Assembly (NCBI GenBank): GCA_040902075.1
Contig: JBBDXZ010000106.1
Span: 4,417-68,416, forward strand
Length of the DNA: 64,000 bases
Origin: Gemmatimonadaceae bacterium
GTDB taxonomy: Bacteria > Gemmatimonadota > Gemmatimonadetes > Gemmatimonadales > Gemmatimonadaceae
Reading direction: 5' to 3'
The notes under the pieces were generated by a model. The model was given only the letters and a program-made list of their open reading frames with translations. It did no database searches and was not told the origin of the DNA. This document shows positions 1 to 64,000 of this stretch, one piece after another. Positions within the stretch are counted from its first letter, which is position 1, and each line of letters starts with the position of its first letter. The translations under genes and the position numbers were made by a program.

Positions 1-288
1 TGGCAGGTGGGGCGTTCTGCGTCACCGTCTGCCAACACAGTGATTCCCATCCGGAGATGAACAGACTCAAGACACTTCTCGGTGAACCGCAGGAGCCGGA
101 GCGACCAGACGATTTCTTCGAGATCGAGTGTCGCTACGAGACCTTTGCGGTATCCCGGCAGACGGCTCAAGAGGTCGAGCGGCGACTCGACCGGGAACCG
201 TCTTCGCGCTGACCGCAGGGCGCGAGTTTCGTCGCGCAAGGCGACAGGAGGACAAGAGCGAACGGCGCCCCTGGGAGGACGAGGACTT

Positions 289-861
289 CTAGGTCGCGAG
301 ACCCTCGAACAACTCCGCGACGCGGCAGCGGAAGCCCGGAATCACGTCGCCAGCCTCGAGCATGTCGTCCGCTCGCAGCCAGCGCACCGGCGCGTCGTCG
401 GAAACGATCATCACCGTGCGCCGCTCGGGGTCGATCACCCAGATGAGCGGAGTACCAGCTTCGCGATAGTCGTCAAGCTTCTCCTCGAGTTCGGACGCTC
501 GCTCGTCCGGCGACAGCACCTCGACTGCGAGATCGGGCGCCATTCTGACGAACCCACGGCCCAGACCGCCCGCCGGCAGCCGATCTGCTCGAATGAACGC
601 AGCGTCGGGATTGCGCACCGTCCGCGGCAGCGCAATCAGCTCATACCCAACACCGTCGTTCAAGACTTTCCCCAAACCGTGCTGGGCGACGAACGGTATC
701 AGCAGCGCCGCGAGGTTGCTCTGTACCCAACCGTGCATTCCGCTGGCCGGCTCCCGCACGCGCGGCACGCCGCGGACCAGCTCCACCTTCCCTTCGGGGA
801 ACCTGTACTGGTAGAACTCCTCGACCGTCATCAAGTCCGGAAGCGTCATCACCGCGTTCAC
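289..861 (-). CDS. Uma2 family endonuclease (DUF820, restriction-endonuclease-like fold)
   Basis: 190-aa ORF. N-terminal MTVEEFYQY..FPEG.KVELV.G, central PDLAVEVLSP and C-terminal K...Y...G.PLIWVIDPE.R.V match the remembered Uma2/DUF820 consensus. No search run. Confidence 0.8.
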   Translation of the reverse strand: MNAVMTLPDLMTVEEFYQYRFPEGKVELVRGVPRVREPASGMHGWVQSNLAALLIPFVAQHGLGKVLNDGVGYELIALPRTVRNPDAAFIRADRLPAGGLGRGFVRMAPDLAVEVLSPDERASELEEKLDDYREAGTPLIWVIDPERRTVMIVSDDAPVRWLRADDMLEAGDVIPGFRCRVAELFEGLAT

Positions 862-1064
862 ACCTGCTCCTGGGTTGTCGTACGGTACGCTCGGCGAGGC
901 GCCGAGTGCAAGCGAAAGTTGGTTGGCGAGCCATCGCGGCCGTCACCACATTCTCGCGCGTGCAATCATCCGGTCTCACGTGGGTCATCCGCCTTACAGT
1001 AGTTCTACTGTAAGGTCCACCTCGGAGTTTGCGGCGCTCAGCGTCCGTGTGAACATCCCTTCCT

Positions 1065-1508
1065 TCACCCGCCGAGGGCTTCGATGTCCGCGAGGTCCTT
1101 GAGACGACCGCTCGCGCGCTTGTTCTGGATGAACGACTTGCGTCCCAGGAATGGCGCTCGCAATCCTCCAAAATTGCTCTCCATCCGATCGGCCCACGCC
1201 GCCGGGAACTCCAACCCGCTCACGCCGGTCAGAACGTCGATTCTATTTGGTGGCATCCCGAACTGGGCCACCATGTCTGGCTGGAGAAGATCCGCCTCGC
1301 TGATGTTCAGGGATTCGAGCGGCGCGCCGAATGCCGCGAGCGCGTGCCATACGCGGCGCACGTTGTCCGGTGTTGCCTCGACCCACACGTCGAGATCGAC
1401 GGTTGCCCGAGGCACTCCATGCGCGGCGAGCGCGTGCGCTCCCACAATGAGGAATCGCGCGTGAACGTCCAGCAACGCCGCGATGAAATCCCGGTAATCC
1501 TCGTTCAC
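1065..1508 (-). CDS. Minimal nucleotidyltransferase-fold protein (DxD motif), TA-like
   Basis: 147-aa ORF. FLIVGAHALAAHG.PRAT.DLDVWV is a G-x-pattern plus DxD as in small NTases. The C-terminal GR.KDL.DIE.L tail is typical of this family. A small partner ORF ends 4 nt upstream. Confidence 0.6.
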   Translation of the reverse strand: MNEDYRDFIAALLDVHARFLIVGAHALAAHGVPRATVDLDVWVEATPDNVRRVWHALAAFGAPLESLNISEADLLQPDMVAQFGMPPNRIDVLTGVSGLEFPAAWADRMESNFGGLRAPFLGRKSFIQNKRASGRLKDLADIEALGG

Positions 1509-1512
1509 CGCG

Positions 1513-1746
1513 CTAGTCGGCGTGGCCTGACTCCCGCAGCGTGATGATCCGTACCGGCATCGTTGCCCGCGTGTACGACGGCAACGGCCGGCCCGTCAGT
1601 GCCCACGCCTCGCGACTCAACGCTGCCACCAGCGCGATGCGCTCGGCGGGGGTGCCGGCAACTCGGGCGTCGCCAGCCTCTCGGCTTTTCAGCGGCACCA
1701 CGCGGCCCGCCATGCCCCCCCCCATCCCCCGGCGTTTCTCGCGCAT
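1513..1746 (-). CDS. Small hypothetical protein, putative partner of the NTase
   Basis: 77-aa ORF immediately upstream of, and co-oriented with, 1065..1508 (4-nt gap). The start is ambiguous (M1, M8 or M12). A G9 run (C9 on + strand, 1715-1723) lies inside or at the 5' end. No family recognised. Confidence 0.4.
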   Translation of the reverse strand: MREKRRGMGGGMAGRVVPLKSREAGDARVAGTPAERIALVAALSREAWALTGRPLPSYTRATMPVRIITLRESGHAD

Positions 1747-1918
1747 GTGTCCATGAAATCTAAGCCAGAGTCTGCGATGGCGAGCTGCCCCCAGCGTCCG
1801 ATGCCGAAGCGGCTCGTACGGGCCAGCCCGTCATTACGGCGGCCGCGTAGAGTCAGGCCAGCGGACGGCGGCGGTCATAAATGAACTGATCTCCGTTGGC
1901 GCCCTCCAGTGGTGACGA

Positions 1919-2548
1919 TCATGGCACCGGCACGCCCAGAACACGCGCTAGCGCAGTGAGATCGTCCACACACGCCGCGGCCTCCTGGGAGGTAACCGGC
2001 AGTTCCTCATTGTGGAGAACGGCAAATCCTAGATCGAAGACGCGCGTCACGCACATGAAAGCCTGTGGCCAGTCCGGCCCGGGCGCTTGAAAGCCCAGAA
2101 AGCGATTGAGTCTACGCTCGCCGACATCGCTGCGGCTAAAGACTTGGGTGACCACGTTGGTGCTGAGAAAATCGTAGTCCGTACCGAGATCGCCGAATTG
2201 CGCGTTCAAGTCGGCGATTGCTTGCACCGTGAAACGGCACGGACAGACAGCGGCATCCACGAGCGCGCACGTGCTATCGAACTTCTTGGACGGATCACCC
2301 GGGACAGCTGCACCCGGTATTCCGTCGCCGTGACTCGAGTGTGCGCCGGCGGCATTGACGCTGACGTTGATCAGATGGTAGCCACCGTCCCCCTCGCGAT
2401 GGCACACGTCCAGCTTTCCGGCCCTGGCCGCCGCGACAGTTGCCGGCGCCGTGGGTGTGAGCGCACTGGCACCGCCCGGGATGTCGTCGCTACAGGCGGC
2501 ACCGAGAAATGCGGCAAGACCTGCGATGACCGTTGGATATTTACGCAT
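1919..2548 (-). CDS. Hypothetical lipoprotein
   Basis: The ORF track gives 1919..2569. The internal Met gives MRKYPTVIAGLAAFLGAAC, a signal peptide with a lipobox (L-G-A-A-C). The mature part is Cys-rich. No family recognised. Confidence 0.6.
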   Translation of the reverse strand: MRKYPTVIAGLAAFLGAACSDDIPGGASALTPTAPATVAAARAGKLDVCHREGDGGYHLINVSVNAAGAHSSHGDGIPGAAVPGDPSKKFDSTCALVDAAVCPCRFTVQAIADLNAQFGDLGTDYDFLSTNVVTQVFSRSDVGERRLNRFLGFQAPGPDWPQAFMCVTRVFDLGFAVLHNEELPVTSQEAAACVDDLTALARVLGVPVP

Positions 2549-2648
2549 ATGTCCTCGTCGGTGGTTCAAGTGATGCTAACTATCAACGGCGACCGTTCCC
2601 TGAGCGTTCCCTGCGAAGGCGTTCACTGGCCTGATCGGTGTCGGCACT

Positions 2649-2924
2649 ATGATCGGGCAGATTCGGTCGAGTAACCGCGGAGGTTACAAGATTCACCTGA
2701 CCTTCAATGACGGATCCGAGAAGACTCTCGATTTCCGCCCCTGGCTGAAGAAGGGTCCGGTCTTCAAACCGCTCGAGAAATTGGAGTACTTCAAGAGATT
2801 CTTTCTGGACGGTGGCACCGTTGCGTGGCCGAATGGGGCGGATATGGCGCCAGAGGTGTTGTACGGCGCCGATGTCGTGCAGTTAACGAGGAAGCGAAAG
2901 CCGCCGCGCCGGCGAAGTGCTTAG
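2649..2924 (+). CDS. DUF2442 domain protein
   Basis: 91-aa ORF. L.F.DG....DF.PW...G..F.PL.....F......G.V.WPNG.D..PE.LY is the DUF2442 pattern. Confidence 0.75.
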   Translation: MIGQIRSSNRGGYKIHLTFNDGSEKTLDFRPWLKKGPVFKPLEKLEYFKRFFLDGGTVAWPNGADMAPEVLYGADVVQLTRKRKPPRRRSA

Positions 2925-3106
2925 CGGTATCAAGCGGTCCATCCACAACGCCTTCCCTTTCCGCTGTACCAATACTGGTACTACAGCCCGGCCTCGAGCC
3001 CCCTCGCGCTCTTCCCGTAGACTCTGGGGACGCCGACGTAGCCTAATGAAGAAGGAGACGCGTGCCGAGACTTAGGGAAACCGCGCTCTTGTGAGGACGC
3101 ACCAAA

Positions 3107-3862
3107 ATGCTGGTAGAACTCGTCGAGAAGACCTGCAGTGCGATCGACCGTCTGCCAATGGAGGATGCATTGCCCGGGCTGCAGCTCGAGCTCCGGCAGC
3201 ATGCTCCTGACACAATCGCAAACCTCAGAAATGAAGCCGTGAAAAACGGAAGCTCTCCGTCCGAGAACGACGCCGTTGTGGCGGCGTCGATGCTGACGTT
3301 CGAGCACGTGAAGGGCCTTCCAACTCTCGCGCGGCTCATGGTGCAGAAGATGAGGGATCGAAGCGCCGATCCTGCCCGACGCTGCGCCGTCGCTGGCGTG
3401 CTCGCCTATCTCGTTCAGCCGCACGACGTGATTCCCGATAGCGCGTCGGGGGGATACGGCTGGCTGGATGACGCGATCCTTCTGCGCGCCGGCCTGGTCG
3501 AGTACCTGAACCTGCTGCCGCCGGGACAGACCAACCTCGAGTTCGAGCAGAAAGTCGTGGGAGTGCTCGTGAGCCTGGCCCCGGCTGACGCGCGACTGGC
3601 GCTCCAGCAGGCCATTGGCACGATGTCGCTTTCCGTTCAGCTAATGGGCCTCATGGAGGCCGAGATCGCGGAGCTGATCCTCGCGAAAGTGATAGCCAAT
3701 CCGTTCGCGACGGCGCAGCAAGCCGCTCCGCGCGGCTTCCGCGCTAAGACTGTCCCGAGTTATGATCGCGGACACTGGTCCGCGGGAATGTATTTCGAAG
3801 GGAACAGCGTTGTCATTCCCGGAGGGCCATCGCTGCTCGACGGCCAGCAATTCATTCCGTAA
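3107..3862 (+). CDS. DUF1232-like protein, paralogue A (about 80 percent aa identity by eye to 17011..17769)
   Basis: 251-aa ORF. AGVLAYLVQPHDVIPDSASGGYGWLDDAILLRAGL matches the DUF1232/YkvA core (Y..P.D.IPD...G..DD). It is near-colinear with the second copy, including about 30 nt of leader. Confidence 0.75.
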   Translation: MLVELVEKTCSAIDRLPMEDALPGLQLELRQHAPDTIANLRNEAVKNGSSPSENDAVVAASMLTFEHVKGLPTLARLMVQKMRDRSADPARRCAVAGVLAYLVQPHDVIPDSASGGYGWLDDAILLRAGLVEYLNLLPPGQTNLEFEQKVVGVLVSLAPADARLALQQAIGTMSLSVQLMGLMEAEIAELILAKVIANPFATAQQAAPRGFRAKTVPSYDRGHWSAGMYFEGNSVVIPGGPSLLDGQQFIP

Positions 3863-3876
3863 TGGCTAACCGTACC

Positions 3877-3893
3877 ACGCCGCTTTGCGGCGT
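3877..3893 (+). terminator. Short GC hairpin downstream of DUF1232-like A
   Basis: ACGCCGC-TTT-GCGGCGT is a 7-bp perfect stem with a 3-nt loop, 15 nt after the stop. Only a weak T tract follows (cggattctt). Confidence 0.3.
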
Positions 3894-3982
3894 CGGATTC
3901 TTAAGGCCCTTTAGTATGGTATAGAGGCTGATTGCGTCCTCTCGATGCAACTACCTGTGGATATTGGAGTTGCGGCGGTTCT

Positions 3983-4010
3983 GTCATCCCGAGCGAATCG
4001 AGGGATCTGC
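3983..4010 (+). repeat. REP-like element, family 1 (GTCATCCCGAGCG-N-CGAGGGATCTGC)
   Basis: gtcatcccgagcgaatcgagggatctgc. Further copies are at 5235-5262 (inverted), 14454-14537 (2.5 copies), 27405-27432 and 37733-37778. Confidence 0.85.
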
Positions 4011-4165
4011 AACCTGTTCGGGCAGACTACGCGAGGATCTGCACTTCGCGGAACGGTGAGGGAACGCGCGTCTTTTATGTATTCCGGGTCGTTGCGCGCT
4101 TTCTGGACATTCCATAAGGTTGCGACGCTGACGCGCCGCACCCCCTCCCATCTCGCGAGGCGTCC

Positions 4166-5227
4166 ATGCTCAAGCAGCTTTCGTCCCGCCAGTGTCTTGG
4201 TGTCGCGCTCATCGCGCTCATCGCGCTCCTTGCTCCGACGACCATCCTTGCTCAACGCGAGACCCCTCGCGAGAAGTTCGCGCGCATCCAGTGGGTGCGG
4301 GGTCCTGCGGACGCACGACTGGGCGACGTCGCGGACGTGGTCGTGCCGGCGTTCTGCCGCGTCACCGACGAGAAGGGCACCAAGCTCTTTCTGGAAGTCA
4401 CGGAGAATCCACCCAGTGGACGTGAAGTCGGCGTCCTTCTGTGCGACGATGCGACTGACAAGGAGTCGGGCTGGTTCGTGGTCTTCACCTACAACGAGAG
4501 CGGTCTGGTGAAAGACGACGAGAAGGCGACGCTCGACCAAGCCGCGATCCTGAAGACGCTTCAGCGCGCAACGGAGGCGGGCAACGACGAGCGGCGCAGT
4601 CGCGGGTGGGAGGAGATCGAGATCGTCGGTTGGTCGCGCCCGCCGTTCTACGATCCGGAGACGCACAATCTCACCTGGTCCACTCGGCTCCGCAGCAAGT
4701 CGTCGCCAGGTGAAACGGTCAACCACTCCGTCCGGCTGCTCGGTCGCGGCGGCGTGATGCACGCCGATTTGGTGGCCGATCCGTCGCAGATGCGCCTCGC
4801 GGTCGCGGCGTTCGACTCGATTCTCACCGAGTACACCTTCGTTCCCGGGCAGAAGTACGCCGAATGGAAGGAGGGGGACAAGGTCGCCGCGTTCGGTCTC
4901 ACCGCGCTCGTCGCCGGCGGCGCCGGCGTGGCCGCCGCGAAGCTCGGCTTGTTCAGCAAGCTCTGGAAGCTCCTCCTCGGCATTCTGATCGCCGGGAAGA
5001 AGCTCATCATCGTCGCCGTGCTGGCTATCGGCGGCGGCCTGGCGAAGCTCTTTGGAAAACGCGGAGCGCAGACGGCGGAGTCGGAGGAGAAAGCGCCTCC
5101 CGCTCCCGCGAAGGCTGGGTCGACGAAGGGCGGCGGGTCCACTCGGCCGGACCTGTATCGGAAGTACATACCACCGAACGCGAACCCACCGGCGCACGCG
5201 GGCGACGGGTCCAGTAAGACTCAGTAG
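4166..5227 (+). CDS. DUF2167 membrane-anchored protein
   Basis: 353-aa ORF with a signal peptide (ALIALIALLAPTTILAQ). W..GP...LG, GW...PFYD..TH.L.W, VNHS.RLLGR.GV and DKVAAFGLTALVAGG, followed by C-terminal TM helices, match the DUF2167 pattern. Confidence 0.75.
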   Translation: MLKQLSSRQCLGVALIALIALLAPTTILAQRETPREKFARIQWVRGPADARLGDVADVVVPAFCRVTDEKGTKLFLEVTENPPSGREVGVLLCDDATDKESGWFVVFTYNESGLVKDDEKATLDQAAILKTLQRATEAGNDERRSRGWEEIEIVGWSRPPFYDPETHNLTWSTRLRSKSSPGETVNHSVRLLGRGGVMHADLVADPSQMRLAVAAFDSILTEYTFVPGQKYAEWKEGDKVAAFGLTALVAGGAGVAAAKLGLFSKLWKLLLGILIAGKKLIIVAVLAIGGGLAKLFGKRGAQTAESEEKAPPAPAKAGSTKGGGSTRPDLYRKYIPPNANPPAHAGDGSSKTQ

Positions 5228-5234
5228 GGGAACT

Positions 5235-5262
5235 GCAGATCCCTCGCTGCGCTCGGGATGAC
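5235..5262 (-). repeat. REP-like element, family 1 (inverted orientation)
   Basis: gcagatccctcgctgcgctcgggatgac is the reverse complement of the family-1 consensus. It lies in the 53-nt spacer between 4166..5227 and 5281..6153. Confidence 0.85.
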
Positions 5263-5280
5263 AGGCAGGCGAGGGGCCTG

Positions 5281-6153
5281 ATGACGGATGATATCGTCAC
5301 GACGTCATTGATACTCGCGCTCGTCGCGCTGTCCGACGGCGTCCGCCGCATTCCCGCGGGCGCGATCGTGCTTCGGAGACTGGGTCTGGGGCCATGGACG
5401 GCGCCGCGATTCGAGGAGCCCGAGTCGCGGCTCGAGCTCGTGTCTTGGTGCATTCCCCTCGCGCTGCCGCTGGTGCTCACCCGCGAATCCAACGGCACGT
5501 CAGGACCGGAGTCCGCCGAGCTCGCACTAACACGGCGACTCACGCGATTTCGTGCCCGGCTGCGCCGAGTGAGACATCACGTGTTGGCCCTGCGCATCAA
5601 CGGCCTGGCAATACTCGCGACGCTCGTCGTCGTCCTGCCGCTGCTCGCCTACCGCGGCGGCGCGTGGGGCTTTCTCGTCGGCGTCCAACTGCTGCTCACC
5701 CTGTGTCTCGTCCAGGTTGTCGCTGCCGCGATGGCGCTGCGGCGAGTCGGCATCGCCTTGCGGCCCGCGCTATTCGCGAGCGTCCCGTTCGCGTGGCCGT
5801 TCACCGCGCCGAGGGCGGCGGAAGTCGTCCAGAGTCACGCGGTCGCGGGCCTTCCGCCTCTCCTGGCCCTCCACGAGCTCGCGCCCGAGGACGAGTTTCT
5901 CCGCGTCGCGCGGCCGGCTCTCTATGACGCGATGGTCAGGAATATCGTGAGCGACGACGTAGCCGCCCTCGCCGAGCTGTGGGGCGAAGCGCGCGTCCGG
6001 TCTCTCATCGGCAAGCCATCGGCTGAAGATGCGGACCTGTACTGTCCACGCTGCGGCTCGGCGTTCAATCCCGGACGGGAGTTTTGCACCGATTGCGGCG
6101 ACGTCGCGTTGTTGCCTCGCGCCGGAGTCGTCAGTCCGATTGCAACATCGTAA
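5281..6153 (+). CDS. Hypothetical polytopic membrane protein with C-terminal zinc ribbon
   Basis: 290-aa ORF with several hydrophobic helices (ILATLVVVLPLLAY, LLLTLCLVQVVAAAMAL). The C-terminal YCPRCG...FCTDCG is a CxxC-N-CxxC ribbon. Confidence 0.55.
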   Translation: MTDDIVTTSLILALVALSDGVRRIPAGAIVLRRLGLGPWTAPRFEEPESRLELVSWCIPLALPLVLTRESNGTSGPESAELALTRRLTRFRARLRRVRHHVLALRINGLAILATLVVVLPLLAYRGGAWGFLVGVQLLLTLCLVQVVAAAMALRRVGIALRPALFASVPFAWPFTAPRAAEVVQSHAVAGLPPLLALHELAPEDEFLRVARPALYDAMVRNIVSDDVAALAELWGEARVRSLIGKPSAEDADLYCPRCGSAFNPGREFCTDCGDVALLPRAGVVSPIATS

Positions 6154-6228
6154 TCTCACGCCGAAACCATCCCGGTGCTCGATCGCGCAATGGAGGTCGT
6201 CGGCCCGCTGCCGGGCCTGGCCTAACCG

Positions 6229-8025
6229 CTAGGTCCCGGCGGCGACAATCTCGAAATCGTCCACCAGGAAAGTCGTGGTTTTGCTGCCACGCTCCCTCGA
6301 GATCAGCTTGATCCGTATCGTCCGCCCAGCATAGCTGCTCAGGTCTACCGTGCGCTGCTCGAATCCCGTCGTGACGTCCATGTTCGAGAAGCTCGCCAAC
6401 GACTCCAGCGGCTTGCCCTGGGTGTCCGCGACCAACACGAGGAGTCCATCGACCGCCGCGCTTCTGCTCTCATCGCTAGAGATGAACAGATAGAAGTTCA
6501 AGCTGATCGAGCCGGTCGTCGGCGGCAGCGCGACGTCCTGCCACAAGCTGTCGGTGTGATTGCTAGCGTGCCCGCCTAGCCACGCCTTCCATTGCCCGGT
6601 CCGCGCCGGGTTCTTCCGGTCCGACGTGATCACCCCGGCCGAAGCGGACCATCCCACCGAGCCATCCTCGAATCCGGGATTGGCGATTGGGACGCGACCG
6701 GTGGACGCCTGCACGACCCCGATGAGAGTGTCCGAATCGGACGGACCTTCATCCGGGAGGATGACGTTCATCAACATCCCGAACAGCGCGAACGCGCCGA
6801 GCACGATCAGCCCTCGACGGGACACCGTCTTGGTCATCCGCCAAAACCGCTGGAGATGTGTGATTGACGGCGGCACGACATCTCGCACGGTCGGCGGCAT
6901 CGGCGGCATCGGCGGCATCGGCGGCTTGGGATCGTTCGTGCCGCCATTCGCCTTCATCACGTCGTCCTTTCGCTTCGGCCACGACCAGCGGCGCCACGAC
7001 GGCTCGACGCCCGGCCCACCCGCTGGAGCACCCGCGCCTACGTCCGTCGCCTCCTGGAGATCCTTCCAGGCGCGTACGAACACCGCCGGTGACATGCGCT
7101 CGAGCCCCAGAAAATCGTCGAACAGCCGATGGAACTTCTTGTCAGTCTCGGACTCCGGTCCATGCTCCATCAGATACAGCGCGTTCTTGTAGAGTCCCGC
7201 GGGGATATCACCCTGGTTGTACCACTTTGCCAGTCGCTTGCGTCGGCGCTCGGCCGCCGAGCGCTCCTGCTCCTCATCGCGCCGCCGCTGCCGTTCGCGA
7301 CTCCACGCGACGATCGGCGACCCCGCCGTCTTCATTCCGGTGTATTGCGGACGTTGGCCTCGCAGCTTGGACTGAGCGTACTGGCTCAGCTCAGCCACCG
7401 TGATCTCGCCATCGTCGTTGAGATCAGCCTCGCCCGACGTGATGCCGTCGATCAGACAGCGCGTGAAGGCGCCCAGCGTCTCGGATTCCGCCGTGTGCTC
7501 CTGCGATACCTCTGCGGCGTCCGACGAGCTGAGGATGTGCAGCCCGGGCGCTCGCGCGATCTGCAGCTGGTCGCTGAGCGCGCTCCGAGTCGTCGCGAAC
7601 GCTTCGGCCGCCGCTCCGCTGAAGCAGCAGTCCAACATGAGCGTCACCTGCTCGCACGGTGACTCGCCGATCAGCTCGCGCATCTGCGGCAGGGTCAACG
7701 ACGTCGCCGCGAGCGCGTTGATCTTCGTGTCCCGGGCGCAGAGGCACAGTTGGCCGCGAAAGCTGAGCTTCCCGTGTCCCGAGTAGTAGATGAGCAGCAT
7801 GTCCGTTGGCGACGCGTCCGCCAGGAGATGCCCGACGGCCTTGCGAATGTCGGCGCTGGACGCGTTCACCAGCAGATCGTCGACCTCGAACTTGCCGAGC
7901 GCGTCGTCCTTGAGGATGGTGCTCAGACGCAATACGTCCGACGCGGGACCGCGCAGCGGAAGCAGCGCTCCACCCGAGTCGGGGAACTCGCCGTTGCCTA
8001 TCAGAAGTGCCCTGCGCCTGGTCAC
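6229..8025 (-). CDS. Caspase-family (peptidase C14) protease with one TM helix and a C-terminal extracytoplasmic jelly-roll (CBM/galactose-binding-like) domain
   Basis: 598-aa ORF. It has ALLIGNGEF, a catalytic His in LLIYYSGHGKL and a catalytic Cys in LMLDCCFSGAA. There is an EF-hand-like DLNDDGEITVAEL, a basic coiled coil and a PMPPMPPMPP linker encoded by a 9-bp repeat at about 6893-6925. A single TM helix (GLIVLGAFALFGMLMNVIL) is followed by NPGFEDGSVGW...FLVDDFEI, typical of CBM4/9-like sandwiches. Confidence 0.9.
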   Translation of the reverse strand: MTRRRALLIGNGEFPDSGGALLPLRGPASDVLRLSTILKDDALGKFEVDDLLVNASSADIRKAVGHLLADASPTDMLLIYYSGHGKLSFRGQLCLCARDTKINALAATSLTLPQMRELIGESPCEQVTLMLDCCFSGAAAEAFATTRSALSDQLQIARAPGLHILSSSDAAEVSQEHTAESETLGAFTRCLIDGITSGEADLNDDGEITVAELSQYAQSKLRGQRPQYTGMKTAGSPIVAWSRERQRRRDEEQERSAAERRRKRLAKWYNQGDIPAGLYKNALYLMEHGPESETDKKFHRLFDDFLGLERMSPAVFVRAWKDLQEATDVGAGAPAGGPGVEPSWRRWSWPKRKDDVMKANGGTNDPKPPMPPMPPMPPTVRDVVPPSITHLQRFWRMTKTVSRRGLIVLGAFALFGMLMNVILPDEGPSDSDTLIGVVQASTGRVPIANPGFEDGSVGWSASAGVITSDRKNPARTGQWKAWLGGHASNHTDSLWQDVALPPTTGSISLNFYLFISSDESRSAAVDGLLVLVADTQGKPLESLASFSNMDVTTGFEQRTVDLSSYAGRTIRIKLISRERGSKTTTFLVDDFEIVAAGT

Positions 8026-8044
8026 AACGCCTCCTAGAAAATCC

Positions 8045-8413
8045 TCATGCTGGCTTGGCGGCTTCGCCCAGGCTTTTCACGAGCATGTCCGCGTCCTTCG
8101 CTGACAACCTCTTGCCGTCGATCTTGATCTCCTTGCCGTCGGCTCCCTTGACGCTCACGGACAGCGATCGGTCGCGCTCGAGATATGTCTTGAGACACGC
8201 GATGAGTGCCGTCGCGGCGCCGCCGGTGAGAAAGGTCAACACGATCTGACCGAGCATCGCATCGCCCCGCTCACCCGGCTTTGCGGCGCTCGGCGGCGGC
8301 TCCACCCGCAGGTCGGGACTTTTGCGCAGCGACGCCGCGAACTCGCGAGCCAACTGCGCCTGCTGGCTTGCGGGCCTGTCGCTGTGCAGCTCAACCGATA
8401 TCGTCGCGCTCAT
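8045..8413 (-). CDS. EACC1-like small membrane-associated protein (effector-associated constant component-like)
   Basis: The ORF track gives 8045..8434. The Met at 8413 has a GAGG 8 nt upstream. The layout is an N-terminal beta/alpha segment (ISVELHS...QLAREFAASLRKSPDLRV), a Gly/Ala-rich hydrophobic segment (MLGQIVLTFLTGGAATALIACL), then V.V.G.DG.....G. This matches my memory of EACC1 proteins that precede caspase or trypsin effectors. It ends 19 nt before the caspase start. The assignment is an inference. Confidence 0.5.
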   Translation of the reverse strand: MSATISVELHSDRPASQQAQLAREFAASLRKSPDLRVEPPPSAAKPGERGDAMLGQIVLTFLTGGAATALIACLKTYLERDRSLSVSVKGADGKEIKIDGKRLSAKDADMLVKSLGEAAKPA

Positions 8414-8542
8414 GGTGGACCTCGGCTGCGGCACGGGAATCTCCCATCCGAAGGTTGCGTATTGCGCGGCGGTTGTCCACGGGGAATGTGCTCCCCGTAA
8501 ATCTTAGGAAGCGTTAAGGTTGCGCCGCGCTGTTGCAGTGTT

Positions 8543-9121
8543 TTGTCCGACCGCGAGCCCCACGTTACCGGTATATCGTTCCCCAACCGTTCCTTGGGTG
8601 TTCCCGACGTTCCTCGGCCTACCTCCACACCGGCGCGAGCGTCGCACCGTCCTTCACCGCGACAAGTCGTGATTCGCGAGCCTTACTCGGACCTTATCAC
8701 AGTTCTGGTATCACGGTCTCGGATTGAGCAGTCTCGACGTGTTTGCGCACCGGGGGAGGGCGGTGACCTGAGACTCTGCGCCTGCGAATCGATTCGTATC
8801 TTCGGGTCCGTCGTCGGGGGTCAGGGCGGGGAGGGTGGTCACGCGGTCGCTTACGCGCAGAACGGATGGTCGGGCGAGGCCGAAGGAGGTCCGGGCAACG
8901 CGGCGGGACATGTCTACTTCACAGGAATCGCGAATACGCCCTGCGCGGTCATGATCTCAGGGTCCGTCTCCGCCTCCATCGGCGGATGGGGCGGCGAAGT
9001 GGACGCGTACGGCGGCATGGGTGCCACGGCCGGCGGCAATGCGACGGCCATCGGCGGTCGAGCGGGTCCGGGCGGTGCGGGCCGCGTCGCGGTGGCGGCG
9101 AGCGTAACCGGGGTTCCTTAA
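8543..9121 (+). CDS. Possible glycine-rich orphan protein (weak)
   Basis: 192-aa ORF in the 785-bp gap between two minus-strand operons. The 3' two-thirds (GGQGGEGG...GGWGGEVDAYGGMGATAGGNATAIGGRAGPGGAG) has high third-position GC and the 5' third does not. There is no canonical internal start and no family recognised. Confidence 0.25.
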   Translation: MSDREPHVTGISFPNRSLGVPDVPRPTSTPARASHRPSPRQVVIREPYSDLITVLVSRSRIEQSRRVCAPGEGGDLRLCACESIRIFGSVVGGQGGEGGHAVAYAQNGWSGEAEGGPGNAAGHVYFTGIANTPCAVMISGSVSASIGGWGGEVDAYGGMGATAGGNATAIGGRAGPGGAGRVAVAASVTGVP

Positions 9122-9219
9122 CGTTTGCTCAGATGGCGTCAATGATCGACGCATTCAATCGCAGCCTTTTCCGCGTGCAACAGCCGCCCGCTTGATCTTT
9201 TACTTGCGAGTGCGAAACC

Positions 9220-10413
9220 CTATCTCCAGATCGGCGCCAACTGGGCTCCTTCACTCACGGCCTGATCCAACCGCGCCTCAGCCGCCTCCCACAACAGCGT
9301 CGTCGCATGCCGCACTCCGACTGGGAACGCCAGAATCCGCTCGGCATTGTTCGGCACGAGGTACCGCACCGCCTCGGCTAAACGCTCGAGCCGCACCTCG
9401 GGCGGAGGGTGCGCGTCGTGCGTGTACGGTCGATCGCTCTCCTCGGCCGCGCTCAACTTCGCGACGGCGCGATACACGAGCTCCACGATCGTGAAGAACA
9501 GCTCGACCCCGGTGTACACCAGCGTCAAGTCGGTCCGGTCCTTCAGGGCGTGGAAGGTCAACATCAGCCCCATCCAGTCCGCCTCGAATTCCTGCTGGTG
9601 CGACGCCACCAGCTCGTCCGCCTCCTCACTGAAGCTCATCAGCGCGCCGGAGCCATGAGCAATCTCGAGATGTCCCGCGAGGACGTGCCCGTACTCGTGC
9701 CCCATCACGAAATACTCCAGCGCTTCCCGGAATTCGGTGGCCGCCTTCGACGGCTGCCATTCCTGTATATAGGAAGGCGCCTTCACCGGTGTGCCGTCCA
9801 GCACGTACGCGAGCAGCGCTTCGGAGAATCGCTGAATGGCGCGGCCGTCGCCGCGGATGTGGCGCTCGACGTCTTCTTCTGCGGTCGAAAACGTGAGCCC
9901 TCCCTCCGCGGTCTCTTTGAACGGCAACGCGTACGCCACGGCTTTCGTGAAGAGCAGCGCAAAGACGAAGAAGTGGCTCTCGAACAGCACGAAGCGTCCA
10001 GGCACCAAGCGATGCTTGAGCGCGAGCGCGTTGACGCGCCGAGAGGGCAGGCTGCCGAACCAGATGCGGTGCGGACGCGGGAGCGACAGCTTGGCGATGA
10101 CGGCTTCGAGATCGGTCGAGATGTCGCCAAGGATTGTTTGCCAGAACGGGTTCTCGTACGGCGTGAACGGCTCCGTCCCACCAGAAAATGACTTGGTGAG
10201 CTCGTCGCGCATGTGGTCGCGATGATCCGGATGGAAGCTCTCCAGCACGCGCTCGAGGAACGCCGGGTCCAGCTTCTGGCGGAGAAGCGCGATGCTCTCG
10301 CGCTCGGCGTCACCGTATTCGCCGAGCTCGGATAACGTCTTCTCTTGAAGCTGGGTCAGAAACCGATACGCCGCCGCTTTCTCCGCCGCCGCCTCCGCCG
10401 CCTCTGAATCCAC
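9220..10413 (-). CDS. HExxH zinc metalloprotease, ImmA/IrrE(M78)-like motif arrangement
   Basis: 397-aa ORF with FVMGHEYGHVLAGH followed about 30 aa later by QQEFEADWMG (HExxH ... ExxA[D/N]). The GTG start overlaps the TAG stop of the upstream CHAT gene by 1 nt (TAGTG at 10411-10415), implying translational coupling. Confidence 0.7.
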   Translation of the reverse strand: MDSEAAEAAAEKAAAYRFLTQLQEKTLSELGEYGDAERESIALLRQKLDPAFLERVLESFHPDHRDHMRDELTKSFSGGTEPFTPYENPFWQTILGDISTDLEAVIAKLSLPRPHRIWFGSLPSRRVNALALKHRLVPGRFVLFESHFFVFALLFTKAVAYALPFKETAEGGLTFSTAEEDVERHIRGDGRAIQRFSEALLAYVLDGTPVKAPSYIQEWQPSKAATEFREALEYFVMGHEYGHVLAGHLEIAHGSGALMSFSEEADELVASHQQEFEADWMGLMLTFHALKDRTDLTLVYTGVELFFTIVELVYRAVAKLSAAEESDRPYTHDAHPPPEVRLERLAEAVRYLVPNNAERILAFPVGVRHATTLLWEAAEARLDQAVSEGAQLAPIWR

Positions 10414-13400
10414 TAACGCACCGCGGGCCTTCGCCGCGCCGTTTTGTCCGCCTTTTTGTCCGCCGTTATGTCCGCAGTCTTGTCACTCCACACGACGCGA
10501 CCGTCCGGATTGCCGTAGACGACGTAGGCGAGCCACGTTCCCTCGCGCGCGCGCATCGCGGCATCGCGCCCCGCGCGTGCCGCCGCGGCGATCGTCTTTC
10601 CCTTCCGCAGCTCCTTGTAGAACGCCTCGGTGAACGTGTGCGCCGGTTCGTCGCCCACCGCCCACAGCGTCCCGACGAACGCACCCGCGCCCTTGCCCAG
10701 GAACGCCTGCGCGAATCCACCGACGCTCGTGAGCTTCCAGTTGGGCCGCCCAACCTGGCAGGCGTTGAGCACCACCAGGGGACGATTACCCTGCGGCCCC
10801 GTGAGTGACGCATGCTGCTGCACCTGTTCGGAATCGAAGTACGAGGGCGTGTAGGTTTGTCCCGAGAGATCGCCACGCATCATGATCTTCGCCGCTGGCG
10901 ACGGAGCCTGCGACGTCTGGATCTCCGCCTCCCCATGTCCCGCGAAATGGAAGTGGTCGACACTGCCCGCGGTCGCGATCAGCTTCCGGATCGCGTTGAC
11001 TTCGGCGGCGTGCTCCTTCGCCCCCAGCTTGTCGCGTAGGAACGGGATCTCCTTCTGCGCCGCGGGGAGCTCCCAGTCCTTGACCGGATACGCCGGAATG
11101 ACGTAGTACGAGTGGCCTGCGCGGATGCGTATCTCGGGCGGAGCCGCCGGATAGTTGGCCAGCCACCGCACCAGCCCCTTCTGCGCCAGGAAGTGAGTCT
11201 CGGGTCCCAGAGACGACGCCGGCCTTCCGGGGACACGCGGCTCCTTGAGGTGGACGACCTCCCAAGGAATGAAGGGTTCCTTCGACGCCACGAGGATCGC
11301 GTCGAGCGTGTCGCGCGCGTCCCACAGCGGCCGCTGGATCTCCGGCGGCACGAGCTCGTCGAACAGCGTTCCTCCGAAAGCGCGCAGCTCCTGCTCGAAC
11401 GCTTCCACGTCCTCCTTGTTGCGCAGCCAGCGATCCTCGATCTGGCTGTACATGTTCGCGATGTAAGCGGCGCGATCCACTTTGAGGGGATCGGACACTC
11501 CGTCCACGAACTGATTGCGCCCCAGGATCAGCAGGAACTTGTAGCACAGCGACTTGCCGTGGCTCACCTCTTCGATGATGAGCATCGGGTACTCGCCGCC
11601 GCTCTGGGCAACCGGTTCCGCTTCAGCCTGCGCGGCCACCGACGCCGAGTCTTTCGCCGAGACTTTCGCCGCGATCTTGGGACGCAGAACCAACGTCGCC
11701 AGCTTCTGCACACCTTGAAGGATCAGGAGCTGGACCTCGCCCTGACCGTTGTGCGTCGGTTTCACCTGGAACATGAGATCGAATCGTCGCTGCGCCGTCG
11801 GATCGAGTACCGCGCGCGCTTCGCCCACTACGTCGATGTTCTTCGTGCCGATGAGCTGTACCACGAGCTCGCGCTCGAGGTTGACGGGCGCGTCGCCGCG
11901 CGCCTCCAGCACTCCCTCCACCGCTTCGATGACGTCGCGCGAGATCGTGGCGTGCACCTGCGTCGTCTTCTTCACCTGAACTGTCTGCGGCATGTGCGCG
12001 GAGAAATAGAACTTCGCGGTCGGTGGGCCGCCGCCGGCTGAGCCTTCACCGCCTCCCGCTCCCCCGCCGGAGCCCGCCGGCCCATCGGCAGGAGGAGGGG
12101 ACGTGCGAGGCGGAGGCGCGGACCGCGTCATTGCCTCCGCCATGCGAGGCATCGAACGCCGCCGCATCAGGTCCGCCATCACGATGTCGTCCGGATCGAT
12201 TCGCACACGTCCCGAATCACGCCTCCCCATCTTTCCGCTCGCGCGCCTCGGCGCGGGGGCTGCTGCCGGTGGAGCGCGCCTCGCTCCGCGTCGCACGCCC
12301 ATGGTCATGCTGCTCTTGATCTCCGCCACAGACTGGCCGAACGCCGGATCGATCACGGCGCGTGGAGCGATGCCGTCCAGCACGACGGTGCGAATCGCGG
12401 TGAACCCCCGGTTCCCGAAGTTCTCCCGCGGCGCGCGCGGGTTGCTCATCGGCACCGATCCCGACGCGCTGTCCTCGCCGAGCGCGAGCACGGGGTCGTC
12501 GTCCAACGCCTGCCACAGCGGTTCCTTCGGCTCGAAGCCCGCTGACGCCTGCCGCTTGGTCCCGTAGCCGAGCAGCTCTTCCGACCTGAACGCATAGACG
12601 TAGGGCTTGTAGGGCCGGTTGTCACGCATCACGACGACGTACTTCGGCAGCTCGGCGCGGATCGTGGCCAGGACGTCGCCGAATTGATCGTCTGATTGCA
12701 TCACCACGAACGACGTGTCCGCCTCGGCGGTCAGGCCCGCGGCAATCTCGATCTCGCCCGTGTGTCCCGCGTACCGGACATCCAGCTCCAGCCACTTCTC
12801 GAGTGCGCGCACGACCTCGGGTTGCGCGAAGTAGATCGTGTGATAGACGTGCGGGTTCTTTCCGAACTCCAGCTTGTCCTTCACGAATGCCCCCGCCGAG
12901 GGGTCGATGTGCGACATGGATCCGATTCCCACGAGCAGATCGTTCGGCTCGCGCATCAGCTTGTCCACGAACGAGTCCGCGAGCCACTGCTTCAAACGGG
13001 GAGAAAGCTCCGGCGCGCCGGGGCCGGTGAGATCGATGTTGAAGTCGGAGGACACGACGTAGAAGAGCGAGTCGGCGGCGCTCGGCTGTCCCTTCTGCGT
13101 CTTGTTGATCTCCGTGACGAAATCGCCGTCGGGCTCCATCGCGCTCAGACCGGGCGCACGGCGCTCGGAGATGGCGGCGGTGGCCAGATGCTTCACGAGC
13201 GTGCCCACCGTCTGCACCGTCTCCTTGATGATGACGCCGGCGCCGGGCGCGCCGAGCAGGGAGACGACGCGGCCGCCCGCGACCGCGATGTTGGTGTACA
13301 GATCGATGAGCTTCTTCCAGTTGTCGGGCTCGGCGAACTTGGTCCCGCCATTCGCGCCGCCCACGAATATCGCGCGTCGAACGCACGACCCCAGCGACGA

Positions 13401-14390
13401 ATGTGGGAGCAGATGCTCGATGAAGCTCCGCAGCACCAGCGCGCCCCGGCTGTGCGAGATCGCGTCGATGTGCGGCGCGATGCCGAAGCGGCTGCGCTCC
13501 AGCCGGGCCAACAGGTCGGTCGCGTTCTCGAGCGGGTCTTCCGAGAGCGTGGGATGATCGTATCCGACCACGACGTCGTACGTGTCCAGCGCGTCGGCGA
13601 GGAATGCCTTGCCCGCGTCGGTCGCCGTGAGCGCGCCGAACGCGCCCACCGTGCTGCTGAACGTCCCGTGCACGAACAGCAGGATCCGCGGCGCGCGGTC
13701 GGTGGGCAGGACCACCGTGCGCAGATCGTCCATCACCCGCCAGTCGCTCGGGTCGTCGGCATCCATGACGACGAACGCCTTGCGCGCGTTGCGCTCCAGG
13801 AACTTGATGCCCTGGCCGACCGCAAGGCGGGCGACGAACTTGAGCACGTAACCGCGAACCGTCTTCGCGACGAATCCCAGCGGTCCGCCGCGCCTGGTCC
13901 GCGTGCCGGCGCCAGTGCCGGTGCTGCTGCCAGTGACGCCGAGGTCGAAGGTGACGGTCTTGCGACGCCCCTCGACGAGCGGTCCGCGCCGGGTGGAGGG
14001 CGCGACTTCGACTTTCGAAGGCTCGATGCGCCACTCGTAGACGTCGTCCGTCTCGAGCAGCATGACCGCGTCTTCACCCTCGGCGAGATCGACGGTCGCC
14101 TTCCTGGGCTGTGCACGCGCGCCCCGCTTTGCAGTTGGCGGCTCGTCCGGAAGCTCGACCTCGAATGCCGCGATGAGCTCCATGTCCTGCGCGCGCAAAC
14201 TCTCGACGACCGGATCGGTCGTCCTCTCGCCTCGCGCCGTCGTGTCGCCGACGGAGATGGGGCCGCGGGGGAGGGGACGCCGTCCGCGTCGCACGCCGGC
14301 GTCCGGTGTGGGTGCAACGGAGAGGTCGCGTGCCGTAGCGCCGTCGGGGAGGTCGAGCTGAACACCGCCGACTGTGATGCTGATCGTCAT
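10413..14390 (-). CDS. Giant alpha/beta-hydrolase-CHAT fusion protease
   Basis: 1325-aa ORF. N-terminal third: ILLFVHGTFSS, the nucleophile elbow DAISHSRGALV, and later EPNDLLV and NPHVYH, which is a lipase/esterase-like Ser-Asp-His arrangement. Middle: a Pro/Gly low-complexity linker (PPPRTSPPPADGPAGSGGGAGGGEGSAGGG). C-terminus: a CHAT dyad, HFHFAGHGEAE and LVVLNACQVG, then AFVGTLWAV.D. Confidence 0.9.
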   Translation of the reverse strand: MTISITVGGVQLDLPDGATARDLSVAPTPDAGVRRGRRPLPRGPISVGDTTARGERTTDPVVESLRAQDMELIAAFEVELPDEPPTAKRGARAQPRKATVDLAEGEDAVMLLETDDVYEWRIEPSKVEVAPSTRRGPLVEGRRKTVTFDLGVTGSSTGTGAGTRTRRGGPLGFVAKTVRGYVLKFVARLAVGQGIKFLERNARKAFVVMDADDPSDWRVMDDLRTVVLPTDRAPRILLFVHGTFSSTVGAFGALTATDAGKAFLADALDTYDVVVGYDHPTLSEDPLENATDLLARLERSRFGIAPHIDAISHSRGALVLRSFIEHLLPHSSLGSCVRRAIFVGGANGGTKFAEPDNWKKLIDLYTNIAVAGGRVVSLLGAPGAGVIIKETVQTVGTLVKHLATAAISERRAPGLSAMEPDGDFVTEINKTQKGQPSAADSLFYVVSSDFNIDLTGPGAPELSPRLKQWLADSFVDKLMREPNDLLVGIGSMSHIDPSAGAFVKDKLEFGKNPHVYHTIYFAQPEVVRALEKWLELDVRYAGHTGEIEIAAGLTAEADTSFVVMQSDDQFGDVLATIRAELPKYVVVMRDNRPYKPYVYAFRSEELLGYGTKRQASAGFEPKEPLWQALDDDPVLALGEDSASGSVPMSNPRAPRENFGNRGFTAIRTVVLDGIAPRAVIDPAFGQSVAEIKSSMTMGVRRGARRAPPAAAPAPRRASGKMGRRDSGRVRIDPDDIVMADLMRRRSMPRMAEAMTRSAPPPRTSPPPADGPAGSGGGAGGGEGSAGGGPPTAKFYFSAHMPQTVQVKKTTQVHATISRDVIEAVEGVLEARGDAPVNLERELVVQLIGTKNIDVVGEARAVLDPTAQRRFDLMFQVKPTHNGQGEVQLLILQGVQKLATLVLRPKIAAKVSAKDSASVAAQAEAEPVAQSGGEYPMLIIEEVSHGKSLCYKFLLILGRNQFVDGVSDPLKVDRAAYIANMYSQIEDRWLRNKEDVEAFEQELRAFGGTLFDELVPPEIQRPLWDARDTLDAILVASKEPFIPWEVVHLKEPRVPGRPASSLGPETHFLAQKGLVRWLANYPAAPPEIRIRAGHSYYVIPAYPVKDWELPAAQKEIPFLRDKLGAKEHAAEVNAIRKLIATAGSVDHFHFAGHGEAEIQTSQAPSPAAKIMMRGDLSGQTYTPSYFDSEQVQQHASLTGPQGNRPLVVLNACQVGRPNWKLTSVGGFAQAFLGKGAGAFVGTLWAVGDEPAHTFTEAFYKELRKGKTIAAAARAGRDAAMRAREGTWLAYVVYGNPDGRVVWSDKTADITADKKADKTARRRPAVR
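10444..10486. repeat. 12-bp periodic (T/A)TGTCCG half-array embedded in the 3' end of the CHAT CDS (family 3)
   Basis: ttgtccg/ttgtccg/atgtccg/cttgtca at 12-bp spacing (unit ends at 10450, 10462, 10474, 10486). It encodes the tail DKTADITADKKADKTA. The same unit forms the intergenic arrays at 20823-20993, 22853-22927 and 26205-26223. Confidence 0.7.
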
Positions 14391-14453
14391 GTGGCCACCT
14401 GGGAGGGCGATCGAATGCCTATGCTACGGCGCGGGAAATCCGATGTCCATGTT

Positions 14454-14537
14454 GTCATCCCGAGCGCAGTCTGTCATCCCGAGCGCAGCGAGGGATCTGC
14501 AGTTGAAATGTCAGCCCGAGCGCAGCGAGGGATCTGC
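14454..14537 (+). repeat. Cluster of 2.5 tandem REP-like family-1 elements in a divergent control region
   Basis: A partial copy gtcatcccgagcgcag (14454-14469), a full copy at 14473-14500 and a full copy (gtcaGcccgag...) at 14510-14537. All lie inside the 249-bp spacer between the two divergent CHAT genes. Confidence 0.85.
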
Positions 14538-14639
14538 GCACTACTCCGCAATTCTTAACGTTTGTTAAGCCGAGTATTCGGCAGTATTGTGGGAGAGGCA
14601 TCCCACCTAGCTTGGCCTCGTACATCGTGAGGTACCAAA

Positions 14640-16982
14640 ATGCCCCTCGAGCGTGTACCCACCGTCCAGCAGATCCTGGACACCTTCCGTGCGGGCGACA
14701 GTGCGCGCCGCCGACGGCTCATCCAGGAGTGTTCGGCTACGTCCATGACCGACATGGCGCTCATGGCGGCCGGCATGGATATGACGACGATGCGCGCGCA
14801 GGCGCTCGACTTCCTCGCGATGAGCTACGCGAACTCGGGACCGCTGGACTGCGCCACCAACTTCGGCGCCGCCTGTTACCAGTTCTCGAGCGAGGAATAC
14901 GACTCCAGCGATCCGCGCGACGACGTCTACCTGCTGTGTGCGGGGCGCGGCGCGATCAGCTGGATGACGTCGCTCCAGCGGCAGGGCAGGCACACCGAGA
15001 TCCTCGCCGAGTCGGACACGGTCTTGGCCTGGCTCGGGAAAGCGGGTGACACGCAGAATGCCGACAGCCTTCGACTCAAGCAGATCGAAGCGCAGCTCGA
15101 CCTGGAGCGGTACGACGCCGCGGAGAAGCTCCTCGACGCTATCGACGAGGCCGCGCTTCCTCGGTTGGTGCAGGTGTCCTTTCGAGCGCTCCGCGAACGG
15201 CTGAAACAGCGCAAAGGCGGCGGCACCATGCTTTCCGAGGAGGCCGACGATCCCTCCGACGCTCTGAAGCGAGTGCTGGGCGTGAAGGTCGAGAAACGAG
15301 AGAAGCCGGCATCTCCCAAGGGTATCGCCACGGAGCAAACCTGGAAGGACGTGCAGGAGCTTGGCGACGCGACGCGCAGCGTCCTCGACAAACTGTTCAA
15401 GGGCGGAAGCGGGGAATTGGCCATCCGGCAGGAGATCCTGGAGGCCGCGTCGCTGTTCGCCGATCCCGTTGCCGGTCGCGACCGCGCGAGGATCGCGGAG
15501 AGCGAGGCGGTGTTGCTGCGCGCGCGGGATTGGATGGCTGAGAACAACTTTCCTGAAAACGAGAACGACGCGTGCTGGGGCTTGTATCTGTGCTACTCGC
15601 GCACGGCGCGGGAAGCGCTCGCGGCGGCCGAGTTGCAGCGCATTCGCGGGAACATCGAGATCGCTCGACTCAACATCGCGAGTCCCACGGAGCGGGCAAA
15701 CCTCTCCGCGCGCTTCCCCTACCTCTATCCCGCGCTGTGCACCATGCTGTACAAGCTCGATCGTCCCGCGGAGATGCTGGAGGCCATCGAGTCGAGCAAG
15801 GGCCGCGCGCTCGCGGACCTCGTCGCCCTGCGTGGCGGTGTGATTCTCCCCGACACGGCGTTAGCCAGCTCCGTCCGGGAGCTCCCGGCGCTCATGCAGC
15901 GGCTGGACGCGCATTACCACACATTTCTCGTGGATACCGACTGCACCTACACCGCGAGCGTCTTCAGCGACGGAAGCGTGCGGACGGGCAAAGTGAGTCT
16001 GGGGCAGGAGGCGCTCAACAAGCTCGCGAGCACGCTCGAGGACCACACGCGCCGCTCGGTTCCCGCCGTCCCACGAAAGTTCGGTGACGCGCTGGCGCCG
16101 CTGGTGAGTCATCTGGAGCCGCTCGTGCGCGCAGGGGTGATCCACAAGGGGGAGCACCTCTGCTATTCCCCGGACGACGCGATCCATGTGCTGCCGCTCC
16201 AGTGCGCCACCTTTCTCGGAGGCCCGCTCGTAAAGACCGTCTCCGTCTCGCGCGCGCAGGGCGCGCATTTTCTCGTCGAGCTCATGAAGCGGGAGCCGCT
16301 GCGACCCAAGACCTTCGTCGCCGTCGAGGTTCCCGCCGCCCAGGATCTCGAGTCCATTCCCAAGCTCCGGGCCTTTCGCGCGCCGGTGAAGTGGCTCGCT
16401 GACAACGTGAAGAAAGGTGAGACCATCGCCGGAGAGCAGGCGGATCTGGCAAGGGTGAGCGCGGCGAAGCTGTCCAACACGCTCGTGCACTTCGCGACGC
16501 ACGGTGTCTTCCCGTCGAAGGACCAGAAAGGGCAGGCCGCGAATCCATATCAGGCGTCGGGAATGCTGCTCGCGGCCAACGGCAAGCTGCCGGACCTGGA
16601 CGCCGTCGCGAGGGGCAAGGCGATCGAGCATTCGCTCACGCCAAAGTGCGCGGTGGAGCTCGAGCTCGATCTCTCACGCTCACATCTGACGCTGCAAGCC
16701 TGCGTCAGCGGTCTCGCCAGGGAAGGCATCGGCGGTGATGCGCTCGGACTGGAGTGGGCGTTTCTGCAACTGGGCGCCGCGAGCATCCTCGCGACGCACT
16801 GGGACGTTCGCGCGGACACGACCAGCGATTTCGTCGCACGATTCTATACGCGCTGGTTGACCAAAGGTGAAACGCGAGCCGTCGCGTGGAGGAGCACGAT
16901 CGAGGACTTCCTCGGCAGCAAGGGTGAGCTCGCCGAGGCGTACAACTGGTCCGCCTTTTCACTGTCCGGGGACTGGAGATAA
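14640..16982 (+). CDS. TPR-like/helical N-terminal domain + CHAT protease
   Basis: 780-aa ORF with a long helical N-terminal region. The CHAT region has SKGRALADL, the His in LVHFATHGVF and the Cys in HLTLQACVSGL, then ASILATHWDV.D. Confidence 0.9.
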   Translation: MPLERVPTVQQILDTFRAGDSARRRRLIQECSATSMTDMALMAAGMDMTTMRAQALDFLAMSYANSGPLDCATNFGAACYQFSSEEYDSSDPRDDVYLLCAGRGAISWMTSLQRQGRHTEILAESDTVLAWLGKAGDTQNADSLRLKQIEAQLDLERYDAAEKLLDAIDEAALPRLVQVSFRALRERLKQRKGGGTMLSEEADDPSDALKRVLGVKVEKREKPASPKGIATEQTWKDVQELGDATRSVLDKLFKGGSGELAIRQEILEAASLFADPVAGRDRARIAESEAVLLRARDWMAENNFPENENDACWGLYLCYSRTAREALAAAELQRIRGNIEIARLNIASPTERANLSARFPYLYPALCTMLYKLDRPAEMLEAIESSKGRALADLVALRGGVILPDTALASSVRELPALMQRLDAHYHTFLVDTDCTYTASVFSDGSVRTGKVSLGQEALNKLASTLEDHTRRSVPAVPRKFGDALAPLVSHLEPLVRAGVIHKGEHLCYSPDDAIHVLPLQCATFLGGPLVKTVSVSRAQGAHFLVELMKREPLRPKTFVAVEVPAAQDLESIPKLRAFRAPVKWLADNVKKGETIAGEQADLARVSAAKLSNTLVHFATHGVFPSKDQKGQAANPYQASGMLLAANGKLPDLDAVARGKAIEHSLTPKCAVELELDLSRSHLTLQACVSGLAREGIGGDALGLEWAFLQLGAASILATHWDVRADTTSDFVARFYTRWLTKGETRAVAWRSTIEDFLGSKGELAEAYNWSAFSLSGDWR

Positions 16983-17010
16983 AACCGCACTCTTGCGAGG
17001 AGACGTCACA

Positions 17011-17769
17011 ATGCTGGTACAGCTCGTCGAGAAGACCTGCGCCGCGATCGACGGTTTGAACATGGAAGATGCATTGCCCGGGCTGCAGCTCCAGCTCCGG
17101 CAGAGTGCTCCTGATGCAATCGCAAACCTCAGGACGGAAGGCGTGAAGCACGGAGGCAACCCGTCCGAGAACGACGCCGTCATGGGAGCGGCATTGCTGG
17201 CGCTCGTGTACGTCAAGGGCCTTCCGGCTCTTGCACGACTCATGGTGCAGAAGATGAAGGATCGGCGCATCGACGCTGCCCGGCGCTGCGCCGTCGCCGG
17301 CGTACTCGCTTATTTCGTTCAGCCGCACGACCTGATTCCCGACAATGCGCCGGGCGGTTACGGTTGGCTCGATGACGCGATTCTTCTGCGTGCCGGCCTG
17401 ATCGAGTACCTGAACCTGCTACCGCCAGGACAAACCAAGGTCGAGTTCGAGCAGAAAGTCGTGGGAATCCTCGTGGGCCTGACCCCGACTCACGTACGGC
17501 CTTCGCTCCAGCAGGCTATCGGCGCGATGTCGCTCGCCGTTCAGGTAATGGGCCTCATGGAGGGCGAGATCGCGGAGTTCGTCCTTGCGCAAGTGATAGC
17601 CAATCCGCTCAATACAGATCCGCCGGTCGTTCCGCCTGGCTTCAGACCTCACAGTGTTCCGAGTTATGATCGCGGACACTGGTCCGCGGGCATGTACTTC
17701 GAGGGAAACAGCGTGGTCATTCCCGGAGGACCATCACTGATCGACGGCCAGCTTTTCATTCCGACCTAA
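17011..17769 (+). CDS. DUF1232-like protein, paralogue B
   Basis: The ORF track gives 16867..17769, but the ATG at 17011 (MLVQLVEKTC...) aligns with the start of paralogue A and avoids overlapping the CHAT gene. It has the same DUF1232 core (YFVQPHDLIPDNAPGGYGWLDDAILLRAGL). It starts 28 nt after the CHAT stop, and its stop overlaps the convergent NlpC/P60 stop by 4 nt. Confidence 0.75.
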   Translation: MLVQLVEKTCAAIDGLNMEDALPGLQLQLRQSAPDAIANLRTEGVKHGGNPSENDAVMGAALLALVYVKGLPALARLMVQKMKDRRIDAARRCAVAGVLAYFVQPHDLIPDNAPGGYGWLDDAILLRAGLIEYLNLLPPGQTKVEFEQKVVGILVGLTPTHVRPSLQQAIGAMSLAVQVMGLMEGEIAEFVLAQVIANPLNTDPPVVPPGFRPHSVPSYDRGHWSAGMYFEGNSVVIPGGPSLIDGQLFIPT

Positions 17770-18473
17770 CCGTACCACTTCACCTTGAGCGCCTTGGCCG
17801 TTCCGCGACCCACCTCGCCATCCACGAGCAGGCCCTTCGACATCTGAAACGCCTGCACGGCCGCGGCGGTCTGCGGACCATAAACGCCGTCGATCGGGCC
17901 CGCGTGGAACCCGATCTTCTTGAGCCGACGCTGAACGTCCTTCACCAGCTCGCCCCTCATGAGAGGCGTCTTCACGCGCAGCACGAGCGCCGGACGCTTC
18001 GGCGGCTTCGGCGCGTCCTCCACCTTCACCGTGATCCCGGGGACGAGCACGCCGGTGTGCCAGCGACGCCCCTCGGATCTGCTCTCGATCACGCCCTTCT
18101 TCGAGGAATGTGCTTCGACGGTCTTTCCATTTCCCATGGAAATCACGACGTGGCCCACCGCGCCCCCCTCGGGCGCCCGCAGGAGAAACGCACCCGGCGT
18201 CGCGCTGGCCTGACCGATCGAGATCAGTTTCCCAAGCTTCCGCGCGTCCTCCATCCAGAAGCCGGAGTACGCGTCCGCGATATCCGGACCCTGCGCCCGC
18301 GGCCGGCAGCCAAACAGCTTGCCCGTCGCCTGGAACACGCACCACGACGCGAACTCGGCGCAGTCCCACGGACCCGCCCACTCGGGATTGCCCTTTGGCA
18401 CTTTGGCGCCGAGGACGTACTGCTCGCCCACGTGGGCGCGGGCGATGCGAAGAAGCGCCGCGGCAGTCGCCAT
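17766..18473 (-). CDS. NlpC/P60-family peptidase + peptidoglycan-binding (PG_binding_1) domain, no signal peptide
   Basis: 235-aa ORF. GPWDCAEFASWC carries the nucleophile Cys and GHVVISMG...VEAHS the His. The C-terminal L..G..G.DV..LQ..L...G...G.IDG.YG..T..AV..FQ pattern is the PGB domain. No N-terminal hydrophobic signal is visible. Confidence 0.8.
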   Translation of the reverse strand: MATAAALLRIARAHVGEQYVLGAKVPKGNPEWAGPWDCAEFASWCVFQATGKLFGCRPRAQGPDIADAYSGFWMEDARKLGKLISIGQASATPGAFLLRAPEGGAVGHVVISMGNGKTVEAHSSKKGVIESRSEGRRWHTGVLVPGITVKVEDAPKPPKRPALVLRVKTPLMRGELVKDVQRRLKKIGFHAGPIDGVYGPQTAAAVQAFQMSKGLLVDGEVGRGTAKALKVKWYG

Positions 18474-18475
18474 GC

Positions 18476-18799
18476 TTATAGTAGTCCTCCGATCCCCTTC
18501 AACGCCGCGGTCTCGATGACATCGAAGAACGCGTTGGCCGCGTCCTGCGCCGCCTTCTTGCCGATCGCCTGAACCGCGAGCAGCTCCGCCTTGAGCACGC
18601 GCTGCTCGTCCTCGAGCTCGGCCTCCATCGTCGCCTGATCGATCTTTCCGTCGGTGAATGCCGCGAGCAGGGAAGCGAGCGACTTCTTGTGCGCGGCAAC
18701 GATGTCCTTCATGTACTCGTGCGCGTCGCCGCCGGCCGACTTGAGCTTGCCAGTCGCGGCCTTCACCGCGTCGTTCCAGACGTCTTTCCAGTCCGCCAT
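18476..18799 (-). CDS. Small Ala/Lys-rich helical hypothetical protein
   Basis: 107-aa ORF ending 2 nt before the NlpC/P60 start. It is predicted all-helical by composition. No TM helix and no family recognised. Confidence 0.5.
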   Translation of the reverse strand: MADWKDVWNDAVKAATGKLKSAGGDAHEYMKDIVAAHKKSLASLLAAFTDGKIDQATMEAELEDEQRVLKAELLAVQAIGKKAAQDAANAFFDVIETAALKGIGGLL

Positions 18800-18800
18800 G

Positions 18801-18843
18801 GGTCCTCGGGGTCCTCGGGGTCCTCGGGGTCCTCGGGGTCCTC
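18801..18843. repeat. 9-bp tandem repeat GGTCCTCGG x4.8 filling an entire intergenic spacer
   Basis: Units at 18801, 18810, 18819 and 18828, plus a partial unit at 18837. On the coding (-) strand the unit is CCGAGGACC, and each copy carries a GAGGA Shine-Dalgarno-like core. It is bounded by the stop at 18845-18847 and the ATG at 18799. Confidence 0.9.
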
Positions 18844-18844
18844 G

Positions 18845-19309
18845 TCAGTACCGGTCGTCGCTGTCGGCTTTCGCGCGCTCGGCCTTCACCGCCGCGGTGA
18901 ACAGGCGCCGCATGACATCGCGGTGGCGATCGGTGAGCGCCGGATTGAATCCGTTGTCCTTGCGATGATCGGCGCGGTAGCGCGTGAACACCGTGTCGAT
19001 CTGCGCGACGATCCCACGCGACTCCGCGTTGAGCGGCCGCATGTCCTCGCGCAGCACCTGCACCCGGATCAATTCATGAATTTCGGCGTACCGGTCCGCG
19101 AATCGCGAGTAGACGCGCGCGCCCGGCTCCGTCGCATCCGTCATCGCGTCGAAGAGGCTCTCGATCTTGCCGTACGTCCGAAGGAGGCCCTCTTCGCTCT
19201 CGCGATTGTAGCTGTCGATGAGCCTGACCTTGCAGGCGCCCAAAGCGAGCGCAGTCGCGAAGAGCGCCGCGGCGAAACGCAGTCGCCGAGTCGAGGGACG
19301 TATTGTCAT
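18845..19309 (-). CDS. Hypothetical helical lipoprotein
   Basis: The ORF track gives 18845..19405. The internal Met at 19309 gives MTIRPSTRRLRFAAALFATALALGAC, a signal peptide plus lipobox. No family recognised. Confidence 0.55.
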   Translation of the reverse strand: MTIRPSTRRLRFAAALFATALALGACKVRLIDSYNRESEEGLLRTYGKIESLFDAMTDATEPGARVYSRFADRYAEIHELIRVQVLREDMRPLNAESRGIVAQIDTVFTRYRADHRKDNGFNPALTDRHRDVMRRLFTAAVKAERAKADSDDRY

Positions 19310-19444
19310 GGTGAGACGACAATGGGGCGCAATCGAGCGGCCGTAAAGGGGGCGCCTGTTTCTTAAGCTTCGCTCATGCGGCGGCTCTTCATCCTGCTCG
19401 GACAACCGTTGCTAAGATGACGTCCATGGTTTACTGTCGCGCTC

Positions 19445-19756
19445 ATGTACATGGTGCTCGCTTGGACCGTCGCCGCGGGACAGGACTCCGCTCAGGTGAC
19501 AGCGGACATCCAGAACGCGATCGCGGCGCGTGAGTTCATGAACCCCTTCGGCGTGTTCGAGAACCACATCATCGCCAACGTCGACCGCAACTACACCGCG
19601 ACGGATGAGCTGGCGGCGTTGGCTCAAAGTCTGAACGACACGGCGGCGGGCCGCTTTACCTTCGCCATGTACCTCGTGCCAAAAGGCAACTTCCCCTGGT
19701 TCTCGACCGACTTGGACCCGGAATCGGACACGTTCGACGCCATCGCGAGCTACTGA
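19445..19756 (+). CDS. Small hypothetical protein
   Basis: 103-aa ORF ending 2 nt before the next gene, so it is probably in the same operon. No family recognised. Confidence 0.4.
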   Translation: MYMVLAWTVAAGQDSAQVTADIQNAIAAREFMNPFGVFENHIIANVDRNYTATDELAALAQSLNDTAAGRFTFAMYLVPKGNFPWFSTDLDPESDTFDAIASY

Positions 19757-19758
19757 CG

Positions 19759-20811
19759 ATGAGTCGCCTTTTCACGATGATGGCCGTGGCGCTGACGAGC
19801 GCCAATATGCTGATTGCGCAAGGCGCCGAGCTTCACCCGCGGTCTCCGATCGTCTTTCTGGAGAAGACGTACTTCTTTCCCCTCGCACCGTACGATCGTT
19901 CGCTGCGCTTCGAGGGCGAGGCCGCCGGGCACTACTTCATCGTCAACCGGCTGGACTGGACGTGGACGAAGGAAGGTGGGTGGAGATACACGGTGCCGAT
20001 CAGCATGGTGTTCCACGTGCGAATGCTCGACATCACGTCGGAACCCGTGCGGACGCCATCGTACCGCATCGGACTGAGGCCGCAATTCATCCACGCATCG
20101 CCGGTCGGGGCCGATCCGGCGAAGTTCAGTTTGTTCGGCATCTCCGGCGGATTCACGCACTACTCGAACGGCCAGCAGGGTTGCACGTACCTGGGATTCA
20201 GTCGTCCGGCCCCCGATGCGGACTGCGTTGTGTCCAACGCCGCGCTCGCGGCGCAGCGCCGAGCCAATACGATTGATGGCGACTTCTCGACGTCGTATCT
20301 GTCGTTGGCAATACATGGGCAGCGGGGAAGACACTATGGCCTCGCCGGACCGACGAGATACCAGCACATCGCGACGCTGGAATTCCAGGCGCATCCGATT
20401 GGTCTGCCGCCCGGTGGCATGAACACGCAACAAGCGCTCGAGTACGGCCAGCACGTGGCCCGGGGGTCGTACGAGTTCGAGCTCCGGCCGCGGCGATGGG
20501 TCGATAAGAAGTGGCGCGGCCTGGCGCGACTCGGTGCGAAAGGCGGCTATCGCTTCTCTTACAAGGGTGGGCCCGACTGGACGTTTCTCACGCTCGAGAC
20601 GTCGTACGTCTTCGACTGTCTTCAGAAGTTCGGTGGCGTGTTTCGCACGCACCTCGGCAGCGACTACTACAACATCAACTTTCAGGACACGCGACCGCTG
20701 TTCGCCGTTGGTCTGATGTGGGACCTGTCGCGGATCGACGCGTTCAATCGCACGGGAATTCGCGGGACCGGGGGGCGGTCACAGAAGGTCTATACATGCA
20801 CGGGTGACTAA
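19759..20811 (+). CDS. Outer-membrane phospholipase A (PldA/OMPLA)-like beta-barrel protein
   Basis: 350-aa ORF with a signal peptide (MMAVALTSANMLIAQGA). GGFTHYSNGQ resembles the OMPLA catalytic H-x-S-N-G motif, and the sequence has an alternating beta-strand character. The family call rests mainly on that motif. Confidence 0.5.
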   Translation: MSRLFTMMAVALTSANMLIAQGAELHPRSPIVFLEKTYFFPLAPYDRSLRFEGEAAGHYFIVNRLDWTWTKEGGWRYTVPISMVFHVRMLDITSEPVRTPSYRIGLRPQFIHASPVGADPAKFSLFGISGGFTHYSNGQQGCTYLGFSRPAPDADCVVSNAALAAQRRANTIDGDFSTSYLSLAIHGQRGRHYGLAGPTRYQHIATLEFQAHPIGLPPGGMNTQQALEYGQHVARGSYEFELRPRRWVDKKWRGLARLGAKGGYRFSYKGGPDWTFLTLETSYVFDCLQKFGGVFRTHLGSDYYNINFQDTRPLFAVGLMWDLSRIDAFNRTGIRGTGGRSQKVYTCTGD

Positions 20812-20822
20812 GAACGAAACAG

Positions 20823-20993
20823 CGGACATAACTACGGACATAACGGCGGACATCAGAGCGGACATAACAGCGTACTTCGGTTTCCGCCGTCATGTCCGCC
20901 TTTGTGTCCGTAGTCATGTCCGTAGTGATGTCCGTAGTGATGTCCGTAGTGATGTCCGTAGTGATGTCCGCTGTTATGTCCGCTCTCATGTCC
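20823..20993. repeat. Large inverted array of 12-bp periodic units: 4x CGGACAT then 9x ATGTCCG (family 3)
   Basis: Forward units at 20823, 20835, 20847 and 20859. Reverse units run every 12 bp from 20892 to 20988, including four perfect GTAGTGATGTCC copies. The conserved left flank CTAAGAACGAAA supplies the TAA stop of 19759..20811. Confidence 0.9.
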
Positions 20994-21203
20994 TCATGTT
21001 CGCAGTTTGGTTTGACGGTCTGGAATGAATCTCGCGCAGAGCGTCCGGAGATGAAGCGTCTCGCTCTGGTCGCTCTGTTTGCGCTTTCCCTTCGCGACGG
21101 TGTGGCAGAATCCGACCGACGCGAATGAGACGTACGGCGGCGTCACCTTCCGGATCGACCGCCACGTTTCGACGACGAGGTGTCCATCGTAGGGTCTCGC
21201 GCG

Positions 21204-21635
21204 TTACTCGACGGCGTATCCCAGCGCGAGCGCGTTGTCGCGCACGCGGCTGTTGCGCGTCACGATGGTTATGAGCGGCGGGGGATCGGCGAGCAGCTCG
21301 GCGGTAGCGAGATGGATGGCGTCGAGCGTTCTGATTGGTTCCGCGGGGAAGGGACGACTGGCGCGCTGTAGCACGGCGTCGCCAACGCTCACGATGGTGC
21401 ACCGCCGTCCGAAGGTCTGAAGCGCCTGGAGCGCGGCGCGCTCTTGCGTCGCGCTGAGCCGGCCTGTGACGCGCGCGCGCACCACCGCACGATTCGTTTC
21501 CGTGAGTGTGAGCGCCGACGTCAAGCGGCGTCCTGGGACGCGAAGCGCGCGCAGCGCGGAGGCGTCCTGCTCCAGCAATGCGGCCAGAACCGCGCTGGAC
21601 TCCAGATAGCGGATCCGCGCCGGCGCTTCCTTCAC
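21204..21635 (-). CDS. vapC: PIN-domain toxin (VapC-like)
   Basis: The ORF track gives 21204..21743, which would overlap the antitoxin. A GTG at 21635 gives VKEAPARIRYLESSAVLAALL..., the PIN N-terminal acidic motif. It also has TLTE.NR and LDAIHLATA. It lies downstream of a Phd-type antitoxin. Confidence 0.75.
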   Translation of the reverse strand: MKEAPARIRYLESSAVLAALLEQDASALRALRVPGRRLTSALTLTETNRAVVRARVTGRLSATQERAALQALQTFGRRCTIVSVGDAVLQRASRPFPAEPIRTLDAIHLATAELLADPPPLITIVTRNSRVRDNALALGYAVE

Positions 21636-21675
21636 CCGACCGCCTTTGCGCGGGCGCGCCGCCCTGCGGGACGCC

Positions 21676-21942
21676 TTAGCCCTCGGCACGATCTTCGTCG
21701 AGGAGCGCGGCGGCAGATCCACGCGCCAGTTTGATCGGCACACTGGGCCAGTCCGCGAGCGGATCGCCCTCCTCTACGGCGGAGCGGATCGCGGACGGAG
21801 GCAACGCGCTGGCATCAGCGGACGGGCGCAACTCCGCGACTGCCCGCCCATGAGCCGTCACGATGATCCGCTCCCCTGCCGCGACGCGCCGCAGATATCG
21901 ACTGAGGTTGTTTTTCAGATCCCGGATGCCCGTGGTTGCCAT
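21676..21942 (-). CDS. Phd/YefM-type antitoxin
   Basis: MATTGIRDLKNNLSRYLRRVAAGERIIVTAHGRAVAEL is the classic Phd/YefM N-terminus. I chose the Met at 21942 over the track start at 21951. Confidence 0.8.
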   Translation of the reverse strand: MATTGIRDLKNNLSRYLRRVAAGERIIVTAHGRAVAELRPSADASALPPSAIRSAVEEGDPLADWPSVPIKLARGSAAALLDEDRAEG

Positions 21943-21949
21943 ACGGCAC

Positions 21950-21973
21950 AATGTAGCTCAATGTAGCTACATT
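21950..21973. promoter_or_regulatory. Putative TA operator: AATGTAGCT half-site + perfect palindrome AATGTAGCTACATT
   Basis: The half-site is at 21950-21958 and the 14-bp perfect palindrome at 21960-21973, starting 8 nt upstream of the antitoxin ATG. Type II antitoxins classically autoregulate through such sites. Confidence 0.5.
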
Positions 21974-22047
21974 CACTAGGCAGCCCTGGTCTCGAGCGCG
22001 CTTGCGACCACGGAGAAATGGTCGTAGCCTCACGATCGGAGGCGCCC

Positions 22048-22836
22048 ATGCGAACTCTCCTGCTGCTCGTCGTTCTTGCCGGTGCGATGACCGCGTGTAC
22101 CGCCTCGGTGCTGCCCGTCGTCGCCGAAGGTGATGCTCTCCGCGACGACCGACTCGTCGGATCGTGGGTCGCGCCCGAGGGCGAGCTTGCGACCGTGACC
22201 GCCGCGTCCGGACTCACCTACGACGTCCAGTACGTGGAGAAGGGCAAGCCGGGAAGATTCACGGGCCGGCTCGGAAGGGTCGGAGCGCACCTGGTGCTCG
22301 ACCTCTCACCGGCGGACCCGGCGCCCGAAGCGAACGACCTGTATCGCACCATGCTCATTCGCACCCACGGCATCCTCGTCATGGATTCCATCGGCGCCAT
22401 CCTCGGCACTCGAATGTTGAAGCCCGATTCTCTGAAAGCCTACCTCGAGCGCCTACCGAACGCCGTGCAGCACGTGATAGTCGAGGACTGGCTTGTCCTC
22501 ACTTCGTCATCCGCGGACACGCGACGGTTTCTCGCCGATTATCTAGGCCGTCCCGGCGTCCTGGACGAAGCCATGGTCTGGAAACCGGCGACGAGTGCCG
22601 TTACCGTGGGCACCACGGGCACCGCGCAGATCCGCATCGCTTCGGCCACGCCCAACGCCGTGCTGTACGTGAATGGCAAGGTCGAGAACCTCATCTCCGC
22701 AGCGCGAGACGTGACAGTCCCTGCGGGCGCGGTTCGTCTCTCGATCCGGGCTCCGTCGTGTCAGCCCTGGGACACCGTCGTGCAGGTCGCTCCAAACACG
22801 CGATACGCTATCGGCCGGCGCAATCCCCGCTGTTGA
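22048..22836 (+). CDS. Lipoprotein with C-terminal PEGA-like domain
   Basis: The Met at 22048 is preceded by GGAGG and gives MRTLLLLVVLAGAMTAC (lipobox). The C-terminal AVLYVNGK......VTVPAGAVRLSI...C.PWDTVV.V resembles a PEGA domain. Confidence 0.6.
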   Translation: MRTLLLLVVLAGAMTACTASVLPVVAEGDALRDDRLVGSWVAPEGELATVTAASGLTYDVQYVEKGKPGRFTGRLGRVGAHLVLDLSPADPAPEANDLYRTMLIRTHGILVMDSIGAILGTRMLKPDSLKAYLERLPNAVQHVIVEDWLVLTSSSADTRRFLADYLGRPGVLDEAMVWKPATSAVTVGTTGTAQIRIASATPNAVLYVNGKVENLISAARDVTVPAGAVRLSIRAPSCQPWDTVVQVAPNTRYAIGRRNPRC

Positions 22837-22852
22837 CCTAAGAGCGAAAGTG

Positions 22853-22927
22853 CGGACATAAGAGCGGACATCACAGCGGACCATGATTTTCGTAGTCATG
22901 TCCGCCTTTATGTCCGCAGTCATGTTC
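22853..22927. repeat. Inverted 12-bp periodic array, 3x CGGAC(A/C) + 3x ATGT(C/T)C (family 3)
   Basis: Forward units at 22853, 22865 and 22877 and reverse units at 22898, 22910 and 22921. The left flank CTAAGAGCGAAAG matches that of the 20823 array. It starts right after the stop of 22048..22836. Confidence 0.85.
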
Positions 22928-23015
22928 TACTGTTTACGAGGGTTGTACCCACCCCTACCTTAGACTCGCGTTCCGCCCCCCTACCACCTAACACCTGGCA
23001 CCCATCACCTACCCG

Positions 23016-26183
<3,168 letters not shown>

Positions 26184-26204
26184 CGAATGGGAACCGGCGC
26201 GGTC

Positions 26205-26223
26205 ATGTCCGCCTTTCTGTCCG
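26205..26223. repeat. Two-unit 12-bp half-array (ATGTCCG / CTGTCCG), family 3
   Basis: atgtccg at 26205 and ctgtccg at 26217, 22 nt after the kinase stop. Confidence 0.5.
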
Positions 26224-26358
26224 AAGTTACCGACACAACAGTGTCCTGCCTCGGCTACACTCACCCCGCTCGCTCTAACCGCTGTTAGAGCAGAAGTACG
26301 CAAACGATAAGCAGTTAGGCGCAGACTGGCGCGCTGGCCGCGCGAATGCATTCGCCTC

Positions 26359-27384
26359 ATGGCACTCAGCCGTGGAGGCGTTGTGTCCAATTCACGTTCC
26401 ATCCTACTGGCCACCCTTTCAGTCACCGCACTAGCGCCGATGACGGCCGCGGTCGGACAGTCATCGGTGGCGGTCAGTCCCTTCGTCTCGTATGTCCCGA
26501 GCGCGCAGCAGAATCCATTTGCGGGTCTGTCGCTAACCTTCGGCGGTACGACGGGCTTGGCGTTGCGCGCAGGCGCCGATCTCGCGATCGAAAACTCCGC
26601 CACGACCACCGATGCGGCGGGCAACTTAGTCAGCGGAGGCGGCTACCGCCCGTGGGGCGCCGACGCCGACGCGATCCTTTTTCTCGGCGGGCTCGGTGGC
26701 GGCGCGACGGTGTTCAGCCGCTCGCTCTCGCCCTACCTGTTCTCCGGACTCGGACTCACCGGCGGCGACAGCTCGGGGGTCAACATCGTGCGCCACAGCT
26801 GGAGCTACGGCGCCGGCGCGACGATACCGCTCGGTCTCGATGCCGATCTCTTTGCCGAAGCCCGGTGGCGCATGTCGCAGTACGTGTTGCCCACCGCGCG
26901 CGCCGCGCCGGATTCGAAGAGCGAGCTGCGTTTCGGCCTGTCGTTCCACGTCGGCGGCGGTTCGAGCCAGCCAGCTCCGGCGCCGCGTCGGCGGGGCGGG
27001 GGACGCCGCTCTCGGTACGAGGACGACGAGGAGTATGCGGAGCGCTCCGTGCAAAGGGCGCCGGTCGTGCAGGCCGAGCCGACCGTGGTGGTCGTGCAGA
27101 GCGCACCGCCGCCGGTCGTGACGCAGACGGTCAATGTCGTGAACTTGCCCGCGGTCGTCGTCACTCCGTCGAGCAGATCCTCGCGACGCATGGTGTACGT
27201 CAACAGCACACGCGTCGTCCGTCCGATCGCCGAGCGCGGCGTCACGTATCGCCGCGGTACCTCGTCGGCGCGCACGAGCACCAACTGTTCGGTGTCGACG
27301 AGCGCGAGAGCAACATCGCGTGGGAAGGTCGTATCATCCAGGCGCCGGACTTCGACGACGGTTTGCGGTACGTCGCGACGTTGA
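26359..27384 (+). CDS. Putative outer-membrane beta-barrel protein with a low-complexity basic/Val-rich tail
   Basis: 341-aa ORF. It has a signal peptide (ILLATLSVTALAPMTAAVGQS) and Gly/aromatic-ended beta-strand periodicity, ending ...ELRFGLSFHVG as in OMP_b-brl proteins. The last about 130 aa are low complexity, so the 3' extent is less certain. Confidence 0.5.
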   Translation: MALSRGGVVSNSRSILLATLSVTALAPMTAAVGQSSVAVSPFVSYVPSAQQNPFAGLSLTFGGTTGLALRAGADLAIENSATTTDAAGNLVSGGGYRPWGADADAILFLGGLGGGATVFSRSLSPYLFSGLGLTGGDSSGVNIVRHSWSYGAGATIPLGLDADLFAEARWRMSQYVLPTARAAPDSKSELRFGLSFHVGGGSSQPAPAPRRRGGGRRSRYEDDEEYAERSVQRAPVVQAEPTVVVVQSAPPPVVTQTVNVVNLPAVVVTPSSRSSRRMVYVNSTRVVRPIAERGVTYRRGTSSARTSTNCSVSTSARATSRGKVVSSRRRTSTTVCGTSRR

Positions 27385-27404
27385 GATTGGATCTGGAGTT
27401 CGTT

Positions 27405-27432
27405 GTCATCCCGAGCGTAGCGATGGATCTGC
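27405..27432 (+). repeat. REP-like element, family 1
   Basis: gtcatcccgagcgtagcgatggatctgc, a diverged copy. Confidence 0.75.
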
Positions 27433-27443
27433 AGTACAGGCAT

Positions 27444-27473
27444 CTATGACTTGGGGATGATCCCAAGTCATAG
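27444..27473. terminator. Perfect 12-bp stem hairpin between convergent genes
   Basis: CTATGACTTGGG-gatgat-CCCAAGTCATAG. It has no T tract, so function as an intrinsic terminator is uncertain. Confidence 0.35.
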
Positions 27474-27499
27474 AACCTTGCCTGGGCGGAGCGAAGTGT

Positions 27500-27695
27500 C
27501 AGGCGGCGGTGGCCGCGGGGACGCGCTCCCGCGGCGTGGACAACCGCGTAGCCAAGCTCGCGCGCGATAATCCTTCCGTCAGCCGTCACGAAGCGCTCGA
27601 CTCGTTCTACACCGATGCCCAGGCTGTCGAGCGCCTGCACGAGCAGGATTCTCCACCTCTACGTGGATGCGAAAGCTGCCCATATCGTCCATCAT
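27500..27695 (-). pseudogene. Truncated, frameshifted paralogue of the retropepsin-like aspartyl protease at 33549..33935
   Basis: The 5' part (MMDDMGSFRIHVEVENPA) and the leader are about 90 percent identical by eye to 33893-34019. After ENPA the frame changes and the DTGA active-site segment is missing. A C-terminal-like fragment (LDSLGIGVERVERFVTADGRIIARELGYAVVHAAG) continues in another frame. Confidence 0.55.
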
Positions 27696-27799
27696 GGTAC
27701 CTCCGGCGCGTGCGCCGAGCAGTACCATCGTCATGCCGCCAATGTCAATGCGCTTCTGCGCCGCGACTGTTCTATTTCGTCGATCGACGCTTTCATCCA

Positions 27800-28156
27800 A
27801 TGGAGAGAACCCAGATGCGGCGCAAGCAACGGGACCTGCTGTTCGTCGGCATTCACAATTCCGTCATCGCCCTCGATGCCACCGACGGCACCGAGGTGTG
27901 GCGCGTGAAGCTTGGCGGCATGTCGTTCGTGAACGTCTACTGGGACGGCATTCAGCTGTTCGCGTCTTCCAAGGGAGAGGCGTTTCGCATCCACCCCGAC
28001 GACGGCGCGGTCCTCTGGCACAATAAGCTCAAGGGAATGGGCACGGGCATGGTGACGCTCGCGACCAACCGCGCTCCCACTGCGTCCACCGGCCAGCAGG
28101 CAGCGGCTCAAGTCGCAATGGCGCAAGCCGCAGCCGCAGCCGCAGCCGCGTCGTAG
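27800..28156 (+). CDS. Small PQQ-like beta-propeller-repeat protein with a poly-Ala tail
   Basis: An internal Met of track ORF 27509..28156 gives MERTQMRRKQRDLLFVG. VIALDATDGTEVWRVKL and DDGAVLWHNKL are PQQ-like repeat signatures. The QAAAAAAAAS tail is encoded by a GCAGCC repeat. Confidence 0.5.
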   Translation: MERTQMRRKQRDLLFVGIHNSVIALDATDGTEVWRVKLGGMSFVNVYWDGIQLFASSKGEAFRIHPDDGAVLWHNKLKGMGTGMVTLATNRAPTASTGQQAAAQVAMAQAAAAAAAAS

Positions 28157-28308
28157 GGCGGAATCCAGGCTGCTGACCGCCGAGCCTCGCGCTGGCGCTG
28201 GACGCATTCGGCTTCCCGGGAACTTTTCAGGCGGCGCCGCGTCGGCATATCAGGAGCTGGCCAGCTCCCGTTCACCGCTGCACTGTACCTACAACGGGAG
28301 GGTTCCAC

Positions 28309-28806
28309 ATGAAGCACGTCCTCGTCGCCGCCATGTGCGTGACGTCCGCCGCGTGCCTGTCCGCGCAGCAGGTGGCGCAGTCGGCCACCGCCGGTCCCCA
28401 GAAGGGCCACGTCATCGTCGCAGTCCCAAACGCGATCCAATGGGGACCGGCTCCTGACATTCTCCCTGCCGGAGCCCGTGCGGTGATACTCGAAGGCAAT
28501 CCAGGGAATCCCGGGGATTTCACACTGCGGCTGTTGCTGCCCGCCAACTACCGCATCGCGCCGCACTATCACCCGGTCACCGAACATGTCACGGTGATCT
28601 CCGGGACCTTCTATGTCGGTATGGGCGAGGCCTTCGACGTCTCCAAGGGCACCGAGCTGCCGGCCGGAACGTTCGCGGCGCTCGATCCCGGAATGCGCCA
28701 CTTCGCCTACACGAAAACCGAGACCGTCATCCAGCTCCATGGCGTCGGTCCCTGGTCGTTGGTGTACGTGAACCCAGCCGACGATCCGCGCAACAAGGCG
28801 AAATAG
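28309..28806 (+). CDS. Secreted cupin-domain protein
   Basis: 165-aa ORF with a signal peptide. ...APHYHP..EHVTVISGT......G and ...H...T are the cupin motifs 1 and 2. Confidence 0.75.
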   Translation: MKHVLVAAMCVTSAACLSAQQVAQSATAGPQKGHVIVAVPNAIQWGPAPDILPAGARAVILEGNPGNPGDFTLRLLLPANYRIAPHYHPVTEHVTVISGTFYVGMGEAFDVSKGTELPAGTFAALDPGMRHFAYTKTETVIQLHGVGPWSLVYVNPADDPRNKAK

Positions 28807-28821
28807 GCGAGTCACCGAACC

Positions 28822-29433
28822 ATGCCGACGTCCGCCGACCGCGAGTGGTTCGAGCGCGAAGTGCTGAGCGCCCTGCCGGATCTCTACGGCACGGCGCTTC
28901 GCCTGTCGAAGAACTCGGCGGATGCCGAGGACCTGGTTGCGGACACGGTCGCGAAAGCGTGGACGCACCTGGATGCGTTGCGCGACCGCGCGCGCACGCG
29001 TGGTTGGCTGTTCAAGATCCTGAGCAACGCCTACATCAGCGACTGTCGCGCGCGCGCCTTGCGTCCGACGATGGTCTCGCTGGATGACGAGGGAGAAGGC
29101 GAGAACGAGCCATTCTCGTTGTTCGAGCGCCTGCATCAGCCCTTCTTGCTCTGGTGGGGCAATCCGGAGCGCGACTTCCTGGACAAGATGCTCCGCGCGG
29201 ATCTCGACCGCGCCGTCGGCGCCCTTCCGGAAGCGTTTCGGCTCGTCGTGGTCATGGCCGACGTGCAGGGGCTGTCTTACAAGGAGATCTCGGAGACACT
29301 CGGCGTGCCTATCGGCACCGTCCGCTCACGATTGGCGCGCGGACGTTCGCTGCTTCAGAAAGCGCTCTGGAAGCATGCGGTCGACGCGGGACTCGTCCAT
29401 TCACCGAACGCCCGGCAAGCGGGGATACGATGA
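28822..29433 (+). CDS. ECF-type RNA polymerase sigma factor
   Basis: Region 2 (DAEDLVADTVAKAW) and region 4 (LPEAFRLVVVMADVQGLSYKEISETLGVPIGTVRSRLARGR). Confidence 0.9.
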   Translation: MPTSADREWFEREVLSALPDLYGTALRLSKNSADAEDLVADTVAKAWTHLDALRDRARTRGWLFKILSNAYISDCRARALRPTMVSLDDEGEGENEPFSLFERLHQPFLLWWGNPERDFLDKMLRADLDRAVGALPEAFRLVVVMADVQGLSYKEISETLGVPIGTVRSRLARGRSLLQKALWKHAVDAGLVHSPNARQAGIR

Positions 29434-29702
29434 CCGACCAAAAGATCATGAGCTGTGAAGAGGCGCTGCGGCTGCTGGCCGCTCACATCGACGGCGAGCT
29501 GGATGCCGCCGACCAGGACGACGTCGAGCACCACATCGAGCGCTGTCGCAGCTGCTTTTCGCGCGCTGAATTCGAGCGCCGGCTCAAGGGACAGCTCACC
29601 GCGCTGCGCGAGGAGCCGGTGCGGCCCACCTTCGAGACGCGCATTCGCGCGCTCATCGACCGGTTCGCATTGAACGATTCATCGTCCAGTCATGTGAAGT
29701 GA
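29430..29702 (+). CDS. Anti-sigma factor (zf-HC2 type)
   Basis: ATGA overlap with the sigma gene stop. MSCEEALRLLAAHIDGELD......VE.HIERCRSC is the H-x3-C-x2-C zinc-finger anti-sigma signature. 90 aa with no TM helix. Confidence 0.8.
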   Translation: MTDQKIMSCEEALRLLAAHIDGELDAADQDDVEHHIERCRSCFSRAEFERRLKGQLTALREEPVRPTFETRIRALIDRFALNDSSSSHVK

Positions 29703-29715
29703 GAGGAGCCGAATC

Positions 29716-30510
29716 ATGGTCGCCATAGTGTCGAATCAACGTGAGTCCATTCTCGACGCGGTCCGGCAGATGTATACCGCCGTCGCCCGGTCGCCCGAGC
29801 AAGAGTTCCATTTTCCCACAGGACGCGCGGCGTGCCTGTTCGTGGGTTACTCCGCCGACGAGATCGACGCGCTGCCGGCGAGCGCCGTCGAGTCCTTCGC
29901 GGGCGTCGGCTATCCGTTTGCCGCTGCAACGATCCGCCCCGGTGACATCGTGCTCGACGTGGGGTCAGGTTCGGGCACCGACGTTCTCATCGCCAGCGCG
30001 CGGGTAGGCTCCGCGGGCACGGTCTACGCGCTCGACATGACAGCCGCGATGCGCGACAAGCTGCGCGCCAACGCGGATCTTGCCGGCGCCGCCAACGTGC
30101 GCATGCTCGATGCCAATGCCGAGGCGATCCCGCTCCCGGACGAATCGGTCACGGTGGTCACGAGCAACGGCGTTCTCAACCTCGTGCCCGACAAACCGAA
30201 AGCGATCGCCGAGATCTTTCGCGTCCTGCGCCCCGGCGGACGCGTGCAGATCGCCGACATCGTGCTCGCCACCGAGCCCGGAGCATCCTGCCGCGCGCAG
30301 CCGGAGCTGTGGGCCGAGTGCGTCGTCGGCGCGACGATGGAAAGCGACTTTCTGGGCATGTTTCGTTCGGTGGGATTCGCGGACGCGCAGGTGCTGCGGC
30401 ACCTCGATTACTTTGCCGGCAGCAGCAGCGACGCCACGCGCAAAGTGGCGGCCTCCTTCGGTGCGCGTACAATCGTCATGCGCGCGCGCAAACCCACGGG
30501 GCGGAGCTGA
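29716..30510 (+). CDS. Class I SAM-dependent methyltransferase (ArsM/UbiE-like)
   Basis: VLDVGSGSGTD (motif I), VYALDMT, and VVTSNGVLNLVPDK...FRVLRPGG. The N-terminal VRQMYTAVA is as in ArsM-like proteins, but I did not verify the ArsM cysteines. Confidence 0.8.
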   Translation: MVAIVSNQRESILDAVRQMYTAVARSPEQEFHFPTGRAACLFVGYSADEIDALPASAVESFAGVGYPFAAATIRPGDIVLDVGSGSGTDVLIASARVGSAGTVYALDMTAAMRDKLRANADLAGAANVRMLDANAEAIPLPDESVTVVTSNGVLNLVPDKPKAIAEIFRVLRPGGRVQIADIVLATEPGASCRAQPELWAECVVGATMESDFLGMFRSVGFADAQVLRHLDYFAGSSSDATRKVAASFGARTIVMRARKPTGRS

Positions 30511-30737
30511 AGGTGGCGCCGCTCCGCGTGTAACTCCGTTTGCGGTTACCAGCGACGCCGGGGCGCGCCGTCTGGGCCGTCCGGGATCTCGTCCGGGCGG
30601 TAAAGCTTCTTGCCGACATCCGACAGCTCGGTCATCCCCGCTGCACGCCCTGAGTCGGAACACCAAGCACGCGCTGCGCTCCGACATAGATGTTCTGGTA
30701 CCACCGTGGCTAGCGGTTCACCGGGCGCGGCCCTAAA

Positions 30738-32576
30738 GTGCAGGTGGCCTTGCCACGGAGATTTCGTTTGGCGGAATTGCTGGAACAGCTGCGGGCTCGG
30801 CTCGCGGACCGTTACACCGTGGAGCGGGAAATCGGCAGCGGCGGAATGGCGTACGTATTCCTCGCCCAGGACATCAAGCATCACCGCCCCGTCGCCATCA
30901 AAGTGCTGCGCCCGGAGCTCACCGGCGCCCTTGGTCCCGATCGCTTTCTCCGCGAGATCGAGATCGCCGCCCAGCTCAGCCACCCCCACATCTTGCCCCT
31001 CCACGACTCCGGCGACGCCGACGGCATCCTGTACTACGTCATGCCGTACGTGGACGGCGAGTCGCTGCGCGACCGCCTCAAGCACACGAAGCGTCTGCCG
31101 CTTCCCGAAGCATTGCGGATCGCCAACGAGGTGGCCGACGCGCTGGAGTATGCCCACAGTCGCGGCGTGGTACATCGCGACATCAAGCCGGAAAACATTC
31201 TGCTCTCGGCCGGCCATGCGATTGTAAGCGATTTCGGAATCGCGCGCGCGGTATCGGCCGCGGGCGGCGCGCGATTGACCGCGACCGGAATTGCGCTAGG
31301 CACGCTCCAGTATATGAGCCCTGAGCAAGCGTTCGGCGATCGGGCCGTCGACGGCCGCAGCGACATCTACTCGCTTGGGTGCGTGGTGCACGAGATGCTT
31401 GGCGGCACGCCCGCCCGGCGATTCCCAACGGCTGGTGCCTCGGATACGGATCCCGAGATCCCGACGGATCTCGTGGAGATTCTCACCAAAGCCACTGCCT
31501 CGGACCCCGCCGACCGCTTCGCGTCGGCCGCCCACTTCGCGAGCGCCTTGTCTCGCACGGGCGCGTCGCCGACTGTCGCCGCGGCACGACGTCGCGGCCG
31601 GATCGCCGTCGTGGCCGCCGCGGCCGCGGCGATCGCCGTCGCCGTCTGGGGCTTGGGCCGAGGCCGTGTGGAAGGCAGCGGAGCTCTCGCGGCAAACCGG
31701 CTCGCGGTACTGCCGTTCGCGATCCATGGCGGCCAGCAACTCGCCTACATGCGCGAAGGGATCGTCGACCTGTTGAGCCGAAACCTCGACGGCGTGGATG
31801 ATCTCAATTGCGTCGATCCAGGCACCGTCATCTCCGAGCTCGGCGATGGCAGCAGCGATCAAGCCGTGGACGTCGAATCTGGTCGCGCGCTGGGCAAGAG
31901 GGTCGGTGCGGGTACTTTCATACTGGGCAGCGTGAACTCGGTCGGCCCGCGATTGCGAATACATGCCGTGATGTACCGCGACGGTGGCTCGAATTCCGAC
32001 GTGCAGGCGACGGTCGAAGGCGACACGGCGCAGCTTCTCGATCTGGTTGACCGGCTTGCCGCGGACCTGCTCGTCAAACGCCGGCCGGGCGCCGTTCACC
32101 GCCTGACGCAAACGGCGGCGCTCACGACGTCGTCGCTTCCCGCGCTCAAGGCGTTCCTGAACGGCGAGCGGACGCTCAGAGCGGGGAAGATGGACAGCGC
32201 GATCGCGGCGTACCAGCACGCGATCGCCGAAGACAGCACCTTTGCGCTGGCGCACTATAGAATGGCGGTCGCCGCGGGCTGGAACGAGCGGCACGCCTTC
32301 TCGTCCGAGGCGATCGCGAAAGCGCTCGCGGTGCCAAGCCGGCTGGTGGAACGCGACCGCCGCTTGATGACGGCGTATGCGGCATTCCGTCGCGGCGCCG
32401 CGAGGGAGGCGGAGGGACAGTATCGTGCGATACTCGAGGACTTCCCCGACGATCTCGAGGCCGAGTTCCAGCTGGGCGACGTGTTGTTCCAGTACAACCC
32501 CCTACACGGGCGGCCCCGCGGCGAAGCGCGGCCGATGCTCGACCGCACGCTCGCGCACGATCCCGGTTTTCTTTGA
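30738..32576 (+). CDS. Ser/Thr protein kinase, N-terminal 612-aa part of a split gene
   Basis: GSGGMAYVF, AIKVL, HRDIKPENILL, DFGIAR and GTLQYMSPEQ. A TM helix (IAVVAAAAAAIAVAVW) is followed by a periplasmic/TPR-like region. It ends at a TGA that is in frame with 32589..33542. Confidence 0.85.
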   Translation: MQVALPRRFRLAELLEQLRARLADRYTVEREIGSGGMAYVFLAQDIKHHRPVAIKVLRPELTGALGPDRFLREIEIAAQLSHPHILPLHDSGDADGILYYVMPYVDGESLRDRLKHTKRLPLPEALRIANEVADALEYAHSRGVVHRDIKPENILLSAGHAIVSDFGIARAVSAAGGARLTATGIALGTLQYMSPEQAFGDRAVDGRSDIYSLGCVVHEMLGGTPARRFPTAGASDTDPEIPTDLVEILTKATASDPADRFASAAHFASALSRTGASPTVAAARRRGRIAVVAAAAAAIAVAVWGLGRGRVEGSGALAANRLAVLPFAIHGGQQLAYMREGIVDLLSRNLDGVDDLNCVDPGTVISELGDGSSDQAVDVESGRALGKRVGAGTFILGSVNSVGPRLRIHAVMYRDGGSNSDVQATVEGDTAQLLDLVDRLAADLLVKRRPGAVHRLTQTAALTTSSLPALKAFLNGERTLRAGKMDSAIAAYQHAIAEDSTFALAHYRMAVAAGWNERHAFSSEAIAKALAVPSRLVERDRRLMTAYAAFRRGAAREAEGQYRAILEDFPDDLEAEFQLGDVLFQYNPLHGRPRGEARPMLDRTLAHDPGFL

Positions 32577-32588
32577 CCTATATGACCC

Positions 32589-33542
32589 ATGTGGGACCTC
32601 GCCGTGCGCGAGGACGACTACGACGCCGTTGACCAGATGCTCGCCCGGTACGCCGGAGCGCCGCTCAGCATGCGCATCGTGCCGGCGTATGCGCGCCGCG
32701 ACACGGTGGCGATCGTGCGTCTCCGCGAGGAGGCGAGGAATCTCGACGCCCGCCAGTCACAGATAGCGGCGAAATATCTGGCGACGTACCTGCACGACTT
32801 CGAGTCCGCTCGCGAGCTGGCGCGGCTCGATCTCGCTCCGCGTCGCAACGCGGCGATTCGGCTGGGAGCGCAGACCTGGCTGGCATGGCTGGAGGTAGGA
32901 CAGAACCGCTGGCCGTCCGCGAACGCCGCTTTCGCCGAGGCGGAACGCATGGAGGGCGGGGGAGGGGTGCGAGCCGAACGGGCGCTGGCGGCCACTTTGC
33001 CCTTTATCGACGTGCCGCGGTCCGACGTTGAGGCGATCCGTCGCGACATGGAAGCGTGGAGCCCCGCGTCGGAAACGAGTCCCGCTCCGGGTCTCGCGTC
33101 GGCACTGCGTCCGCATCTGCGACTGTATCTGCTGTCACTGTTGTCGTCCCGTCTCGGTGACACGTCGCGAGCCTTGCGCCATGCGCGGGAGCTCGAACGT
33201 CTCCCGCAACCGCCGCAATCCGCGCCAGTGATCGGCGGCCTGGTCGCCACCGCGAAAGCCGACGTCGCATCGCGCGCCGGGCGGCACGCGGACGTCGTCG
33301 CGCTGTTGGGTCCCGCGAATGGCGAGGTGTCGCTGGAGCTCGTTTTCGTGAAGCCCTTTGTGTCCGCGCGCCCGTTCACGCAGGAACATGCGCGGTATTT
33401 GCGTGCCGAGGCGTTGAGCGCTCTCGGCCGAACGGACGAAGCGCTGCGATGGATCGAGAATGCCTTTCAGGGATCGCCCCTCGAGCTCGCGTACCGCCCG
33501 TATGTCACCGCGCGCCGGGCCGCATGGGGGCGCTCGCCGTAG
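32589..33542 (+). CDS. TPR-like C-terminal part of the same kinase gene (same frame, after two TGA codons)
   Basis: The start is 1851 nt (617 codons) from 30738, so the frames are identical. The sequence across the stops aligns with the intact paralogue: ...YNQLIWVLLHQGKRDEAWRLLARYDS in the paralogue against PI*PMWDLAVREDDYDAVDQMLARYAG here. Confidence 0.6.
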   Translation: MWDLAVREDDYDAVDQMLARYAGAPLSMRIVPAYARRDTVAIVRLREEARNLDARQSQIAAKYLATYLHDFESARELARLDLAPRRNAAIRLGAQTWLAWLEVGQNRWPSANAAFAEAERMEGGGGVRAERALAATLPFIDVPRSDVEAIRRDMEAWSPASETSPAPGLASALRPHLRLYLLSLLSSRLGDTSRALRHARELERLPQPPQSAPVIGGLVATAKADVASRAGRHADVVALLGPANGEVSLELVFVKPFVSARPFTQEHARYLRAEALSALGRTDEALRWIENAFQGSPLELAYRPYVTARRAAWGRSP

Positions 33543-33548
33543 GACTCT

Positions 33549-33935
33549 CTACGCGACCGCGGCGAGCGGCATCGGTCCGGCATCGCTGAGTCGCTTCGCG
33601 ACCGGATCGATGCGAAGATTCAATCCCTCGAGGGAGCGCGATCCCAGCAATATGAGATCGCCGGGTTCACCGAAGATGACTTCGTCCGTCGTCGACGCAC
33701 CCTCGGCGTATACGAACGCCGGACCTGTCCAGCGTTCGAGGATGCTGCCGTCGGCCTGCCGAAACTTGCGGCGTTGACGGCGCTCGACTCGCAACGTATC
33801 GAGCACGTCGCTGGGAAAACAGGACAGCTCCGCGCCCGTGTCGACGAGAACGGCTGGGATGATCTGCCGCTCGCCCGCCCATGCAGGATTCTCAACCTCC
33901 ACGTCGATGCGAAAGCTGCCCATATCGTCCATCAT
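33549..33935 (-). CDS. Retropepsin-like (clan AA) aspartyl protease
   Basis: AVLVDTGAELS is the DTGA active site. The protein is about 128 aa from the ATG at 33935, which has GGAGG 4 nt upstream. The track ORF extends to 33974. Confidence 0.8.
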   Translation of the reverse strand: MMDDMGSFRIDVEVENPAWAGERQIIPAVLVDTGAELSCFPSDVLDTLRVERRQRRKFRQADGSILERWTGPAFVYAEGASTTDEVIFGEPGDLILLGSRSLEGLNLRIDPVAKRLSDAGPMPLAAVA

Positions 33936-33958
33936 CGTACCTCCGGAGCGTGCGCCGA

Positions 33959-33988
33959 GTAGTACCATCGTCATGCCGCCAATGTCAA
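33959..33988 (-). promoter_or_regulatory. Candidate sigma70-like promoter of the aspartyl protease gene, conserved in the pseudogene copy
   Basis: On the - strand: TTGACA (33988-33983), 17-18 nt, then GTACTA/TACTAC. The whole leader is conserved at 27700-27783. The -10 box is weak. Confidence 0.3.
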
Positions 33989-34058
33989 TGCGTTTCCGCG
34001 CCGCGGCTGTTCTATTTCGCGATGGAGCAGGCGACGGCGGCCGCGGCCGCGTCGTAGA

Positions 34059-34784
34059 TCAGGCCAGGGCCACCGCGAACGTGCCGGTGTAACCGTCGCC
34101 TTTCGGAGCAAGAGCGAGCATGAGATCGCGTCCGCCCCGGCGGAAGATCCCGTCGCGCTCGTTGCGCACCGTCCGCTGTCCCTTCGCCTTGTACGGTTCC
34201 TTCGCGTGGACGACGTCCGTGAGCTCATCGTCGAGATACAGCTGCGACGTGAACTCGAAACCCGGCCGCGCCGTGGGCGCCGAGCGCACCTTGAAGTGCA
34301 AGTGCACCGTGCGCCCCTGATACCAGCCCGGGTAGATCGTCGTGAACCGCGCCTCGCCCTTCGCGTCGGTGACCTGATACCCTCGCAGGAACTTCTTGCC
34401 GACCGTGTTGAAGCTGCGATCGCGTACGTCCGAGTACACGCCCGCGTGATCGCATTGCCAGAGGTCGACGTGGGCCCCGGCGACCGGCGTGCAACCCGCA
34501 TCGGCGCGCGACACATTGAAAGTGAGCTCGATCGGCGTGCCCGGCGTCACCACGCCATCCGTGGGATCTGCGCGAATGTCCGACCGCCGCAGCATTTCGT
34601 CCACGAAGTAGGGACCCTCGGTCTGCTCGGGACGCACGACGCACGCGGACGGCAGACGCCGCGCGGCGTCCGGCTGCCCGAACAGGCGCTGTCCCGTCAG
34701 TAGCGCCAGGCCTGAAACGCCAAGGACCGCGAGTGCTTCTCGGCGGCCCAACACCTTCCCGGTCTGCTCGTCATCGTTGCGCAT
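34059..34784 (-). CDS. Intradiol ring-cleavage dioxygenase family protein with Tat-type signal
   Basis: The Met at 34784 follows GAGGAGGAGA. RREALAVLGVSGLALL is a Tat-like signal. TEGPYF, G.P..L...V....C.P..GA.VD.WQCD..G.YS and TIYPGWY.GR..H.HFKV are dioxygenase_C motifs. Confidence 0.85.
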   Translation of the reverse strand: MRNDDEQTGKVLGRREALAVLGVSGLALLTGQRLFGQPDAARRLPSACVVRPEQTEGPYFVDEMLRRSDIRADPTDGVVTPGTPIELTFNVSRADAGCTPVAGAHVDLWQCDHAGVYSDVRDRSFNTVGKKFLRGYQVTDAKGEARFTTIYPGWYQGRTVHLHFKVRSAPTARPGFEFTSQLYLDDELTDVVHAKEPYKAKGQRTVRNERDGIFRRGGRDLMLALAPKGDGYTGTFAVALA

Positions 34785-34850
34785 TCTCCTCCTCGCTCGA
34801 GGTATGTACTGTGCGACGCGCCGCACAGCCGAACGTTAATCATCACTGAC

Positions 34851-35030
34851 GAGGCCCAAGACCTCAGAGTTCAGGGCCTCCCGGTTTTCTGTTGCCAGGT
34901 GGAGAGACTGTCAGATAGGGGTAGAGTTACCCAGTGGCATCAACTGTGGTTTCCTGTACATCTATCTCCATGCTCAAGACCTGCCAATAGAAAACTTGGA
35001 GGCCCACAGTTCCTCACCCCTCAGAACTCG
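34851..35030. mobile_element. MITE-like palindromic element, family 2, copy a (full length)
   Basis: Inverted repeats AGGGCCTCCCGGTTTTCTGTTGCCAGGT (34872-34899) and ACCTGCCAATAGAAAACTTGGAGGCCCA (34979-35006) flank a core with CTGTCAGATAGGGGTAGAG. No ORF. Copies are at 54617-54773 and 62051-62122. Confidence 0.7.
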
Positions 35031-35040
35031 CTGGTAAGCA

Positions 35041-36210
35041 ATGCGTCTGCGCGCTCTAGCGCTCCTGGTCAGCACGACCGCGTGCGACATCTTCGCGCCG
35101 AACGGCCCGCGCTCATTCACGATCGAGCTCCCGTTCTGCGGGCCCTCGGCGATCGCGCTCACCTGGGCCGCCGTCAAGCACGACGGCGAGGCATGGACGC
35201 ATCTCACGCCGACAGCTGGCATCGTGAGCCTCCGCGCGTCAGGCACGCTCACCGTGGCGTATGGAAATGCGAGCGCGACGCGCGTCTACTCGGCGAGCGC
35301 CGACGAGTTGAGCCAGGTCTCGTGTTTGCGGCCCGCGAACGAGACCAAGTTCCACATTGGAAGCGTGCGCGACGTCGGCGCCGACGAGCAGTTCTTTGTC
35401 AGTGTCGGCTCGATCAGCGTTTCGGAGACGCCATTCACGGTCTTCGTCCCCGATGGACCGCTGACGGTCGTCGCACGCACCGCGAAGACCAACACCGGCG
35501 TCCCCCACCGCGTCATCGTGCGACAGGGCGTCAATCTGCCTGCCTCCGCGGAGATTCCCATCCTGGATTTCTCGTCCAACGAAGCGAGGCCGTTCGAGTC
35601 GGCACATGTCACGGTCACGAGTGATGGCGAGTCGGCGCTCTGGAATGCGTTCCTGCCTCGGGGGAATCGGCACGACCTCTTCTTCGGGTTGGTCGCCGAT
35701 GAGACGCCGGTGCAGTACTTCGGCGTCCCGGAGCCGCTGCTCGGACCAGAGGATCATCAGGTCCTCGAGATTCGCAACTTCAACTCGAGCTCGAGCACGC
35801 TCCAGGAGTTGGCGTACTACTACCGGCGCGCGCGCGATACGCATGTCACCGTGGGCCCACCGCCGAGCACGCCCACCGGCAGCGTCCTTTCCGCGACTCC
35901 CTGCACCCGGTTGCGAGCGCGCATACCCGCGCAGCCCGAGTACCCGTCGTTCGTCATCGTCCAGTTCCAGGTGGACAACACCATCCTCGAAGTGGGCGTC
36001 ACCAGGGAATTCCTCGGCCAAACGCCATCGAGCTGGACGGTGGACGTCCCGGATCTCGCGCGCCCCGACGGCACGTGTCTCCTGCCCGCGAATCTTGCCT
36101 CATGGTCGGCGAGTGTCATCCCACAAGAGGGACGTCTCGCGCTCCATCTCGGCGGGACTGGCCGCGACGGGGAAGTGCGGCGATGGTCCACCGGATGGCT
36201 TCAGCCCTAG
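35041..36210 (+). CDS. Hypothetical lipoprotein
   Basis: 389-aa ORF. MRLRALALLVSTTAC is a signal peptide plus lipobox. No family recognised. Confidence 0.6.
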   Translation: MRLRALALLVSTTACDIFAPNGPRSFTIELPFCGPSAIALTWAAVKHDGEAWTHLTPTAGIVSLRASGTLTVAYGNASATRVYSASADELSQVSCLRPANETKFHIGSVRDVGADEQFFVSVGSISVSETPFTVFVPDGPLTVVARTAKTNTGVPHRVIVRQGVNLPASAEIPILDFSSNEARPFESAHVTVTSDGESALWNAFLPRGNRHDLFFGLVADETPVQYFGVPEPLLGPEDHQVLEIRNFNSSSSTLQELAYYYRRARDTHVTVGPPPSTPTGSVLSATPCTRLRARIPAQPEYPSFVIVQFQVDNTILEVGVTREFLGQTPSSWTVDVPDLARPDGTCLLPANLASWSASVIPQEGRLALHLGGTGRDGEVRRWSTGWLQP

Positions 36211-37703
36211 CCGTGCTACCGCGCACTTTGACCCGCCGAGGGATCCTCCTCGTCGGCGCGTTCGTCTTTTTCAGCTTTTTCGGTACCGCGAGCTGCCGCA
36301 ACGGCTCGATTGCTCCCGCCGGCTCCGCGGCCCCGCGCTACTCGGCCACGCCTGAACAGTCGGCATTTCTGGACACGCTGCAGCGCCGGACCTTCGATTG
36401 GTTCTGGGAAACGACCAACTCACGCAACGGCCTCGTCCCCGACCGCTGGCCAACCAGGTCTTTCTCGAGCGTCGCCGCGGTTGGCTTCGGGCTCACTGCC
36501 TATCCCATCGGGGTGGAGCGCGGCTGGATCACCCGCGAACAAGCACGCGAACGCGTGCTGACGACGCTGCGTTTCTTCTGGCAGGCGCCGCAGGGTTCCG
36601 CGTCATCGGGCGTCACGGGACACCGCGGTTTTTTCTACCATTTTCTCGACATGGACACGGGGCTGCGCTTCGGCACCGTGGAGCTCTCGACAATCGACAC
36701 CGGATTGCTGCTCGCCGGGGTGTTGCTCTGCCGCGAGTACTTCGATCGCGCGGATGCGGACGAGTCGGAAATCCGAGCCCTCGCCGATTCACTGTATTTC
36801 CGCGTCGACTGGCAGTGGGCCCGGGACGGCGAGCCGTCGCTGAGCATGGGATGGCGTCCCGATGTCGCGCCGCATCAAAACGAACGCGGCTTCATCACCA
36901 GCCGGTGGATCGGCTACAACGAGGCGATGCTCCTGTACGCCATGGCGCTTGGCTCTCCCACGCATCCCATCGAGCCCGCGGCGTGGCAGGCATGGACGTC
37001 GGCGTACAAGTGGGACCGTTTCTACAGCCAGGAGTTCGTGCAGTTCGCGCCGCTCTTCGGGCACCAGTACTCGCACGTGTGGCTCGACTTCCGCGGGATC
37101 GCCGACGCATACATGCGGGGCCGCGGCATCGATTACTTCGAGAACTCGCGCCGCGCCACGCTCTCGCAGCGCGCCTACGCCGCCGCAAATCCCAACGGGT
37201 GGCGTGACTACTCGGCGGAAATCTGGGGTCTCACGGCCAGCGACGGTCCGAAGGACACGACGATGGTGGTGGACGGAGGCGCGCGTGTCTTTCACACGTA
37301 CTGGGCGCGCGGCGCCGGTGCGGACGGGATCTACGACGACGGAACGCTCGCGCCAACGGCGGTTGGTGGCTCGGTGCCCTTCGCGCCGGAGATCACGATT
37401 CCGACGCTCGTCGCGATGCGCCGGCGCTATGGCGGTGAGCTCTTTGGCCGCTACGGATTCCTCGACGCCTTCAATCCCACGTTGCGGACGCCGGGAGTCC
37501 CGTTGCAGCATGGCCGCATCGTGCCGGAGCTCACATGGGTCGATACGGATTATCTTGGCATCGACCAGGGGCCCATCCTGGCGATGATCGAGAACTATAG
37601 AACGGAGCTCGTGTGGCGACTCATGCGGAAGAATCCCTACGTGGTTCGTGGCTTGTGTCGCGCCGACTTCAGCGGCGGCTGGCTCACGGGACGGTGCTCG
37701 TGA
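36183..37703 (+). CDS. Glucoamylase-family / GH144-like (endo-beta-1,2-glucanase-like) protein
   Basis: The start at 36183 has GGAAG 7 nt upstream; the track ORF starts at 36075. FLDTLQRRTFDWFWE..N..NGLVPDRWP, VAAVGFGLTAY, GFFYHFLDM.TG and STIDTGLLLAGVL match the family annotated as glucoamylase family protein. Confidence 0.75.
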   Translation: MVHRMASALAVLPRTLTRRGILLVGAFVFFSFFGTASCRNGSIAPAGSAAPRYSATPEQSAFLDTLQRRTFDWFWETTNSRNGLVPDRWPTRSFSSVAAVGFGLTAYPIGVERGWITREQARERVLTTLRFFWQAPQGSASSGVTGHRGFFYHFLDMDTGLRFGTVELSTIDTGLLLAGVLLCREYFDRADADESEIRALADSLYFRVDWQWARDGEPSLSMGWRPDVAPHQNERGFITSRWIGYNEAMLLYAMALGSPTHPIEPAAWQAWTSAYKWDRFYSQEFVQFAPLFGHQYSHVWLDFRGIADAYMRGRGIDYFENSRRATLSQRAYAAANPNGWRDYSAEIWGLTASDGPKDTTMVVDGGARVFHTYWARGAGADGIYDDGTLAPTAVGGSVPFAPEITIPTLVAMRRRYGGELFGRYGFLDAFNPTLRTPGVPLQHGRIVPELTWVDTDYLGIDQGPILAMIENYRTELVWRLMRKNPYVVRGLCRADFSGGWLTGRCS

Positions 37704-40063
37704 CCCGGTACGTTCTCTTGCTCGTCACCGTTGTCGTCCCGAGCGTCCTTGTCATCCCGAGCGCAGCGAGGGATCTGCACTCTCAGGGCCGGGTCGCGAC
37801 GTCGCCGACTGACACCGCGATCACGTCGCGCCGCGCGACGCGGATCGCCGATTCCGTCCTGGCGCTGATGACCCTCGAGGAGAAACTCGGGCAGCTCACC
37901 CAGGCGCCAGCCGGCTGGGGGCAGACCGGACCAACCGTGGATGCGGCCGGCGAGCAGTTGGTGCGCGAGGGCAAGCTCGGATCCATTCTCAGCTTATGGG
38001 GCGCCGATGTCACGCGCCGCATGCAGCGCGTCGCGGTCGAGGAGTCGCGGCTTCGCATCCCGCTCATCTTCGGCTACGACGTGATCCACGGGATGCGCAC
38101 GATCTTTCCGGTGCCGCTGGCGATGGCGGCGACCTTCGATTCCGCCGCGGCCGCTCGCGCCGCGCGCATCGCCGCCGTCGAGGCGACGGCCATGGGCGTG
38201 CACTGGACGTTCGCGCCGATGGTGGACATCGCCCGCGACGCGCGCTGGGGACGCATCGTCGAAGGTGCGGGCGAGGACCCATATCTGGGCTCCGTCATGG
38301 CGATCGCGCAGGTGCGCGGCTACCAGGGCGACAACCTTCGCTCGCCCACCGCGCTCCTCGCCACGGCGAAGCACTTCGCGGCATACGGCGCCGCGGAAGC
38401 AGGTCGTGACTACAACGTCGTCAGCTTGTCGGAGCACGATCTCTGGAACGTGTACCTACCGCCCTTCCACGCGGCGGTGCGTGCCGGCGTGGGATCGCTC
38501 ATGGCCTCGTTCAACGAGATCAACGGCACACCCACTCACGCGAGCGATTGGCTGCTCACCAGCGTGCTGCGCGACCAGTGGCGCTATCGTGGAATGGTCG
38601 TAGCCGACTGGTCGGGCGTGTGGGAGTTGATGAACCATGGCATCGCCGCTGACAGCCTCACAGCGGCGCGGCGCGCTTTGCGCGCGGGCGTGGACCTGGA
38701 GATGTCGAGCGCGCTATATCGCAACACACTCTCCGCCGAGGTGCGCGCGGGCCGATTCCCATTGCCCGTCGTCGACACAGCGGTGCATCGCATCCTGCGC
38801 GTGAAGGCGGCGCTCGGGTTGTTCGCCGATCCCTACCGTGGCGTGAGCATAGATCGCGAGCGCCGCGAGGTGTTGACGCCCCAGCACCGCGCCGCGGCGC
38901 GCGAGATCGCGCGCGAAGCGATCGTGCTCCTCACCAACAACACCGTGGCCGGCGCGCCCGCGCTTCCGCTGCTGCGCCGCAATCTTCGCTCGCTGGCGGT
39001 CATCGGCGCGCTCGCCAACGACTCGGCCGCACCCCTTGGCCCATGGTCCGGCGCGGGCCGCAAGGAAGACGTCGTGAGCGTGCTTGCGGGAGTGCGCAAC
39101 GCCCTTCCCAACGTGCAGATCAATTACGCGCCCGGCGTTCCGCTCGACACCGTGCGCGTGGAGGGCGCGGTACGCACCGAGGGAATCGCCGCAGCGGAGC
39201 AGCTCGCGCGCACGGCCGACGCGGTGTTGCTGGTGCTCGGTGAGAGTGCAGACATGAGCGGTGAGGGCGCGAGCCGTTCTTCGGTGGAACTGCCGGGGGC
39301 GCAGCTCCAGCTGGCGCAGGCGGTGGTACGCGCGGCGCGCTCGGCGACACCGGCGAAGCCGGTCGTCGTCGTTTTATTAGGCGGGCGTCCGCTCGCCGTA
39401 CAGTGGCTTGCCGACAGCGCATCCGCGCTCGTCATGAGCTGGCTCCTCGGCGTGGAGCACGGGAACGCGCTCGCGGACGTCCTGCTGGGCGATCACGCGC
39501 CGAGCGGCAAGTTGCCGGTGACCTTCCCGCGCGTCACGGGACAGGTGCCGATCTACTACAACCACAAGAACACCGGACGCCCGCCGGTGGACCGGCAAAA
39601 GTACACGTCCAATTACATCGACGCGTCGTGGACGCCGCTCTTTCCCTTCGGCCACGGACTGTCCTATGCCACGTTCAATTACGCGAACCTGCGGTTGTCG
39701 CGGGACAGCCTGCGCGGCTCCGACTCGGTGATCGTGGCTGTGGACGTCACCAACAGTGGCGCGCGTGCGGGTACCGACGTGGCGCAGCTCTACCTGCGGG
39801 ACGACGCCGCGAGCGTCACGCGGCCCGTTCGCGAGCTCCGCGGGTTCGTTCGCGTGCCTCTGCAGCCCGGGGAGATGCGCACGCTACGCTGGCGGCTGGG
39901 CGCCGATGATCTCGCGTTCCACGACCGCGACATGCGGCGCGTGGTAGAGCCGGGCACCTTCACTGTCTGGGTGGGAGGCAGCTCGGCGGCTACGCTGCAA
40001 GGTCGCTTTACCGTCACGGGCGATGTGGTGGTGCTGGCGGCGCCACCGCCGCGGTTCCGATGA
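37700..40063 (+). CDS. bglX: GH3 beta-glucosidase
   Basis: A GTG at 37700 overlaps the upstream stop (GTGA) and gives a signal-like N-terminus, VTRYVLLLVTVVVPSVLVIPSAA. LEEKLGQLTQ, GYDVIHG, the nucleophile context GMVVADWSG and a C-terminal fibronectin-like domain are typical of BglX-type GH3. The track start at 37613 is less likely. Confidence 0.9.
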   Translation: MTRYVLLLVTVVVPSVLVIPSAARDLHSQGRVATSPTDTAITSRRATRIADSVLALMTLEEKLGQLTQAPAGWGQTGPTVDAAGEQLVREGKLGSILSLWGADVTRRMQRVAVEESRLRIPLIFGYDVIHGMRTIFPVPLAMAATFDSAAAARAARIAAVEATAMGVHWTFAPMVDIARDARWGRIVEGAGEDPYLGSVMAIAQVRGYQGDNLRSPTALLATAKHFAAYGAAEAGRDYNVVSLSEHDLWNVYLPPFHAAVRAGVGSLMASFNEINGTPTHASDWLLTSVLRDQWRYRGMVVADWSGVWELMNHGIAADSLTAARRALRAGVDLEMSSALYRNTLSAEVRAGRFPLPVVDTAVHRILRVKAALGLFADPYRGVSIDRERREVLTPQHRAAAREIAREAIVLLTNNTVAGAPALPLLRRNLRSLAVIGALANDSAAPLGPWSGAGRKEDVVSVLAGVRNALPNVQINYAPGVPLDTVRVEGAVRTEGIAAAEQLARTADAVLLVLGESADMSGEGASRSSVELPGAQLQLAQAVVRAARSATPAKPVVVVLLGGRPLAVQWLADSASALVMSWLLGVEHGNALADVLLGDHAPSGKLPVTFPRVTGQVPIYYNHKNTGRPPVDRQKYTSNYIDASWTPLFPFGHGLSYATFNYANLRLSRDSLRGSDSVIVAVDVTNSGARAGTDVAQLYLRDDAASVTRPVRELRGFVRVPLQPGEMRTLRWRLGADDLAFHDRDMRRVVEPGTFTVWVGGSSAATLQGRFTVTGDVVVLAAPPPRFR
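37733..37778 (+). repeat. REP-like family-1 element (1.5 copies) inside the 5' end of the GH3 CDS
   Basis: A partial copy gtcgtcccgagcg (37733-37745) plus a full copy at 37751-37778. They are translated as ...VVVPSVLVIPSAARDLH. Confidence 0.8.
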
Positions 40064-40101
40064 TCGGCTAGTCGCGTGGCGGCGCTGGCAAACGTCACGG
40101 C

Positions 40102-43100
40102 CTATCGGCGGCGCTGGCTGGCGACGTAAGCGTTTCGCGCCGCGATCTCCGGCTGCGTGAGCGGCCCCTCCTCGGGGACGCGCAGACGCTGGCCAGGGCG
40201 GAGGGCTTCAGGTGACGCCAGTTGATCCAGATTTGCCAGCCAGATCCTGGGCCAGAGCTCCGCGTCGGCATACATGACGCGGGCGATTGCCCGCAGACTC
40301 TTGTCGTGTCGCGTCACCGTGTAATAGTGTCGCACGGTTGGCGCACGCCATGACGAGTCGGCTCGCGGCCAACCGTCGGCGGGAGGCCGGAGTCGAGCGA
40401 GATATGCGTCGCGCGCGGCAATCTCCTCGCCGGTGAGCGGCGCCTTTGGCGGAACGACGAGAGAGTCGCCGAGACGCATCATCTCGGGCCGCCCGATCAG
40501 CTCGCGATTGGCGACCCATAACTTTGGCCAGAGGTCGGCGTCGCGATATGCCACGCGCGCTATCTGCACGAGGCTGACGTCGCCGGGACCAACCACGTGC
40601 ACCCGGCGTGTCGTGCGCGTCGTCGTTCCTGACGCCGGCTGCGCTGGCCGACCTGGCGTCAACTCGGCCGCGGCGATCATGCGCACCGGACGTCGCGTCG
40701 GCAGCGCGCGAATCAGAACCTCTCGTGTGTCGCCAGGCTTCAGATCGAGCTCGAATCGCTCCTGTTCCAACCCGTGCGGCGAAGTCGAGCCGCGGCTCAC
40801 CGTGAGAACCCAGCGTCCCGGGTGCAGATCGGCAAAGTTGAATCGGCCAAATGCGTCCGGAACGACGCGGACCGTGTCGCCGTCGACCAGCGTCAGCGCG
40901 ACATCCACGAGCGGGGCCGCGTCCACGAGGCTGTCCGGCGCGCCAAGCGGGCGCCCTTCCTGATACTCGAAGGTGCGAGCGCGGCCGTGAATGCGAACAC
41001 TCGGCACGACTGAAAGCTCGATGCGGCGCGTCTCACCGCTCGTGAGATCGACATTCAACGGCGTCGCCGGCGTGATCATGTGGTCGGCGGGCAACTTGCT
41101 GCGATCCACCTCGAGGAAGTACCGACCGGCGTCGAGGCCGGAGAATTGTACCCAACCGTCGGAGTCGGTCATCCGGGCTTCATCGCCGAGGCGCACGACG
41201 ATTCCACCCGCGGGTCGTCGCGAGATGGCGTCGACCAGCCGCGCGTAAATCGCTCCGGATTCCCGCGTCCTCCCGACGGGGAGCGCCACCGGCATCGCAT
41301 ACTCGGCGAACTGCATCGACTGCGGTTGCGCGGTTCCGGGATACGAGAGCGACCGCCCCTGCCACGACACCCGGTGCCCGAAGGGAAGCGCGCGTCCCAA
41401 CCCCACGTCGAGCATCGTGAACGTGCTCGCATTGGCGTCGTCGTACCTGACCGCGTTGAACCCGATGTTCAAGTTCGTGCCCGGCAGGACGCGGATGGAT
41501 GCACCGGCTCTGGCGCTGGTAAATTCCTGTGGGACGAACGAAAAGCCGGGCGTGCCGCTCTGTTGATCGATCGCGAATGACAGCGTCTGCTCCCCTTTGC
41601 TGGCCGACGTGCCGAGTCCGTACCTTCGGAACGACACCTGCGTCGTGGGCTGGCCGTCGAAAACCGTGAACCCGTCCTCTACCTCGGCGCGGAAAAAGAA
41701 GATCGAAAGCGGGAGACCGGTGTTCACTCGAGTGGACCGGGAGGTCCGGCCGGGAGTGGTAGCGAGGAGAAGGCCAGTCTGGCGCGTATGCTGGTAGGTC
41801 ACGGATATGAACTGACCGAAAGAGATGCCGCTTTCGGCGACACGCTGCCGCGAATCCGGAATGACGGGCTGCTGGAGCATGCCGCTACGCGCCGCGTCCG
41901 CGAAGTTGCCGAAGATGTCGACGTTGCGTGTGAGCATCATGCGGAGCGTCGCATCCAGGTACGAGCTGCCGCGTATCGGGCTCGGGAACTCGACGCCGGC
42001 GGCCTCGCGTCGCGCGCCATACGTAAAAGGACCGGTCCTGCCGTTCAGAGAGACTGTGTGCGCCGCGTCGCTCCGTGCGGCTCCACTGCTCCGGCCATAC
42101 TCCCAGCCGAGCGACGCCCCGGCCAGCGGCGAGAGGCTTCCACGCAAACTCCAGATGTCTCCGGCGAGCACGCCACTGCGAGTGAGAAATCCGGCGCCGA
42201 TGCGCGCTCGGTCGAACAGTGACGCGTCAACGGTCGCCCCGTGCTGAAACTCGCGCGTGAAGGCGAACGAGCGCCGGTCACGCACGCTGAACGCGCCGAA
42301 GGTGAGCGCGCCGGCCGTGAGATCTCCGGCCGCACCGAAGGTCGGCCGTCCACTCTGGCTCAGCCGCGAGCCACCATATCCCTGGTCGCCGACACGCAGC
42401 TGGTATCTGTCCGCGGCTGAAAGACCCACCCAGTACTCGTTCGGCTGGGCGAATGCGGAGCCGCGCGGGTTGGGTCCGCGAAAAAGGAAGTCGATGCGAT
42501 TCGTGCCGGTCTCAGAGAAGTAGCCGGCGCCTCGCAGTTCTGCGCTGAGGCTTCGATCGTCTTCCTCGCGCCGCAGCGCCAGTTGCGCCGGAATAGTCAC
42601 GAAGCGGGACGGCGCGCTGGCTTGGCGCGGAATGACTTCCACGGTACTGACGACGGACACGGCCTCCGCCGTATCCGACGCGATGTTGGCGACTACGTGC
42701 ACCCGGTGCATCTGGCGGGCTTTCACTCGCGCGTCGGTTCCAGCGGCTACGTGCACGGTTCGTTCGACGCCGACGTCCAGGTGCAGCAGCGCGCTGTCCA
42801 ACTGCACGGGCGATCGCGGAGTCGCGGACGCCTGAAGGCGCACGACGACGGGCGCGTTGCCGGCATTCCGTATGGTGAATCGCGCGGTGTATCCCTCGCC
42901 GGCGGCCACGAACGGGGGGGCCGATTCCACCGTGCCGGAGATGCGCCGGCGCTCGGGAACTACTACGACCACGGAGTCCACCGAGGCACCGACGGCATAA
43001 CGCAGTGCGTGAGCGCCGGCGCGGGCGGAAGACGGAACTCCGATCATGACGAGGGCCACCTGAGATTCCCGCGGCACGAGCACCGTCGGACCGTTCGGGA

Positions 43101-43350
43101 CGATGAGGCGCCACGCGTCCGGGAGCGCGAGACGTCCCTCGACGGTGCGGTTCGCCGGCGTGTGGTTCGTGAGACGAAAGGCGAGAGTCAGCTTGCTGCC
43201 AGGAGTCGCACTCAGCCTCGCCGGACCGCGTCGCTCCACGACAACGTCCGCGGAGGCTGCGCCCCGCTGCTGCGCGCTCGACGTGCCGGCGGTCGCCAGA
43301 GCGAGCGCCCATCCCCACGAGCCGACAGCGCATATCCGGCGTAGAGTCAT
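40102..43350 (-). CDS. Large outer-membrane usher-like protein: Ig-like N-domains, beta-barrel-like core, CarboxypepD_reg-like domains and 2 C-terminal LysM domains
   Basis: The Met at 43350 gives MTLRRICAVGSWGWALALATAGTSSAQ; the track start at 43428 would overlap the upstream gene. There are two CARDB/NEW3-like segments and then about 450 aa with alternating beta-strand character. GIVVRL.D......TDSDGW..F.GL..GRY and PDAFGRFNFADLHPGRW are carboxypeptidase-regulatory-like. The two LysM motifs are H.V..GD.SL..IA...Y.DA.LWP.LW.AN and YTVTRHDKSLRAIARVMYADAELWPRIWLAN. The usher role is an inference. Confidence 0.65.
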   Translation of the reverse strand: MTLRRICAVGSWGWALALATAGTSSAQQRGAASADVVVERRGPARLSATPGSKLTLAFRLTNHTPANRTVEGRLALPDAWRLIVPNGPTVLVPRESQVALVMIGVPSSARAGAHALRYAVGASVDSVVVVVPERRRISGTVESAPPFVAAGEGYTARFTIRNAGNAPVVVRLQASATPRSPVQLDSALLHLDVGVERTVHVAAGTDARVKARQMHRVHVVANIASDTAEAVSVVSTVEVIPRQASAPSRFVTIPAQLALRREEDDRSLSAELRGAGYFSETGTNRIDFLFRGPNPRGSAFAQPNEYWVGLSAADRYQLRVGDQGYGGSRLSQSGRPTFGAAGDLTAGALTFGAFSVRDRRSFAFTREFQHGATVDASLFDRARIGAGFLTRSGVLAGDIWSLRGSLSPLAGASLGWEYGRSSGAARSDAAHTVSLNGRTGPFTYGARREAAGVEFPSPIRGSSYLDATLRMMLTRNVDIFGNFADAARSGMLQQPVIPDSRQRVAESGISFGQFISVTYQHTRQTGLLLATTPGRTSRSTRVNTGLPLSIFFFRAEVEDGFTVFDGQPTTQVSFRRYGLGTSASKGEQTLSFAIDQQSGTPGFSFVPQEFTSARAGASIRVLPGTNLNIGFNAVRYDDANASTFTMLDVGLGRALPFGHRVSWQGRSLSYPGTAQPQSMQFAEYAMPVALPVGRTRESGAIYARLVDAISRRPAGGIVVRLGDEARMTDSDGWVQFSGLDAGRYFLEVDRSKLPADHMITPATPLNVDLTSGETRRIELSVVPSVRIHGRARTFEYQEGRPLGAPDSLVDAAPLVDVALTLVDGDTVRVVPDAFGRFNFADLHPGRWVLTVSRGSTSPHGLEQERFELDLKPGDTREVLIRALPTRRPVRMIAAAELTPGRPAQPASGTTTRTTRRVHVVGPGDVSLVQIARVAYRDADLWPKLWVANRELIGRPEMMRLGDSLVVPPKAPLTGEEIAARDAYLARLRPPADGWPRADSSWRAPTVRHYYTVTRHDKSLRAIARVMYADAELWPRIWLANLDQLASPEALRPGQRLRVPEEGPLTQPEIAARNAYVASQRRR

Positions 43351-43359
43351 GAATGGGCT

Positions 43360-43368
43360 GGGGGGGGG
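43360..43368. repeat. Homopolymeric G9 (C9 on coding strand) tract
   Basis: Nine consecutive G at 43360-43368, followed by AA and GGGG. It lies 10 nt upstream of the ATG at 43350, or inside the coding sequence (RPLPPPSPF) if the 43428 start is used. Confidence 0.9.
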
Positions 43369-43378
43369 AAGGGGACGT

Positions 43379-44200
43379 CTAAAAGTTGAGCGTGTACTGG
43401 GCGCCGAAGAGCGCGTCATCGCCCGCATCGACCGTCACGATCGCGCGATACCGTCCGCGCGGCAGGCGGCCGAGCTCGAAGCGGTGACGCAGCGACGTCC
43501 CCGGATAGCTCATCTCGCGCGGCGCGGAGAGCGACTTCACGTGCGTACCGTCCGCCGCGTAGAGCTCCACCGAAACGATGGGGTGGAAGGCGACGTTGCC
43601 GGTGTTCTTCACGTCGAACTGCAGCACCTTGGCGCTGTCCTGGGCGCCAACCACGGTGGGTGCCGCGAACTCCGCGTTGCGCCTCGCGTCTATCGGGACG
43701 TCCGTGATGATCGCGACCGCATACCGAGTCCGCGTGCTGAACGTCATCTGGCCGGGACGCGAGGGCGGGGGTCCGCTCGACGACTCCGCGGACCCGCGCG
43801 GTACCCCTTCCACCATGACCAGACTCCAATATGAGCCCGACAGCGGCTGTCCCGCGGGCACGGTGACGGTGAACGGGATGTTCAGGGTCTGGTTGGGCGG
43901 GACGACGACGCGCGACGGCCCGATGGCCACCCACTGCGCATTGGATCGCGGCAGCTTGCCGGGCTCGCCGAATGTTACGGTGCCGTCGGCGCTCGTGTAA
44001 TAGTCGGTCTGGTAAAGCTTTACCTCTTGCGGCTCCGGCGAGGCGTTGCGGACGGCAAACTGGCCGGTATAGGTGTCTCCAGGGCGCGCCCGCTGCTGCC
44101 TCACCGCGTCGCCCTGGACCGCCACTTGGGCAGGGGCGTCCTGAGCGACGACCGCGCCGATGAAAGCAATGCCCGCAATAATGAAGCGCGTCCGCTGCAT
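43379..44200 (-). CDS. Periplasmic two-Ig-fold protein, chaperone-like (DUF916/PapD-like by architecture)
   Basis: 273-aa ORF with a signal peptide (FIIAGIAFIGAVVAQDAPAQ). Two beta-sandwich-like halves each contain an F.V.N.....V pattern. It lies immediately upstream of the usher-like gene. The assignment rests on architecture only. Confidence 0.5.
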   Translation of the reverse strand: MQRTRFIIAGIAFIGAVVAQDAPAQVAVQGDAVRQQRARPGDTYTGQFAVRNASPEPQEVKLYQTDYYTSADGTVTFGEPGKLPRSNAQWVAIGPSRVVVPPNQTLNIPFTVTVPAGQPLSGSYWSLVMVEGVPRGSAESSSGPPPSRPGQMTFSTRTRYAVAIITDVPIDARRNAEFAAPTVVGAQDSAKVLQFDVKNTGNVAFHPIVSVELYAADGTHVKSLSAPREMSYPGTSLRHRFELGRLPRGRYRAIVTVDAGDDALFGAQYTLNF

Positions 44201-44356
44201 GTTCTTAAAGGACCTTCATGATTTGAGGATTATTCACGGTCGGCGGGACCCGGACGGGGGCCGGGCCGTACAGGGGCCACTAATCAGCAGTCTGGCGCAA
44301 GGCGTGTCAACCAATATGTTTGTCGTCCACGATTCCCACAGTCCGCGGAGGATTTC

Positions 44357-44821
44357 ATGAAGCGCGTGCATCACCTGCTCGTCACCGTTGCATTGCTCGG
44401 CGGCGCCGGCGCCGCCTCGGCTCAGACGACGGCCACCCAAAACGTCACGATCACGGTCACGGAGGTAGACATAATCACGGTCGCTGGCGGCGACGTGGCC
44501 ATATCGGTCGGCGTCGGCAGCACGCAGGCCGCGAGGACGTACAGCGTCACCACCAACGGCACCGCGCGAACGATCACCGGCCAGATCACGACCGGCGTCA
44601 ACTTCCCTACGGGCCTCACGCTCACGACCAACCTGGTGGCTCCCACGAACGCGTCGAGCAACGGCGCGGTCGCGCTCACCACGACGGCGGCCACTCTTGT
44701 TACCGGGATCGCCAACGTGGATCAGAGTGGATTGGGCATTACTTACACCGCCACCGCGACAGCGTCGGCACCGACGGGCGCGCAAGGCCAGAGAACGATC
44801 ACGTACACGATCGTTCCGTGA
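44357..44821 (+). CDS. Secreted Thr/Ala/Gly-rich fibre-subunit-like protein 1
   Basis: 154-aa ORF with a signal peptide (LLVTVALLGGAGAASAQ). The composition is all-beta and Thr-rich, ending ...RTITYTIVP. It resembles SCPU/Csu-type or other small pilin-like subunits and is divergent from the chaperone-like gene. Confidence 0.55.
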   Translation: MKRVHHLLVTVALLGGAGAASAQTTATQNVTITVTEVDIITVAGGDVAISVGVGSTQAARTYSVTTNGTARTITGQITTGVNFPTGLTLTTNLVAPTNASSNGAVALTTTAATLVTGIANVDQSGLGITYTATATASAPTGAQGQRTITYTIVP

Positions 44822-44883
44822 ACGAGTAGGAAGGGATAAGGGGATCGCTTCGCGGCGCTCCCCTGTTCCCGCCGGCTATCCAG

Positions 44884-45330
44884 ATGCAAAGGATCGAGCA
44901 CTGCGTCGTCGCGTTGCTATTGACGCTGAGCGCGCCGTTCGCGGGCGCTCAGGTGCTCAGCGTGTCAGGGAACCCGAGTTCGCTCACCGTCAGCACCGCG
45001 ACGGCTGGACTCGGGCTGGACCCCGTGGTCGATGCCAGCACGACGTATTCGGTCACAACGACGTTGCCGAATCAGAAGATCGTCGCGCGCCTCACGACAG
45101 CGCTGCCAAGTGGCGTCATCCTGAAGGTGCGTTTGCAGCCGCCAAGCGGCGTCACGGCGCTCGGTGATATTTCGCTCACCACGACGAATGCCGATGTCGT
45201 GGGCCCGATTCCGGTCATTGGACCTCATCTGACGCTCTCGATCACGTACACGCTGTCCGCCCTCGTCACCGCGGGCACCGTCTCCACGACGGGCCGTGAC
45301 GTTGTCTTCAGCGTCGTTGCCGGTCCCTGA
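44884..45330 (+). CDS. Secreted fibre-subunit-like protein 2
   Basis: 148-aa ORF with a signal peptide (VVALLLTLSAPFAGAQ). Size and composition are similar to subunit 1, and it starts 62 nt downstream of it. Confidence 0.55.
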   Translation: MQRIEHCVVALLLTLSAPFAGAQVLSVSGNPSSLTVSTATAGLGLDPVVDASTTYSVTTTLPNQKIVARLTTALPSGVILKVRLQPPSGVTALGDISLTTTNADVVGPIPVIGPHLTLSITYTLSALVTAGTVSTTGRDVVFSVVAGP

Positions 45331-45381
45331 CGGTCGACGTGCGCACTGTGTTCGCGGAGGCGGGCGCTCGGTACCTCAGAA

Positions 45382-47958
45382 TCACCTCGCGAATCGCGCC
45401 CGAATTCGCGTCGTCCGCTCCAGATCATCGCGTGCCTGCAGCACCTTCTGCCGCAGATCCCTCGGGAGCCTCGGCTGCTCCGCGAGATACCGATCCACCT
45501 CCGCCAGCGCCTCCGGCGAGTGCTTGCCACCGATGAACGCGCCGAGCCAGCTGCCCAGGAAAAAGATCCTTCGGTTCGCCTGAATCCACGGCAGCGTGTC
45601 GAGCGCGGGCCGCAGATGGGGCAGCGTCAGCGCCGCCTGCCCGGACGCGTTGAACGCGCCGAGGCTCGCCACGGCCCAGTCTTCGTTGAGGGTCGAGTCG
45701 CGCAGGTACCGCGCGAAGTAGACGCGCTTGGTCTCCATGCGCGGAAACGCGGCGCCTGCGATGAACGTCCGTCGCTTGCCGCTCGTGGTGGTGTCACGCC
45801 TGGTCTCCGCCGCGAGCCGAGCGTCAGAGCCCGCCCACCCTTTCGCGATCAGCGACGTCACGATCGACCAGCGCGATGGCTGACGCAACGGCATCCCCGC
45901 GGCTGACGCGCTGTCCAGCCACGCATCCAGACGCCTCAGCCCCTCCGGCGTCCTCGCCACCGACACGTAATTATCGAAGTGACTCTTCCGCAGTCCATAC
46001 GCCTTCGCCGTGTCCGACGCACCCCGCAGGAATAACCCTTCCACCCGTTTCAAAACCTCTGCGTCCTCTGCGTCCTCTGCGGTAAATAGGTAGTTCTCTA
46101 CTGAACGACCAATCCGTCCCAACAAACGCGATGCGATTTGTTCATCCGGCTCGACTTGGAGTGCCTCGAGCGCGGCATTCACGTACCGCGCGGGATCCAG
46201 CCGAGCGTCGCGCACCAGGTCCCAGAGCGAGCCCCAGAGCATCGCGCGCAGGAACGGGTCGCCCACGGAGACGTGATTATCCAGGAGCCAGTCCCGGCTC
46301 CTGTCGTCCAACATGAACAGCCCATAGCCGTAGTCGTTCGCGTTCGCGTACACGAACTCCGGCGCGGGCAGCCCCGCCGCACGCGCAACCACGGTTGTCT
46401 CGGCTTCCATCACGACCGGCAGCACGCGCGAGCCGTTCGCGTCACGCACCAACACCTCCACTCGCATGGGCCAGGCTCCAGGGCCCGACAGCGGCTGCGC
46501 AGGACGTTGCACGAGCGCGAGTCGCTGGATGCGACCGTCGCGCACATCCAGTTGCTGCTCGACGACGGGCATGCCTGGACGCAGGAAGTACGCTTGTCCG
46601 AACCTGGTGAGGTCCCACATCTCGCCGCCGATAAGGCCGAGCAGCTCGCGCCAGGTGGCGTTCCCATACGCGTGCCGCCGGAGAAATGACTGGACGCCGA
46701 GCCGGAACTGGTGTTCGCCGACGAGATACTCGAGCTGCTTGAGCACTCCCGGTGCCTTGTTGTACACGATCGCGCCGTAGTTGCTCTTCGCCTGATCCAG
46801 GTTCGTCAGCTCCTGCCAGACGGGCGTCGTCCCGGCCGAGGCGTCCACGTCGTACGCCGACGGCTTGTTCCTCAAGTAGAACGACATCCACGCCGTCGAG
46901 TCGCCCGAGGCCGCACTCATCTTCGACGCCATGTACGTCGCGAACCCCTCCTTGAGCCAGAGATCGTCGAACCAGCGCATGGTGGTGTAGTCGCCGAACC
47001 ACTGGTGCGCGAGCTCGTGATTGATCGTGGCCTTGCGGCCGAGGAGCTGGTTCAACGTCGGCGGCTCGCGATAGATGTGAGATTCCTCGTTATAAAAGAC
47101 GGCGCCGGGATGCTCCATGCCGCCGAACGGGAACGCGGGCGCGAGGAGGAAGTCCAGCTTTCCAAACGGATATGGGACGCCGAAATAGTCCGCCAACCAA
47201 TCCCGCGCTCGGCGGTTGAGCGCGATGAGCGTGTCGGTCTCGACTTCCTTCGCGCGAGACTGGCGGACCCACAGCGTGATGTCCCCACTTTCGTCGCGCA
47301 GCCGCGCGTAGGGTCCCGCGGCGAAGGCGAAAAGGTAAGTGGAGATCCGTTTGGTCGGAGCAAACTGAAAAACCGTCTGCTGTCGGCCGTCAGCACGCGC
47401 ATTCGGTAGAGCGGCCCCATTCGACAGCGCCCGCCATCCCACCGGGACCGTTAGCCGCAGCCCAAAGACCGCCTTGATGTCCGGCTGATCGAAGCAGGGA
47501 AACAGCAGATGGGCGTCCGACGGCACCAGGAGCGTATACAGGTAATCGCGCCGGTCCGTTTCGTCGGTGAAGCGAATGATGCTGGTGCCCGCTGGGGCGA
47601 TCGGCGTCTTGAAGCTTGCGGCGATTGTATTCTGGCCGTCGCGCAACGCGCGCGCCGGGACGCGCACGTGTGCTCCGTTCCACTCGATCCCTCGGACGAC
47701 CACGCCGTTCACGGTGGTGACTTTCAGATCTTGCCCGCGGAAGTCGAGGATGACGTCGCCGCCGTTCTTACGAGTGAAGGTGGCGCGCACTGCGCCAATG
47801 GCCGTGTCGCGCCGGGTGACGTCGAGCGTAAGGTCGTAGCGAACCGCCGAGATGTGCACGGCGCGATCGCGCGCGAGCTGCTGTGACACACCTCGCGTCA
47901 TCAGCGAATCGCTCGCGGGCAGCGCGAGGAACAGCCCGAAAAGGGTGAGGAGAGCCAT
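45382..47958 (-). CDS. pepN: M1-family aminopeptidase (aminopeptidase N-like)
   Basis: 858-aa ORF. GGMEHPGAV is the GxMEN-type exopeptidase motif. HELAHQWFGD (HExxH) plus WLKEGFATY (third zinc ligand Glu) complete the M1 signature. Confidence 0.95.
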   Translation of the reverse strand: MALLTLFGLFLALPASDSLMTRGVSQQLARDRAVHISAVRYDLTLDVTRRDTAIGAVRATFTRKNGGDVILDFRGQDLKVTTVNGVVVRGIEWNGAHVRVPARALRDGQNTIAASFKTPIAPAGTSIIRFTDETDRRDYLYTLLVPSDAHLLFPCFDQPDIKAVFGLRLTVPVGWRALSNGAALPNARADGRQQTVFQFAPTKRISTYLFAFAAGPYARLRDESGDITLWVRQSRAKEVETDTLIALNRRARDWLADYFGVPYPFGKLDFLLAPAFPFGGMEHPGAVFYNEESHIYREPPTLNQLLGRKATINHELAHQWFGDYTTMRWFDDLWLKEGFATYMASKMSAASGDSTAWMSFYLRNKPSAYDVDASAGTTPVWQELTNLDQAKSNYGAIVYNKAPGVLKQLEYLVGEHQFRLGVQSFLRRHAYGNATWRELLGLIGGEMWDLTRFGQAYFLRPGMPVVEQQLDVRDGRIQRLALVQRPAQPLSGPGAWPMRVEVLVRDANGSRVLPVVMEAETTVVARAAGLPAPEFVYANANDYGYGLFMLDDRSRDWLLDNHVSVGDPFLRAMLWGSLWDLVRDARLDPARYVNAALEALQVEPDEQIASRLLGRIGRSVENYLFTAEDAEDAEVLKRVEGLFLRGASDTAKAYGLRKSHFDNYVSVARTPEGLRRLDAWLDSASAAGMPLRQPSRWSIVTSLIAKGWAGSDARLAAETRRDTTTSGKRRTFIAGAAFPRMETKRVYFARYLRDSTLNEDWAVASLGAFNASGQAALTLPHLRPALDTLPWIQANRRIFFLGSWLGAFIGGKHSPEALAEVDRYLAEQPRLPRDLRQKVLQARDDLERTTRIRARFAR

Positions 47959-48109
47959 ACCTTATGTTATCGCCATCCAGGTGATGATGTGTGCGCTTCG
48001 TCACACGCGCTGGTCCTGGCCTGACACGATCGTATTAACGAAGCTCGCGCGACTGTCGTCCAACGCCGCGAAGTCATCGAAGTCACCTCGACCCGCACAA
48101 GGAGCTCTT

Positions 48110-48913
48110 GTGAAGCACCCCAACCGTTCACCTCTCACACTCGCGGTGGCCGTCGCCGTTCTCGCAGCGTGTGGCGAGAGCACCACACCCTCGCTGTTCA
48201 ACGACGACACGATCACCGACGACATCGCGAACAGCTCCGGCGACGCGATCGCCAGCTCGATAGCCGCCATGATGGTCAACGAGGGCGACGCGGCGCTCCC
48301 GGGGAGCGCGTCCAACCTCGCCAGTCTCAACTCGAACTCGCTCACCTACGACCGTACGCGCGTCTGCTACGACGCCAACGACGCGGTAGTCCAGGGGTGC
48401 AGCCCCATCTCGTCGGTGAGAAAGATTGCGACGCACGTCGAGATCGACGGCACGCGGAGCGGCAGCCACGCCACTCGGCGTGGAACGACGGCCACCTGGA
48501 CGGGCATCGTGCACCGCGCGTGGGACGACACCGTGACGCGAAACTTCAACAGCGCTCAGCCTCCGGTCGAGTCATCTCGCACGCACGGCGGCGTCATGGC
48601 CGGCAGCGACACGACCATCTTCAGCGAAGGCGACTTCACGCGTCATGTCGCCGAGACCAGCCGCGACACGATCAAGGCCGTGACCTGGAACCTCCCGCGC
48701 TCTTCGAATCCGTTCCCGGTGTCGGGCGCCATTGTCCGTTTGGACTCGGTGGACATCACCGTCACCAAAGGCTCGCGCACCGAGACGCGCGAGCTCGTGC
48801 GGAAACTTCAGGTGGACTTCCCGGCGGATGCGCAGGGCAACGTCGTGCTCAAGATCAACGACAAGACCTGCAACCTGAACCTGGTGACGCACGTGGTGTC
48901 GAACTGCCAGTAG
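48110..48913 (+). CDS. Hypothetical lipoprotein
   Basis: A GTG at 48110 has GGAG 5 nt upstream and gives VKHPNRSPLTLAVAVAVLAAC (lipobox). The track start at 47852 would overlap pepN. No family recognised. Confidence 0.55.
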   Translation: MKHPNRSPLTLAVAVAVLAACGESTTPSLFNDDTITDDIANSSGDAIASSIAAMMVNEGDAALPGSASNLASLNSNSLTYDRTRVCYDANDAVVQGCSPISSVRKIATHVEIDGTRSGSHATRRGTTATWTGIVHRAWDDTVTRNFNSAQPPVESSRTHGGVMAGSDTTIFSEGDFTRHVAETSRDTIKAVTWNLPRSSNPFPVSGAIVRLDSVDITVTKGSRTETRELVRKLQVDFPADAQGNVVLKINDKTCNLNLVTHVVSNCQ

Positions 48914-48940
48914 GAAGCACGCGAAGTTCCTAGCAAGCCA

Positions 48941-48972
48941 AAGAGGCTCGGGATTCCCGGGCCTCTTTTTTA
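48941..48972 (+). terminator. Rho-independent terminator
   Basis: AGAGGCTCGGG-ATT-CCCGGGCCTCT is a GC-rich stem with one mismatch, followed by TTTTTT. It lies 28 nt after the lipoprotein stop. Confidence 0.7.
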
Positions 48973-49252
48973 CTCGACTATCAACTTGTCATCCACAACC
49001 ATGTCGAGCCGCTGCCAAGTCAGCTCGACACCTTTATACGGATCAACACACCGAATTCGCGAGCAACACGGTGGCCGCGTCATCAATCAGGTCGACGCCT
49101 TCGAACGGACGGGAAAAGCTGACCTCGGGGCAGGCCAGCCCGCTTCGAGTGCGTGCTAGCGCGGCAGTAGCGCAGGAGTAAGTCGCAAGCATACGCTATT
49201 CCGCGAAATCCATTGCTCGGCGCTGGCGCAGCTGAAGCGTAGATTCTCAGCT

Positions 49253-49624
49253 ATGTCCGCGCCGACCATCGCCGCCGATCCTATCCTGGATCGCGTCACG
49301 CGCGCGATCGCCGACCGCATTCGGCCGATCCGTATTTCACTGTTCGGCAGCCGTTCGCGAGGAGACGCGCGTGAGGACAGCGACTACGACCTGATGGTCG
49401 TGGTGGACGATCAGGCCGGCGCGGACGTGGAGGGCGCGATACACGAGGCGATTCGCGCCACAGGCGCCTCCGTCGATATCGTCGTCCGCACCGCGTCGAG
49501 ATTCGAGGAAGACCGCGACGACGTCGGCACGCTGGTCTACGCCGTAGAGCGGGACGGACGCTGTACGGTGCGGACCCCGGCCCGAAGCGCGTGCGCGAAC
49601 GGCGCGGTCCGCCGCGATCCCTGA
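49253..49624 (+). CDS. Minimal nucleotidyltransferase (MNT) antitoxin-type protein
   Basis: LFGSRSRGDAREDSDYDLMVVV is the GS-x-GD-x-D-x-D NTase motif. It overlaps the downstream HEPN gene. Confidence 0.85.
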   Translation: MSAPTIAADPILDRVTRAIADRIRPIRISLFGSRSRGDAREDSDYDLMVVVDDQAGADVEGAIHEAIRATGASVDIVVRTASRFEEDRDDVGTLVYAVERDGRCTVRTPARSACANGAVRRDP

Positions 49625-50010
49625 AACCCTGGACGCGGCGCGCCGAGAATGATTTCAGGATTCTCGAGCTCGCTCTGACGGATCCGCAGCCGCCCTGGGA
49701 CACGGTCTGCCTTCACTCGCGCCAGTGCGTCGAGAAGCTCCTCAAGTCGGTGCTCATCGCTGGTCACGTTCCGCCGCCGCGCAGCCACGACTTGAAGGAG
49801 TTGCTCGCGCTCTGCCCGGCAGAGCTGCGGGACGACGCGCGCCTCCGCGTGGCTTGTCATGCGTTGAACGAGATCTGGCCCAAGACACGGTATCCGGAAG
49901 CGCTCGAGCCTACGGCGGAGGAAGGAGCAGCGGCGGTCGCCAGCGTGCGTGAGGCGCGGGTCATCCTGCTGCAGACGCTCGCGCGACTGACTCGTGCCGC
50001 GGACACATGA
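49591..50010 (+). CDS. HEPN-domain protein (toxin of an HEPN/MNT pair)
   Basis: W..RAENDF..LE.AL.......D.VC.H..Q.VEKLLK..L and PPRSHDL (R-x4-H) are typical of HEPN. The exact start is uncertain. Confidence 0.8.
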   Translation: MRERRGPPRSLKPWTRRAENDFRILELALTDPQPPWDTVCLHSRQCVEKLLKSVLIAGHVPPPRSHDLKELLALCPAELRDDARLRVACHALNEIWPKTRYPEALEPTAEEGAAAVASVREARVILLQTLARLTRAADT

Positions 50011-50231
50011 ATCGTCGAGATGGTCACGTTGACCAACGCGCGCGACGCAGAGTTTATCAAGAGTGAGGAAGGTCAGTCGCTGATGGCCCGCGCTATCGCC
50101 GCGGGGATCGACCGCTACCTCGCGCGTTGACATCGAAACGGGCCTACATCCATATATAGGCGAACTTTCTGTACGGGCACGGCGCCGCGGCCTCCCATTT
50201 GGCAACTAATCGCACACCTTTCGGGGGAAGC

Positions 50232-53192
50232 ATGCGAAGTCGCTACCTGCTGTTCGCGCTCACGTTCCTGTTCTGGGGCGCAGCGCCCCTCACCGCCCAA
50301 ACGCGTACGCTGCGGGGCACGGTTGTCGACACCGCCACCGGCATGCCCATTCAGGCGGCCAACGTCGGGGTACGCGGCACGTCCATCGGCACGACCACGG
50401 GACCCGACGGCAGCTTCAGTTTGGGCATTCCGGCCGGAACCACGACCCTGCTTGTCCGCCGTTTCGGGTACCGCTTTCGCACGATCGTCGTTCAGCCTGG
50501 TGAGACCGAGATTCGCGTCGCGTTGGCCAGCGATCCGCTCCAACTCGACGAAGTCGTCGTGACGGGTCAGGCGACGGCCGTCGAGCGGCGCAACCTGCCG
50601 AACGCGGTCGCGACCGTGAACGCCGAGGACGTCGCTCGCGTCTCAGCGCAAAGCTTCGAGCATGCGCTGCAAGGCAAGATTCCCGGCGCGGTGATCCAGA
50701 CGAACAGCGGCGCGCCAGGAGGCGGCGTACAGGTCAGGATGCGCGGCGTTTCCTCCATCAACGCACAGTCGGAGCCCCTGTACGTCGTGGACGGCGTCCT
50801 GGTGAGCAACGTGGCGATTCCGTCCAACCAGAATGCGGTCACGAACGCCGCCGGCGGCTCGAATCCCGCGCTCACTCAGGACGCGCAGGTGAACCGGGTG
50901 GCCGACCTGAACCCGTCCGACATCGAGACCGTCGAGGTGCTGAAGGGAGCGTCGGCGTCCGCGATCTACGGGTCGCGCGCATCCAACGGCGTCGTCCTCA
51001 TCACGACGAAACGCGGACGGAGCGGTGCCGCCAATGTGCGGATGACGCAGCGGTTTGGCTTCTATCAGCTATCCAATACGCTCGGAGCGCGGAAGTTCAA
51101 TACGTTGGCCGAGGCACAGTCGGTATGGGGCGCCGGCGCGGCCACCTACTTCCAGCCCGGTGTCACGTACGATCACGAAAAGGAGCTGGCGGGGCACACG
51201 CCGCTGTCGTCCGAAACGCTGATGGACGTCGGCGGCGGCACCGACGCCACCAGGTACTACCTCTCGGGCGCCTGGAAGGACGACGGCGGCATCATCAAGA
51301 ACAGCGGATTCGAGCGCCAATCGTTGCGGGCCAACCTGTATCAACGCCTCGGCCAGCGATTGAACCTCGAGGTCGGCAACAACATCATCCGCACCGAGGC
51401 GAGCCGCGGACTCACCAATAACGACAACGCGGGCGTGTCCTTTTACATGGTCTTCCCGTTCACCCCGAGCTTCGTGAATCTGGGGAAAAATCCGGACGGC
51501 ACGTTCCGCGCGCATCCGTTCCAGGCCAGTAATCCGCTGCAGACAGCGGAGCTCATGAAGAACGATGAGATCGTCTGGCGCTATCTCGGGTCGGGCCGGC
51601 TCACGTATGACGCGTTCCACAACGCGACGCAGAACCTTCGATTCGTGGCCAGCGGCGGCGCGGATTATTTCGCGCAGAAGAACGATCTGCTCTTTCCGCC
51701 GGAGCTCGAGTTCGAGGGCGATGATGGACAGCTTGGCACGTCGCTGCTGAGCAACAGCGACAATCTCAACATCAACAGCGGCGTCAACGGCATTCACACT
51801 CTGACGCCGGCATCGGGCAGGTTCACCGCGACGACGTCGTTCGGCGCCTCCTATTCACAACGCGAGTTGAATGTCGCGCGCATCATCAGCCGCAATCTCG
51901 TTGGGGGACTGGAGCTCGTGAACGCGGGCACGGTCGTCGGGGTTCGGGAGACCCGGCAGCGCGTGGAAGACGTCAGTATGTTCGCGCAGGAAGAAGTGCT
52001 CCTCATGAACGACCGCATGCTCCTGATCGCCGGCGTGAACGCGGACAAGAGCAGCGTGAACTCGGATGACGAGAAGTTGTACGTCTATCCCAAGGTCGCC
52101 GGATCGTACCGTATTGAGGACCTTGCGAGCGGGATCGATGCGCTGAAGCTGCGCATTGCGTACGGCGAATCCGGCAACCAGCCGTTGTATGGGCAGAAGT
52201 TCACGCCGCTCATCGCGACGCAGAACATCACGGGGCTGCCGGGACTCATCGTGGACGGCCTGGTGGGCTCCACCGACCTGGCGCCCGAACGGCAGCGCGA
52301 GATCGAGGGGGGCGTCGACCTCACGTTGCTGGACGACAGGGGCACGCTCGAGCTGACGGTGTTCCGGAAGGACGTGAGCGAGCTGCTGCTCCAGCGCACG
52401 CTGGCGCCGTCGAGCGGTTTCGCGACGGAGATATTCAACGGCGGTAAGCTGAGAACAACGGGCGTCGAGGTGGGCTTACAGGCAGTCCCGATCTCGCGAC
52501 CCGACCTGCAGTGGGTGCTTCGGTCGACGTACTTCTCGAACAAGAGCACGATCAAGGAGCTGACGGTGCCGACGTTCAGGGTAGGCGGTTTCGGAACCTC
52601 GCTCGGCGCGTTTGAAATCGCGGAGGGCAAATCCGCGACGCAGATCGTCGGCAACGACTCACTTGCCGACGGCTCGACCGTGGTGCGACAGATCGGAGAC
52701 GCGAACCCTGACTTTGTGATGTCCTTTTCCACCGACGTAACGTGGAAACGCTTCCGGCTCAACGGCCTGCTCGATTGGCAGAAGGGAAGCGATGTCATCA
52801 ACCTGACGAAGTTCCTCTACGACCTCGGCGCAAACACCGCGGATTACGCCGATCCGATCACGGTCGGCGGTGTCGCCACGACGAAAGGCGCCCAACGTCT
52901 CACAGTCTTCGGAAAGCAGACGGCGGTCTACGTGGAGGACGCTTCGTTCGTGAAGCTGCGCGAGGTTTCACTCGGATACGAGGTACCGCCCCGGATCATG
53001 TCTCGCATGTGGGGCGGGGTAGAGAGCGCCCACCTCACCCTCAGTGGACGCAACCTGTTTACGTCGACGAAGTACACGGGGCTCGATCCCGAAGTGAGCA
53101 ACTTCGGCAATCAGAACATCGCCCGGAACATCGACGTCGCCCCCTTCCCGCCGAGCCGCAGCTTCTGGTTCGGTGTGGAAATCGTTTTTTAA
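50232..53192 (+). CDS. TonB-dependent receptor, SusC/RagA family
   Basis: The Met at 50232 follows GGGGGAAG and gives the signal peptide MRSRYLLFALTFLFWGAAPLTAQ. It has an N-terminal CarboxypepD_reg-like segment (LRGTVVD..TG.PI..ANV.V.GT..GT.T..DG.F.L), a plug (LDEVVVTG) and a C-terminal ...FWFGVEIVF. Confidence 0.9.
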   Translation: MRSRYLLFALTFLFWGAAPLTAQTRTLRGTVVDTATGMPIQAANVGVRGTSIGTTTGPDGSFSLGIPAGTTTLLVRRFGYRFRTIVVQPGETEIRVALASDPLQLDEVVVTGQATAVERRNLPNAVATVNAEDVARVSAQSFEHALQGKIPGAVIQTNSGAPGGGVQVRMRGVSSINAQSEPLYVVDGVLVSNVAIPSNQNAVTNAAGGSNPALTQDAQVNRVADLNPSDIETVEVLKGASASAIYGSRASNGVVLITTKRGRSGAANVRMTQRFGFYQLSNTLGARKFNTLAEAQSVWGAGAATYFQPGVTYDHEKELAGHTPLSSETLMDVGGGTDATRYYLSGAWKDDGGIIKNSGFERQSLRANLYQRLGQRLNLEVGNNIIRTEASRGLTNNDNAGVSFYMVFPFTPSFVNLGKNPDGTFRAHPFQASNPLQTAELMKNDEIVWRYLGSGRLTYDAFHNATQNLRFVASGGADYFAQKNDLLFPPELEFEGDDGQLGTSLLSNSDNLNINSGVNGIHTLTPASGRFTATTSFGASYSQRELNVARIISRNLVGGLELVNAGTVVGVRETRQRVEDVSMFAQEEVLLMNDRMLLIAGVNADKSSVNSDDEKLYVYPKVAGSYRIEDLASGIDALKLRIAYGESGNQPLYGQKFTPLIATQNITGLPGLIVDGLVGSTDLAPERQREIEGGVDLTLLDDRGTLELTVFRKDVSELLLQRTLAPSSGFATEIFNGGKLRTTGVEVGLQAVPISRPDLQWVLRSTYFSNKSTIKELTVPTFRVGGFGTSLGAFEIAEGKSATQIVGNDSLADGSTVVRQIGDANPDFVMSFSTDVTWKRFRLNGLLDWQKGSDVINLTKFLYDLGANTADYADPITVGGVATTKGAQRLTVFGKQTAVYVEDASFVKLREVSLGYEVPPRIMSRMWGGVESAHLTLSGRNLFTSTKYTGLDPEVSNFGNQNIARNIDVAPFPPSRSFWFGVEIVF

Positions 53193-53217
53193 CCCGCGGC
53201 CAGTGAGGATGACAACC

Positions 53218-54600
53218 ATGCACAGACCGCTCAGTACCCGGACTCTCTCGAGACTCATCGCCGGCGCCGCACTCGTTCTTTGCGCCTGCGGTGATTTGAC
53301 GGTACCCGACTTCAACAACCCCAGCATCGAAGATCTTCAAGCCGGGGCCTCGCCGACCACCATTCGTCAAGCTGCGCAGGGAATGCTGATCGGGACACGC
53401 GCGCAGATGGGGGCGCAGAACGGCTACGTATCGCTCCTTGGTATCCTGGGCCGCGAATCGTACAACTTCGACCCTGCCGATACGCGCTTCTTTACCGAGA
53501 TGCTGGTCGGTCCGCTCGACGGCGGCAGCCCGGCCTTCGGCGCGAACCTGTTCGCGCAGCGGTATCGCAACATCCGGCTCGGGAACACTATTCTCGCGGC
53601 CATTGGGCCGGTCGCCGGACTCACCGCCGCGGAGAAGGAAGCCGTGCGCGGATTCGTGAAAACGATTCAGGCGCACGACCTGCTGATGGTGATCAACACG
53701 CGCGATGACCTGGGCGCCCCGATCGACGTGGACGTCGCGCCTACCGGGCCGCCGGCGCCGATCGCCACGAAAGCGGAGGTATTCGCCCGGATCGTCACGC
53801 TCCTCAACGACGCGCAGACCCATCTCCAGGCGGGCGGCGCCAGTTTCCCATTCTCGCTGGGACCTGGGTTTGCGGGCTTCTCCACGCCGACGACGTTCAT
53901 CCCGTTCAATCGGGCCTTACGGGCGCGCGTCGACGTCTACATGGGGAACTTCGGCACCGCGCTCACCACGCTCGGGACCTCGTTCATCGATCCGGCCGCG
54001 TCGCTGGACCTCGGCGTATACCACGTTTTCGGCTCCGGCTCAGGCGACACGGAGAACGCGCTGTTCGATCCGAACTTCCGCGCGATTCTGGCGCACCCGG
54101 CGCTCGAAACGGACGCGCAACTGAAACCTGACGGCACGCGAGACAACCGTGTGCTCCGCAAGGTGACCATTGCTGTCCCCGCACCGCCAACGGTGCAGGG
54201 CGTCACGACGACCGTGGGGTTCAGCATCTACAATTCGCCGACGGCGCCGATTCCGATCATCCGTAACGAGGAGCTGATCCTGCTGCGAGCCGAGGCGAAC
54301 ATTGGACTCAATACGCCGCCGAGCCTCGCTGCCGCCCAGACCGACATCAATCTGATTCGGGCGAACTCCGGCGGTCTCGCGCCAATCGCACTCACCGGCC
54401 AAGCGCAGGCGCTCGACGAGCTGCTGTACAACAAACGGTATTCGTTGATGTTTGAAGGCGGGCACCGTTGGATCGACGCACGGCGTTACAACCGCCTCGG
54501 CTTGCTGCCGCTGGCCGTGCCGTCGCACACCGTACCGAGCCGGTTTCCGTTCCCGGAGGCGGAGTGTTTGGTGCGGACGCCCGCGCCACCCGGCTGCTGA
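53218..54600 (+). CDS. RagB/SusD family lipoprotein
   Basis: The Met at 53218 has GAGGA 8 nt upstream. LIAGAALVLCAC is a lipobox. The C-terminal YNKRYSLMFEGGHRWIDARRY matches the SusD E..fEG.RwfD.rR motif. It directly follows SusC. Confidence 0.8.
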   Translation: MHRPLSTRTLSRLIAGAALVLCACGDLTVPDFNNPSIEDLQAGASPTTIRQAAQGMLIGTRAQMGAQNGYVSLLGILGRESYNFDPADTRFFTEMLVGPLDGGSPAFGANLFAQRYRNIRLGNTILAAIGPVAGLTAAEKEAVRGFVKTIQAHDLLMVINTRDDLGAPIDVDVAPTGPPAPIATKAEVFARIVTLLNDAQTHLQAGGASFPFSLGPGFAGFSTPTTFIPFNRALRARVDVYMGNFGTALTTLGTSFIDPAASLDLGVYHVFGSGSGDTENALFDPNFRAILAHPALETDAQLKPDGTRDNRVLRKVTIAVPAPPTVQGVTTTVGFSIYNSPTAPIPIIRNEELILLRAEANIGLNTPPSLAAAQTDINLIRANSGGLAPIALTGQAQALDELLYNKRYSLMFEGGHRWIDARRYNRLGLLPLAVPSHTVPSRFPFPEAECLVRTPAPPGC

Positions 54601-54616
54601 TTTTCCCAATGAGCCA

Positions 54617-54773
54617 GGAGGCCCTGAGATTCTCAGGGCCTCCTGGTTTTCTGTTGGCGGGTGTAGAGGTGTCAGATAGGTGTAGAGGGCATCTGTTGAG
54701 CTCTCCAACTATCTCACTGCTCTAGACCTGCCAACAGAAAACTTGGCGGCCCTCAATTCTCAGCACTCATCAC
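54617..54773. mobile_element. MITE-like element, family 2, copy b; its left end forms a perfect 13-bp hairpin that probably terminates susD
   Basis: GGAGGCCCTGAGA-T-TCTCAGGGCCTCC (54617-54643) is followed by TGGTTTTCTGTT. The inverted repeats are TCAGGGCCTCCTGGTTTTCTGTTGGCGGGT and ACCTGCCAACAGAAAACTTGGCGGCCCTC (54726-54754). The core contains GTGTCAGATAGGTGTAGAGGG. Confidence 0.75.
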
Positions 54774-54784
54774 CTCGTCAGTCC

Positions 54785-55960
54785 TCAACGAAACGCGTGC
54801 ACGTGTCCCTTGTTCGGCACGAGCAGGATCTCCAACCCGATCGCCATATCCGCGCCCGGCGCGTTCTGCGCGCCATTCCCGGGTATCGGCGCTTTCCAAA
54901 CTGGCGCACCGGTATTGATGTTCAGTCCCACCACGGCCTGATTGTCCGAGTAGAACAGGACGTCGCGAGCGATCGCCGGTGAGTGTCGCGGAATCGATCC
55001 TGCCACGTGCGTCCACACTAAAGCGCCGGTGTTCCGATCCAGCGCCACCACCTTCGTGTAGTCGAACACGAACACTTTGCCCTGCGCAACCGCCACGCTG
55101 CTGAAGGCGAGCGTGGCGCTCGCAGTGTATGTCCAGACGCCCGCGCCCGTCGTGGCATTCACCGCATGCAACTTCATGTCGTTCGTGCCGATGAACACGA
55201 GCCTGGGCGTCGCCGTGTCGATCACGGGCGATGAGAAGCCCACGATTGCGGTGAGGTTGTATTTCCACGCCTGCGCGCCCGTGCCGACGTCGAACGCGAA
55301 GAGGCCGTCGTCCGAGCCGACGTACACCCTACCGAATCCGACGGCCGGGGAGGACTCCTGCGAGGTCGCACCAGGGCTGGTGTTCGCCGACCAGACTAGT
55401 GCGCCGTTCCCTTGGGCGAACGCGTGCAGTACGTGCTGGTCGGTATTGACGAATACCATCCCGTGCTGGACGGCCACCGATGCGCCGCTCCCCGTGCCGG
55501 GCAGCGGCGTCTGCCAGACGGGCGCACCGTTCACCTGTCGCACGGCATACACGTGCGGCGTGTTTCCCTTCGTTGCCGCGTAGACGTTGTCGTTCGCCGC
55601 GGTCGGCGCGCCGAAGAAACCGGTGTTCGCGGACGCCGTGAACGTCCAGAGCTGTGCCCCGGTATGCGGCGACAGTGCGTACAGCTTCCGGTCCCCATAG
55701 CCGGAGCCGATGAAGACACGAAAGCTGTCATTGACCGCGCCGAGCACAGGCGCAGTGAGCGACGTCGTACCCATCACCAGGGGCGCGTTCCAGAACGGCT
55801 GCGGGTTGCGTCCCATTCCGCCGCGCACATATCCCGTGCGACCGGCGTCGTGTTGAAAGGTCCACCAGTCAGCGCTGGCGGTCGTGCAGGCGGCGAGAGC
55901 GACGGCCAGCGCAATCCAGTGCGCGCGGCGGGACCGCAGGCGCGGTTCAGTGCGAAGCAC
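54785..55960 (-). CDS. PQQ-like beta-propeller repeat protein (secreted)
   Basis: Repeated ..A.D..TG...W motifs (KLYALSPHTGAQLWTF, HVYAVRQVNGAPVWQTP, LHAVNATTGAGVWTY, VVALDRNTGALVWTH). I prefer a GTG at 55960, which gives a signal-like RRAHWIALAVALAACTTASA. The track start is 56035. Confidence 0.8.
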   Translation of the reverse strand: MLRTEPRLRSRRAHWIALAVALAACTTASADWWTFQHDAGRTGYVRGGMGRNPQPFWNAPLVMGTTSLTAPVLGAVNDSFRVFIGSGYGDRKLYALSPHTGAQLWTFTASANTGFFGAPTAANDNVYAATKGNTPHVYAVRQVNGAPVWQTPLPGTGSGASVAVQHGMVFVNTDQHVLHAFAQGNGALVWSANTSPGATSQESSPAVGFGRVYVGSDDGLFAFDVGTGAQAWKYNLTAIVGFSSPVIDTATPRLVFIGTNDMKLHAVNATTGAGVWTYTASATLAFSSVAVAQGKVFVFDYTKVVALDRNTGALVWTHVAGSIPRHSPAIARDVLFYSDNQAVVGLNINTGAPVWKAPIPGNGAQNAPGADMAIGLEILLVPNKGHVHAFR

Positions 55961-56055
55961 GATACACCTCAATGAATCGAGGAAGCAAAGGATCGGCGCA
56001 GCTTCGCGGTAAACTTCATCCATTATCCGCGCCATCGCGCGAATGTCAATCAGAA

Positions 56056-56583
56056 CTATGCGGTCGCGCCCTTCTGGTCGAGCAGGCGCACGAGCTCGCG
56101 CCCAAATTGTGGCAAGTCCTTGGGGACGCGCGAGCTGATGATGTTTCCGTCGGTCACCACCGGCTCATCGACCCAGACGGCGCCGGCGTTGACGAGATCG
56201 TCGCGGATTCCGACGGTCGACGTCATGCGCCGTCCGCGCACGATCCCGGCGCTGATGAGAATCCACGGTCCGTGACAGATCGTCGCGACCACTTTGCCCG
56301 CTTCATGCACCTCGCGCACGCGCTGGAGCACGTCCTTGTCGCGGCGAATCTTGTCCGGCGCCCACCCGCCCGGCGCGAGCAGCCCGACGACGTCGCGCGC
56401 CGCCACATCGCGCACGTGCGCATCGACCGGGCACGGATATCCGTGCTTGCCGCGATAGGACGGCTCGCCCATGCCCGCGATGACCGTCTCGTATCCAGCT
56501 TCCTCCAGCCGAAGCTTCGGATACCACACCTCGAGGTCTTCGTACTCGGGCCCGACGAGGATGAGAAACGTGCCGTGTGACAT
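56056..56583 (-). CDS. DJ-1/PfpI family protein (PfpI-type intracellular protease/glyoxalase)
   Basis: 175-aa ORF. The nucleophile elbow is VATICHGPWILISAG. Also LLAPGG.AP and NIISSR.P.DLP.F. Confidence 0.9.
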   Translation of the reverse strand: MSHGTFLILVGPEYEDLEVWYPKLRLEEAGYETVIAGMGEPSYRGKHGYPCPVDAHVRDVAARDVVGLLAPGGWAPDKIRRDKDVLQRVREVHEAGKVVATICHGPWILISAGIVRGRRMTSTVGIRDDLVNAGAVWVDEPVVTDGNIISSRVPKDLPQFGRELVRLLDQKGATA

Positions 56584-56634
56584 GGGCGAAGGATGTCACA
56601 TGCTCCGCGCACAGACAACAGCTTTTAGCTCGCG

Positions 56635-58239
56635 ATGGACAGACATGTCCTCCGAGCCGTAACGTTTGCGATGCTGATTTCTCGCGCCTTGAGCCGGCTT
56701 TGGCCCGCCATCGTACTCGTGGCGTGCGGGCAGGGTTTCCTCAGACCCGCGCTCCTCCCGCACCAGGAGCTGCCCACCAGAGCGCCGGGCGACACGCTGA
56801 AGGTCCACATGAACTCCGGGCATCTCTACGTCCTGGACACCTGGTCCGTCGACACCACGACACGCCAGGTCGCCGGGGCCGGGATGCACTACGACCTCGC
56901 GCGCAACGGCATCGGGGACACCGCCATCGTCGTCCCTCTCGATTCCGTCGCCGTGTTCGAGACCAACACGCGCGACGCGGCGTACGCGTTCGGGCTCCAG
57001 GGCATCGCCGTGTTCACCGGGCTCGGCGTCTACATCTCGGCCGTCTGCCTCGCCGACCCCAAGTCCTGCTTCGGGTCGTGTCCCACCTTCTATATAGAAG
57101 GGGACGAGCCCGACCGAGTGCAAGCGGAAGGGTTCTCCGCGAGCGTGGCCCGCGCGCTCGAGGCTCGCGACGTCGACGCCCTGCCGCGCGCGAACGCCAA
57201 GGGCCGGCGCCTCAGGCTCCACATGCGCAACGAAGCATTGGAGACGCACGCGGTACGCGCGGTGAGCCTGCTCGTCGCGCCCAGGCCAGCCAATGGACGC
57301 GTGTTCGCGGCGGACGACACGACCTTTTATGCGGCCTCCAACCTCACCGCGCCGATAGCGTGTACTTCCGCCGAGGGCGAGTGCCTGAAAGCCATCGCAC
57401 AGCTGGACGGAGTGGAACGGTCATCGGCGAGCGATTCACTCGACCTCGCTGCGCGCGAGCAGATCGAGCTGACGTTCGCGTCCGTCCCGCAAAATGCCGG
57501 GCTCGTTCTGACGGGGCGTAACAGCCTGGTCACGACGTTCCTGTTTTATCAGACGCTCGCGTATCTCGGATCGAACGCGGGTGCCTTGCTCGCCTCGATG
57601 GAGCGCGGCGGACGAAGCCACGCGGCGTCGCACTTCGGCATGGCGCGACTGCTTGGTCCCATCGAGGTCCAGATTCGCGACGGATCAGATTGGCGCACCG
57701 TGGGGAGCTTCGGCGAGCCTGGACCGATTGCCGCTGACACCAAGGTCATCCCGTTGCGCGGCTTGCCGCCAAGCGATAGCCCGGTGCACGTGCGCTTGCG
57801 TCTGGCCAAAGGCAATTGGCGCATCGACAGGGCGTCGCTCGCGACGTTGGGCGCGCCGGTCACGCCCGCACGCGTTCTTCCCACGAGCGTGGAGCGTAAC
57901 GGCCAGGCCGACGTTCGCGCCCTCGCGGCCTTGCATCGAAACGGAGAGAGACTCGTGTCGCTTCCCGGCGACGACTACCGGATCGTGTTCGATCTGCCTC
58001 ACCCCGCCGAGTCGCTCGAGATCTTTCTCGAGAGCGAGGGCTACTACTACGAGTGGATGCGACGCGAGTGGCTCGCCGAGGAAAACCCGATGATGGCGGC
58101 GCTCGTGGTGTTCAATCCCGCGCAGGCGTTGCGACAGCTCGCGCCGGCGTACAAGTCCGGCGAATCGCGCATGGAGCAACTCTTCTGGGAGAGCCGTTTC
58201 CATCGCACCGAAAAGGGGTCGCGTGAAAGCCGGCCGTAG
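56635..58239 (+). CDS. Hypothetical lipoprotein
   Basis: 534-aa ORF. LWPAIVLVACGQG is a lipobox. No family recognised. Confidence 0.55.
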   Translation: MDRHVLRAVTFAMLISRALSRLWPAIVLVACGQGFLRPALLPHQELPTRAPGDTLKVHMNSGHLYVLDTWSVDTTTRQVAGAGMHYDLARNGIGDTAIVVPLDSVAVFETNTRDAAYAFGLQGIAVFTGLGVYISAVCLADPKSCFGSCPTFYIEGDEPDRVQAEGFSASVARALEARDVDALPRANAKGRRLRLHMRNEALETHAVRAVSLLVAPRPANGRVFAADDTTFYAASNLTAPIACTSAEGECLKAIAQLDGVERSSASDSLDLAAREQIELTFASVPQNAGLVLTGRNSLVTTFLFYQTLAYLGSNAGALLASMERGGRSHAASHFGMARLLGPIEVQIRDGSDWRTVGSFGEPGPIAADTKVIPLRGLPPSDSPVHVRLRLAKGNWRIDRASLATLGAPVTPARVLPTSVERNGQADVRALAALHRNGERLVSLPGDDYRIVFDLPHPAESLEIFLESEGYYYEWMRREWLAEENPMMAALVVFNPAQALRQLAPAYKSGESRMEQLFWESRFHRTEKGSRESRP

Positions 58240-58762
58240 ATCCGCCGCGATCCTCGCCGTGGTGTTGCTGGCCGGATGCGTCATTCCGGGTGTCGGCATT
58301 TCCCCGTATGGCAGGGCAACGACGGTGCACCCAAAGACTGGCCCGCGCGTGGCGGGCGAACTGCTCGCCGCAAACGGCGACACGGTGTGGCTGCTGTCGG
58401 CCGGAGCGGTGAGAAGCTTCGGCGCGGCTGAGCTCCGGAGCGTCGACGTCGCGCGCCACCGCTTTGGCGCGAAGAAGACCTTCGTCTGGATGTCGGTGGC
58501 CGGCTTGGGCACCGGCGTCGCGCTTCTCATATCGTGCTCGTCGTACGCGAGCACCGAGGACGGCTCAGCGGATTGCGGTGGAGTGCTCCCCGGGACATTT
58601 CTGTTTTTTGTGGTGACCGGTGCAGTGTTCGCGCTCTTCAACGAGTACTCCAGCAAGCACCATCTCAAGCCGGACGATACGCCGAGCTTGCGCCCGTTCG
58701 CGCGCTTTCCTCAGGGTTTGCCAGACTCACTCGCGGCCCTTGCCGCCCCGCGCGCGCCTTGA
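58223..58762 (+). CDS. Hypothetical lipoprotein with C-terminal TM helices
   Basis: 179-aa ORF. MKAGRRSAAILAVVLLAGC is a lipobox. There are two hydrophobic helices (FVWMSVAGLGTGVALLI and FLFFVVTGAVFALF). It overlaps the upstream gene by 17 nt. Confidence 0.5.
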   Translation: MKAGRRSAAILAVVLLAGCVIPGVGISPYGRATTVHPKTGPRVAGELLAANGDTVWLLSAGAVRSFGAAELRSVDVARHRFGAKKTFVWMSVAGLGTGVALLISCSSYASTEDGSADCGGVLPGTFLFFVVTGAVFALFNEYSSKHHLKPDDTPSLRPFARFPQGLPDSLAALAAPRAP

Positions 58763-58783
58763 CCCGCTGAAGTTGTCATTCGT

Positions 58784-59959
58784 CTAACGGGCGCAGCCTC
58801 GCACAATCGCCAATGCGTTCCCCACGGGCCGCTCGCCCGTGGGATCAGACGGACGGTTCAAGACCCGCAGCGCGCCCGTGCTGTCGGGGTCCGCTGCGAC
58901 CAGCGTTGTCGAGCCGCCGCCGTCGAGGTTGATCGCGTCGCGCGCGCCCAGCGCAAGCATCACCGTCGCCAGCTCGCGCAGCGTCATCCCATCGCTGTAC
59001 GGCTTCTGTCGGCCGTCCACGACGACGAGCAGAAGGCGCTTCCCATTGCCCGCGATGCCCACCGCGGTCCGCGGATGCCGCCCGGCCGCGAACCCCGGGG
59101 CGCCTTCGGTGTCCACGGCGGCGCTGATCGCGCTGTCGCGCACAAGGACGGGCCGGCCGCCCACGGCCTCACGCGGAACAAAGGGCGCGAGCGTCACCGC
59201 CGCTCGCAGCGTATCGGCGACGTTGAGCGAGAGCAACGCCGCGCGCGCCCGGGACGTGTCCCCGCCCCCACGCGCCACGAGCACGGCACCGCCCGCCGGA
59301 ATTGCTACGCCGGCCGGCGTGGTATCCACACGCACGACGCGCGATGGGCTGCTTCCCTCCATCACCACCTCTACTACAGAGGAAGCAGTGTCCGTCGCAT
59401 CGCCCCAGCTCGCGTCGAACAATGCCAGGCCCACCGCGCGCCGGTTCCAATTGTTGATCTCGAAGCGCGCGCCGCCGATGGCAAGGCTCCCGTTCGCGCG
59501 GAGTGTCGTGATCCTCGGTGCGCCGAGTGAATCGAACGCGAGCACCGGCTGCGTATTGGGCCCGGTCACCACTCGCCCGCGCGATATGTGCGCGTTGGTC
59601 GGGACGCCCGCAGGCGCAAAGAGAAAGAAGTCGGCGTTAACGCCGCCGATCACCTCAGCGGTCTTATCTAGCGACGCGAGCTGCTCCGACGTCTTTTCGC
59701 GCCCCGATGCGCCCGCGCCCGGTTTGACCGCGACCGCCGAGAAGCAAGACTCGCGATTGACGTCGAGGACGTGGATCGCCCACGGCCCTGATGACGCGTA
59801 AATGAACCGGTGCACTACACCCGGCGTCACGACTCGCGCGCGCATCGTGTCGGCCGGGAAGGGGAGTACGAGCGCCGCGGGATCCCGCCGAACCGCCACG
59901 GAGGCGCATGCCGAGACGAGTACGAGGAGCAGTGGTACCGTTTTTACGCAGTGCCGCAT
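58784..59959 (-). CDS. Phosphodiester glycosidase family protein (DUF2233/NAGPA-like)
   Basis: 391-aa ORF with signal plus lipobox (LLLVLVSAC). GGVNADFF, PRTAVGI......LLLVVVDGRQ..S.GMTL.ELA and AINLDGGGSTT are family hallmarks. Confidence 0.8.
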   Translation of the reverse strand: MRHCVKTVPLLLVLVSACASVAVRRDPAALVLPFPADTMRARVVTPGVVHRFIYASSGPWAIHVLDVNRESCFSAVAVKPGAGASGREKTSEQLASLDKTAEVIGGVNADFFLFAPAGVPTNAHISRGRVVTGPNTQPVLAFDSLGAPRITTLRANGSLAIGGARFEINNWNRRAVGLALFDASWGDATDTASSVVEVVMEGSSPSRVVRVDTTPAGVAIPAGGAVLVARGGGDTSRARAALLSLNVADTLRAAVTLAPFVPREAVGGRPVLVRDSAISAAVDTEGAPGFAAGRHPRTAVGIAGNGKRLLLVVVDGRQKPYSDGMTLRELATVMLALGARDAINLDGGGSTTLVAADPDSTGALRVLNRPSDPTGERPVGNALAIVRGCAR

Positions 59960-59989
59960 GCGGGGAAGAATAGCCCCGACCCGAACCAG

Positions 59990-61972
59990 CTAGTGCCGCG
60001 TTTGCCCGGTAACGGACGGCAGCGCGGCGGTGAATGGCGACCACTCTACCACCGACGGATCGGAAGCAGCTCTGTCCGCGGTCTCGCCTGACGGCAACAA
60101 CGCCGGTAAGTCGGTGAGCACGAGCGCGAAGTGCTCGCCTGAGCTCAGGAGCTTCGTCGCCTGTGCCTCGTCCATCGCCTCGACGATGCGGACGTCGTCC
60201 CGCTCCAGCAGCGCGCGCGCCATGCGGCGCCACGTGGCATCCGGGTTCACCAGCAGAATGGAAGCGACTCCAATTGGCTGCCGTTGCGGCTGCTCCGCGA
60301 TGATGTCGCCGACGACACGTTCGACTTCCTGGAGGGTAGTCTCGCCGCGGCGGACGCGCGCCGCCGCGCCTTCTCGCATCGACACCATGCCCTGGGCGAC
60401 GGCGGCACGCTGCAGCGCATGCGCGGTCGCGCCGGCCGCGATCATGTCCGCAAGGGTCGGGGTGATCACTGCCACTTCCACGAGCGGCAGACGTCCGCGA
60501 TATCCGGTGCTGCCACAGCGTTTGCAGCCGAGGGCGCGCGACAACGGCCGCACGCCGTACCGCGCGCCGAGCGTCGTTTCCTCTTCCGTGAGCGATCCCT
60601 CACCGATGAGCGGCTGGGCGCAGTCCGTACAGACGCGCCGGATGAGGCGCTGCGCCAGCGTCCCGCGCAGGGTGGTCGCGATGGTCTGGCGATCGAGGCC
60701 AAGATCCGTAAGTCGCGTGATCGTGCTCATCGCGTCGTTGGTGTGCAGCGACGCGAGCACGAGGTGGCCGGTCATGGCGGCTTGCGCCGCGATGTGTGCC
60801 GTCTCGGCGTCGCGGATCTCGCCGACGAAGATCACGTCGGGGTCCTGGCGCAGCAGCGCGCGCAACGAGTTCGCGAACGTCACGCCGCGCTTGGGCTCGA
60901 CCTGGATCTGCGTGATGCCGGCAAGCTCATACTCTACCGGATCTTCGACGGTCGAGATGTTCAACTCACCGGTCGCGATCTCCCGGATCGCCGAATAGAG
61001 CGTCGTAGTCTTGCCCGAGCCCGTGGGCCCGGTCACGATGACGATGCCATCCCGGCATTTGAGCAATTGACGCAAACGCGCCAGCTCGCGGGGTGTGATG
61101 CCGATGTCTTCCAGCTTTCTCGTGCTCTCCGGACGCAGAATACGAATGACGGCCTTCTCGGCGTCACGCGTGCAGACGGTCGAGATGCGCAGGTCGATGT
61201 GCGCGCCGGCGATCACGACTCGGCTCCGGCCGTCCTGCGGCCGCAGGCGATCGGCGATGTCCAATCGGCCCAGGACTTTGATTCGTGATACGACGCGATT
61301 CAGCGCGACCATGGGTAGGTGCATGTAGCGGCGCATCACGCCGTCTATTCTGAATCGCACGGTGCCGGCTTTGACGCCCGGCTCGATGTGGATGTCGCTC
61401 GCGCCCTGAACGACCGCGTCTCGAAGAATGAGGTTCGTCAGCTTGACGACGGGGGCCGACTCGACTTCCGCTGGGCCTACCGATTCCGGGGAGGAATCTT
61501 CGACCAGCCGCACGGCGTCGGTCACGTGTTCGTCGATGCTGCTGAGGAGCTGTTCCATCGCGCGCTCGCCACTGTAGGCGGCGGAAAGCGCTTCGTCGAT
61601 CGCGGTGGGCGTCGCCAGCTCGAAGACCAGGCGCCGGCCGGTTGCAAACTCGATGGCCTGCTCGATGTCGATGTTTGTCGGATCCGCCGTGGCGACAACC
61701 ACGTTCCGCTTTTCGTCGCGCAGCGGGAAAACGTGGTATTGGCGGGCGATCCGTTCCGGCAGGATAGCGAGCGCGGCAGGCTCGGCTTGCTCGCAATCGG
61801 CGGCCGCGATCCCAAAGGCAGGGGCAAGCGCCTTGGCGAGATCCGGTGGAGCTATGCCGAGCGTCCTGGCGGTCATCTCCCAGGAATCGACCAGCGATGC
61901 ATCATCCGGAATTACAACGACTTCCGCGCCTTTGAGACCGGCGCGCCCTGCTGCTGCTGACAACCAATGCAT
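59990..61972 (-). CDS. GspE/PilB-family secretion ATPase with N-terminal T2SSE_N (MshEN-like) domain and an extra C-terminal receiver-like tail
   Basis: 660-aa ORF. The N-domain has LPERIARQYHVFPLRDEKRNVVVATADP. Walker A is VTGPTGSGKTTTLY. The Asp/His boxes are LRQDPDVIFVGEIRD and TGHLVLASLHTND. The tetra-Cys motif is CTDC...CKRCGSTGYRGR. The last about 110 aa (ILLVNPDATWRRMARALLERDDVRIVEAMDEAQATKLLSSGEHFALVLTDL) resemble the first half of a REC domain. Confidence 0.9.
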   Translation of the reverse strand: MHWLSAAAGRAGLKGAEVVVIPDDASLVDSWEMTARTLGIAPPDLAKALAPAFGIAAADCEQAEPAALAILPERIARQYHVFPLRDEKRNVVVATADPTNIDIEQAIEFATGRRLVFELATPTAIDEALSAAYSGERAMEQLLSSIDEHVTDAVRLVEDSSPESVGPAEVESAPVVKLTNLILRDAVVQGASDIHIEPGVKAGTVRFRIDGVMRRYMHLPMVALNRVVSRIKVLGRLDIADRLRPQDGRSRVVIAGAHIDLRISTVCTRDAEKAVIRILRPESTRKLEDIGITPRELARLRQLLKCRDGIVIVTGPTGSGKTTTLYSAIREIATGELNISTVEDPVEYELAGITQIQVEPKRGVTFANSLRALLRQDPDVIFVGEIRDAETAHIAAQAAMTGHLVLASLHTNDAMSTITRLTDLGLDRQTIATTLRGTLAQRLIRRVCTDCAQPLIGEGSLTEEETTLGARYGVRPLSRALGCKRCGSTGYRGRLPLVEVAVITPTLADMIAAGATAHALQRAAVAQGMVSMREGAAARVRRGETTLQEVERVVGDIIAEQPQRQPIGVASILLVNPDATWRRMARALLERDDVRIVEAMDEAQATKLLSSGEHFALVLTDLPALLPSGETADRAASDPSVVEWSPFTAALPSVTGQTRH

Positions 61973-62050
61973 GATGAGGCCCCTGCTGCTGCTGCTGCTC
62001 GTCTATTGGTCAGACGATACAAGCGGGACCAGCGTAAAACAAATGAATAA

Positions 62051-62122
62051 GAGCCTTGAGGTCTGAGAGGTCAGGGCCTCCGAGTTTTCTGTTGGAAGGT
62101 CCAGGGAGATAGGTGTAGAGGC
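62051..62122. mobile_element. MITE-like element, family 2, copy c (left half only)
   Basis: TCAGGGCCTCCGAGTTTTCTGTTGGAAGGT plus GGAGATAGGTGTAGAGG match the left arm and core of copies a and b. I see no right inverted repeat. Confidence 0.6.
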
Positions 62123-62157
62123 CGCAACTTGATGCGGCCCTTGGCCGTAGGAGCAGC

Positions 62158-64000
62158 ATGGCCGAGCGCCAAGCCTTCAGACCCGACATCGAGGGACTTC
62201 GCGGAATCGCGATCCTCCTCGTGGTGCTCTTCCACGCGGGAGTTGTTGGGCTGTCCGGCGGCTTCGTGGGCGTGGACGTGTTCTTCGTTCTCTCCGGGTT
62301 CTTCATCACCGGGTTGCTCGCGCGGGAGCTCTCGAGCAACGGCAGCGTGGATCTCACGGCCTTCTATGGAAGGCGGGCGCTCCGATTGCTGCCAGCGCTA
62401 TTGCTCACGCTGCTGGTTACGCTGGCCGCCGTGATGTGGCTATACGCGCCGATCGATCGCGCCGCGATCGCGGCGAATGCGCGCTCGGTCGCGCTGTACT
62501 CGGGGAACATCGAGCTCGCGCGCAGCTCGACGGACTACTTCGGCGCCGGCGACAACCCGCTTCTTCACACGTGGTCGCTCGCGGTCGAGGAGCAGTTCTA
62601 TCTCGCCTGGCCGCTCCTGTTCCTGCTCGTTGCGAGGAAGCGCCTCTTTCTGGCGATAGCGATCGCGGGATCTCTTTCGTTGGTCGCGTCGCTGTGGCTC
62701 ACGCGGGCGGCACAGCCATGGGCGTTCTTCGGCATGCCGACGCGGATCTGGGAGTTCGCACTCGGCGGCGCGCTCGCGCTCGGGTGGAATGAGCCGACGT
62801 ACGAAACCGATGGACGCGCGACGATCCTGCAGCTTGCCGGCCTGGCCGGCATCGCTCTCGCCGTCGCGACCTACGATCGCGCCACGTCATATCCCGGCGT
62901 CGCCGCGGTGCTCCCCGCGATGGCAACCGTCGCGCTCATAGTTGGGGGACAGCGCGCACCAGCGAGCTTCGTGAGCCGCGCGCTCTCGGCGGATTGGCTG
63001 CGGTGGCTGGGTCGCATGTCGTACGCGTGGTATCTGTGGCACTGGCCGCTCGTCGGAGTCGGTGCCGTGCTCGATTGGGAGATCGGTGTCTGGGGCCGGC
63101 TGGCCTGGTCCGCTGTTGCGCTCGTGCTCGCGTGGTTGACACACCGCTTCATCGAGCAACCCGCGCGCGATGGTGGCCGTCTGTCACGGATTCCGACGCG
63201 GTGGTTGGTACCCGTGGCGCTGGGCGCGAGCGTCGTCACGGCCGTTGCCGCGCACGGAGCGATGATCGCCTCACAGCGACAAGCCGCGCACCCCACGGCA
63301 GCGACTGTATGCCGCGGCGCGCGTGGACCGGATGCAGCACGACTGCTGGGCGACGACCATCGAGGAGCGAAGAGGCCCGTGCGAGTTCGGCGACCGGAGC
63401 TCGGCGACGACGTTGGTGCTGCTTGGCGATTCGCACGCCGAGCATTGGCTCGGAGCGCTCGACCGTGCGGGACGGGAGCGCGGTTTCAAGGTGATCGCGA
63501 TGGTGAAGGGCGGCTGCCCCGTCCCGGACATGCCGGAGCTCATGCAGCCACGTCTCAAACGGTGGTACCACGAGTGCACGCGCTTTCGTGAAGCCATGAT
63601 CCGCCGGATCATCGCCCTTCGCCCCGCCGCGGTGATCCTCTCGAGCTGGGATCACTACATGCCGCTGAACGGCAATGGATCGGACTGGCAGGTGACGCCC
63701 GACATCTGGCGCCGCGGGCTGCGTCGCACCTATACCAGACTATCCGCGGCCGGCATCAAGACCGTCGCCATGCGCGGTACGCCGCGCACGTGGTTCGATG
63801 TGCCGGGCTGTCTGTCCCGGCAGGCGGCGCAGCTGCCGGCCGCGAGACGATGTGAGTACGAGCGCGCGCGGGCGTTTTCTCCCGTCGCGATCGCGGCACA
63901 GAACGAGGCGGCGCGCGGACTCCCCGTGCGGTTCGTCGACATGAACGACATTATTTGCAAGACATCGCCCGTGCCCGGTCATCCGCAACGGCATCGTCAT
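62158..64000 (+). pseudogene. OafA/YrhL-type acyltransferase-3 + SGNH domain gene, interrupted by at least one frameshift; runs off the window end
   Basis: The AT3 domain (FRPDIEGLRGIAILLVVLFH, multiple TM helices) is in the frame of 62158. From about 63266 the SGNH-linker sequence (LYAAARVDRMQHDCWATTIEERRGPCEFGD...TTLVLLGDSHAEHW...KGGCPVP) reads only in the +1 frame, while the original frame degenerates and stops at 63591. The last 30 nt read CPVIRNGIV in the third frame, suggesting a second shift near 63968-63971. Confidence 0.65.

What the first reader, a model, noticed from the sequence alone, without database searches (positions are those of the whole stretch)
40102..45330. Atypical chaperone-usher-like surface-fibre locus with a LysM-anchored 1083-1108-aa outer-membrane protein
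The locus is divergently arranged. Two small secreted Thr-rich all-beta proteins (154 and 148 aa) face a two-Ig-domain periplasmic protein. That protein is followed by a giant protein containing CARDB/NEW3-like domains, a long beta-barrel-like core, two carboxypeptidase-regulatory-like domains and two C-terminal LysM peptidoglycan-binding repeats.

The gene logic (subunits, chaperone-like protein, pore-like protein) mirrors archaic chaperone-usher (Csu/SCPU) systems. The domain composition of the usher does not resemble classical FimD/PapC ushers, and I do not know LysM tails as a feature of ushers. This may be a lineage-specific fibre or S-layer assembly machine.
Basis: partly seen in the sequence, partly recalled or inferred. 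Interest (0 to 1): 0.6.

Follow-up and report, generated by a model that had tools for sequence, protein, structure and literature searches.

The report
Unannotated chaperone-usher-like pilus locus
These four genes most likely build a hair-like surface fibre by a chaperone-and-outer-membrane-pore route; the family occurs in many environmental Gram-negative phyla, is annotated nowhere, and its chaperone most resembles one just described for Gram-positive WxL pili.

Summary
The window holds two small secreted subunits (154 and 148 aa), a 273-aa two-Ig-domain periplasmic protein, and a 1082-aa outer-membrane protein.

The order subunit(s), chaperone-like gene, big gene recurs in 80 loci labelled as about 10 diderm phyla. 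All named homologues are "hypothetical protein".

- **Big protein.** The AlphaFold model (pLDDT 86.7) shows 2 Ig domains, 26 barrel strands, 2 transthyretin-like domains and 2 LysM. Its best PDB matches are the ushers FimD and PapC (E 1e-13). It has no sequence similarity to ushers and no plug-sized insert.
- **Chaperone-like protein.** A relative's model best matches Enterococcus WxLIP (DUF916/DUF3324; E 1e-12), then the CU chaperones CfaA, CsuC and Caf1M.
- **Subunits.** They are bimodal. Most carry a 12-14-residue N-terminal strand with alternating hydrophobic residues. One per locus, usually the gene just before the chaperone (here s2), lacks exactly that strand, like a pilus tip subunit.

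Best reading (0.7): a donor-strand-exchange fibre system that works like chaperone-usher pili but belongs to no described family. The LysM tail, replaced by SPOR in other phyla, would tether the usher to peptidoglycan.

This scan met the same family before on other DNA. It is not lineage-specific. No experiment exists.

The parts
40102..43350 (-). BIG: 1082-aa usher-like outer-membrane protein (signal peptide, 2 Ig-like domains, about 26-strand barrel, 2 transthyretin-like domains, linker, 2 LysM)
   Evidence: AF2 pLDDT 86.7. Top Foldseek matches are FimD 3rfz_B (E 9.8e-14) and PapC. Co-occurs with the chaperone-like gene in 76 of 80 loci.
42631..43245 (-). BIG residues 36-240: two N-terminal Ig-like (CARDB/NEW3-like) domains, inferred periplasmic and possibly the docking site for chaperone-subunit complexes
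   Evidence: DSSP of the model. NPCBM_assoc/NEW3 is below threshold here and above the cut-off in relatives. The periplasmic side is inferred from the even strand count plus the peptidoglycan-binding C-terminus.
41269..42603 (-). BIG residues 250-694: 26 consecutive antiparallel strands, the predicted outer-membrane barrel. No plug-sized insertion; the last strand carries the conserved EY-x-IPL motif.
   Evidence: Strand list and loop lengths. Foldseek matches to ushers, LptD, AlgE and porins. No sequence similarity to E. coli ushers by hhalign.
40699..41256 (-). BIG residues 699-884: two CarboxypepD_reg (transthyretin-like) beta-sandwich domains, placed where usher CTD1 and CTD2 sit
   Evidence: Pfam PF13620, 41.3 bits against a 32.3 cut-off, 2 stretches. 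PDB profile matches to NOMO and SdrD B domains. DSSP.
40108..40605 (-). BIG residues 916-1081: two LysM repeats after a disordered linker (889-914), a peptidoglycan-binding tail
   Evidence: NCBIfam PRK11198 LysM, E 3.6e-13, 2 stretches. Two beta-alpha-alpha-beta units at pLDDT above 90. Present only in a Gemmatimonadota/Rhodothermales subgroup.
43351..43378 (-). 28-nt spacer between the chaperone-like gene and BIG, containing a C9 run
   Evidence: Sequence read directly. Function not tested.
43379..44200 (-). chap: 273-aa soluble periplasmic two-Ig-domain chaperone-like protein with no C-terminal membrane helix
   Evidence: Pfam DUF916 (PF06030), E 1.6e-4, below threshold. 23 of 81 family members hit PF06030 and none hit PapD_N. 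The model of a 41%-identical relative matches WxLIP 9i25_C (E 1.4e-12), then CfaA, CsuC and Caf1M.
43691..43837 (-). chap residues about 122-170: conserved YWSxxMVEG strand, variable loop, then an alternating-hydrophobic strand with invariant R159 (RYxVQ). This is the candidate F1-G1 donor hairpin.
   Evidence: Invariant columns W125, M129, E131 and R159. hhalign places it opposite the FWxNxxxIPP/G1 region of E. coli chaperones. Strands 303-314 and 337-346 in the relative's model.
44201..44356 (.). Divergent intergenic region between chap/BIG (-) and s1/s2 (+), presumably holding both promoters. A GGAGG lies 10 nt before the s1 ATG.
   Evidence: Sequence read directly. The same divergent layout is seen in relatives L027 and L047.
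44357..44821 (+). s1: 154-aa secreted Thr-rich subunit, long type, with an N-terminal extension. Candidate major, polymerising subunit.
   Evidence: Family alignment. 20 residues lie between the cleavage site and the conserved Gly. No Pfam or PDB sequence match.
44423..44467 (+). s1 residues 23-37 (QTTATQNVTITVTEV): candidate donor strand with alternating hydrophobic residues
   Evidence: Consensus over 129 long-type subunits: V7 100%, position 9 99%, V11 100%, position 14 99% hydrophobic. The equivalent segment has pLDDT below 50 for most of its length (mean 61 over residues 31-40) and is not folded back in the relative's model.
44884..45330 (+). s2: 148-aa secreted subunit, short type, lacking exactly the N-terminal extension. 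Candidate first-in or tip subunit.
   Evidence: 5 residues between the cleavage site and the conserved Gly. Short-type subunits have 100% gaps at extension positions 2-13. There is one per locus in 46 loci, and 40 of 50 genes immediately upstream of the chaperone gene are short type.

Best explanation
[quoted passage not shown] It works like a chaperone-usher pilus but is built from families that no current domain model recognises.

Proposed mechanism:
1. s1 and s2 are exported by Sec.
2. In the periplasm the soluble two-Ig-domain protein (chap) captures each subunit. It inserts its conserved F1-G1-like hairpin (YWSxxMVEG ... RYxVQ) into the groove of the subunit's beta-sandwich.
3. The complexes dock on the periplasmic Ig-like domains of BIG, a roughly 26-strand outer-membrane barrel.
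4. s2, which has no N-terminal extension, enters first and ends up at the distal tip.
5. s1 then polymerises. Each copy gives its 12-14-residue N-terminal strand (V-x-F/V/I-x-V-x-A-I) to the preceding subunit and displaces the chaperone.
6. The fibre is threaded out through the barrel.
7. The two C-terminal LysM repeats pin the pore to peptidoglycan.

Shown in silico: gene co-conservation, the folds of BIG and chap, and the presence or absence of the N-terminal strand.

Inferred only: outer-membrane location, donor-strand complementation and exchange, order of incorporation, the role of LysM, and what the fibre does (adhesion or biofilm matrix).
For: **Synteny.** The order s(1-5), chap, BIG, (s) occurs in 8 relatives and in a second locus of the same genome. 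It also occurs in 80 loci from MAGs labelled Gemmatimonadota, Ignavibacteriota, Bacteroidota, Rhodothermota, Planctomycetota, Verrucomicrobiota, Desulfobacterota, Spirochaetota, Acidobacteriota, Cloacimonadota and one Gammaproteobacterium.

**BIG.** The AF2 model has pLDDT 86.7. Eight of the top fourteen Foldseek matches, including ranks 1-8 apart from none below E 1e-10, are ushers: FimD 3rfz_B at E 9.8e-14 over 775 columns, 9fxb_D, 6e14_D, and PapC 7lhh_C and 6cd2_C. These rank ahead of other barrels, at 1e-6 or weaker. The DSSP count gives 26 strands, an even number. Peptidoglycan-binding C-terminal tails, LysM or SPOR, put both termini in the periplasm.

**chap.** The model of a relative matches WxLIP 9i25_C (E 1.4e-12, TM 0.56) and 9i1y, then CfaA, CsuC, Caf1M, YadV, FaeE, EcpB, FimC and PapD. 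Below-threshold DUF916 hits occur in 23 of 81 members. hhalign against 11 E. coli chaperones gives E 0.003, against 0.31 for the reversed control.

**Subunits.** The N-terminal length distribution is strictly bimodal, 4-7 versus 17-23 residues, with nothing in between. The short type lacks only the alternating-hydrophobic strand and sits immediately upstream of chap in 40 of 50 cases. There is one short type per locus in 46 loci. The extension is not folded back onto its own subunit in the model: pLDDT is below 50 for residues 1-34 and averages 61 over residues 31-40.

**Precedent.** WxL pilins with a DUF916/DUF3324 chaperone assemble by donor-strand exchange (bioRxiv 10.64898/2026.10.17.759780).
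Against: - There is no experimental evidence for any member.
- BIG has no detectable sequence similarity to ushers. hhalign gives 1.2% probability, no better than the reversed control.
- Foldseek TM-scores to ushers are low (0.30-0.38). Part of the E-value may reflect the generic combination of a barrel with Ig-like domains.
- No plug-sized domain is inserted in the barrel, so gating is unexplained.
- I could not obtain coordinates, so barrel closure and strand count rest on the DSSP string alone.
- The read-through subunit-chaperone fusion model gave pTM 0.54. That does not show confident docking of subunit on chaperone.
- The fold of the subunit was not compared with any library on its own. 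Subunits have no sequence match to CU pilins, WxL domains or TLP-1.
- The chaperone model is of a 41%-identical relative, not of the window protein.
Confidence: 0.7

Rival explanations
1. It is simply a very divergent true member of the classical or archaic (sigma, Csu/CupE/SCPU) chaperone-usher family. BIG would be a homologue of FimD/CsuD and chap a homologue of PapD/CsuC whose sequences have drifted beyond the reach of profiles. It would not be a separate family nearer to the WxL system.
For: The mechanism and gene logic are the same. Ushers are the best structural matches for BIG. CU chaperones, including archaic CsuC and alternative CfaA, are strong matches for chap. More distant Gemmatimonadota relatives of chap (L021, L022, L025) hit PapD_N weakly at E 3.8e-4.
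Against: - No PF00577, PF00345 or SCPU match in the window proteins, in 81 chaperone relatives, in 8 BIG relatives or elsewhere in this genome, which is 82% complete.
- The profile-profile score for BIG against 9 E. coli ushers equals the reversed control.
- WxLIP ranks about 1000-fold better in E-value than any CU chaperone.
- The architecture differs: 26 strands rather than 24, no plug insert, two N-terminal Ig domains, and transthyretin-type C-terminal domains.
Confidence: 0.15
2. It does not make a fibre. BIG would be an outer-membrane protein tethered to peptidoglycan (an envelope staple or export pore). It would display or release monomeric small proteins or a two-dimensional surface layer, with chap acting as a holdase.
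For: LysM or SPOR tails recur on BIG. The subunits are small, Thr-rich and without recognisable adhesin domains. The fusion model did not show confident docking (pTM 0.54). No filament has been seen.
Against: - The conserved presence or absence of a single N-terminal strand with alternating hydrophobic residues, with one strand-less paralogue per locus, is the signature of head-to-tail strand-exchange polymers and has no obvious role for monomers.
- Many BIG homologues have no peptidoglycan-binding tail at all.
- Multiple paralogous subunits per operon are typical of pili.
Confidence: 0.12
3. BIG is a nutrient-uptake barrel of the SusC/TonB-dependent kind, suggested by its CarboxypepD_reg domains. 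The small proteins would be substrate-binding partners.
For: CarboxypepD_reg domains also occur at the N-terminus of SusC-like transporters. A glucoamylase-like/GH3 gene pair lies next door. TonB-dependent receptors appear among weaker Foldseek matches (E 1e-5 to 1e-6).
Against: - No TonB plug or TonB-dependent receptor Pfam match.
- The CarboxypepD_reg domains are C-terminal to the barrel, not N-terminal.
- The small proteins have no lipoprotein Cys.
- The glycosidase neighbours are not conserved in related loci.
- Ushers outrank TonB-dependent receptors by about 7 orders of magnitude.
Confidence: 0.03

Closest known systems
WxL (Elr) pilus of Enterococcus and other Bacillota: WxL pilins plus the DUF916/DUF3324 chaperone WxLIP/ElrE (bioRxiv 10.64898/2026.10.17.759780; PDB 9i25, 9i1y)
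   Same: The chaperone-like protein (modelled on a relative) is structurally closest to WxLIP (E 1.4e-12) and gives below-threshold DUF916 matches. Subunits are small beta-sandwich proteins with a roughly 14-residue N-terminal strand of alternating hydrophobic residues. The operon has several paralogous subunits.
   Different: - The host is a diderm.
- The chaperone is soluble, with no C-terminal membrane helix.
- The subunits have no Trp and so no WxL motifs, and no sequence match to WxL.
- There is no LPxTG subunit or sortase.
- A large outer-membrane usher-like protein is always present.
- The preprint reports the WxL system as confined to Bacillota.
Classical and archaic chaperone-usher pili (FimC/FimD/FimA-H, PapD/PapC, CsuC/CsuD/CsuA-B, CfaA, Caf1M)
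   Same: The gene logic matches: subunits, periplasmic chaperone, outer-membrane pore. FimD and PapC are the best structural matches of BIG, and CU chaperones are the second-best group for chap. One subunit lacks the N-terminal extension, as tip adhesins do.
   Different: - No Pfam Usher, PapD_N, Fimbrial or SCPU signal.
- No profile-profile similarity of BIG to ushers.
- About 26 strands rather than 24, with no plug insert.
- Two CARDB/NEW3-like N-terminal domains.
- Transthyretin-like C-terminal domains.
- LysM or SPOR tails.
- The tip-like subunit has no extra lectin domain.
TLP-1a/b donor-strand-exchange tubular fibrils from pond water (PNAS 2024, PMC11494351; PDB 9IKJ, 9IKK)
   Same: These are environmental fibres of unknown producer. 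They are built from a small beta-rich protomer whose N-terminal strand, disordered in AF2 monomer models, completes an Ig-like fold in another protomer. Their nearest predicted structures are in Flavobacteriales.
   Different: No sequence similarity between this subunit family and the PDB entries. A structural comparison could not be run.

Membership tests
Classical/archaic chaperone-usher pathway | Usher with Pfam Usher (PF00577) barrel and PapC_N/PapC_C domains | tested here: not met
   No match in BIG, in 8 relatives or anywhere in the genome. hhalign of A4 against 9 E. coli ushers gives 1.2% probability, the same as the reversed control.
Classical/archaic chaperone-usher pathway | Usher architecture by structure: large outer-membrane barrel flanked by periplasmic beta-sandwich domains, with a plug domain inside the barrel | tested here: inconclusive
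   FimD and PapC are the top Foldseek matches (E 1e-13 to 1e-9, TM 0.30-0.38), and the model has a barrel with N- and C-terminal sandwiches. DSSP gives 26 strands and shows no plug-sized insertion.
Classical/archaic chaperone-usher pathway | PapD-like periplasmic chaperone (PF00345/PF02753) | tested here: inconclusive
   By sequence it is not met: 0 of 81 members hit PapD_N and hhalign gives 10.6% probability. By fold, the model of a 41%-identical relative shows clear similarity to CfaA, CsuC, Caf1M, EcpB, FimC and PapD (E 2e-9 to 1e-6).
Classical/archaic chaperone-usher pathway | [quoted passage not shown] | tested here: met
   Bimodal N-terminal lengths; the short type lacks only the alternating-hydrophobic strand; one short type per locus. 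This is a sequence inference only.
Classical/archaic chaperone-usher pathway | Subunits of the Fimbrial (PF00419) or SCPU (PF05229) families | tested here: not met
   No Pfam match at E up to 1 for s1, s2 or seven Ignavibacteriales subunits. No PDB sequence match.
WxL/Elr pilus system | DUF916 plus DUF3324 chaperone (PF06030 and PF11797 above threshold) | tested here: inconclusive
   PF06030 scores 22.1 bits against a 27.3 cut-off in the window protein. 23 of 81 members match below threshold, and PF11797 matches in 2 of 81. Structurally WxLIP is the best match of the relative's model.
WxL/Elr pilus system | Chaperone anchored by a C-terminal transmembrane helix | tested here: not met
   chap ends at the last strand of the second Ig domain (...GAQYTLNF) and the family is uniformly about 270 aa.
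WxL/Elr pilus system | Pilins with a WxL domain (two Trp-x-Leu motifs) | tested here: not met
   s1 and s2 contain no Trp. There is no Pfam WxL match.
WxL/Elr pilus system | LPxTG terminator subunit and sortase anchoring | tested here: not met
   No LPxTG-ending subunit among s1, s2 or their relatives. The host phylum is diderm.
TonB-dependent/SusC-like transporters | N-terminal plug (PF07715) and TonB-dependent receptor barrel | tested here: not met
   No such Pfam matches. TonB-dependent receptors rank far below ushers in Foldseek.
TLP-1 fibrils | Sequence or fold identity of the subunit with PDB 9IKJ/9IKK | tested here: inconclusive
   No sequence match at E up to 10 with a 38-sequence profile or a Bacteroidota member.

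The most novel reading that the evidence does not exclude
This family would be the diderm counterpart, either sister or ancestor, of the Gram-positive WxL pilus system. It would pair a periplasmic WxLIP-type chaperone with a new class of outer-membrane usher: 26 strands, no plug, often tethered to peptidoglycan, and not homologous to FimD/PapC. Chaperone-assisted donor-strand exchange would then be an ancient trait spread across bacteria rather than a proteobacterial invention copied once in Bacillota. It would also mean ushers arose at least twice.
Probability: 0.35. Interest if true: 0.85.

Novelty: new variant of a known kind. Interest (0 to 1): 0.7.

Why it matters
Chaperone-usher pili are textbook machines studied almost only in Proteobacteria. 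The WxL pilus of Bacillota was described in October 2026 and reported as confined to that phylum, with chaperones forming a family disjoint from CU chaperones.

This locus belongs to a large unannotated family. The chaperone profile finds 783 clusters (at 50% identity) at E up to 1e-30 and 2407 at E up to 1e-10. The family is spread over soil, freshwater and sediment phyla, and it joins a WxLIP-like chaperone to an usher-like pore.

If it makes fibres, three things follow:
- It identifies the adhesion or biofilm appendage of many uncultured diderm lineages.
- It gives a testable bridge between the Gram-positive and Gram-negative strand-exchange pathways.
- It offers a second usher design, without a plug and tethered to peptidoglycan, for understanding how fibres are threaded through an outer membrane without ATP.

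Tried and rejected
- **PDB sequence and profile searches.** Searches for chap (A1, A6), BIG (A4) and the subunits (A5, plus one Bacteroidota member) gave little. EcpB appeared at E 0.38 for A1, and transthyretin-like domains appeared for BIG. WxLIP, ushers, pilins and TLP-1 did not appear.
- **hhalign of BIG against E. coli K-12 ushers.** No signal above the reversed control.
- **hhalign of chap against E. coli chaperones.** Weak: 10.6% probability, but above the control.
- **The search for related loci with the BIG alignment.** Failed for lack of a conserved stretch of 7-10 columns. The chaperone alignment worked instead.
- **Mixed alignment of a fusion plus separate subunit and chaperone rows (A7).** It was misaligned, because signal peptides were anchored together, and I discarded it.
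- **Read-through fusion of a subunit and the chaperone from relative L103.** The stop codon was read as Gly and 34 paired rows were used (A8). I modelled it to see whether AF2 would dock the subunit on the chaperone. pTM was 0.54, so docking is inconclusive, but the chaperone fold was usable. This chain is a modelling device, not a natural protein.
- **Literature searches for a prior description of this diderm family.** Nothing found.
- **SusC-like and glycan-utilisation readings.** Rejected. The neighbouring glucoamylase-like/GH3 pair and the M1 peptidase are not conserved with the locus.

Full report
**What is there**

The window comes from a soil Gemmatimonadaceae MAG (82% complete). At 40102-45330 there are four genes in a divergent layout.
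- On the + strand: s1 (44357-44821, 154 aa) and s2 (44884-45330, 148 aa).
- On the - strand: a 273-aa protein I call chap (43379-44200), then after a 28-nt spacer a large protein I call BIG (40102-43350).

BIG is 1082 aa from the ATG at 43350. The 1108-aa alternative would overlap chap. Neither the database-called product nor the homologue alignment supports it. All four proteins start with signal-peptide-like sequences.

The flanking genes are an M1 aminopeptidase and a glucoamylase-like/GH3 pair. They are not conserved with the locus elsewhere, so the module is these four genes.

**Domain models**

Pfam and NCBIfam say little.
- BIG has two CarboxypepD_reg domains above the cut-off, a weak NEW3/CARDB-like signal, and two LysM repeats (NCBIfam PRK11198, E 3.6e-13).
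- chap gives only a below-threshold match to PF06030 (DUF916, the N-terminal domain of WxL-interacting proteins).
- s1 and s2 match nothing.
- The genome holds no Pfam Usher or PapD_N match at all.
- Every homologue of chap that carries a name in public sources is called "hypothetical protein", apart from one JGI label, "Fn3-like domain (DUF1034)".

**Co-conservation**

A second, co-linear copy of the system (s, chap, BIG, s, s; BIG without LysM) lies on another contig of the same genome. The same order is present in eight related genomes.

A scan of one genome per species with two conserved chaperone peptides found 193 relatives. I examined the best 80 loci. They carry depositor labels as follows:

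| Label | Loci |
|---|---|
| Gemmatimonadota, including Longimicrobia | 37 |
| Ignavibacteriota | 11 |
| Bacteroidota | 6 |
| Desulfobacterota or "Deltaproteobacteria" | 5 |
| Rhodothermales | 4 |
| Planctomycetota | 4 |
| Verrucomicrobiota | 3 |
| Spirochaetota | 2 |
| Acidobacteriota | 1 |
| Cloacimonadota | 1 |
| Gammaproteobacterial symbiont | 1 |
| Unlabelled | 5 |

In 76 of the 80 loci BIG directly follows chap, and 78 have one to five subunit genes. The exceptions are cut by contig ends.

A profile of 81 chaperones found 783 clusters (at 50% identity) at E up to 1e-30 and 2407 at E up to 1e-10 among 1.84 billion representatives.

The chaperone tree largely follows phyla. It needs 20 label changes against 41 for shuffled labels. 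Gemmatimonadota, Planctomycetota, Verrucomicrobiota and Spirochaetota each fall on one side of a branch or nearly so. This argues for long residence in these lineages rather than recent spread.

**The big protein**

I ran AlphaFold2 with a 61-sequence alignment. The model has mean pLDDT 86.7. From the DSSP string the parts are:
- two Ig-like sandwiches (residues 36-240);
- 26 consecutive antiparallel strands (250-694), with short turns alternating with longer loops and a conserved aromatic-ended last strand;
- two transthyretin-like sandwiches (699-884);
- a disordered linker;
- two beta-alpha-alpha-beta LysM units (916-1081).

Foldseek against the PDB puts ushers first: FimD 3rfz_B (E 9.8e-14, 775 aligned columns), five more FimD entries, and PapC 7lhh, 6cd2 and 2vqi. 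These rank ahead of LptD, AlgE, porins and TonB-dependent receptors, which score 1e-6 or weaker.

Several caveats apply.
- TM-scores are only 0.30-0.38.
- I had no coordinates.
- A profile-profile comparison with nine E. coli K-12 ushers gives nothing above a reversed control.
- There is no plug-sized insertion between barrel hairpins. The largest stretch between full-length barrel strands is 44 residues (293-336) and holds only two short strands.

So BIG has an usher-like architecture but is not a demonstrable usher homologue.

In relatives the C-terminal tail varies. It is LysM (one or two copies) in a Gemmatimonadota/Rhodothermales subgroup, and SPOR (up to 89 bits against a 21-bit cut-off) in Bacteroidota, Ignavibacteriota and a Pelobacter-like MAG. 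In many relatives there is no tail. Two unrelated peptidoglycan-binding modules at the same position place the C-terminus in the periplasm. With an even strand count, the N-terminal Ig domains are periplasmic too, which is where an usher receives chaperone-subunit complexes.

**The chaperone-like protein**

Sequence evidence is weak but consistent.
- 23 of 81 family members hit DUF916 below threshold, 2 hit DUF3324, and none hit PapD_N.
- hhalign against eleven E. coli chaperones gives E 0.003, against 0.31 for the reversed control. It aligns the conserved YWSxxMVEG strand with the FWxNxxxIPP region that precedes the G1 donor strand.

With one structure job left, I modelled a read-through fusion from relative L103: a long-type subunit, the stop codon read as Gly, and the chaperone. 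The alignment held 34 paired rows of the same kind.

The chaperone part is confident, with pLDDT mostly above 90. Its best PDB matches are "WxLIP from Enterococcus faecium" bound to a WxL protein (9i25_C, E 1.4e-12, TM 0.56) and free (9i1y). Next come CfaA, CsuC, Caf1M, YadV, FaeE, DraB, EcpB, FimC and PapD, at 2e-9 to 1e-6.

chap has no C-terminal membrane helix, unlike 97% of WxL chaperones according to the preprint. It is therefore a soluble periplasmic protein with a pilus-chaperone fold, nearest to the WxLIP branch.

The fusion did not show confident docking of subunit on chaperone (pTM 0.54), so donor-strand complementation is not demonstrated.

**The subunits**

An alignment of about 180 subunits shows two classes and nothing in between.
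- **Long class (129 sequences, including s1).** These have 17-23 residues between the signal-peptide cleavage site and a conserved Gly. The consensus is Q-T-A-T-Q-T-V-T-(F/V/L/Y/I)-x-V-x-A-I-N-x-I-x-V-S-G. Positions 7, 9, 11 and 14 are 99-100% hydrophobic.
- **Short class (49 sequences, including s2).** These have 4-7 residues and lack exactly positions 2-13.

Of the genes immediately upstream of the chaperone, 40 of 50 are short. Of genes at other positions, 8 of 131 are short. Forty-six loci have exactly one short subunit.

A further, more diverged family of small genes occupies the same slot in 17 Planctomycetota, Verrucomicrobiota, Desulfobacterota and Spirochaetota loci.

In the model the extension is largely unstructured: pLDDT is below 50 for residues 1-34 and averages 61 over residues 31-40. 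It is followed by a confident sandwich of about seven strands that ends in the conserved R-x-V-T-x-T strand.

A detachable N-terminal beta-strand carried by all subunits but one is the hallmark of donor-strand-exchange fibres, where the first-in (tip) subunit needs no donor strand.

The subunits have no Trp, so no WxL motifs. They have no Pfam match and no PDB sequence match, including TLP-1.

**Interpretation**

The best-supported explanation is a chaperone-assisted, usher-dependent, donor-strand-exchange fibre.
- s2 is the tip subunit and s1 the polymerising subunit.
- chap is the periplasmic fold-completing chaperone.
- BIG is the outer-membrane assembly pore.
- The LysM repeats fix the pore to the wall.

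The closest experimental precedent for the chaperone is the Enterococcus Elr/WxL pilus (bioRxiv 10.64898/2026.10.17.759780). That paper reports the system as confined to Bacillota and its chaperones as disjoint from CU chaperones. The closest precedent for the overall logic and the pore is the Fim/Pap/Csu chaperone-usher pathway.

Membership in either family fails on defining sequence features, so I file it as "works like", not "is a". What the fibre does is unknown.

In 43 of 80 related loci a response-regulator gene lies beside the operon, which suggests regulated expression. None is adjacent in this window.

**Status in this scan and limits**

Earlier notes of this scan describe what appear to be the same or related operons.
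- An Ignavibacteria-type genome: e1-931523, which shares sequence words with a Bacteroidota chaperone from my set.
- An Opitutaceae genome, Melainabacteria and others.

So the family has been met before on other DNA. My results agree with those notes. They add the long/short subunit rule, the LysM/SPOR tails, the 26-strand count and the WxLIP structures as best match.

No experimental data exist for any member.

Noticed in passing
G000 contig C14, locus L009:9071-14917: A second, co-linear copy of the system sits in the same genome: short-type subunit, chap (268 aa, 39% identical), BIG (920 aa, 28% identical, no LysM), then two long-type subunits. The genome therefore carries two subtypes.
   Followed up: partly
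L032, L037, L039, L093 (C-termini of BIG homologues): BIG homologues in Bacteroidota, Ignavibacteriota and a Pelobacter-like MAG end in SPOR domains (up to 89 bits) where the window protein has LysM. Two unrelated peptidoglycan-binding modules were recruited to the same position.
   Followed up: yes
L026-L105, 1-6 kb from the chaperone gene: Receiver-domain response regulators lie next to the operon in 43 of 80 related loci. They are about 225-260 aa and divergent in Gemmatimonadota, and about 455-470 aa and NtrC-like in Ignavibacteriota, Bacteroidota and Desulfobacterota. The window locus has none adjacent.
   Followed up: partly
window 43351-43378: A run of nine C lies in the 28-nt spacer between the chaperone stop codon and the BIG start codon. 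I only confirmed that it lies outside both reading frames if BIG starts at 43350.
   Followed up: partly
L053 (Candidatus Thiodiazotropha MAG) versus L054, L057-L059: The chaperone of a gammaproteobacterial symbiont MAG nests with 100/100 support inside a clade of Desulfobacterota or "Deltaproteobacteria" MAGs. This points to horizontal transfer or a binning error.
   Followed up: no
L098:2021-10912 (Treponemataceae MAG): Two chaperone plus BIG pairs lie in tandem on one contig, separated by a subunit gene.
   Followed up: no
L049, L053-L059, L063, L070, L072, L076, L088, L092-L094, L099, L104 (about 500 nt upstream of chap): A separate family of small secreted genes, about 160-195 aa, was not detected by the subunit HMM. 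It occupies the slot just before the chaperone in 17 loci of PVC, Desulfobacterota and Spirochaetota. It is probably the diverged equivalent of the short-type subunit.
   Followed up: partly
L021, L022, L025 (other Gemmatimonadota genomes): More distant two-Ig-domain relatives of chap (22-24% identical) hit Pfam PapD_N weakly (E 3.8e-4). They have the I-x-V-x-P-x-x-V start typical of PapD-like chaperones and could be sequence intermediates between the two chaperone families. Their gene neighbourhoods were not examined.
   Followed up: no
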